From assembly GCF_902652985.1 (NCBI RefSeq), contig NC_047015.1, positions 44,764,001 to 44,828,000 on the forward strand: a stretch of 64,000 nucleotides of DNA, given 5' to 3'. The position numbers were made by a program, and so were the translations under genes. The notes under the pieces were generated by a model. The model had not been told where the DNA came from, ran no database searches, and saw only the letters and a list, made by a program, of their open reading frames with translations. Source of the DNA: Pecten maximus. Its lineage: Eukaryota. Positions within the stretch are counted from its first letter, which is position 1, and each line of letters opens with the position of its first letter. Below, in pieces: positions 1 to 64,000 of this stretch.

Positions 1-565
1 CGTTTGGAAACAAAATTCTAAACTGACCTCTATTTTACATGAATATGAATCAGGTGTAAAAGATATACCTTGTGGCATTCATAGCACATAATGAAGCTTG
101 TGTGCTTTGAAGATGGTTAAGAATTCTATTGAAAAAAAAAATGAAAGGAAAAGGATATTTAGCACAAAAGATAAAACTTATGGGAATTCATTTTAGAGAT
201 CTTACATATATTGCAAGTGATGGCTTGATGTTATGAAGGTTATCTTTATGCAGTCACTAGCTTGTATAGATATAAAAAACAATTCTTATTCAGTAAAAAA
301 TAGCTATAGACTCTTATCTATAGTAGCAGGACAAAAAACATATAAGAAAAATAACAATGTAGATTTTGTATCAAGTGAAAAAAGAGATAATATTTTATGA
401 AAAAAATCTTTTGCATTAAGATTGCCTCCGGTATACAATATAATGATATACATGTTGCTCACAATTTGTGTCAATTTATTCATAGGTCAGGTAAGGTAAT
501 AAAAAGGATAGCATTGCCCTAATGCAAACAAAAGACCACTAACCCTAAATGCTATTACTTTACAG

Positions 566-3500
566 GAGAATATCTTGCGGCGCATCCATTTCCATATCGC
601 GAATGCCTACAGCGAAGACGCATGTCAGGCTCCCCACTGTTTGCCCCACCAGAAATTTGCCATGACTGTATTCGATCAGGTAAATACCATCTAAACAAGT
701 CTGAACTTCCTGTGAGATCAGGTAAATACCATCTAAACAAGTCTGAACTTCCTGTGAGATGGTTATTCAGATGATCAGGTAAATACCATCTAAACAAGTC
801 TGAACTTCCTGTGAGATCAGGTAAATACCATCTAAACAAGTCTGAACTTCCTGTGAGATCAGGTAAATACCATCTAAACAAGTCTGAACTTCCTGTGAGA
901 TCAGGTAAATACCATCTAAACAAGTCTGAACTTCCTGTGAGATGGTTATTCAGATGATCAGGTAAATACCATCTAAACAAGTCTGAACTTCCTGTGAGAT
1001 CAGGTAAATACCATCTAAACAAGTCTGAACTTCCTGTGAGATGGTTATTCAGATGATCAGGTAAATACCATCTAAACAAGTCTGAACTTCCTGTGAGATG
1101 GTTATTCAGATGATCAGGTAAATACCATCTAAACAAGTCTGAACTTCCTGCGAGATCAGGTAAATACCATCTAAACAAGTCTGAACTTCCTGCGAGATGG
1201 TTATTCAGATGATCAGGTAAATACCATCTAAACAAGTCTGAACTTCCTGCGAGATGGTTATTCAGATGATCAGGTAAATACCATCTAAACAAGTCTGAAC
1301 TTCCTGTGAGATGGTTATTCAGATGATCAGGTAAATACCATCTAAACAAGTCTGAACTTCCTGTGAGATGGTTATTCAGATGATCAGGTAAATACCATCT
1401 AAACAAGTCTGAACTTCCTGCGAGATGGTTATTCAGATGATCAGGTAAATACCATCTAAACAAGTCTGAACTTCCTGCGAGATGGTTATTCAGATGATCA
1501 GGTAAATACCATCTAAACAAGTCTGAACTTCCTGCGAGATGGTTATTCAGATGATCAGGTAAATACCATCTAAACAAGTCTGAACTTCCTGTGAGATGGT
1601 TATTCAGATGATCAGGTAAATACCATCTAAACAAGTCTGAACTTCCTGTGAGATGGTTATTCAGATGATCAGGTAAATACCATCTAAACAAGTCTGAACT
1701 TCCTGTGAGATCAGGTAAATACCATCTAAACAAGTCTGAACTTCCTGCGAGATGGTTATTCAGATGATCAGGTAAATACCATCTAAACAAGTCTGAACTT
1801 CCTGCGAGATGGTTATTCAGATGATCAGGTAAATACCATCTAAACAAGTCTGAACTTCCTGTGAGATCAGGTAAATACCATCTAAACAAGTCTGAACTTC
1901 CTGTGAGATGGTTATTCAGATGATCAGGTAAATACCATCTAAACAAGTCTGAACTTCCTGTGAGATCAGGTAAATACCATCTAAACAAGTCTGAACTTCC
2001 TGCGAGATGGTTATTCAGATGATCAGGTAAATACCATCTAAACAAGTCTGAACTTCCTGTGAGATGGTTATTCAGATGATCAGGTAAATACCATCTAAAC
2101 AAGTCTGAACTTCCTGTGAGATGGTTATTCAGATGATCAGGTAAATACCATCTAAACAAGTCTGAACTTCCTGTGAGATGGTTATTCAGATGATCAGGTA
2201 AATACCATCTAAACAAGTCTGAACTTCCTGCGAGATGGTTATTCAGATGATCAGGTAAATACCATCTAAACAAGTCTGAACTTCCTGTGAGATGGTTATT
2301 CAGATGATCAGGTAAATACCATCTAAACAAGTCTGAACTTCCTGCGAGATGGTTATTCAGATGATCAGGTAAATACCATCTAAACAAGTCTGAACTTCCT
2401 GCGAGATGGTTATTCAGATGATCAGGTAAATACCATCTAAACAAGTCTGAACTTCCTGCGAGATGGTTATTCAGATGATCAGGTAAATACCATCTAAACA
2501 AGTCTGAACTTCCTGCGAGATGGTTATTCAGATGATCAGGTAAATACCATCTAAACAAGTCTGAACTTCCTGCGAGATGGTTATTCAGATGATCAGGTAA
2601 ATACCATCTAAACAAGTCTGAACTTCCTGCGAGATGGTTATTCAGATGATCAGGTAAATACCATCTAAACAAGTCTGAACTTCCTGCGAGATGGTTATTC
2701 AGATGATCAGGTAAATACCATCTAAACAAGTCTGAACTTCCTGTGAGATGGTTATTCAGATGATCAGGTAAATACCATCTAAACAAGTCTGAACTTCCTG
2801 CGAGATGGTTATTCAGATGATCAGGTAAATACCATCTAAACAAGTCTGAACTTCCTGCGAGATGGTTATTCAGATGAGAGAAAAATAAAGCTGTGGAATA
2901 GCCATCAATGTTGTATTGATTTGTGGCCTGCCGCGGATCGTTTTACTGTATTTATAGTGTATTGATGTAGATAACGGCCAATCAGTGACAGGTAGCAAGT
3001 CAGGAGGATAAATCATTGTATCTTCTCAGTCACACCACTGTAAGATTATAGAGCTTTCTGGGGGAACCCTAGCTTATTCATATGTAATGACCCCCCCACA
3101 GACTTTCTTCTGCATTAGGTGCATTGACGGATTGTTTACAGTCTTCAAATGAAAAGCAATTTACCTGTTGCCAACTGAAAATAAAAATGTACATTAAATG
3201 GAATAAAATAACAATTTGGCAGCATGTTACTGAAATTGAATAAGAGTCAAAAATCTAAAAAAAATGAATGACTTTTCGTTGAAATTGAAATTTATGTTTG
3301 TTATCCTATTTCAGATTGTGTGTATTTGCGGGGCGAGCTCCGACCCTTTAACCTTCCATGAATTGGTGCATTATATTTCTACCAGTGCATTAGTGTAAGT
3401 AATCTTGTCGGATTGGTTTGTTACGTAACTACACGGGCAGCAGTCGACACACTAATTAACCGCCTTAGCCTTCATTTTACACATTCATTACACCATAAAC

Positions 3501-6500
3501 GCCATTAAAACACATAACCTGTCTGCTCCCAATCAACCATCGATGATAACAACCAGCTTTATTCATTAATTTGCATTTGAATGCAAAGGAAATGGAGTAA
3601 AAAGGATTTTATCTGTTTGCTACCTCCCAATAAAATAAGGCCTTGTGCGCTATTATTACAAATCGTTTGCCTGTTATCGGGAACATTTCCATGGCTGAGG
3701 TAGTTATCTGCTGCACTTGCAGATTAATTATTAACATGTAAATAAGTTTCCCGTCTGCCTTGTATTAACAGGTCCCAATGCAGATCAATGCACGAAACAG
3801 GTGATATCTTGCATCCTGACAGATTTGGCCTGTTGCTAAGGAACGCAGGTGCTGTTGGGGATATTCGTGACTGCCCGGTAAGATAAATGTTCAAAAATAA
3901 ACTTAATTTAATTAATCTTATAAATACCATACATTGAAATTGAATTTTTCTTTTTGTTATCAGATAATATTTTTATAGTTGATTTGAATTTATATAACAT
4001 TATGTTTGATGTTGGTTTGTCTTTGCATGTAATTTTTTTTTTGTGGTATTATGTCTTTAATCAACCTGATGGTAAATAGAAAATATACCACTATGAGTCA
4101 GTTTTCATTAAACAAAGTTAAGTTGCTGTGTAAATTTTTATTTAAAAAAATGAAAATTCCTCACGAGACCATTTTTGTTTTTCAGAATTCCTGTGGCAAA
4201 CGAGTTCAGATCAGGAGAACTTTGCTTAATTGTCCTGATGTTGGTGAGTGGACCCTTATTTTTCTGTGTCTTTAATATTGTATTTTTTTGTTTGTTTGTG
4301 GTAAAAATAATTATGACATTTTTTGTTGTTAAAATTAAATATTGTTTTTCTTCTTCAACAGTGAGTATTGGCCTAGTTTGGGAGACGGACAGACCGAATA
4401 CCGACATGATCAGTGACGTTGTCCAGAGTATCGGTACCACTATACTCCTACAAGATGTAAGTCACTGTTAAATTCATACCTTGCATTTAATTTTGAAACG
4501 TATGCAAGAAAAGTTTTCATCTATTTGTTATTGGAGAAATGGGTAAAAATGGAATTTTTATTTTAAAAATGTCATTATCTTTTACAGATTTTTCACTCCG
4601 TTATGGTCAAAGGAATGAAGGATGTTTCCAAGTTACCCAAGCTCCAGCTGTCTGCTCTTGTCTGTTATTACGGCAAGCATTATTCCACATTCGTCTTCCA
4701 TACCAAGCTGAATGTTTGGATTTACTTTGACGATGCGACAGTGCGGCAGGTAAGCTTTATTTCACAAATTTGAAATTTCTTATTTTCTTATTTAATAGTT
4801 TATTTTTTAGTGCATCATTTTTCATCTTACTTTTAGATAAACATTTGAATGAAAAATATGGAGGAATCAGACTTAAATAGTATTGATACAAGAGCATGAT
4901 TGTCTGTAATAAATGGCACAAAATAAGAATTATGGAAGCTGCACGGTGTGTTCACGATGTATTAACTGCTTACTAGACTGTGTATGTGTAGAACAGCTGC
5001 CCCTGTGTTCCTAAACAGAGCAGGTAACCGTCACCAATTCCCCCTGTACATAATACCATGAGACATGCTGAGGAGCAGACAGTACACAAAGACTTATACT
5101 AGGCACATGCACACCTGATCTCGCTAAACTCAGTCAAAATGCATGTCTGTAAATGGATCAATCAAACGATGGAATGATATGCAAATGAATTGGGTGAATG
5201 TACACACTCCATCAGACACCTCACAAAGAGTTTGATCAGAGGAAGGTGGCTAGTTTTACCTGTGTTCAGACGTAATAAGGGAGCTTTTCCCATACCTGCT
5301 TTTAATATCCAGGTGTACAGTTACTGAAGCAGTCTAATTAAACAGAGAGTTACACATCTGCATGCGAGATTACATGTCTGTCTGAAGGTCTGCAAGACGT
5401 TTCAAGCATGTCCTCTACGTGTAAAAATGTTAATCCTTGACATGGTGTGTTCACAAATATTGGCAAAATAGCAAATAATTGAAAACAGATTCCGTTGCTT
5501 TTATCATTTAAGAATCTTGATAAAAAGTTAATTGAAAAAATTTCAAGTCTGTTACATCAAAGTATTTCCTTCTTTGGTTAATTAATCTATACATCGACGC
5601 ACTATATTAGCTTATACAATATTTATACATCATACAGAAAGTTCTCAGGCATCCCATGTAGATCAGAGAACATCACAAAGGTTAAAACATCAGAGGATTT
5701 CTGTCTATGTACTGTTTTGTATTTTATTGTTAAAAATATCTTTGTACTAAAACACAGCATGACATGGCAAGATTTTGAGATAGAAATATAGATTACAATA
5801 TTTTGAAAATTTAGTAAAATAAAACAATTGTTGATGTAACAGAAGCTCGCATAATGTTACCACAACTCACAAATATATAAACAATTCTGTACAAGAAATC
5901 TAAAGAAATGTTTGAATGTTATCTACCTTCCTTAAGGTATCCACAGAAATGTGGAGACCAGACCTTGTTAGAGGTTTAGTGTATTGAGATGTTTTGTAAT
6001 TGAGATGTGTAGATCCTTATTTAGATATCTCAAGTACATGCCCTAACACAACCACCCTTAAGATATCTAAATACATCTTGAGCGTTTTCCTTATTCCTTT
6101 TGCTGTAGGTGTTGTCACAAAAGTAAACTGACGTCAGACGATTATTAAGTTTTTTTTAGATAAACAGTAATATATTTTATAGATCAGGTATTACCTGGTA
6201 CAGTTTTACATCCCTCTGTCTATCTACCTAAATTATCATCATTTGTTTATCTAATAAAGAACAGACAGCCTATATCTATTAAACCCTGGATCAATATCCA
6301 GTCACTCGGTCAACATTGATAAAAAATATTATATCAATCCTTATATATGGGAGATTTTACCTGTATATGTTCAATATATTTACACCTATATATGGGAGAC
6401 TTTACCTGTATAAAGTTCACTATATTTACACCTGTATATGGGAGATTTTACCTGTATAAGTTCATTATATTTACACCTGTATATGGGAGATTTTACCTGT

Positions 6501-9500
6501 AAAACTTTACTATATTTACACCTATATATGGGAGATTTTACCTGTATAAGTCCACTGTATTTACACCTGTATATGGTTGATTTTACCTGTATAAGTCCAC
6601 TATATTAACACCTATATATGGGAGATTTTACCTGTATAAGTCCACTATATTTACACCTATATATTGGAGATTTTACCTGTATAAGTTTACCAACACCACC
6701 CGAGTAATTATTAAATTTCATAACACCTGGCAATTGAAATAGAGCTTTAATATATTTGGATTTTGGCGGTCATTATCTTACTGATTTATTTGTGTTAACA
6801 GAAACTGTACATGTTATGAAGATCTAAGTATGTGGGCAGGTTCATTGAGTATTTGGGTATACCTTTATCATCATGTACATATATTTGATATGTGTAATAT
6901 CGATCTGTATAGATATCCACCTCCAATCTACTGATGACACACCGGCCTTGGTATGAAAATGTAGCGGCTTTAATCAGTATCTATACAGGTTCATTAAACG
7001 AAGTACAGAATGACTTGTGTGTGTATGTGCGTGAATGATTTAACATGATAGTCACAATTAATATGTACATACATACGGCCATTAATTACTGAAGGATGAC
7101 ACACCTACGGAGACATTCTATAAATGGTTGTGGTATCCGTATTGCATGCTTGAATGCAGTAGATGTAATACTCTGGTTTTATTTTTCGTGATCAGGTGGG
7201 ACCTAGCTGGGACGACGTTGTTGAAAAATGTTGTAAGGGGCATTACCAGCCCCTACTGTTATTGTACACCAACCCTAACGCAAACCCTATCGCCACAGAA
7301 ACAGCCCCGAAAAAACGGGTCATGGCCCCTGGATTTTCCACCCCTGTTAAAGGTTTGTCTTTAAATCTTAACCTACTTTTACATTGTTAAGAATACTTTA
7401 ATTGCTTGGTGAAGACCAAAGGCTGTCACAGACCTCTGAACATGTTTTGTTAGGGTAATTTAAACAGAAATAGTTTAAAGGTTTGATAAAAAAATGTATG
7501 TCCATACAATAAAAGATCTTTTGTTGTACTAATAATTCTCTCTGATATGAATACCTGTAATCTTTTTCGTCATATTTCTATAGAGGAATGAAAATCTTTT
7601 GGAAGTTTGTCAAAAGATATGTTTATGACAGTTGATATGTCGGTGTTGGCGTGAACGAGGGTCAACAATCGGGGTAGAGTTTGGATTTATATACATTAGT
7701 AAATTATCACGCTATAAAGAATTAATCTATTTAACATAAAGCCAATTGGATTAATTTCAAAATGGAGACGATAATCTGTTTGTTTAAATATCTGGCACAT
7801 TTGTCAACCAACACAAAGAGTTTTGGCAAAAAAAATGATGACTTCAGTCAGTCCAATGTTAACAAGCAGTTTTGAAGATTTGTTAATTCGCCCAAGACGC
7901 TTTTTTATTTATTTGAATAAATATTAATCACCTTTAATTTCTGCGAAATAACTGCGTACATTTTACCACACTATTACTTAATTACGAAGTAAATAGAAAA
8001 AAAGGGGGGAGGCAAACTTTTAGTTGTCTGATGGAAAGGACGATTCTTTAAATATTTTACCTTAAAATTTTCGAGGGAGCAATATTGCGTGTTTCCACAT
8101 TGTTACTTAAGGAACAGACATGATTTAGTAGTACTAGCTATCCATTAGCTTCCTAGAACCTGTTTAAAATACGACTGGCTTAATGACTTCTGCCAGCTCA
8201 GGTGACAAGTGTGGCAACTCTTTCATCACGAGATAAGCCGCACCTGATACAACCTAGTAGGATGGGGCCAAGGCAACAAGACAATTATTGTAAAAACATT
8301 AAAAAAATATGTAAATTAAAAAAAAAACAAGATGAAAGCTTTTTTAAACTAACTGCTTTCATCAGTTCATGTATAGGCTATGAACCGGTGTTTCTATTGG
8401 CAACATATATAACATTAACAATTAGAATTCTGTTTTAGTTCATATTTATGACTTATCTATATATATATATAATTTTTTTTTTTCTTTTTATATGAGGGAG
8501 AAGAAATGTGTCTTTTCAGTTTTTTGATATTTCACTTATAAGAAATAATGGACATTAAATATCCTGTATGGTTTGGAGAATAGGAAGTATAGGATGTAGT
8601 TTTATAGAGGACCAGATGCTGGTTACTAGATATAGAAACAGTTTAATGGTGGTGATGAGTAGGGTTTCAGTAGCCTGTTATTAAATTATTGTGTTCTAGA
8701 GCGTAAAATTTTTATATCAGGCATTATTGTGATTGGAGGTAACATCAAATGTGATTTTCAAAGTCCTCCTCAATATAAAGGAACAAAGGATGCATTTTAT
8801 TGTTTTTGTTATAGTGAGCAACATGTTTTGTCTTGTGCTGTGTTTTGATATGTTTCCCCCTTGGATTGACGTAATAAATAAAACCAATTGAAAATTTCTG
8901 GTTGGCTTGTTTTAAGTGTTTATTTTCTCTTTTATCATTTCAGTTCCTAGTGAGAAAAAAACAGAAAGTCGACACGACGGAGTGAGACGATCGATAACTC
9001 CCAATCCGGATGGTTCCGAGACTGCTGTCCCTAATAGAAGACGTTCAACAACTCCTAACCCTCCCAGTTCTACCGAGCCTGTTTCTCCTGACACTGAACC
9101 TGGTGTCACTAAGAAACAGGTGGAGCACCATCGCCAACACAGCTTCCTCATCGCAGTCACGGGAAAGACTGGGCGTGCAGCAGAACAGAATAAATCCGAG
9201 TATGCTGTACCTATGAACAACACTGCTGTGAAACATCGCCTTCCAGGAGGTCAAGGTCAACCATCTGGTTCTGATTATGAAGGGAGAAAGCAGCGCCCCA
9301 GCGACCTTCAGTTGCCGAAACCAGACGATTCTGTAGATGGATATAATTATACCCTTTCGACACGTGACCAATATCGCCGTCCATCTATTAGTAGTCCTGA
9401 CCACACTGGAAAACCATTGACTCCGAACTTCTCTCGTGGTGAAGTTCCAATCAGGAAGGATAGCTTCAAAAGAGGCAAAGACAAGGTTCCTGTGGATGTT

Positions 9501-12500
9501 ATACGATACCAGGTTCCTCGCACCTCATCCACCTCCTCAGACTCCGACTCGATTGGACAAGGTGATCACAATCCTGCAAACTCCAAGTCTGGCTCCACCC
9601 AGTCAACGGCCCCAGTTCTTCCTCCAAAACACAGACGAACAAAATCTATCTGTCATGAAGATGCCCCCCAGAATCTGTCAGCTGACCATATTGATATTCG
9701 CCAACATGTTGTAATGAAACCCAAACCTAGTGCAGGACATAACTATGAAAACATAGAGAACATTTCACATACACCTGTACAGTCGGGTCTCGCTACACTC
9801 CCAAGGAACAAGAAAGGCAAGTCTGCTCAACAGATGCCACAGGCGGACAAGGCTTCTCGCCCTTCACTACACAACCGACAGGGAACTCAAGCCCAGTCTG
9901 GACAGATGGACAGAATCTTCCATTCCAGACAGAACTCTATCGGTGGCCAGACAGCTCACAGCCGGGATAGTTCCACTCACACATTGACAGATGATCGCCA
10001 CTCCCGACAGAACTCTATGGTCAGTCAAATTTCAGATACACAGGGTTCTACCTCACAGGGTAGTATGCATAATGATAAAGTAAATGGCCAGTCAAATCCT
10101 GACAGTCACACTAGGAGGGAGCAAACAAAACCTAGTATTCCTTCTAACAAACCGCCAAAGCCTGCCAAACCAGAAAAGAAGCCAACCTTGTCTCAAAAGA
10201 AGAAGACATCAAATCCTCCTCCACCTCCTCCCACGAGGAGGTCCGAGCTCCAAGGGAGCAAGGAGGACCATCAGAGCTACATCAACAGGAATATAGTGGA
10301 GAGTGTGCTTCACTACCAGAATCAGAAATTGACCAGGCAGGGCTCCAATATCAGCAGTGTCAGCCAGAATAGCAATACCAGCTTTGATTCGGACAATTCA
10401 AGTGTTAGGAGTCACAAGGATGGCACCACGGAGATCCTGTTTGACACCTTGTCCCTAGACTCCGCTCACCGAGACTCTGGCTATGGCAGCAGTGACAGAA
10501 ACAGTTCTAGTTCCACTGGTAGTACGACTCTGGATCCCTATGCACAGTACTTCATGAGTAAGAGCATGATTCCACCTAAAAACCTCAACACACAGGGTGT
10601 GGCAGAGAACCTGAAAAAATTCATCAACCATGGTTATGATGGTGATCGCCACTACGGACCTACGACCTACACTGTCGGGTCTGTGCAGCATGGAGGTCCG
10701 GTTACCGTCCAGCAGACAGCTGGTCAGAAGTATCCTCCGCCAGATGATAAGTATAATCCAGATCTGACCTATAGCCATGGGAAAACGAGTGTAGAGGCAG
10801 GCAAACCACAGTACCCAACTGTGGACAACAGTCAGATGTCTGGCAAACCTACAGACCCAGCTATGGAAAGGAAACAGCTATATGATCCTGCCATCGTCAA
10901 GTCTCACACTCAGGGAAAAGGTAAGTCATTATACAGGTTATATAAGTAAAATATCTATCACAAGATGCTTTATATGTGCTGTAATTGTTTTCATTTTCTC
11001 TTTAAATGTAGTATTTGTATCTTAATGGTCAGAGACTGTACATTAAATGCTGTATATTGTTTCTAAACATAGACAAATATTGATTATAATTGTGGGCGAA
11101 ATGCGGTCTTTAATACCTCTTTGTTAGATAGCTACCTGTCTAGCCCATGAATATTTAAAGGTAGACATATTGTATTTTTAACCTGTCCGTAATTGGTTCA
11201 CTGTCTGTATCGGGTTGTATTCAACCTTTAATCAGCCACTGCATCAAAAGGATTAGTAAGGTTATAGTATATGTTATAAATACACAAGTCCCTAGTGAAC
11301 TCGATTCCCTTAACTAATTCATACAGACAACAATAAGCAATTTACTGCACCAAACCTCAGCAGGATAGACTGGTTGTACATGTCTGTAAGTCCTGTACAT
11401 AAAGCGTTGTGCTTGGCTGGTGACATTAATCGACTCTATTGTAGTGTGTAATCGACCGTACTCAAAGACTTCCATTAAGAAGAAAGCAGAGATGAAGGAA
11501 ACTACAGATATAACAAACTATTCTATATTTAAGGGAAAAAAATGATTTAATTAAATAAATGTTTCTGTCATTAAAATACAATATTGTCCCATTACTTACT
11601 ATTTTTTCAGTTAGGAGTTGTTTGTTTATTTACTGAAATATCATTCGACCTCTGTTTGACCTTCAGGTAACCAAGTGTACCATATGAACCAGAAAATGAT
11701 GCCCCAGGATGTGAAGCCAGTATCAGGAAACAAGTGTGGCCTCGAGGGATTCAGCAATACCTCAAACCAGAAATCAGAGAAACCTTCCGTGTATCATGAA
11801 GGTACCATATCCTACCTGTGTATCCATAACCTCCATCCCTCTGATCAGTTTCATTTTTGTAGTATGAAAATAAATCTAATAAATACATTCTTTAATCTCT
11901 GCTATAGTTGGTTTGCCTCTAATAAATAAATTCAGAATAGAGTCTTTAAATCTGTTGATTCTGAAAAAAAAATGTTATGACCACACAATAATTTGTTTTT
12001 AATGCAAAGACCTTAAAAGAAAAAAAAAATATTGGAGATACTAGCTAATTTGATATTCATTTACCCCACAGGAGTAGATGAATATGCGAAGTTGTGCCAA
12101 AAAGCTGAAGAGTTAATGGACCAGTGTGTTTTAGTGGAGACATCTGAAAATGGCTCCATGGCTCTTAACTACTGTAATGCTGCCATAGGTAAGAAGTCTC
12201 ATTTTACCTGTACAGGTACATCTATATTATGATAAAATGAAAGTCTAGAAAAAACAATCGTTGTGTGTGAGCATATACTGCTTTAAGCACACACAAATTA
12301 AATTCTAAAATTGTGACGAAACATAGATCAGTATTGTTTAAATATTTTGAAAATTGCAAAAAGTAATACCAGTAATTGTTTCCCTTGTAGACTGTCTCAA
12401 GCAAGCGATGCGCATCAACTCGGTGTCCCAGCAGTCCTTTGTGTCAGCACAGAAAATGCACAACTCGTGCGTCCTCAAGTCACGTAGTCTACAGAAGAAG

Positions 12501-15500
12501 TTCTTGGTGCGACAGGAATCAATGTCTTCTACAACAAGTTCCGACAGTGCAAGGTCCTCTCCGTGTCCAATAAGGTACCAGCATAGTTCTTCTATAGCCT
12601 CCAACAAAAGTCAAAAACTCTTAGCAATATTTCTTCATTAACCAGTTCAGTTCTTCATAACAATGAAATGTTTCTTTGAACCTTTAATGCCATATTTCAA
12701 CTGACCTTCCAATCTTGTGATTGGTCGCAATCTATCCAATCAGATTTAATGGTTTATATCAATAACATATCTTGGTGAAATATTTTATTTATTGTCCCAT
12801 GTATATTTAGATTTTAGATAATAATATTAATGAGGTTGTGATATCTAGTAACAAGAAAGTAAAACCCAAGTATTAACTGACCCACTTCCTGTCTATATAA
12901 CCCATGTTTTCTACTATTTCAGTGTCTCCTCATCTGATCATTCCAGTTCATCATCCCAATCTTATGGGGAAAATTGTGTTCAACAAAATGTATTAATCTC
13001 AAAACTGCAACAAAACAGTATCCACTCGCGTTCAAGTTCTCGAGACTCTGTAGACAGTGTTATAGAAAATAAAAATTACCGAAAGGAAAACAGGACTAAT
13101 GTGAAAACTGAAAAACCAATTAGTGAATCATCTTCTAGTCACAGTGCTAACGAAAGGACTTCATGTAGCCAGAAGGGCAGCAATGATATGACTGTAGATA
13201 TGTATGCAACTTTACCCCGAAAGGGCACACGGCGCAGTCAGAAGGTCTCTGGGTCGTCCAATCCAGAACCAGACTTTGCTAACAAACAAAGGTCTGTGAA
13301 TGGTAGCGGGAATCCTAATGGAAGAACAGCTTCATCTGGATCAATAACGCCAACACCGTCTGATAACTGTTTTGATACAGATTCTAGTCTCACAGACGGA
13401 AATGACTACCATTACAAGATGCAGGTTCCCTCCCAGCAACAGGTCAAGGCAAACCGAGCAGAGATAAGGCAGCTTCCTCACAATAATACTAGTTCAGGTT
13501 CATATCACCCTCAAGGGTACTACCCCCAAGGGTACACATCGTCAAGGCAACAAGATTCCTCATACCCTCAACCCCAGACAGCTCACCCTACACAGCATCA
13601 ACATGAGGTTTGTAAAACAAGTGCGCCCTCTCAGTCAGATAACCCTGTGCTGCCACCAAAGCCAGGGAAGTCCACCAATCTGGTCACACAGCCTGCCAAG
13701 TCCACATCAGACCTCGGCTCACGGGAGGCTAGTCCTCGCCCTGTCGAAGGAATGATGAAATGGGTGAGATCAACATCACATGCAACTCCTCGATCGGTTA
13801 AGAATAAGTCTAAACAAAATAGTGTAGCTCGTCAATCCAGCTTCACAGGCAACGCCCAACAACAGCCTGGACAAGGGCGATCCCACCAGTCAACAGTATC
13901 CCTGGCAACGAAACAGTGCGATGTTCAGCCTCAGCAGCATCTTGTCGACCATTCCTCTCCACATAGTAATCACTCAGGTACTAACCATTTCCCATATGTT
14001 AGCTTTGTGTACTGCCTCCCTCAATATAATGAGCAAGTTCAATCAGAAACTGAAGAAACTATGGTGTAACTATTGAAAATGTAATGCTTATGTATAAAGA
14101 AACAAGAAATTTTAATATACTTTAAATGACTTCATGTTGGTTCAACTAAGACTTCCTTCGGTCAACCACAGCAACTGTCATCTGCTCATTTGAAATCATG
14201 GCGGTGATTGGTTGCTTTTAATCCACTTATGTAATCACATTACATGGAACAGGCTGTCTATAGTAAATAGTTGATGATTGAACTTGCTCACCATAAACCA
14301 GCAATTTAAATTTCTTGTGCATCCTATAGGTTGATGACAGTCTTTTCTAAGCCTGAATCCAGTAATTGTTTCGACATTGTTGTAGCGTAAAGGTCCAAGA
14401 CCAGCAAAATTGAAGAATTGTAGTTCTTTATAAACATCATTTATGAGCAGTTCCTCTTATTTGAATACATTCAAATTTCATTATAGAATCAATGACACTT
14501 ATTTTTATTTGTTCTTCATAAAACTACACTAGACCAAGTTTTCAAAGTTTGAAAAAAATATATAAATAATAAAGAAAGTGGTGAGGTAAAGATTCTAGTT
14601 AGTGGAGTAGTAATTACTTCTGTCAATAAAAATTTGAATTATGAAATCAAAATTAAAAAAAAAAAACTTTATCAACATTGAATCTAGGCCTGGGAATGAT
14701 TGTAGATTTCATTCTATTGAGGTTCAATGATATTATGTCATTGGAAGAATCTTGGAGGTTATATATGAAATCAAGTAATTAAGTAGACAAATTGAGGGAG
14801 ACAGTGCTGGTGCTTTTTATGTCATATATAGGCTGGCTGGTCATGTTTACCCGTTAAATAATTAACAATGATCTATTTACCCGTTAAATAATTAACAATG
14901 ATCTGCCGTATTTACCGGCTCCTTCAGATATGTATTTGGTTCTCGTGTGATAATCCTGTCTAACAGATTAAATCTCGGTAGTTTTAAAAAGCCTCTGGTG
15001 TAAACATTGCCAGCCAGCCACATATACTTTACGAGATATCTATACACATGTATTAAGAAGCTACCCAGGGGCACATCAGCTACATATATATGTTAATGTA
15101 GGAATAACTCTCACCTACAGAAACATCGCTCATAGATCCTGATGGACATTATCTTTTTGTATTTTAGTGAAAACATTTCGGAATATGAACTGGAGGCGTG
15201 TATATAATGTAAACAAGATTAAGTTATAATGAAAATGGTATTAGATCTATACTGCTTAGTCATGAAAGGGAAAACATGTTATGTTAGGAAGTATCAGTAT
15301 ATCTCGCGGGGTAAAAACTTTGGCATTCTTTTCAATTGTTATAAGATCAGCAGTTATATAAATTCATAAATATTTATTTTTCGTATTTAAGTTTCTGTCC
15401 ATTTTTTTATTAACTTTTTATTGATTTTGATTAACACAGATTTGGTTGAAATTCTCACACATTATTTAGTACTCTGGGTAGCTTTACATCGAGTAGAATA

Positions 15501-17623
15501 TATCGGCTAACAGTACCCATGTAGCAGCTGTATCGAGAGATGTAGCATGATTTAAATATATAATGTTCAGAAATTAACTTGCACGCTAGTTTTAAAATTG
15601 GTTGTTAATTGGATTGATACAAGATTAATGTTGATCAGAATGTAGCATGTTATCACAAGAATTGCATTTGAAAACTTTTTAAGTAAGAACAAATTCTCTC
15701 TGTTGTGATTTTAGAAATTTTGTGAAAATAATGCACTTCTTGTGACTGTCTGATACACAGATTTTCCTAAAGTTGAAGGGCTAGCACCTTAGCCTAAATG
15801 TGTGTTTAGCCTGCCTGATTATGCTTCTGTATATGTATATAAATTGACTGCCCTGTACTGAGCTTTACCTGTGTTTCTTTCCCTGTGTGACAGACTGCTC
15901 TAACAATGAGGCACAAAGCGCTGGATTCACCCCTGAACAAGTTCCCTCCACCCTCTCTAACATACCTGTAAGTACAAAATACCACTGAAAACAAAGCACA
16001 CATAGTACTTTAACGAAGGTGAAAATGGAAGTGCTTTGGAAATTGATTAATTTGGCATTACAATAACATTGTCACTGGTTGGTCGTGGTTTCTGGTGACT
16101 GTACTATAGAGTATTTGATGTTGGTCTCGACCCGTTAGTCAGACTAGAACTGACCATGGTCAATGGAATGGCCTTTGTGTTGACCAATATAGTCGCAAAT
16201 TCACTGAGTACAATAAAACCAGTCAATCACTTTTCTTATGAGTCACTTTTAGTTGCTTTATCTACCTGTTGAGTTGGTTGTGAGAACAAGTAACTTCTTT
16301 TTCTTTTCCATCTCCCTGGTTCGTTAACCTGACTACATTGATTAATTCACTAACTTTCATAAAGTCATGGTTCACTGATCAGGAGGCATTGAAGCAGAGT
16401 AAATATGTCTTGGGTGTAATTATCGGAAGAATGACTTAGCACTGTAGACAACAAAGCTAAGGGATATTGCGAGTTTAAGTCAAAAATACGATTAAAATGT
16501 TTGAGGTGGAAAACTGCACTATTATTGTCAAATAAAATCCAAGTTTGAAAAGGTTTATAACATAACAATTACACTTGCTGAAAGGAAGTTTGGGATTTAT
16601 AGCTATTTATGGGAATTGAAGACATCGTTGTTAGTGGTTTAGTTGGTGTGTTATGAGAGCTAGAGAATGAACAGGTAATGTAGCGTAGGTATACACCTGA
16701 AGGTGTGAACAACTATAGAGTAGAGATTATCATCTTTCTGCTTGAAATATGCAGCTTAACTTGCTTCTGAGTAGCTGTTCTCCGATTCATTTCATGTGAG
16801 AAAATTTTTTAGTGTGTGATTTTAATCTTATGTTTATCTTAATGCATACCAAGGTTGTTGGTCATACTTATTGACTCAACTGTTAATCATGTTTGGTTTG
16901 AAATTAAAACTGGAGAAGTTAAAAAAAATCATTGTTAGTATTGGGTTTGAATACTGTAATTGAAACAGAAAGTTTATGTTCTATTTTTGTAATCATTTTC
17001 AGAACCATCAATGTGGAGGACAGTCCGGAGAGAACCGATCAGCAACTCCGCAGCAAATGTGTACAGACAATAACGAGGGTTCCTCCGAGTCTGAGGAGTT
17101 CCGGCCCAGTGTAAGAGACCTTGCCTCTCGGTTCGAAGGCAGCAAGTCAAATGTTCCGTCATGTCCCCACCCCAGGGATCAACAGGACAATTTCCCTCCC
17201 TCTGGGAATTTAGGTCGCCAACGAAGTAAATCTGAATCAGATTTTAGGACTTTGGATGTGAAGCCTAAATCTGTTTTATCGCGGAACAAACAGAAAAATA
17301 AAGCCAATCGAATGAAAAAGTCAGTGACGTTTAACGATAATGTTGCTTTAGTGGATCTGATGGACATCTTTGCTCCACCAGAGGGCGCTCCTGGCTATAA
17401 TGACAATAATTCGGGCTATGTGAGTGACCAGGAAGAGCGCTATGACAGAGCCACTCGGTCTTATTCGGACAACGAACTTGAGGATGATGACAGTGTGGAT
17501 TCCCCAACAGAAATTGCTCCTGGAGAGGTGGCATGTAGTCTTTGTGGTAAACATGGAGCACAGTATGGACAATATTGTGAGAAGTGTCATTTCTACCTAA
17601 GCCAGTTTCAGCAGAGACGTTAA
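566..17623 (+). CDS. USP54: USP54/USP53 (echinus-like) ubiquitin-specific protease, 5'-truncated by the window edge; 14 coding exons, ~1644 aa
   Basis: Exons with GT-AG boundaries and consistent phases: 566-679, 3315-3394, 3772-3877, 4186-4243, 4362-4456, 4588-4749, 7196-7352, 8944-10920, 11667-11801, 12072-12188, 12391-12574, 12923-13977, 15894-15967, 17003-17623. Total 4935 nt, divisible by 3, ending in TAA. Translation gives [10 protein letters not shown]...[25 protein letters not shown], His-box [15 protein letters not shown]...WIYFDDATV and [10 protein letters not shown], typical of USP53/54. YYGKHYSTF and an MIT-like helical segment favour USP54. The 12574 donor and the 15894 mini-exon are less certain. 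Confidence 0.88.
674..2876 (+). repeat. Minisatellite of 41 units (32 x 57 bp, 9 x 42 bp) built on the USP54 exon/intron junction
   Basis: Unit gatcaggtaaataccatctaaacaagtctgaacttcctg[t/c]ga with optional gatggttattcagat. The first unit overlaps the real donor at 679/680. Confidence 0.97.
6340..6690. repeat. ~45-bp intronic minisatellite, ~7-8 copies
   Basis: acacctgtatatgggagattttacctgtataagttcactatattt repeated with substitutions. Confidence 0.9.
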
Positions 17624-18085
17624 TGGTTGGGAATACCCTCGTTGTTACATTGTTATGAGTTTAAGGGGAAACCCCAACAGAGAATGTTGTTGTTGTTTTT
17701 GGAGGACTTTTTTCCTCTGCTACCCACTGCCATTTTCTAGTGCTGCTATATATAGGATGACGTATTGTCACATACAATGACATAAACTGTCTCATCCATT
17801 AAGACTCTTCAGCCAAACTATGTACATAACAATATGTACACTGTATCAACAATCACATCCTTAACAGGGCATTTACACGTGTCTCTAATGAGATGACACG
17901 AGAAGGTTGAACTAGTCACGTTAATGTTTGTTGTTACTGATAGCTTACTTTGTGTAACTATCAGTAAGTATAATAATTGTTTTTGTTTAGAATTGTGTTT
18001 TTAATTCAACAAGTTAAGATTCAATTTATCATGTGAACTAAATTGTTATCAATATCTGTCCAAAACGTTTGAAAACAATTTTGAA

Positions 18086-18316
18086 TACTGTAAACGTACA
18101 TATTTTCGTGGTAATCTTATTTTCACATGAATATCATTCCATTTTTTGGCAATTTTCATACTGAAATCATTTCTCTAAATAATGGTTTTGTTACTTGTAG
18201 TTTCTGTATTTTATAGGACAAGTATTATAGATGTGCCAATCCATTATTGTGCTAATCTGTTTAAATGTTGTTTTGCAATGAAATTTCAGAACGCCAAAAC
18301 TATAGGGTTTACAGTA
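18086..18316. mobile_element. Old Tc1/mariner-like MITE in the USP54 3' UTR
   Basis: Inverted ends tactgtaaac...gtttacagta with TA flanks, and degenerate subterminal tattttcgtg / cgccaaaa. Confidence 0.5.
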
Positions 18317-19077
18317 AAATAAAAAAATAAAATGAAAACATCTATATTGGAAATAGCCACAATTATATTACAATGTATACTCTTGTAAATGTTTTTATTT
18401 TTAAATTATAAAAAATTATCATAATGATGAAAGAATTTTTAACACTGTTGAGCTATAACACTATTTAGTCCCGCCGTGAAAGTGCTGTGTATATAAAGTT
18501 CTAGTGTAATAATGATATTGAACACTGACTGTGATAGCAATGACAAATTATGTAATAGATTTTTATCTTAAGATTCAATTTAAAATCCCAAGCCCGATAT
18601 ATTCCACATCATTATCATTCAAAATACAGATATTGAATTTTAATCAAAATAAGATTTTAAATAAATGAACATTTCAGGATATTTTTAAAAAGTTAATGTT
18701 TTTAATGCTTCAGTTTAATTTTAATATGTCTCTTGTTTATGTATTGCATTTTCCATTCGTAATTATTTGTTGGGTTCTTTTATTACAAATATGTGAAAAT
18801 AATTGTCTAAAACTGCCACTAGTGTCACATATTTTAAGTGTAAATACTTGTACAGTGAAATTGTACAGTTAAGATTGATCTCAATAAATGTTTAATATTT
18901 ATGGCTAATATAGCCATATATGTGTGTGAATTAACATGATTTTATATACTAGTAATTCATCATTTCTGATGAAGTATTATCACTAAATAGCTATGTGTTG
19001 TTCAGTTTTCTCATATGAAGTATAACTTCTTCCTCCATCAATACAAATACATATCATATTTTATAAATACAATGAAA

Positions 19078-19083
19078 AATAAA
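19078..19083 (+). terminator. Candidate polyadenylation signal of USP54
   Basis: AATAAA followed ~25 nt later by a GT-rich tract (tgtctgttgttgttgttgatgtgt). An alternative AATAAA lies at 18883. Confidence 0.45.
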
Positions 19084-19239
19084 TATATAAATCTATTTAA
19101 AACATGTCTGTTGTTGTTGTTGATGTGTAGACTGATATACGTGTACTGTATGTCTATTATTTATCTTCAAATAACATAGGAACAAAAATGAGGAAGAAAG
19201 ACATTTTTGTGAATGACCTGTCCTGGACTGCGATCTACA

Positions 19240-20390
19240 GCTTGCACGATTGAGAAATATCCATGACTTGCCATATTGACAAATATTCCTGTCTTGTCAG
19301 CTTGAGAAATAATCCATGACTGCTGACCAGCTTGAGTAATATTCCTGATTTGCCAGATTGAATGATATCCAGGATTTGCCATATAGAGAAATATCATTGA
19401 CTTGCCAGATTGAGAGATATCCATGATTTGCAAGACTGAGAAATAATCTATGACTTGCCAGATTGAGATATCCATTATATGCCAGATTGGGAGATATTCC
19501 TGACTTGCCAGATTGGGAGATATTCCTGACTTGCCAGATTGAGAGATATTCCTGACTTGCCAGATTGAGATATATTCCTGACTTGCCAGATTGCGAGATA
19601 TCCTTGACTTGCCAGATTGAGATATATTCATGATTTGCCAGATTGGGAGATATTCCTGATTTGCCAGATTGGAGATATTCCTGACTTGCCAGATTGAGAG
19701 ATATCCTTGACTTGCCAGATTGAGAGATATCCTTGACTTGCCAGATTGAGAGATATTCCTGATTTGCCAGATTGGGAGATATTCCTGATTTGCCAGATTG
19801 GAGATATTCCTGACTTGCCATATTGACAAACATCATTGATTTGCCAGATTGAGAGTTATCATTGACTTGCCAGATTGAGAAATATCCTTGACTTGGCAGA
19901 TTGAGAGATACCCTTGACTTGCCAGATTGAGAGATATCCTTGACTTGCCAGATTGTGAGATATTCCTGATTTGCCAGATTGAAAGATATCATTGACTTGC
20001 CAGATTGGGAGATATTCCTGATTTGCCAGATTGAAAGATATTCCTGATTTGCCAGATTGAGAGATATCATTGACTTGCCAAACTGAGAGAAATTCCTGAC
20101 TTGCCAGATTGAGAGATATCCTCGACTTGCCAGATTGAGAGATATCCATTACTTGCCAGATTGGGAGATATTCCTGTTTTGCCAGACTGAGAGATATCCT
20201 TGACTTGCCTGATTGAGAGATATCCTCGACTTGCCAGATTGAGAGATATTCCTGATTTGCCAGATTGGAGATTTTCCTGACTTGCCAGATTGAGAGATAT
20301 CCTTGACTTGCCAGATTGAGAGATATCCTTGACTTGCAAGATTGAAAGAAATCCATTATTTGCCAGATTAATAGATATCCATGACATGAT
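19240..20390. repeat. 26-bp degenerate minisatellite, ~44 copies
   Basis: tgacttgccagattgagagatattcc repeats; source of four overlapping spurious - strand ORFs. Confidence 0.95.
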
Positions 20391-21099
20391 TTTGGGTGAA
20401 GAAATGTCATCTAAAGTGAATATTGTCATTCTGCATGTCAACTGTCAGTTGGACAATTTGGTAAAACTAATCAAAGATCCTTATGAAAGCTATCCTGGAA
20501 ATAGTTAATCCATGCAATATAAAACTTGTCCGGGTCTGCAAGAAGCCCGAGTTTTCTCTGGCCCTGACACCATGTCCGGTGTGGGAGGCCAATTCCAGAT
20601 TTGGTGTTAGGGCTAAAGGAAACTCAAAGGGCTAGGCTGCAAGATTTTAAAAACCTTGTTTAATGAATGGACGTTCGGGGGAACGGATAACTAAATACCA
20701 ATACTTTATATACATGTCCCTTGAGTGATTAGGTATAAATCAGAAAACACTTAAATATAGAATACTGCTTTCTATGTTATAGGGAAACTTGATAAATAGG
20801 TCACGATGGACCTACCCTGTAGCACACCTTAGTCAGCGCATGGCTAAAGGGGAACAACTCTTACATTATTAATTGCTGAAAGAATTGTAATCTAACATAG
20901 GCAATCATAATTAAAATAACGGAATTTACAGGATTAAATTAATGACAGGCAATGCTAATATTCGATAGAGTAACTTACCTGTTAGTAATTTTTAAATTGT
21001 ATAATTCAACTGCAAATCGACCCATCAAGCTTAACATTCACATGGATTTGACAGACTGCATAGTATATACAGAGACTGTATAGTCCATCGTATTTTGTT

Positions 21100-21242
21100 A
21101 CCATGGGATATGCACGCGCACAACTCAATCACCAAAATGCACAAAATTGCGCAGGACATGCGCATCTATTACCCCAGGTTTCGCGGGCGTCTGACGTATG
21201 TAAGCCGGAGACCAGACTGTCGTGTTGTTGTATTCCAACTAG
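21100..21242 (+). promoter_or_regulatory. CpG-rich promoter and non-coding first exon of the H3 variant gene
   Basis: Local CpG enrichment, NRF1-like tgcgcaggacatgcgca and tgacgt. Strong donor AG|GTAAGT at 21242/21243 pairs with acceptor cgcag| at 21708, 18 nt before the ATG. Confidence 0.55.
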
Positions 21243-21726
21243 GTAAGTCGAAGTACCTCACCATCAGATTTAAGACTTTGTGAAAACATTTTGCGTGAAT
21301 ACCAATGTCTGGTTGTTTATGTTAATAAATTTGATGTGTTAGATTAGACAGACCATTTGTGAATACTTTCTCGGTATATTTTAAGTGGTTCGACTAAAAT
21401 GTAACTACAGATGCAAGTTTGTCATTAAAGACAGCAGCTATTGTAAACTTAAGCAATTGATCTTTTTTTTTCAAATAGGCGATATTACCAAATGAGATTC
21501 AATAGTAAAAAGACTCTCAGAAGTTAGTTTACGGGGGGAAATAAAATAATAATTGAAAAATATTCCAGCGTAGACTACAAAGAAATTGGATCAGTATAAC
21601 AATGTTTTTGTTATATTAAATACAGTCGGATATCTGCTGTACTGTTTATGAGAATAAACAATTGTCATTGTCATTTGTCATTGTATAATTTTGTTGTGTG
21701 ACTCGCAGAGTAAACCATTATTTGAT

Positions 21727-24700
21727 ATGGGGAGATCAAAGCAAACTGCCCGGAAATCTACCACAGGAGGAATAGTTTATCGGTCCATGATGCTGAATTC
21801 TCGAAAAACAATTTGCGACGAGGCATCTTTGAAGAAACCTCACCGCTTCCGACCAGGAACTGTAGCTTTGAGAGAAATTCGTATGTACCAGAAAACCACT
21901 GAGCTCCTCATTCGGAAGCTTCCTTTCCAAAGACTGGTCCGGGAGATAGCATTGAAAATCTCGAAGTTCAACTACAAGTTTAAGGTGGCAGCGCTGGCCT
22001 CCTTACAGGTTAGTGGTAATGTTTAAATACGCAAAAAAAAAAAAAAAAAAAACCACCAACAAGCAAAAAAAAAAAAAAAAAACAACCAAAAACCAAAAAC
22101 CAAAAAAAACCAACAACAACAACCTATAAACCTTAATTCTAATTCGACAAATACCGTCCTTTCAGGCAAGTGACGACTTTATTTTAAACATACAATGTGA
22201 TCCGAAGACAAGCGTGCAAGTTTTCCATTAACATGATCCCATCGGCTAACTTAATGACAAGACATTATATAGGTCTACTGATCCATTATGTACGCCGATA
22301 AATATCCACCTATATCATCAATTTAGGAGCGAAACGCAAACCAGACGCCACTTCTTAGCTGGCCATCGCCGCTTTAGTTTTGTTTAGACTGACTGAGGGT
22401 TTCGATATCCTGACATAGCCATTGTGTTTCGTTCATTGTCGTGCGTACGATACGTCCGCTTCTCGTGCGCTTCCCGTGCGCCGTTCGTAAATTTTTCTGT
22501 GCTTTTGCTCAAAATTCCTATAAATGACTCCGAGATGGTCCTCACAAAATGAGGTTATTTTCCGGGTCGGTCCGAAATCAAAGAAGGTCGTCATGGAAAC
22601 CGTCTTGATAAAACATTTTAAACTTCTTCAATGAGACTAGTGCCAATGAACTTTAAATTGGTATAGATGCTAAAGAAAGGAAGCAGACAAAATGTTATTT
22701 ATCTCTCATAGACCTGAGAATTTGTAACTGTATATATATTTGGACTTGCCCTATATAGCTCCTTTTCGGACGTTTTAGTGAAATACACCCCTCGGTGTTC
22801 ATAATAGAGAAAAGAGGAAAGTTCTCCATGACGAAAAAGATCGACCACCACCTTCGTGTCACGATTGGAAAAAAAAATCCGGTAAGCATACAAAATACAT
22901 GTATGCTAATATGATCGCTGAAAAAAAAATCTACAACATATATATATAAATGTTTTTTTCTTTTCAAAACATTACAAAGTTATGTATTATGTCATCTAAA
23001 AATTACGTCATATCGGCGATATGGGAAATCGAGACTAAAAAATACATTGGGGAATCGTGGATTTCGCTACCACTTTTGTTACAAAAAAGGAGAGTTATCC
23101 CCCCTTGTACTAACCACTATACGGGTATCAATGAAACATTGCACGGTAACTCCCGTAATTGTTGTAGGTCATTTGTATGTTCAGACATAACTGGGTATCT
23201 TTTACATATATAAAGCTATCTCTAAATGTAAGTAAAATGTTCATCAGTTGAGAAGTGACAAAAGAAGACCATATATATTTTGTACTAACGTTTTCAATGT
23301 ATGAACTCTTCAGGCGCATAGTGAGCGAATACATTACAGTGAACGTATTATCTATTCAATGGATTCTATTTGTGAACTATATAATGTTATATGTGTTCCT
23401 GCCTTATTTGGTTCCTTGATTGTAAACTAAAATTATTGTATTTTGTAGTACGATAGTATTCATAGTCTTGAGACCATTAGGTGGATCATGACAGTTGTGC
23501 ATCCCATGATTACGCCCGCATAGATATTCAATATCATCAAATATAATAACAGAATCCTAAAAGAGTATATTATTATATTTATGCCAACTAGTTGATTTCA
23601 ATAAATAATCAGTAATTGGTAAAAAAAACGTTAGTATGACAATTTGAGAAAAGTTGACTAGCCGACGAATAAGTCTACACGGGTTAGCCACACGCTGACC
23701 TATGTCTGGTTAACTTGCAGGATTTTTTTGTGTGTAATGTGAAACTTAAAAATTCGGAGACCTTTTCTGAAATTATTTTTTTTGTGAAACAGTTATATCA
23801 TTGTATTGTTGTGTCGTGCAAAGGCTTTTTCTTGTAAAAAGTGAAGAAGCTCAATTGAGACAGTTTATTTGGTTTTACATGAATATAAATAGCCGTTTTT
23901 ATCATGAAAATTATCAATATATATATTGATCATTTGAACAAAAACAAGCATGGTACGACATAGACACCTAATACAATCATATTATAACACACAAAGAAAA
24001 AAAAAAAAAAAAAGTTCTCTCATTCTATAGTTTCTGATTATATACCAATTATAAACTAGGTCATCTAACTCAAATAATTTTATATCGAATTATCTGTTTT
24101 TAATGTTTCTGTAACTATCCCTTAACAAGGATGTCGTATCAAAACATTAGATGAGGGGTTCATCATTGATTACAAACGGTTTGGTTATTCCTCAACTAGT
24201 GTACCGAAGCACCTTGTTTAAGGCCCCCACAATTATCAGGTGATGGAATGATCGAATATACGTCCGTGACCCACGTCCGTCCTTATACAATGCTGTAAAT
24301 AATAAAATAGCGCAAACGAAGGGAGGTAACTCTGGTATACTGGTGTGTCCGTCGTATGACCGAACTCGTTCTCAATTTGAAAAAATAGGATGATGATAAT
24401 CGCAGAATATGTTTAAACATGAAAACAATGTGACAGTTATATGATAGGATCATCGATAACGTCTTCAAACCTGGTGGCCATGATTGTAGGTGTCGCGTTT
24501 ACTAAATACAGTATTAATTACATGAAACTATATCTCACTTACCATTTCAGGTGATTAGAAGTTGTATTACAGTTAAAAATTGAACGTTTATTATGTGTTG
24601 ATATTGCGTCCCTTTGGTATTATACAGGAAGCGTGTGAGGCATTCCTTGTCGGCCTGTTTGAGGACACCAACCTTTGCGCCATCCACGCCAAGAGAGTCA

Positions 24701-24750
24701 CCATTATGCCCAGGGATATCAAGCTAGCACGGCGTATCCGAGGAGACTAG
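21727..24750 (+). CDS. Divergent intron-containing histone H3 variant, 134 aa (exons 21727-22008, 24628-24750)
   Basis: [15 protein letters not shown]...[40 protein letters not shown]...ASLQ|[40 protein letters not shown]. Phase-0 GT-AG intron at LQ|EA and an intact ORF. No histone stem-loop is seen; AATAAA at 25427. Confidence 0.93.
22352..22700 (+). mobile_element. 5' fragment of a Helentron-associated (HINE-like) element in the H3 intron
   Basis: Starts ttcttagctggcc, has cgtgcg/cgtccg microrepeats, then one core unit (gagatggtcct...ttattttccgggtcggtccgaaatc) shared with 25625-26335. Confidence 0.5.
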
Positions 24751-25426
24751 CTACCAAACGACGTTTTTAAGGCTTTATCCAAATGATATTAGTGTTGTAT
24801 ATTCATTTTATTTGTGTTATAAACTTTAAGCTGAAATGTTTTGACAAGTAATTCCATTGGAATGAAAGATGTTGGCGGTTACCTTGGCGAATGTTTAATT
24901 ATAAGATGATTGGTTTCTGTGTGTTTAACTTTGTATTTTTCGTTTTGATTTAGTTTTTTTTGTTGTTGTTGTTGTTTTGTTTGTTTGTTAAAAAGTGTTA
25001 TTGAATCCTTCTGAAACTACATAACATCATTGTGAAATTTCATTTAGTACAGTGTACTTGACGCATTATCATTGGCATTAACGCTTTGGTTTTCACAGTT
25101 CTAATATCAGAAATATCAAAATGTGTACATATGTGTCTGGTCAAAATGTTGGGATAAATTCTCTTGTGTTGCTTTTCATGATATACAGAGGTCAAAGGGA
25201 AATTATACTAAAGGCCCATCAAGACATATTAAAATTCCAAAGTTACTGATGTGCTGTGAAATAGATTTAGACCTTCCTGGTACAATTAAAAAACATTGTG
25301 TGCTTTGTTTTAAAAAGTCATTTTGCTGAAAAATACGATTGCGGTGTTTCCTTGCTTATTCTTTCGGGAAGAAGATCGTTTTTAATGTTATGGTACATCT
25401 CCGACATATTTCAGAATACCAATACC

Positions 25427-36133: not shown

Positions 36134-38878
36134 GTAAGTATACTACTAATAAATTAAATGCAAGACATTCGTCATTGAAATGTAAACCACCGGTAGTGTA
36201 CACGTGTGGGTACACTGGTCCATCACACTACAGTACATGTTAGAATGTGATACATGCCTGGAGCAATGACTTCACTGACTTGCAGTAAAACCGTGAGCAA
36301 TTTAACCTTACTCAAGAATAGAATAATTTATCAGTTTTGATACGTTTCAACAAAACAACAAATGTTTGATTTCAATTCCAATACTTAAAATAGTACATGC
36401 TTCATTCGGGTAGACTGGACTCTGTCTCGAGGCATTTCTATTTATTGTTGAAATTCTGAATCTGACATGAAGTAAATGTGACCCAGTCATCAGAGTAAAC
36501 ACAAGAATTGTAGGCTGTGCCACAAGACAGGTACAAATATTGTATACATGCAATGTAGGCTATCAAATGACTGGGACCTATATTTTCTGCTTCATTGACT
36601 TTGGCTAGACAGTTTAGCCCAACTTCATAGATATGGTATATGTACTGTATGGTAATGTATGGATAGGTAAAGCGAAATACCAAAAGTATGTATCACACAT
36701 ATCATAACCATATCTAGGAATACTCCTAGACAGAAACTGCATTGCGCAAGTTTGTCATTAAAGCATTCAAATTAACAAATATTAGTCAAGTACTAATTAC
36801 TACTACATATATATATAGCTTAAAAGAATTTAAAACATGGACATTACAGAGGTATTATATATAATTAACAGCAGACTGATTAAGTGTCTGCCGAATTATG
36901 AATTTCCTTTGGACATGTGCTGCTCATAACAGAAAGTGTGAAAATTGCAAGCTGTTTATATATGTAGAATATTGAGGTTTTGAAATTTATAAACATTATG
37001 TGAAAATTGAAATAGTAAATTGCAGAATGGAAGTTCAATATTCAAAGAATGCTTTGAAAGAACTGTATTTATGATTAAGGATCAATTATATATCAATGCG
37101 TGCATTTAGATTATCTGTTGTCTAATGCTTTGTAATCTTCATTTGACCTGATTGTGACTTGTTTAAAAATTCATCAGTTTCTGCAACAGGAAAGTTGGTG
37201 TATATTCTGTCAGCAATTGGACTCTTTCTAAATGTCAAGTTGTCTGCAGAGAATGGATGGTATTTGAGACCGATACTTGATAGCGGCTAACTGGGCCAGT
37301 GACAATACCTAGACAAGATAAGGAGATGGTGAAGTATTATATTTTACACCAATTTGCAATTGCGTTTTCATTATTTTGACACATCTGACAATCAGTCTGA
37401 CCCATGATCTGCAGTAATTACACATTATCAATTTAATAAAGCTGAGCCAGGAAGCATGGAATGCTGATGACATACCATTATATCACCATAACATTAGCGT
37501 GACGAGGCAAGCAGTTTCCACTTATATACAATGATGTATTGGGAATGAACACAAGTAATAATATACACGTTAGTAGTTTAGTTGATGGAACATGTGTATT
37601 AACAGCAGACTGATTAAGTGTCTGCAGAATGATAAACTTATCGGTTGTTTCTGTGGACATGTGCTGCTCGTAACAGAAAGTGTGACAAGCTGTGTAGAAC
37701 TAGAATATAGGTAGACACCAGACTTGGGATACCAGTTATTCCCTTTGATCCTTTGATGTGATGCTGATAGAGAATATGTCATCTCAGTCTAATTATGAGC
37801 TAAACACTGTATATATTCAAATCACAGTATTTTTAATCAGAAAAGCAACAAATTAGGAATATTACTGTACAATGCAACCTTTCATGTTTTTGTAAGTGCA
37901 CAGTGCATTTATTAGGTTGAATACGGTAGCTAGTGAAATATACAAAGATTCTCACAGCTTAGTGATACTATACTGGCAACACACAGTAATAAAAAGAATC
38001 ATCCTGTTAACAGTCGTAGTTGACGTTTAAAATCGTTTTGCAATACCTGGAATTTGTATGGAATTTATGCAAGATTCCTAACACATGTACAACAGTTGTC
38101 AGACAGAGCTGTGACAGTATTTACATACCAGTACTACTGGTAGGCTTTTGTATGACTATAGGCTGTCACCAGTTGTATGACTATAGGCTGTCATGATCAC
38201 CGGTTGTGCGACTATAGGCTGTTACCAGTTGTGTGACTATAGACTGTCACGAGTTGTATGACTATAGGCTGTCACCAGTTTTGTGACTATAGGCTCTGTC
38301 ACCAGCTGTATGACTATAGGCTGTCATGATCACCAGTTGTGCGACTATAGGCTGTTACCAGTTGTGTGACTATAGACTGCCACGAGTTGTGTGACTATAG
38401 GCTGTCACCAGCTGTATGACTATAGGCTGTCACCAGTTTTGTGACTATAGGCTCTGTCACCAGTTGTATGACTGATAGACTGTCACGAGATGTGTGACTG
38501 TAGGCTGTCACCAGTTGTGTGACTATAGGCTGTTACCAGTTGTGTGACTATAGACTGTCACTAGCTGTGTGATTATAGGCTGTCACCAGCTGTGTGACTA
38601 TAGGCTGTCACCAGCTGTGTGACTATAAGCTGTCACCAGTTGTGTAACTATAGGCTGTCACCAGCTGTGTGACTATAGACTGTCACCAGTTATGTGACTA
38701 TATAGGCTATCACCAGCTGTGTGACTATAGGCTCTTGCCAGCTGTGTGACTATAGTATAGACTGTCACTTGCTGTGTGACTATAGGCTGTCACCAGCTGT
38801 GTGACTATAGACTGTCACTAGCTGTGTGACTATATACTGTCACCAGTTGTGTGACTATAGGCTCTGTCACCAGTTGTG

Positions 38879-39358
38879 CATCTTCGCTAGCCAAGGCTTC
38901 TGATTACGTTACACTCCACGAACCCTTGGCGGATATAGTCGTGTTCAAACCGTCGCGCCCTGGAATCCCAGGGCAACCAATCAAATCGCATTTTACATTC
39001 AGGCTTGTTTTCGCATTAAACAAAAACTGCGGCACCCAGTACAGAGCTACATTGTCGACTATGTCATTGCATTTTAGCTATATACAGAGACGTACAATCA
39101 TTAGGGAAACATTCACAGTGTTTGATCAATTTATATAAGTCATTGATCACACATCTCATCGAAATTGACACAAGCCTTCATGTGTGTCTGTAAACATCAC
39201 CGATGAAGTACATTGGTAACGCTCATTTTGATTGGTCGAAAATTTCATGAATAAAGGGTGGTAATTTCGAATCTCCGCTAGAGGGCCAGAACTGACGACT
39301 ATATCCGCCAAGGGTTCGTGGAGTGTAACGTAATCAGAAGCCTTGGCTAGCGAAGATG
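38879..39358. mobile_element. 480-bp MITE with 64-bp perfect TIRs and 9-bp TSD (Mutator-like)
   Basis: TIR catcttcgctagccaagg...gatatagtcgt at 38879-38942 and 39295-39358; TSD ccagttgtg on both sides. Confidence 0.9.
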
Positions 39359-39375
39359 CCAGTTGTGTGACTATA

Positions 39376-40183
39376 CAGGGGTCGACATTAACTTTTTTCT
39401 GCACTTGTCCCTTTGGACAAGCAACATTTATATTCACTTGTCCGAATGGAATTATCACTTGTCCCACTTAAAAATTTTCAATTAAGTTAAATGATGTTTT
39501 TCAATGTCTGTGTGTCATGCAGTAAAATGATAACATTGCAATGACAACTATATATATTACTGATATTTATTGGTGTTTTGTCCAAGCTACATAATGAAGA
39601 AGAAAAAAAATGCTACTGACTGCCTATTTTCGATTTACAGCAACTAAACTAGTCTTATAAGAAAAGAAATAAACTGACTAAAACATGAACATAATTATAG
39701 AAATGCAATAGTGCATAAATATCTGAAATACTATATTTGCTAAATCTTGCAATAAATAGCGAGCCTGCATCTGTTGCCACTTTAGTCCTTCAAATACACT
39801 TTCAATTTCCTTGTACTCTTATATTCATATTCCTTTTTTTTTCAATATGCATATTCAATACAAAGACACCAATGGGGCTGACAGATTGAATATTTTTGAA
39901 AAACACAGAAAGTTTAGTTATCATCTGCATTAGTGTTCTGAATTAAACTATTTTCGTTATGAACAAGTCACTTCCAATGTACACTATCCATGTTTTCGTT
40001 TCTTTTTTTATCATAGGTATATAAGGTGAAGTCTTGTGAATGTTGATTTCATAATATAAATAAACAACATGAAGACAATATTGGTCACTTGTCCCGTCGG
40101 ACAAGTGTTTTGATACTTTCACTTGTCCGACAGCAATTTAGTCTGGTACAGGACAAGCGGACAAGCCTTAATGTCGACCCCTG
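39376..40183. mobile_element. 808-bp non-autonomous hAT-like element with 5-bp TSD (hAT5-type)
   Basis: Perfect 16-bp TIR caggggtcgacattaa, subterminal acttgtcc/ggacaag repeats, TSD ctata. Confidence 0.85.
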
Positions 40184-43100
40184 CTATAGGCTGTCACGAG
40201 TTGTGTGACTATAGGCTCTGTCACGAGTTGTGTGACTGATAGACTGTCACGAGTTGTGTGACTATAGGCTGTCACGAGATGTGTGACTGTAGGCTGTCAC
40301 CAGTTGTGTGACTATAGGCTGTCACCAGTTGTGTGACTATAGGCTGTCACCAGCTGTGTGACTATAGGCTGTCACCAGTTGTGTGACTATAGGCTGTCAC
40401 TAGCTGTGTGACTATAAGCTGTCACCAGTTGTATGACTATAGGCTGTCACCAGTTGTGTGACTATAAGCTGTCACCAGTTGTATGACTATAGGCTGTCAC
40501 CAGCTGTGTGACTATAAGCTGTCACGAGTTGTGTGACTAAAGGCTCTGTCACCAGTTGTGTGACTATAGGCTGTCACGAGTTGTGTGACTATAGGCTCTG
40601 TCACGAGTTGTGTGACTATAGGCTGTCACGAGTTGTGTGACTATAAGCTGTCACCAGTTGTATGACTATAAGCTCTGTCACCAGTTGTGTGACTATAGGC
40701 TGTCACCAGTTGTATGGCTATAGGCTGTCACGAGTTGTGTGACTATAAGCTGTCACCAGTTGTGTGACTATAAGCTCTGTCACCAGTTGTGTGACTATAG
40801 GCTGTCACGAGTTGTGTGACTATAGGCTGTCACGAGTTGTGTGACTATAGGCTGTCACGAGTTGTGTGACTATAGGCTGTCACCAGTTGTGTGACTATAA
40901 GCTCTATCACCAGTTGTGTGACTATAGGCTCTGTCACCAGTTGTGTGACTATAGAATGTCACCAGTTGTGTGACTATAAGCTGTCACCAGTTGTATGACT
41001 ATAGGCTGTCACGAGTTGTGTGACTATAGGCTGTCACGAGTTGTGTGACTATAGGCTGTCACGAGTTGTATGGCTATAGACTGTCACCAGTTGTGTGACT
41101 ATAAGCTGTCACCAGTTGTATGACTATAGGCTGTCACGAGTTGTGTGACTATAGGTTGTCACGAGTTGTGTGACTAGGCTGTCACCAGTTGTGTGACTAT
41201 AGGCTGTTACCAGTTGTGTGACTATAAGCTGTCACCAGTTGTATGACTATAGACTGTCACCAGTTGTATGACTATAGACTGTCACCAGTTGTGTGACTAT
41301 AGGTTGTCACCAGTTGTGTGACTATAGGCTGTCACTAGCTGTGTGACTATAGGCTGTCTCTAGCTGTGTGACTATAGGCTGTCACGAGTTGTGTGACTAT
41401 AGACTGTCACCAGTTATGTGACTATATAGGCTATCGCCAGCTGTGTGACTATAGGCTCTTGCCAGCTGTGTGACTATAGGCTGTCACGAGTTGTGTGACT
41501 ATAAGCTGTCACCAGTTGTATGACTATAGGCTGAGTCACCAGTTGTGTGACTATAAGCTGTCACCAGTTGTGTGACTATAGGCTATCACCAGTTGTGTGA
41601 CTATAGGCTCTATCACCAGTTGTGTGACTATAGGCTCTGTCACCAGTTGTGTGACTATAAGCTCTCACCAGTTGTGTGACTATAGGCTATCACCAGTTGT
41701 ATGACTATAAGCTGTCACCAGTTGTGTGACTATAGGCTGTCACCAGTTGTGTGACTATAAGCTGTCACCAGCTGTGTGACTATAGGCTGTGACCAGCTGT
41801 GTGACTATAGGCTGTGACCAGTTGTGTGACTATAGGCTGTCACCAGCTGTGTGACTATAGAATGTCACCAAGTTGTATGTCATATCTTGACCCTGGTTCT
41901 TATTTTGGTGATGTGACATTAACAGGAATTTACCTAGATTTAAATTGCCGGTGAAGCTGATGTAGCCGATGATGCTTACCCTTCCAGATCTAGATATATT
42001 CAATATTCTTGTAATTTTTACAGGGATGGTGTTCACACTTTATCCCTGTTTTATTGTTTTGGGGTTGAAATTACTGTTTTGTCTATATGCTTGTAAATTC
42101 TCATTTTTATATGTCAACTGTTTAACAATATATGTAGATCAGTTGTATCAGCTCACACATGTATAGTATGTATTTTACCTACCATGAATGTGTGAATGTA
42201 CAAATATAATAAGTCATTGTTTGAGATTCAGTTGAAATATTCTTGACTTGCAATATTATTCCTAGTTGTTGTAATTGTCTTGAACACAATGTACATTATA
42301 TATTTACGCTGTCATTTTTAGAAAGGAAAACATGCTTAGCCTGCTGTAAATATATACCGTATATATATATATATATATATAGTGTGTGTGCTTATTATAA
42401 TTATAAGCCTTATTTTTAACACACATATTTTTCATTTGTTAGGACCAGTAGTGAAAATTGAACAAAGGTGTGCTACTTCAGTATAAAGATAGATCTATCA
42501 GCATGTAATTGTCACAGTCATTTATGGATCTGGGTCCCAGATAATTGCCACCATGACATTTTCATTTATTTAGTACTTTTGTTTGCAGTAGAAATTAAAT
42601 TGCATTCCCATTGAATTGGTAATGGGCGTGTGCTTTTAAGTGAAATACACTGACAAGTCTTTTCAATGAAGTGGACTTAAAATGCTACAGTGACAGTTTT
42701 TATTCAATAACTTTTTTTTTTATATTTCAACTGAAAATGATTGTCACCATTATTGCATCTGTATGAATGATCAGATCTATTGTTTGCATTGTTGAAACTC
42801 ATCATACCTGATTGTCACAATTCATGACACACCTGGATTCCTTTATGCTCCTACTTAGCCTTTCATTATGTTTGTTGGAACCTGATGTGCTAAAACTAAA
42901 TTTTGTGCATGCAAGTTTCATTATAGATATATATGGCATGTGTTTAAATATAGATCATTTGTGTAAATACACTGCCCACAAATGGCATTGTAATCAAAGA
43001 AAGAGCTACCAATATGTTTGGCAGACAGATTTTAAAATGTCTGACACATATGGATGAAGCAAGCTCCAAATTTTGATTTAAACGCATCCCCCTTTCGAAT

Positions 43101-43240
43101 TCACTTACCAAAATGTACAAAATTTCCCAGACGTGAAATATCCCAATTTACAGTACCTTTCTAGAAACATATATATACTTTCCAAACAGATAATTTCAAT
43201 ATGGTTATCTCATTACAATGCAGATCAGGAAAAATGATGT

Positions 43241-43276
<36 letters not shown>

Positions 43277-46200
43277 GACAACCATTTATTATATACTTTA
43301 AATTTAAAAGCAGGCATGTTTTGACCTACTCTAGTACAAGTAAATATGGACATACATGTATATTAACAGTAGCAATTTCGTAAACATTACAGGTTATGTA
43401 GACTATATAATTTTTTAATTAAATAAATGATCCATTCATTGCAAAACCTATATACAATATTTTCTGATTCAAATAAAACATATAACCACACACAGACGCA
43501 ATATTTAGATCTCTGATTATATAATTACAAGCTTAAGGTAGCATATAGTCTAACTTTAATTTTGTGTCACAAATGAAACATGTGCCTACACAATACCTCT
43601 TATTTCGCAATAACGATCATAATTACTGTATCAGGAAATGAATTAAATGAAATACTCTCATTTTACCAATTTATAAATGTGCTATTGTTCAGCATGTCAT
43701 TGTTATGTATCGGTCTTACATTAGATATGCCAGGTACATGTTGCCTACATGTTTGTGCCTTGATTTATACTTCACGGAGATTTTTGCCAATATCGACCTG
43801 AATAATTCCAGCTCAGGCTTATTTTCTGAACTATAATTTCGTAGAATTCGAACAGGTTCATCAATATTTAATTATGTTCGAACTGACCGAATAGTAATTG
43901 ACAATCCATGGCGTTACGTACAATGTATATCAAAAAATATATATGTGTATAGACGTGCTACATAACTCTAACCATACAGAAAACAAAAAGTAAGCTTTGT
44001 CAAACAGGTGTATACGATTCAACATTCTTCCCCGGGCTAGTCAATTTTATGTTACATGGAAAGAGAAAAATTTGAATATGGTATGTAGAATTTTATAAAA
44101 TCTGCCTGCAGACTTATACTATAAAATTTGTCACACATATCCATTTAAATGCATGATATAGTATTCGTATGTACTGTAATGCAGGTTAAAATAATCAAAA
44201 GAAATGATATTTTTCATGTGTACATGTTAAGATGAATAGTTTTATTTTTTGTAGCCCGTAACAAAGATATTTTAGTCAGTTCTTAAAAATAAAAGCTTTT
44301 AAGTTAATGATACCCTGATCATAAGTATTGTTTACTGGGGCTGCACCTTGTTGGGCGTGAGTGACGATTTCGTGAGCAGTGTATCCCAGATATTGATCGT
44401 ATTACCAGCATATGTAACCTGCTCAAATAGGACGAGGCATTGCTGCCTGTAGCATGGGGAATAACCTTAAAGCCCTTTAGCCTCTGTTCAGGGTATACCT
44501 GTCGCAGAAGATCACAGATAACTGACATTCAAATTACAGAAAAATCCATCCTCGAAATTTGCTCTAATCATACTTGATATGGGAACACAACCTTCTGTGT
44601 TAAAACACATGTACAACACATGCATTGTCATGTTTGATTTAAGCAGTTTGGATTTTAAATCGTGATCTTAAAAAAAACCCCACACAAGTAGAAACACCCT
44701 ATGAGCTAGCTCTGGTAAATTTAAATAAATGTTTTACATTTATATAACCAAGAAACAGTGTTTCTGTTACAATGGCTTATATCTGCTATCACACAAATAA
44801 CCAAGCTATATATATTCTGTTTATGTCCAACACGGAATTCCTTGTCAAAGTTAGGAATTGACAAAAAAAAAACCTCAGAAAATGGCTATATTCCTGTTAT
44901 CTTAGATTTTAGTATAAAAAATATTAAGTCGGTAAAATCGGAGTGTTCTTTTGGAAGTTAGTCAAAATTTGATAAAAAAAGGTCTGTATATATACGAGTT
45001 AAGATGTATAAATCACACTTTTATTTCATTTAAAACTAAGGAAAACTGACAATGTTCAAATCTGGATTAAATCCTAAAAATGTCACCTTTGAGATCAAGA
45101 TTCTTATATCACTTAATTCACATATACTGTTATGTAATCTTTTTTTAACAGATAGAATTACACAAATTATCATTTGTCATTTGCAGTTTTAATATCTTCA
45201 TGACAAGATAATTAGGAATCCCCAATTCATATTTGTGCTACCTAATCTGTTGAAATTCTGGTTATGAGAAGTTACTTTAAATTGCAATCCATGAATGAAG
45301 AAATGTACCTATTAATTTAATAAGAAACTATATATGAAGTTATATATGGTCCGGAAACTAGGAAATTCCCAAACGTATGGTCCGGAAACTAGGAAATTCC
45401 CAAACGTATCCCCAGAATACAAAATGATGATGATATAAATGTGTTACTCTCAGCTCCAGGATAATATGATAGATATGATAAACTAGGGACGCTAGTCGTG
45501 TAAGGCAGGGAATATGTACACCTGTGTCACATAGTGTATTTCAGTGTTAAACTTTCATGTTCTAATAGGTGCAATTGTCTTGTACTGGCAAATATTTCAC
45601 ATTCTTCTCATTCTATTAGTCCTGGAGGGATTCTATATTTCAAATGGCAAAGATGTTCATTCTGATGTATGCATATAGTTGGCTGTTGATCGTGACTGTT
45701 CTAAGAATGTTAGATAGAATGCGCAGTAGCATATAGAAAACAATACTTATAACAAAATATTGCAGGAATTCACAAGATTTATGTCTCGGGAATCCTTATC
45801 TTGATCTTGGGTGTTTAACTTTCTTGTTGTTTTATACGATGAACAAATTTACATTTACAAAATTTACAAAAAACCTGAAGTGCTGTAAATTGAGATATCT
45901 TGCAATTGGCTGTGGTTATATTTTGTGTTTTTTTGACGCCTGGCATTAAAAGTGCCAAAATTTAACACATTGAATTATAACGTCGTTGGTATATTCCGGA
46001 CATACCGTTTTCTACTTGGTGATTAGATAATGTGGTTTATTTCTGTAAAAACAATTAACTAGGAATTTTTATCAGCAATTTCGTATTAAATTATGTTGTT
46101 TTGTCATTCATCAATAAAGGTATGATCATACATATAAAGACTTTAAATATATATAGGTATTTCTTGCTAATTTCTTGAATTATAACACTACAAGTTACCA

Positions 46201-47004
46201 TGCATGGTTTCAATCGATTCTTTGTTCATTAGCTAACAATGGCACTAGCTATATCAATTACTATGTATATAATATAGATATATCAGAATAAATAACTTGT
46301 ATGTATTTTAAAGAAGATAACGTTTCTTGGATGTTGAGAAGCCTTTATTTGTTGCATTATGTTCACCACATGCTCAGATCTCTACTAATTACCGTCCGTC
46401 AGGTATCCATCCTAGAAGAATTACCACTGTTTGAAACAATTGGAGTGTTGGTTCTTTCCTATCTTAAGTTATTCCTGTTGTTTGTATTTTATATAAAAGG
46501 GGTTGGTCAATTGTACGGAAGATCTCTAAGTATGTGGAGTTTATGGAGATGCCAAATTTAGATACACCAATATAAAACCAGCTTTAGATACACCAATATA
46601 AAACCAGCCTGCTTTGACAAAAAAGCGCAAAAATTGCAACACCAACATATCCTGATTCAAGGGGCTGCAATTCAATAGCTCATCAAATAATCACTGATGA
46701 GCATCAGACCAATGGCAATGTACTCACCTCAGGCAAAAATTTATGGTGTAAATATGCTGCAAGGAAATCTAAATATAGTACCCATAATATATACATATAT
46801 ATATGTGTACAAGATATGTGATAATTTCATGTCACCTTTTGCCATGTGATTTTATTTCTTGTTATGTGTACGTAGAGGACATCAAAGCCCAATCACGCCA
46901 CCCCTTGTTTTTGTTTGATGTATGTTAACCAGAATGAAATCACCCAAATCAATCTTCTCCATCATGTGTTGTTTGTGATAATAGTGTCCACATTTCCCTT
47001 TTGA

Positions 47005-47283
47005 TAATATTGTATTATCACCCACAATTTATATCAATACCAAGGTGTTCTGTTTCCTCCCAATATTGCTGTTCCTGACAATGAAGTATCTTTTCCAGTT
47101 ACCATAGTGATATGACATAATTTACCGGTAGTAGCCTATACAATATTGTATTATCACCCTTGATTTACCAATACCAAGGTGTTCTGTTCCTCCCAATATT
47201 GCTGTTCCTGACAATGAAGTGTCTTTTCCCATTACCATAGTGATATGACATAATTTACCGGTAGTAGCCTGTACAATATTGTA
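47005..47283. repeat. Tandem duplication of ~135 bp
   Basis: aatattgtattatcaccc...cctgacaatgaagt...atttaccggtagtagcct occurs twice. Confidence 0.85.
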
Positions 47284-48454
47284 TATGGATGCAGATGGAA
47301 CATTAAGAACTAGAAATAAATGTTGTATGTTATAAAATGGCTGTTGTTGGGGAATCACCTGAAAATTGATATGCAATACAAAGAGCTAATTCTATATTGC
47401 TGTAGTAATTTAAATTGGAATTTTACAGTAGTCTGATCAAATCCTCTCAGTCTTCGACACAGAGATTTGGCACGATTCCCAACCCCATGGTCCATGTTAA
47501 TCATGGTGTTCATAGAAAATATAGAAATGGACCGCGGGGTTGGGAATTTGTGGCACTTTAGTCCCTGTGGTCTTATATTAAAGTACATTCCTTTCATGTG
47601 TAAGGAAATAATGTTTCCACATCGCATGGTACCGGTAAAACAAGGACTCTATGGAGTTTCACTGTTGCCTTATCTTCTTGCCGGCCTTCTTGTCTATGAA
47701 TTATATGGGTAATTTAGGCTTAATTAATTTGAATTCATGCTCATAGTGCAATTTACACAATAATACTTTACACGTGAAAGTCTTGCTGGGTGTGCAGTAC
47801 TAGTATAATCCCAAGAAAATATATTGATTTTTTTTTTTTTGAATTGTGTATTGGGTATTGTGGCACTATGTGCATTGTTGTATGGGGCCTTGTAGGGCTA
47901 TTGCAAAAATTTGTAAGCAGAGCCAATTTTCTAATCACTAATAAAAGACAATTTCCTGACTAATTGAAGATATGAAACATTGTGTTGGGAGCAATTAGTG
48001 CATTGTGTAGTCGTGATCATGTATCATGTAGAAATCACCATATCACTGCTTTAAAAAAAGAAAAAACGTTCAGCATAAGAGTTGCTTCCTCACAAGAAAA
48101 AATATTTAGGGTTGCTATAGTAACTGCATGTACAAGGAAGAAAAGCATTCATGTTGGCGTCACACTGTCACTTTGGGAGGACGCATGATTGGCCCTTTGC
48201 GTGGATATGGAAATATCTTAACATATCAGATTCACGTAATGTTGTATGTTCAGAAAGTGAATTTGTTGTGGTGGTTAGTGGAAAAAATCTGTGGATGGGT
48301 AGTGATAGTGAGATAATCTGTTCTGACTGTTCCTATATATAGATAGTGGGACATATACAGTCTGTCCCCTCCGACTTTTACTGGATAGTGGGAAAGTTGT
48401 TCCCCTTGGATTTTCACTTGATAGCTATTGAGGGAAAGTCTTTGACCCTTTAGG

Positions 48455-48890
48455 CTTTCGATAGATAGTTGGATGGTCTGTATCCTTACACTTTTGATAG
48501 ATAGTTGGATGGTCTGTATCCTTACACTTTCGATAGATAGTTGGATGGTCTGTATCCTTACACTTTCGATAGATAGTTGGATGGTCTGTATCCTTACACT
48601 TTCGATAGATAGTTGGATGGTCTGTATCCTTACACTTTCGATAGATAGTTGGATGGTCTGTATCCTTACACTTTCGATAGATAGTTGGATGGTCTGTATC
48701 CTTACACTTTCGATAGATAGTTGGATGGTCTGTATCCTTACACTTTTGATAGATCGTTGGATGGTCTGTATCCTTACACTTTTGATAGATCGTTGGATGG
48801 TCTGTATCCTTACACTTTTGATAGATAGTTGGATGGTCTGTATCCTTACACTTTTGATAGATAGTTGGATGGTCTGTATCCTTAGATTTT
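48455..48890. repeat. 36-bp minisatellite, ~12 copies
   Basis: gatagatagttggatggtctgtatccttacacttt[c/t]. Confidence 0.95.
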
Positions 48891-49873
48891 CATTGGATAG
48901 TGGGAAAGTCTGTCCCCTAAAAAAATATTCCCTAAAACAGTGGCTTTGTATTTACAGATAGTTGGGCAGTCTGGTAGTCAGATATATTGTAACAAGTGGG
49001 ATCCCAACCCAAGGGGGAAGATTCTTAATCTGCCAAATGCAAACACGAGGCTTGTTGAGTGTTTGGCAGCTTAAGAATCCTATGCCGAGTGTTGAGATCC
49101 CCATGTCTCATTTCTAAGGGGGTGAATGATTATTTTTCTCTTAACCCTGTTTACCCTCTTATGTATCTAATATTGCTGTTACACGATCATGCAAAATGAT
49201 GTTGACATGACGTGATTGGATTGTCGACATGACGTCATTGTAATGTTGCTGTGACGTCATGCAATTGTTGAGAACGTGTAAAGAGAATGTGTAGCCTGTC
49301 TCAACCCTAGGGTGAGATAAGAAAATCTCACACAGGTACAACCCTAGGGTGAGATAAGAAAATCTCACACAGGTAAAATCCTGGATATCCCTGTCCAGGG
49401 TAAGTAAAAGAAAATAATTTCCATTAATGCACCAACTGGTTTCTGAATTACACATTCAGGTAGTACATGGATTAATGCCAAGCTGTATTCTCTCCAGTAT
49501 GATCGGAATTGATACTTTGTTTTATCTAGTGTTTTGGGGATAAGAAAGAAACTATCTTCAAACTTGACTCGCCACATTTGAGCTAATCAAATTAATGTGT
49601 TGAACACGTACAACTTTTTCATATCAGAAATTTCTTAATGAATGTAAATATGTAAAAAGAAAAAAAAATTATGGTGTATGTTCTTTTCGTTTGTAGAGTG
49701 AAGACGCTGGAAACAGAGACTTGATGAGGTTGTTATTGTGACAGAAAACATATGAAGTCCTTTTCCCACTGGATACTTCCAATTCTGGAATGATGGATTA
49801 TGGATGAAGATTAAAAGAGAAAGTCAATTTCAAACCTGGCATTTATATCAGGTTTGAAGAGTCAGACCTGAAA

Positions 49874-52800
49874 ATGTTGTGTCGAAGAAACGTTGAACGT
49901 TTGAAAATGATGTTCCATCGCTGGCCATCATACAGTTTGCGATCATGGCCACGTTCAATACGAAAGTTATTGTCTATAGGGGTATTTATAGTAATAATCT
50001 TGGTTATAATTCTGTCTTATCAATTAAAGATCATCGGAAGTAGTCGTCGAAAAGTGAACCCACCTCAGCCATCCATTACTTGTCGATTTGATCATTCTCA
50101 TAAATCATTAGTCAAGCCCAAGAACCATAACTCTCGTGATAGTAGACATGTATCTAAACGTGTGTTAGTACTTGTGGAATCTCCGTACACCAGTCTCGCA
50201 AAGCATATCATTACTGTGTTAGAGGCAGCTAGGATCGAATATAAAATTGAAAACACAGGCAGAAACCTGCCAACATTGACACACTTTGACAAAAGTAAAT
50301 TTGGTGTGATCATTTTAGAAAACTTAGAGGCATATGTGAATATGGACAACTGGAATAGACAACTTCTCGACAAATATTGTCGCGATTACAAAGTCGGCAT
50401 GATTATATTTGTTCATTCTGTAGATGAGTATGGAATAGATAGAGAAAAAGTGCCTGGGTTTCCTTTATTATTGAGGTACAATATGGCTTTAAAAGACTAT
50501 ACACTGAATTTATTTAGTGACATTTGGAGAATAACGCGTCCTGGAGAGATTTGGGAGGGAACTCTTCAACAAGACGATTGGACTGTCTTTGAATTCAATC
50601 ACTCGACGTATGAACCTTTGGCGTATGCGAAAGCAGCACCCCCACCTTTCCTGGATGCCGGATACCAGGTGGACAACAGGACACTGGTCAGTGTGTTACA
50701 GGACCGAGGCACATTTGATGGTATACAGAAAGTGTTCTTTGGTAATGGACTGGACTTCTGGTTACACATTCCGGTCTTACTGGATGTACTTTCCTATCTG
50801 TCTCATGGTAAACTTAGTCTTCCGTTGGAACGGTTTCATCCAGATTGACGTCGATGATATCTTTGTCGGGATTACTGGTACCAGAATGACACCTGTTGAT
50901 GTAGAGGTAAGACAGCTTTCTTTACTGAAGTCAAACATAAGAAAATGTACGTTAATAAGTTTACTAATCATTTGGTATTTTGTAAAGCAGTTTCTTGTAA
51001 TTGTATGATGTGGCCATCAAATACAGATTTTTTGTTGATTTAATTGATCATAAATACACATGCATTAAAACACCTAAAAGGGTACTGATTATGCTTACCG
51101 GGGTGTATATATATACTAAGCGGGCTCATTTGAGGACAACATGGTTTGAAACTTTAACACTAGGGGAGGGAGCTTATTTGAGGGTACATATATCAATATA
51201 TATGATATCAAACTTCAACACTGGGGGAGGGGGCTTATTTGAGGATAAATACAGTATGAAACTTTAACACTAGGGGAGGGGGCTTATTTGAGGATAAATA
51301 CAGTATGAAACTTTAACACTAGGGGAGGGGGCTTATTTGGGGATAAATACAGTATGAAACTTTGACACTAGGGGAGGGGGCTTATTTGAGGATAAATACA
51401 GTATGAAACTTTAACACTAGGGGAGGGGGCTTATTTGAGGATAAATACAGTATGAAACTTTGACACTAGGGGAGAGGGCTTATTTGAGGATAAATACAGT
51501 ATGAAACTTTGACACTAGGGGAGGGGGCTTATTTGAGGATAAATACAGTATGAAACTTTAACACTAGGGGAGGGGGCTTATTTGAGGATAAATACAGTAT
51601 GAAACTTTAACACTAGGGGAGGGGGCTTATTTGGGGATAATTACAGTATGAAACTTTAACACTAGGGGAGGGGGCTTATTTGGGGATAATTACAGTGTGA
51701 AACTTTAACACTAGGGGAAGGGGCTTATTTGGGGATAAATACAGTGTGAAACTTTGACACTAGCTAGGGGAGAGGGCTTATTTAAGGATAAATACAGTAT
51801 GAAACTTTGACACTAGGGGAGGGGGCTTATTTGAGGATAAATACAGTATGAAACTTTAACACTAGGGGAGGGGGCTTATTTGAGGATAAATACAGTATGG
51901 GGGGGGGGAGGGAGAATTAATTTAGGATAAGGGTAAGTATAAACTTTGAAGTTTTGTCTCGCCTGCAATGAAGTTGCGAAGCAAGACCATGGTGTTACTT
52001 TTCCGACAGCAGGGGCATCATCGCTTCACTTGTAAGTTTAGCATTTAGATTTGTTGCCCAAACTTTAAACCAAACTTGGTATATAGTTAGATCACATAGT
52101 TGACATCTCAACACAACCTTCATTTGCAGAATATCATCCAGAATTCATGGTCCAGTAATTCTGGAATTTAGCCAGGGGTGCTGGGAATCTGGACTTTTAA
52201 AGTTTTGTGTTTAGGTGATCAGTTTCTCAAAAGTATCAATGTTATTTCAACCAAACCTGGAATGTATTTGTATTTAATTGTACATATCAACACACCCTAC
52301 AGTTTACATGAATTTTGTTTTTTTTGCTCTAATTTTTGGGTTAAAATCTTTAGATTTTGAGAAATTGGTATAAAATCTTCATTGCTTTCCATTTAGCCAA
52401 ACTGGAATAATGAATTCTATCATATATATCAGATGTATTTTCCTGATCACTTTGTGTGATTTTGGAGGTCTAGTGACAAATTTAGGTGAATTTTGAGAAA
52501 AGTAATTTTGCAATACATGATTTGTTTATTTTTATTTTTTTTTGCAATTTATCAATATTTTTTTTACACATGTCTTGATATATATAATTTTTTTGTGAAT
52601 TTTGGAGTTTGCTTAAAATTTTCTCTATTGACAATGCGGGACAGATGAGACATATACATGTACTTACTAGTCATAATCATCTCCTGAAGCTAGCTATAGG
52701 TTTCCAAAATTTCTACTGTTTAAAATCTTCAAGGGCTGTTCTCGTTTTGGTTTTATTTGTGCCGATACCTCCAGATACGTGGTACGGTGGACATGATATT

Positions 52801-55800
52801 AGGTCATGGCGATTTTTTCTCCTCCATTTCTTTTATTCTGAAACTAAGCTAACCTGAGAAAGTGCAGTCAAATTTTAATACTAGGGATTTGGATGGTCGT
52901 AAGAATACATTAATCACTGTTAACGTTGTAAGGTGTGAGTAATCACAACTTCGAAATCTGAGAGTTATATTCGTTCTCAATTTGTTAACTCGGAGCACAG
53001 ACCATGCCTAAATTAATGCAACCCTTGGAATTATTAATTAGTGAATTCCTAACTGGCAAAAATAGAAAAAAAAGGAAACAAAATCACCGCCTTCGTTAAT
53101 AAAGTATAAAATTGTGTCCTAATTATGATATGAGAGTGTAATCCAAGATATTAAGTTCGGTAATAAATTGTTGATTTATCCAGTTTCCCTGGATCTCTTG
53201 ATATATTTATGCTGACAGACTATAAGAAATAGTTTATTTGGGTGTGTGTAACTCAATTTGTTTCAAGAATGTGCTGAGATATTGTGTATTTGAACCTATG
53301 ATATTATTTAGCTAGATGAAATTTTGCCGTGTGTGTATTATATATATGTAGGGGTTAACCAAACTCTAAAATCTACTGCACCAAGGGGCTAACTAGCAGG
53401 TCTAACTAGCCCAGGGAATCCACAGGTCTGGCATCAGCATGTGATCAGCTGGAAATTAGCCAGCAGTGTGAGAGGTCTTCCTGTAGTAGGAATCTAATAA
53501 CATTTAAAATATTTAATGTGTTTGCAGTGAGAAAGCCAATATTGCTTGGAGGTAACTATAAATAATCAAAATAAAAGAAACTTCAGGGGTCCAGTTTCAC
53601 CCAATTCAACTGCAGCTGTTATTTAGGATACTAATTACATTTTGTTGAGGAATTTCTTTTTGTCTGTACATTAAAACCTGTCTTGTGAGACCAATGCTTT
53701 TGTATATATACTTCACAACCTGTCTTGTGAGACCAGTCCTTCTGTGTGTACATTACAACCTGTCTTGTGAGACCAGTCCTTCTGTGTGTACATTACAACC
53801 TGTCTTGTGAGACCAGTCCTTCTGTGTGTACATTACAACCTGTCTTGTGAGACCAGTCCTTCTGTGTGTACATTATAACCTGTCCTGTGAGACCAGTCCT
53901 TCTGTGTGTACATTACAACCTGTCTTGTGAGACCAGTCCTTCTGTGTGTACATTACAACCTGTCTTGTGAGACCAGTCCTTCTGTGTGTACATTACAACC
54001 TGTCTTGTGAGACCAGTCCTACTGTGTGTACATTATATTAGGGCTGGGACGATACAGTGATTGCACGATCCGATAAGATCACGATACCTCCCCTACGATC
54101 CGATACGTATCACGATACTTTATTTATGGTATTGTCAAAGCAATGAACAACTTCAGTGTGTGATTTTTTTCAAATTTTAAACACAAAGTTCGACAAGTAA
54201 CAAAACCATTTTAAACAGTACTTTTAACCTCTTGCCATAGGCTCAATCATTTGAGTATTGCATGAATTGACTAGTGAACTGAGGAAACATAAAAATGCAT
54301 TGTATCTTGACTAGTAGAATAAAAGAAAATTTCAACATATCTGGACTTGAAGAATAAAACATTAACTAATATGTAATACATGATGTAATACATGGAGCTC
54401 TATATTGTCACAGATTCAGAACTACCTTGCATGTGGTTTTTGTTTTGTCAGTCTTCCTGATGCCACTGCCATCTTTGTTTTTATAAACAGGCTGACCGAA
54501 CGTCTTCCACACGGACGATTTTGTGCCTTGCGGCGTAACTAACTCATCACAGTCGTCCATTTATAAACACATTTAGTCTAGCAATGGTTTTGTAATCTAC
54601 TATTTGATTGGCTAACCATGAAACAGTCATAGTGAAACGACCAATCAAACGCTTCCTAACATAGTGCCCCATTCCCGGAAACGAGACTCGCAAGTACTTT
54701 CACTTTAAGAATTTCGATCTTTCTGTGTTTTTTTACAATTATTTTACTTTAAAAGCTTTGTTTAATGGATTTCAAATGATAATATGAAGCAATGCGTTTT
54801 GTTTTTCACAAAAATATAGTGGATCGATACCGTATCGTAATAGGCTTCTTTGGATCGATACTTGTATCATGTTGAAGTGTACCGCGATTCACCGATGCAT
54901 CGGTGTATCGTCCCAGTCCTACATTATATAATTACAACCTGTCTTGTGAGACCGGTTTTATTAGCTCACCTGCCCAAAGGGCAAGTGAGCTTATGCCATG
55001 GCGCGGCGTCCGTCGTCCGTCCGTCCGTCCGGCGTCAACTTTTCCATTCAAGCAACTTCTTCTCAATAACCAAATTTAAAAAGCCCAGAGACCTAATATT
55101 GAGTCTGTAGCATGCTGGGGTGAAGGGCTACCAAGTTTGTTCAAATGAATAACGTTGACCTTCATTCAAGGTCACAGGGGTCAAAAAGGCTTAAATCTTT
55201 AAACGACTTTTTCTCAATAACCAAGAGTCCCAAGGAGTTGATATTGGGTCTGTAGCATGCTGGGGTGAAGGGCTACTAAGTTTGTTCAAATGAATGACCT
55301 TGACTTCATTCAAGGTCACAGGGGTCAAATATGCTAAACAAAATTTAAACAACTTCTTCTAAATAACCAAAAGACCCAAGGACTTGATATTGGGTAAGTA
55401 GCATGCTGGGGTGAAGGGCTACCAAGTTTGTTCAAATGAATAAAGTTGACCTTCATTCAAGGTCACAGGGGTCAAAAAGGCTAAAATCTTTAAACGACTT
55501 TTTCTCAATAACCAAGAGTCCCAGGGAGTTGATATTGGGTCTGTAACATACTAGGGTGAAGGGCTACAAAGTTTGTTCAAATGAATGACCTTAACCTTCA
55601 TTCAAGGTCACATGGGTCAAAAAGGCTAAAATCTTTAAACGACTTCTTCTCAATAACCAAGAGTCCCAGGGAGTTGATATTGGGTCTGTAGCATGCTAGG
55701 GTGAAGGGCTACAAAGTTTGTTCAAATGAATGACCTTGACCTTCATTCAAGGTCACAGAAGTCAAAAAGGCTAAAATCTTTAAACGACTTCCTCTAAATA

Positions 55801-58800
55801 ACCAAGAGCCCCAGATACCTAATATTTGGCCTGTAGCATGCTTGCGTGAAGTGCTACCAAGTTTGTTCAAATGAATGACCTTGACCTTCATTCAAGGTCA
55901 CAGGAGTCAAAAAGGCTAAAATCTTTAAATGACTTCTGCTCAATAACCAAGAGTCCCAGCTGGGAGTTGATATTGGGTCTGTAGCATGCTGGGGTGAAGG
56001 GCTACCAAGTTTGTTCAAATGAATGACCCTGACTCACATTCAAGGTCACGTCAATCAAGTATGCTTAAATCTTTAAATAACTTCTGAATAGCCAAAGTGC
56101 CGAGAGACATTATATTTGTCCTGTAGCATGCTTTCAAATAACTGCAGGATCTATATATGAAAAGATCACTGCATTGCAGGTGAGAGATTCGGGCCCATTG
56201 GGCCCTTGTTTTATGTGGGTTTATATCCTTTTGTTAATTGCCTCATATTCTACTTCCGTAGTAGAAATATAATTCATTTTTCCTCCTTGAGAGAAACTAA
56301 TACACATGCGTGCATAATTTCATAAAGTACAGTCAATTAAGGTTTAAATGTTGTATTATACTGTTGTTACAGAATTACAAATTCCATCTTTTAGCTTTAA
56401 TCTTTTTACTGTTATATACCATTAATGGTATGAGAACATCAACTTTTATGTTTGAATTTCAAAGTTTTAGTTTCATTATATTCTTATGAGATAAATTGGT
56501 TGAAAATTGTAACCGGAACAATATATCATTACTGGTAAAATTTTAATTCAGGAGCAACATATATATATATTAAAAGGAAACTTTTAAGTAATGCTGTCTC
56601 AATGGAAGAAATTTGCAGACAATCTATTATTCCATATGGTTATATTATCTCCTAAATTATAAAAACGATCCCATCCATGGAAACAGAATATTATGTTGTT
56701 ACTTGCACACAATTATATAATCAAAATTTTGGGAAATTTTCACAAAAAAAACACTTGTTATATATGTATAGGCATATGCAATCACTCCAAGTTGACTACA
56801 GCTACAAAAGTTTTTTTTTTTTAATAAATAAATAATGCTGTATTTCAGAAAGCTTTTGAAGTAAGAATCAAAATTTAAATCCTCTTTAAATATACAAATA
56901 TGATCTAGAGCCATCATTGGCAGAGTGTCAGTAACCAAGAAACGTTTCATATTGATCTTTGATTTGAAATATAAAATGTCATGAAATACAAATTACGTCA
57001 AATTGGTTAGTATTATTTGATATTGTTCATATCAAGTAAAGTTACTTTATATATCATTCCGATTATATTTTTGAAAAACTCACTCAAAAGGCAGTAGCTG
57101 TATAGTTATAATCACTGAAATGCTTCCAATGCTTGTCTGATATAATCAGATAGGGAGAAATCTAAAGTACGCTGTGGTGATATCATTCTCTCTCTTACTG
57201 ATTGATACTGCTGGGTAATTGACTCAACTTGTACGATGTAACGTACAACTGGAGAATCAATATTGATTGTGCTGATTAAGATTTGCTGTCAGATGTACCT
57301 GCTATAAAGTACAAGCTGACTGGTAGTACGTGGTACCCATGTCTCTCTGATCTTTGTGGAATCTACACAGAAATTCCCTTAGGAATATTGCTATCTTTTG
57401 TAAAAATTATACAGGAAAACAAAGAAAATGGGGTACCCAATAGGTTATATTTCAGACAATGAAAAACTCTTGATGTCAAATATTTCGGTCAAAGATTCAA
57501 AGCTCACAATTGTAATATAAAGTAATTAGTCATTACAAATTATTGATGCTCTTCTCAAGAATTACAGGTATATATAGCACTATCCTGCTTAATTTACTAG
57601 GGTCAAAGGTCAATATATATCAATGAAGATATTTTATAAAACCCATAAATATCCTGCATCATACCTATAACTGCCAGCCGCTATACACTATCATGTGCTC
57701 TTTTCAAAGCACTCAAGCTTAAGGTCAAAATAGTTTGAAGGAATATGATTTCTTTAATATTAAATATATTTCAATACATTTTGAAAGTAAAAACTTAACA
57801 GATGTTGACATTAGAAACTGTAAGCAGATCTTGTTACTTGATACTTGAATTGATGCAAGAAACTTATGAAATCTGAACACTTTTTTTGATTTCTTTAGTT
57901 TCTTGATCAGCAGATTAAAACTGATACATGCTATACAAAATATCCCATTGTTACGGGGACCACGATAGCTCAGTCGGTTAGAGTGCCGACCACATATCTC
58001 AGATGAAGATTTGAGGTGCTTGGTTTGACACTCCCTACCCCTGTCGGTTTGTGATTCTAAGGAAGCTGAGGGCAAAATAGGAAGCTATGAAATTAAAAAC
58101 AGGCCGGTCTGTGCTGTCGTGGTTATGTCCTTGTGCAAGACGCTTTGCCCTAATTGATCTGGATGGCATGCGATGGGCCTCCTGTATGTTATTCATTCAA
58201 GTACTGGTCACCAACTACTACAAAGAGACCCCGCCTCAAAATAACACTGGCTGTGTGTTCACACCAGGAAACAAACAAACCCATAATGGGGATTGTTATT
58301 GTGACTTAATAGCAGGTGGGAGAGGCATGTCTACTTGAGAATTCCCAGACTACTGTAACAATCAGGAATCCATGTGTGTTGGTATATCCTGTAGTCAATA
58401 TATTGTCATTGGATGTAGCATCTTCATTACATGGAGAGTTTTAAATTAGGAAGAGTTTTAAATTACAGGGTGCTTTAATTCAGTCTAACAGTAGACAGTT
58501 ATTTCAGTAATACAATTAGATGGTGCACAAGAGTGGGCTCACTAGGGCTGATGTGTTTTCTCCTCCCTGGGTGTATATATATATGATCCCGTATAATGGA
58601 ATGCGTAGAGGACTCGTAGGTGTCTCATTGTGCGTTGGGATAGCATTAAAAAAAACTATATCAGCAAAATCTTTTAAAGTGTTATACTTAATAGTAGAGT
58701 AATTTGATATTTAGTATTTTGTCTCCTATATAGATGAAATCAATTGGATTTTTATATCACCTTGAAACACATTGAATGGTATTACTCAAATGAAATGCTA

Positions 58801-59716
58801 TATACATTTTTATATATATATTGTATCATAGGATTGAGCAGGCTCTACATCTTCTGTTTAATTCATCAAAGATAATTTCAATGAAAAATCTTGAGAACCT
58901 TCCTTCCTTAGTGATGAAGTTTGTAAGATTTATGTGGTATTTAGGTTTAAGTTTCCTCTGCATCGATCGTGTACATATTATATACATAATGCCAAAGTTT
59001 GACTTCGCTCTAGCACCTTCATTCCTTAGGGATTTTGATCATGTTTCACACAATGATAGAGGAATATAATATCTCAGACAAATTCAAGTTTCAGGGTTTT
59101 TGAATCAAGGTCACTATTACTATTTTTAGCAGGGACATGTGATTATTACTTGAGCAACACCAGTATATGCTTGTTAGGATATGAAATTTACTGTATACAC
59201 TAGCACTATCTCCATCTACATAACTAAATACAACTGATCATGAGGGATATATGTTGTAAATTAGAGAGAATACAAATGTTAATCAGTAAAATTATATTTC
59301 TACCTTAGTCAATTATGGTGTCACTCTGCATCCTACCCACATTATGTATGCATTTCCTCCCCCTTTTCCAGGATATCCACATGAACACACCATAATAAAA
59401 AAAAACACCTCCCCCTCCCAACCCCCAGACATTGATATTTCCTCCCCCTTCCACCCACAATACATTAAGCATATTCCCCCCCCCCTCCTCCCCAGTAAAT
59501 ATCAAATACCCCCCTCCCATCCTCTCAACAATATACTCTCACACAGCAAGATATATCTTTAACAAATCAATTGTTGCTGTTTTTGACAGGCTATGGTTCA
59601 AGCTCAAGAACGTCTTCAGAAGCAGGTTCAAGGGTTCAAGTTCAACCTTGGGTTCTCTGGATGGTTCTTTCAGCATGGCAACTCTCTGGAGAATGAAGGC
59701 GACCGTAAAATATTAG
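49874..59716 (+). CDS. NDST: Bifunctional heparan sulfate N-deacetylase/N-sulfotransferase, 5' part (exons 49874-50906 with a +1 frameshift at 50834-50836, and 59590-59716); continues beyond the window
   Basis: Type II membrane anchor (LLSIGVFIVIILVIIL), VLVLVESPYTSL, YVNMDNWNRQLLDKYCRDYKVGMI, DWTVF..NHSTYEPL, DGIQKVFFGNGLDFWLH, IQIDVDDIFVG, then FKFNLGFSG in the next exon. Phase-0 GT-AG intron between the exons. Confidence 0.93.
51145..51900. repeat. 49-bp G-rich minisatellite, ~14 copies
   Basis: gaaactttaacactaggggagggggcttatttgaggataaatacagtat. Confidence 0.95.
53662..54038. repeat. 40-bp minisatellite (~9 copies), resuming at 54930-54955
   Basis: cattacaacctgtcttgtgagaccagtccttctgtgtgta. 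Confidence 0.94.
54039..54921. mobile_element. 883-bp non-autonomous hAT element
   Basis: 18-bp TIR tagg[g/a]ctgggacgataca, 8-bp TSD cattatat (54031-54038 and 54922-54929), subterminal cgata repeats. Confidence 0.9.
54956..56211 (+). mobile_element. Complete non-autonomous Helentron (HINE/pearl-like) with ~7.5 x ~146-bp core repeats
   Basis: 5' subTIR agctcacctg with nearby inverted gtgagct, (gtcc)n microsatellite, core repeats, 3' caggtgag plus palindrome gggcccattgggccc, T-rich flanks. Confidence 0.88.
57955..58280 (+). mobile_element. Degenerate tRNA-derived CORE-SINE
   Basis: A box tagctcagtcgg, CORE-like gtccttgtgcaagacgctttgccct, (aaac)n tail. Confidence 0.7.
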
Positions 59717-60344
59717 GTTTGTATAACGCATGGAGCTTAATTGTGTAATATAAGTTGTCAACATTTGAGTGGACCATTGATGACAGTGTAAAGAGGTTTC
59801 ACTGTATATTAGATACAAATGAAAAAAAAACCAGAAGTTAATTATGTCCTTCTTTTTCATTTGAACAGATGAACTTGCTTTTGTGTCACTGTTAACACTG
59901 ATGACACCACAAGTGAACTTAACACAAATAAAAAGAGGCAATCAAACCCTCACATCCTGTATCTGCAATTATCTAGCAAGGTTCTGTTAAGCATTTTAAA
60001 GCATTTTTTCAGAAAATGAATACATACCTGTATTATCAAGGAAAGATAAAAGAAGAGGCTGTTTTTGACTTATAAACCTTTGGCCATGGATGGTTGTCTG
60101 TTGTACAAGTACTGCAGCCAGCTCTTTGATGTAGTATTAAGCTAAATGTACAAAATCTGGTGTCTGAATAAAAATATTTAATGGAGCGAGGAAAAGGAAT
60201 GTGTAGATTTCCTGCTGCCATTAATATTCCACTTGTTCACCATACAAATCTACATGGTGATATAGGAAGGCCTAACACACTCTATAAGATCTTATACTGA
60301 TGTAGGTTAACCAGGTACTGTCTATACCTCTATATCACTTATAA

Positions 60345-61047
60345 CCGATAAATATCCAATTATACTGATATACAATATATAAATACCCAATTATACTGAT
60401 ATATACCCAATTATACCGATATATACCCAATTATACTGATATATACCAAATTATACTGATATATATACCAAATTATACTGATATATACCAATTATATTGA
60501 TATATACCAAATTATACTCATATATATACCAAATTATACTGATATATACCAATTATATTGATATATACCAAATTATACTGATATATACATGTATACCAAA
60601 TTATACTGATATATACCAATTATATTGATATATACCCAATTATACTCATATATACCCAATAATACCGATATATACCCAATTATACTCATATATACCCAAT
60701 TATACCGATATGTACCCAATTATACTGATATATACCAAATTATACTGATATATACCAATTATATTGATATGTACCCAATTATACTGATATATCCCCAATT
60801 ATACCGATATATACCCAATTATACTCATATATACCCAATTATACCGTTATATTCCCAATTATACTGATATATATCCAATTATACTGATATATATCCAATT
60901 ATACTGATATATGTACCAATTATACTGATATATACCCAATTATACTGATATTTACCCAATTATACTGATATATACCCAATTATACTGACATACACAATTA
61001 TACTGTCATATACACAATTATACTGACATATACACAATTATACTGAT
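60345..61047. repeat. ~20-21-bp AT-rich minisatellite
   Basis: atatacccaattatactgat variants. Confidence 0.93.
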
Positions 61048-61084
61048 GTAGGTTAACCAGACAATGTCTATACCTCTATACCAC

Positions 61085-64000
61085 TTACACCATCTACACT
61101 TAAAGTGATGTAGGGAGTCACAACACTATCTACACTAATACTGATGTAGGGAGTCACAACACCATCTACACTTATACTGATGTAGGGAGTCACAACACCA
61201 TCTACACTTATACTGATGTAGGGGGTCACAACACCATCTACACTTATACTGATGTAGGGAGTCACAACACCATCTACACTAATACTGATGTAGGGAGTCA
61301 CAACACCATCTACACTTATACTGATGTAGTATAGTCACAACACCATCTACACTAATATTGATGTAGGGAGTCACAACACCATCTACACTTATACTGATGT
61401 AGGGAGTCACAACACCATCTACACTTATACTGATGTAGGGAGTCACAACACCATCTACACTAATACTGATGTAGTATAGTCACAACACCATCTACACTTA
61501 TACTGATGTAGGGGGTCACAACACCATCTACACTTATACTGATGTAGGGAGTCACAACACCCTCTACACTAATACTGATGTAGGGAGTCACAACACCATC
61601 TACACTAATACTGATGTAGGGAGCCACAACACCATCTACACTTATACTGATGTAGCTATATAGGAGTCACAACACCATCTACACTAATACTGATGTAGGG
61701 AGTCACAACACCATCTACACTAATGCTGATGTAGGGAGTCACAACACCATCTACACTTATACTGATGTAGGGAGTCACAACACCATCTATACTTATACTG
61801 ATGTAGGGAAGTCACAACACCATCTACACTTATACTGATGTAGGGAGTCACAACACCATCTACACTTATACTGATGTAGGGAGTCACAACACCATCTACA
61901 CTTATACTGATGTAGGGAGTCACAACACCATCTATACTTATACTGATGTAGGGAGTCACAACACCATCTACACTTATACTGATGTAGGGAGTCACAACAC
62001 CATCTATACTTATACTGATGTAGGGAGTCACAACACCATCTACACTTATACTGATGTAGGGAGTCACAACACCATCTACACTTATACTGATGTAGGGAGT
62101 CACAACACCATCTACACTAATACTGATGTAGGGAGTCACAACACCATCTACACTAATACTGATGTAGGGAGTCACAACACCATCTACACTTAATACTGAT
62201 GTAGGGAGTCACAACACCATCTACACTTATACTGATGTAGGGAGTCACAACACCATCTACACTATACTGATGTAGGGAGTCACAACACCATCTACACTAT
62301 ACTGATGTAGGGAGTCACAACACCATCTACACTTATACTGATGTAGGGAGTCACAACACCATCTACACTTATACTGATGTAGGGAGTCACAACACCATCT
62401 ACACTATACTGATGTAGGGAGTCACAACACCATCTACACTATACTGATGTAGGGAGTCACAACACCATCTACACTATACTGATGTAGGGAGTCACAACAC
62501 CATCTACACTTATACTGATGTAGGGAGTCACAACACCATCTACACTTATACTGATGTAGGGAGTCACAACACCATCTACACTTATACTGATGTAGGGAGT
62601 CACAACACCATCTACACTATACTGATGTAGGGAGTCACAACACCATCTATACTAATACTGATGTTAGGGAGTCACAACACCATCTACACTTATACTGATG
62701 TAGGGAGTCACAACACCATCTACACTTAATACTGATGTAGGGAGTCACAACACCATCTACACTTATACTGATGTAGGGAGTCACAACACCATCTACACTT
62801 ATACTGATGTAGGGAGTCACAACACCATCTACACTTATACTGATGTAGGGAGTCACAACACCATCTATACTTATACTGATGTAGGGAGTCACAACACCAT
62901 CTACACTATACTGATGTAGGGAGTCACAACACCATCTACACTTATACTGATGTAGGGAGTCACAACACCATCTACACTAATACTGATGTAGGGAGTCACA
63001 ACACCATCTACACTAATACTGATGTAGGGAGTCACAACACCATCTACACTTATACTGATGTAGGGAGTCACAACACCATCTACACTTATACTGATGTAGG
63101 GAGTGACAACACCATCTATACTTATACTGATGTAGGGAGTCACAACACCATCTACACTAATACTGATGTAGGGAGTCACAACACCATCTACACTTATACT
63201 GATGTAGGGAGTCACAACACCATCTACACTAATACTGATGTAGGGAGTCACAACACCATCTACACTAATACTGATGTAGGGAGTCACAACACCATCTACA
63301 CTATACTGATGTAGGGAGTCACAACACCATCTACACTTATACTGATGTAGGGAGTCACAACACCATCTACACTATACTGATGTAGGGAGTCACAACACCA
63401 TCTACACTATACTGATGTAGGGAGTCACAACACCATCTACACTAATACTGATGTAGGGAGGCACAACACCATCTACACTTATACTGATGTAGGGAGTCAC
63501 AACACCATCTACACTTATACTGATGTAGGGAGTCACAACACCATCTACACTAATACTGATGTAGGGAGTCACAACACCATCTACACTAATACTGATGTAG
63601 GGAGTCACAACACCATCTACACTTATACTGATGTAGGGAGTCACAACACCATCTACACTAATACTGATGTAGGGAGTCACAACACCATCTACACTATACT
63701 GATGTAGGGAGTCACAACACCATCTACACTAATACTGATGTAGGGAGTCACAACACCATCTACACTAATACTGATGTAGGGAGTCACAACACCATCTACA
63801 CTTATACTGATGTAGGGAGTCACAACACCATCTACACTAATACTGATGTAGGGAGTCACAACACCATCTACACTAATACTGATGTAGGGAGTCACAACAC
63901 CATCTACACTAATACTGATGTAGGGAGTCACAACACCATCTACACTATACTGATGTAGGGAGTCACAACACCATCTACACTTATACTGATGTAGGGAGTC
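61085..64000. repeat. 36-bp minisatellite (~80 copies), running off the window end
   Basis: tactgatgtagggagtcacaacaccatctacact[t/a]a, with 35-bp and 37-bp variants. Confidence 0.97.

Follow-up and report, generated by a model that had tools for sequence, protein, structure and literature searches.

A divergent, spliced histone H3 variant of scallops (Pectinidae) with an apparent origin from H3.3

Lineage-specific, replication-independent variants of histone H3 have been described in mammals (H3t/H3.4 and H3.5), in primates (H3.X/H3.Y) and in Arabidopsis (H3.10/MGH3 and H3.15). These are young or clade-restricted duplicates of H3.3 or H3, with altered tail modification sites and, often, germline- or stage-restricted expression. 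To our knowledge, H3 variants beyond the universal set of canonical H3, H3.3 and CenH3 are rare in animals, and the few on record are mostly mammalian. For molluscs, a literature search returned nothing on the accessions of the scallop protein described here or on scallop H3.3-like histones, and in a 2025 survey of mollusc histones the H3 variants discussed were H3.3 and CENP-A only (PMC12210499).

The window analysed in this report is a 64,000-nucleotide stretch of Pecten maximus DNA (NC_047015.1, positions 44,764,001 to 44,828,000, forward strand), and coordinates given without a chromosome are positions within it; NDST was confirmed within the window. We observed that 2 plus-strand exons, at 21727-22008 and 24628-24750, encode on translation an intact H3 of 134 aa, which matches residue for residue the RefSeq protein XP_033750463.1, 'histone H3.3-like [Pecten maximus]' (our record P0001). 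The features of the gene are as follows.

21200..21242, plus strand: putative non-coding first exon, placed by splice consensus, with donor CTAG/GTAAGT after 21242; the 5' end is nominal
21243..21708, plus strand: putative 5'UTR intron, GTAAGT ... TCGCAG, from sequence alone
21709..21726, plus strand: 5'UTR portion of the exon that carries the ATG (context GAT ATG G)
21727..22008, plus strand: coding exon 1, 94 codons, ending CAG/GTTAGT (translation, PF00125, match to P0001)
22009..24627, plus strand: phase-0 intron, 2619 bp, GTTAGT ... TATACAG, 34% G+C
24628..24750, plus strand: coding exon 2, 40 codons plus TAG, preceded by TATACAG (translation, PF00125, match to P0001)
24751..25450, plus strand: presumed 3'UTR, with candidate poly(A) hexamers and no RF00032

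Coding exon 1 covers the N-terminal tail, alpha-N, alpha-1, an extended loop 1 and the first part of alpha-2, with Q93 (H3 numbering) as its last codon; coding exon 2 contains the remainder of alpha-2, loop 2, alpha-3 and a C-terminus that is 2 residues shorter than that of H3. The ATG at 21727 has G at both -3 and +4, and PF00125 matched each exon (1.7e-13 for exon 1 and 3.5e-17 for exon 2). The coding junction 22008/24628 is supported by the RefSeq model and by an intron at the identical position in the H3.3 paralogue described below, while for the putative 5'UTR junction, 21242/21709, the nucleotides themselves offer good consensus sites (CTAG/GTAAGT and TCGCAG/AG). A low-complexity run occupies 22076-22119 within the 2619-bp intron. 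No histone 3' stem-loop (RF00032) was found at E<=1 by an Rfam scan of 20000-27000, and a hexamer scan placed the earliest poly(A)-like hexamers 3' of the gene at 25228 (ATTAAA), 25285 (ATTAAA) and 25427 (AATAAA). A scan for sigma-70 promoters and terminators, which is inapplicable to an animal gene, gave no more than chance. The gene is single-copy and solitary in the P. maximus genome, the next best exon match being 60% identical. Thus the intact reading frame, the solitary position and the lack of a stem-loop that the first-pass annotation had claimed were all confirmed. For the genome and Pfam searches the exons were taken separately; full-length work used the database record, and the exon translations were concatenated for the alignment, the tree and the identity counts.

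Intact orthologues of 134-136 aa, 82-87% identical overall, were present in Mizuhopecten (XP_021350490.1/OWF51874.1), Ylistrum (XP_060063348.1) and Argopecten (XP_069123940.1). In a profile search the 4 scallop proteins scored 269-286 bits, as compared with ~210 bits for the best other single-domain H3, and this search of the databases found no member of the variant family outside the Pectinidae. With a gap of ~60 bits, the variant appears from these scores to be restricted to scallops, in 4 genera, in the databases searched, as its earlier description as lineage-specific had anticipated. Existing annotations name it 'H3.3-like', 'H3.2' or 'uncharacterized'. At 50% clustering it falls in the general H3 cluster, and the top hits in a search of protein representatives were fused mis-annotations; the record P0018 is a sister sequence. 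A literature search for divergence dates in the Pectinidae found none that were usable.

A true H3.3 gene, the one standard H3.3 gene that we saw in the genome, lies on the minus strand of the same chromosome at C1:44515596-44516720, 269 kb from the variant. Like the variant, it is spliced and located outside the histone clusters, a 723-bp intron interrupts its coding sequence at the phase-0 site used in the variant, Q93/E94, and it encodes A87 and A88. In contrast, the canonical H3 copies have no introns and belong to a repeat of ~5.2 kb that also contains H4, H2A and H2B; this tandem-repeat gene type, with S87, V89 and M90, is a canonical feature that the spliced, solitary variant lacks. The shared intron site, the retained A87/A88 and the intronless state of the canonical copies indicate that the variant arose from H3.3, in agreement with the derivation first proposed for it. 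The H3.3-site intron, the solitary locus and the missing RF00032 are those of a replication-independent gene. The variant is 70.5% identical to H3.3; synonymous sites of the pair are saturated, and core dN is 0.08-0.24. In the ML tree the 4 scallop sequences form a clade of their own (100/100), on a stem of 0.64 with tips of 0-0.27.

Alignment of the 4 scallop proteins showed where the divergence from H3.3 is concentrated. The largest block of change spans H3 residues 76-91, in which loop 1 is rebuilt and lengthened in 4 of 4 species by a one-residue insertion (S or T) before K79, and the start of alpha-2 is altered such that the H3.3 patch A87-A88-I89-G90 reads A-A-L-(A/S). The derived states common to the 4 variants came to a tally of 12, and 11 substitutions were fixed in all species: A15V, Y41F, D77K, F78I, D81N, L82Y, Q85K, S86V, I89L, Y99F and K122R. 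Position 125 is basic in each species (Q125K/R), position 31, S in H3.3, is acidic (D, D, E and D), and the C-terminus is one or 2 residues shorter, A135 being absent from all 4. Mid-tail residues 14-35 are rewritten relative to H3, with loss of K14 and K23 in 4 of 4 species and likewise of K18 (S, T, T or R instead). The segment Q5-G13, with K9/S10, and K36/K37 are kept throughout. An H3-type N-terminus (R2 ... QTARKSTGG) and the alpha-N sequence KKPHR(Y/F), together with the 11 residues that follow it, were present in all 4 proteins, the exceptions being Y41F and, in Argopecten, H39R.

These comparisons bear in 2 ways on the first-pass annotation, which had listed substitutions in the P. maximus protein and had read them as a rewired modification code. 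Every listed substitution was present, but the list omitted the block at 76-91, as well as S96C and Y99F, both of which the P. maximus protein carries. As to the code, the loss of K14, K18 and K23, the retention of K9/S10 and K36/K37, and the changes Y41F, K122R and basic 125 held in 4 of 4 species. Other proposed elements were not conserved: K4 is R in Argopecten, the K27 equivalent is E in Mizuhopecten, and the tail Cys and R53M were each found in 2 of the 4 species and A1G in 3 (C96 was also found in 3 of 4). Because K4R, K27E and the Cys differ among species, part of the tail may be under relaxed constraint. Identity among the orthologues was 79-97% in the core and just 30-55% in the mid-tail, and invariant columns numbered 15 against 24 variable ones in the tail, but 76 against 23 in the core (Fisher p=4e-5). 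In the aggregate, we consider it probable that the variant is a functional, single-copy, replication-independent H3 gene of the Pectinidae, which would have originated when the spliced H3.3 gene was duplicated long ago, evolved rapidly on the stem lineage and been held by purifying selection since.

An alternative, which we regard as unlikely, is that the gene is a redundant extra copy of H3.3, a general replacement H3 with a tail and loop 1 that have drifted under relaxed constraint and have no special role. Such a copy would share the H3.3 origin, and it would agree with the low mid-tail identity between species, with the presence of a single standard H3.3 gene in the genome, with the inconstancy of several residues of the presumed code, and with the retention of the majority of residues that contact H4 and H3 (the 4 species all match H3.3 at 79 of 138 columns). 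Yet animal H3.3 is essentially invariant, and therefore relaxed drift would not be expected to yield 11 identical derived core states in 4 genera and then stasis. The changes also fall on residues that define H3.3 (89 and 90, with 87 and 88 remaining A, S31 and loop 1), and the 3 tail lysines are lost in every species.

The residues that pair with H4 are retained in the variant, and in-silico pairing of H3v with H4 gave an ipSAE of 0.85 (best control, 0.00), with at least 92% contact agreement between runs and a partner pLDDT of at least 85. Among 78 solved complexes, 51 attained the ipSAE mark that this pair passed, as did 2 of 108 mismatched pairs; since solved H3-H4 structures exist, the pass may reflect memorised structures, and the score is a demonstration of likeness, not a measurement of binding. 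A monomer model from AlphaFold2, for which the alignment had 7 rows, reached a mean pLDDT of 44 and could not be used.

In CenH3 proteins Q68, F84 and T107 are replaced, F84 usually by W. We tried the variant as a CenH3 and rejected it: Q68 and F84 are invariant in all 4 species, T107 is kept in 3 of them (V in Ylistrum), and the tail can be aligned with that of H3, residues 2-13 and 36-38 being conserved. CenH3 hallmarks are found instead in a separate four-exon gene of 138 aa on C2 (locus L018, 781-2971), which has S68, W84, A107, a loop 1 longer by 2 residues and an unrelated tail. This CenH3 candidate resembles the variant in its lengthened loop 1, in having its divergence mainly in loop 1 and the alpha-2 start, and in the position of an intron, which differs from that of the variant by no more than one codon. 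It is 55% identical to the variant, however, as compared with 70% for H3.3, and the variant differs in having one added residue in loop 1 rather than 2, a slowly evolving core and an H3-type N-terminus. That the variant is a second centromeric H3, or another kinetochore-associated H3 whose loop 1 is recognised as that of CENP-A, thus seems very improbable. The added loop-1 residue, the rebuilding of loop 1 and the alpha-2 start (part of the CENP-A targeting region) more than any other part of the fold, and the occurrence of CenH3 duplicates in other lineages might suggest it; against this, K9/S10 are kept, alpha-2 is canonical beyond residue 92, and the core is highly conserved between genera, while CenH3 is fast-evolving. 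By the defining residues of each class the gene is neither canonical H3, H3.3 nor CenH3, as the first-pass annotation had held.

It is scarcely credible that the gene is a duplicate in decay, or a pseudogene without expression whose frame is still open by chance: although the protein is on record from genome annotations alone, the reading frames are intact in 4 genera, constraint is partitioned by structure, neutral point substitution at a divergence matching the mid-tail identity left the frame open in 0.0015-0.0145 of simulations, and the truly decayed H3 copies of the same genome contain stops and truncations. With regard to transcripts, Mizuhopecten has 2 XP records of identical sequence, which suggests 2 transcript models. 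Each of the 4 proteins was found on one genomic contig and in no Logan assembly, which hints, weakly, that expression may be low or narrow. A search of sequencing runs returned 4 with 6-12% of the words of the locus, none of them on record as RNA.

If the variant is, as we favour, a functional H3 derived from H3.3, its protein would form H3v-H4 dimers and would be expected to enter nucleosomes outside S phase, since the gene has introns, lacks a stem-loop and is positioned outside the histone clusters. Its possible effects on the nucleosome are read from general nucleosome knowledge as regards loop 1, the dyad and the chaperone patch. Residues 76-91 comprise the exposed face around K79, a contact with DNA and, at 87-90, the patch by which the chaperones of H3.3 and H3.1 are distinguished; their change would be expected to create a distinct docking surface and to alter or redirect chaperone choice. 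The changes at DNA-contact and dyad positions (Y41F, K122R, Q125K/R, D77K and D81N) remove modifiable or acidic side chains, and would be expected to tighten or lock histone-DNA contacts. The mid-tail has no acetylatable K14, K18 or K23 left but retains the K9/S10 module and K36/K37. The predicted outcome is a packaging-type nucleosome, closed to the usual acetylations and still able to carry K9/K36 marks. Other lineage-specific H3 variants suggest by analogy that a role in the germline or early embryo is plausible, and we advance it tentatively.

A more speculative reading, and a rather doubtful one, is that this non-centromeric H3 uses the strategy of CenH3: a conserved, lengthened, aromatic and basic loop 1 and the altered 85-91 patch would direct it to its own chaperone and its own reader of the nucleosome surface, and a heritable, acetylation-resistant chromatin compartment still bearing K9 and K36 marks might be established, for instance in the gametes or the early embryo. 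Were this so, scallops would possess an epigenetic-inheritance layer of their own, kept across the 4 carrier genera. Apart from that possibility, the variant may be regarded as a natural experiment on the regions of H3 that tolerate rebuilding with H4 pairing (in silico) preserved, and as a handle on germline and developmental chromatin in commercially important bivalves.

Outside the scallops, a comparable protein is XP_005092703.1, 'histone H3.3 [Aplysia californica]' (P0224), an H3.3-like mollusc histone, which also has a mid-tail rewritten at ~15-35 and C96. That protein differs in having a loop 1 of canonical length, the patch AAVG and K14, and it lies outside the scallop clade in the tree; its rewritten mid-tail is probably an independent event. 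The mammalian, primate and Arabidopsis variants have no sequence relationship to the scallop protein beyond membership of the H3 family, and the combination of 3 lost tail acetyl-lysines with a loop-1 insertion is not known in any of them. The scallop gene, as yet uncharacterised, can be grouped with them as a lineage-specific, replication-independent H3 variant, a class already recognised. It lacks the principal acetylation sites of the tail, has non-modifiable residues at the DNA entry site and the dyad, and shows an inserted loop-1 residue in an H3 that is not of the centromeric lineage.

The H3 variant gene has the following coding features in the window, which spans G000:C1:44764001-44828000.

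21727-22008, plus strand: coding exon 1, ATG at 21727, 94 codons, ending in CAG followed by GTTAGT
22009-24627, plus strand: coding intron, 2,619 bp, AT-rich, acceptor TATACAG
24628-24750, plus strand: coding exon 2, 40 codons, then TAG

Each exon gives a match to PF00125, the core-histone profile, and the joined translation of the two is identical, residue for residue, to database protein P0001 (XP_033750463.1, 134 aa), which confirms the intact 134-aa ORF described in the first-pass annotation. The gene is therefore already present in RefSeq, under a title, "histone H3.3-like [Pecten maximus]", that conceals its nature. An Rfam scan of 20000-27000 detected no histone 3' stem-loop even at E<=1; hexamers resembling poly(A) signals occur 480-680 nt beyond the stop codon. 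Exon-by-exon searches of the assembly (918,306,378 bases, 3,983 contigs) found a single copy; the earlier picture of a solitary gene, spliced (2 coding exons) and without a stem-loop, is borne out. The splice consensus makes a putative upstream non-coding exon plausible, with its 3' end at 21242. Two motifs picked out by eye, an E2F-like TTTCGCGGG (21179-21187, plus strand) and a CRE-like TGACGT (21192-21197, plus strand), lie just 5' of this putative first exon, and a long low-complexity A-rich/CCAA run (22020-22130, plus strand) lies at the start of the coding intron. Also, an exon for the heparan sulfate N-deacetylase N-terminal domain (HSNSD_N, 1e-73) at 49874-50848, plus strand, bears out NDST as a neighbour. 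Just upstream of the H3 variant, at 19167-20441 on the minus strand, are 4 overlapping ORFs of 124-257 aa in different frames, with sub-threshold Pfam matches only (PH_31, DUF7675); either a repeat element or an intronless gene with a frameshift could account for them.

The same inventory recovered canonical H3 as many identical intronless copies in ~5.2-kb repeats with H4, H2A and H2B, and the following further genes.

C1:44515596-44516720 (contig of the window), minus strand: standard H3.3 gene, S31, AAIG
G000:C9:6306448-6306744, minus strand: decayed canonical H3 copy, in-frame TAG and frameshift
G000:C1948:9863-10340, plus strand: decayed canonical H3 copy, 5'-truncated, first ~16 codons replaced
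G000:C2:19046925-19049115, plus strand: CenH3-like gene, 138 aa, four exons (781-877, 1493-1608, 2048-2125 and 2846-2971 of L018, the piece of contig C2 that carries it)

The H3.3 gene was the only standard one found by exon search of the whole assembly; a 723-bp intron interrupts its coding sequence between Q93 and E94 in phase 0, exactly where the coding intron of the H3 variant lies. The variant, 269 kb from this sole standard H3.3 gene, might be a transformed second copy of it. In the C2 protein the N-tail is basic and bears no relation to that of H3, S68, W84 and A107 are present, and loop 1 exceeds that of H3 by two residues, the classic CenH3 hallmarks; its gene has an intron one codon past the H3.3 intron site.

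A word-indexed search of 5.8 billion proteins identified orthologues in three other scallops.

Mizuhopecten yessoensis: XP_021350490.1 / OWF51874.1, 134 aa, intact
Ylistrum balloti: XP_060063348.1, titled "uncharacterized", 134 aa, intact
Argopecten irradians: XP_069123940.1, 136 aa, intact

The distinctive loop-1 segment alone, used as query, returned the same four scallop proteins. A profile built from the four scored them at 269-286 bits; among the matches listed, other single-domain H3 proteins reached about 210 bits at best, and the proteins ranked above these were all fused two-domain mis-annotations. Oyster, clam and gastropod H3.3 appeared among the profile matches, and those taxa were therefore covered. 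No member of this variant from outside scallops was among the annotated proteins listed as matches in the profile, loop-1 or word-indexed searches; within that scope the variant is conserved, and only in scallops (four genera).

In the alignment with H3.3, all four orthologues match it at 79 columns and share a derived state at 12; 47 columns vary, 24 of these in the tail. The fixed derived columns are A15V, Y41F, D77K, F78I, D81N, L82Y, Q85K, S86V, I89L, Y99F, K122R and the absence of the last H3 residue. All four also carry a one-residue S/T insertion ahead of K79 and, at five further positions, changes of the same class: 76 (L/M), 80 (F/I), 83 (K/M), 90 (A/S) and 125 (K/R). The largest conserved block of change, loop 1 plus the start of alpha-2, was missing from the first-pass annotation, and several of the Pecten features which that annotation did list are not shared by all scallops: Argopecten has R in place of K4, Mizuhopecten has E at the K27 equivalent, 2 of 4 species carry the tail Cys, 2 of 4 carry R53M and 3 of 4 carry A1G. 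C96 is likewise found in 3 of 4. The ratio of invariant to variable columns is 15:24 in the tail versus 76:23 in the core (Fisher p=4e-5), and pairwise identity among orthologues is 79-97% in the core and 30-55% at mid-tail positions 14-35. Among the four there is no variation in the block Q5-G13, which includes K9/S10, or in K36/K37.

In the ML tree, the four orthologues group together with 100/100 support, on a stem of 0.64 substitutions/site and with tips of 0-0.27; their clade is nested within the H3/H3.3 group, well away from the CenH3-like gene (branch 1.25-1.39). Compared with its H3.3 paralogue, the variant shows saturation at synonymous sites, with NG86 dS undefined; 65-74% of same-amino-acid codons differ, and core dN is 0.08-0.24. 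The C9 and C1948 copies display the look of dying H3 duplicates in this genome. In a crude neutral simulation, with point substitutions only and divergence set to match the observed mid-tail identity, an open ORF survived in 0.15-1.5% of runs, and the predicted whole-protein identity was 37-53%. Column partition, identities, tree, paralogue comparison and simulation together therefore reject a decaying duplicate. The sequence pattern fits an old duplication followed by rapid change along the stem and, after that, purifying selection.

The longer loop 1 is the sole CenH3-like trait of the variant, which retains Q68, F84, T107 (V in Ylistrum) and an H3 N-terminus and has a slow-evolving core, in a genome with a separate CenH3 candidate. 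Strict H3.3 is rejected by an acidic position 31 and by AAL(A/S) at the 87-90 patch. Canonical H3 is dismissed, the variant being spliced, solitary and without a stem-loop. Defining residues and gene structure uphold the proposal that it is neither canonical H3, H3.3 nor a typical CenH3.

We modelled residues 38-134 of the H3 variant with residues 20-103 of P. maximus H4 (3428-3736, minus strand, of L037, the piece holding the H4 gene). The pair scored an ipSAE of 0.85 versus 0.00 for the best control; among solved complexes, 51 of 78 attain the mark of this test, as do 2 of 108 mismatched pairs. Runs agreed in at least 92% of contacts, partner pLDDT was at least 85, and the modelled pair has the usual loop-1/loop-2 contacts. 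Since H3-H4 structures are solved, the score shows, by likeness to solved complexes, a preserved predicted interface and is no measurement of binding.

In the nucleosome, the H3 span 76-91 takes in the K79 face of the disc, a DNA contact near SHL 2.5 and the 87-90 patch by which DAXX and HIRA/UBN1 distinguish H3.3 from H3.1. Y41 is located where DNA enters, K122 and Q125 are at the dyad, and K14, K18, K23 and K122 rank among the main targets of acetylation. At these positions the four scallops have become non-modifiable or more basic. We propose that the variant would be a replication-independent H3, building nucleosomes with H4 in which DNA contacts would be tighter and insensitive to acetylation, the loop-1 surface distinct and the chaperone route altered, and in which K9 and K36 marks could still be placed, because modifiable sites are lost or more basic while K9/S10 and K36/K37 are invariant. 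By analogy, the role may be germline or embryonic.

Two other proteins deserve mention. P0018, from a 2,372-b contig of a Logan assembly, is a 136-aa H3 with K14T, Q76L, D31, M35 and a normal loop 1; it joins the scallop clade with support of 87/96 and may represent either convergence or an intermediate state in a related bivalve. P0224 of Aplysia californica (XP_005092703.1), titled "histone H3.3", departs from a standard H3.3: it has a rewritten mid-tail (~15-35) and C96 but, unlike the scallop variant with its lengthened loop 1, a loop 1 of canonical length. H3.3-like genes with a divergent mid-tail may be a recurring feature of molluscs, masked by the H3.3 name.

A 2025 survey of mollusc core histones included P. 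maximus, M. yessoensis and C. farreri, and its text gives as H3 variants only H3.3 (four differences from H3) and CENP-A (PMC12210499); a bivalve chromatin methods paper gives only H3 and H3.3 as scallop types (PMC5550673). No paper citing the four scallop accessions was found in the searchable literature. Lineage-specific H3 variants are a kind already known, and the scallop gene therefore joins that kind, as a previously uncharacterised member, rather than founding a new category.
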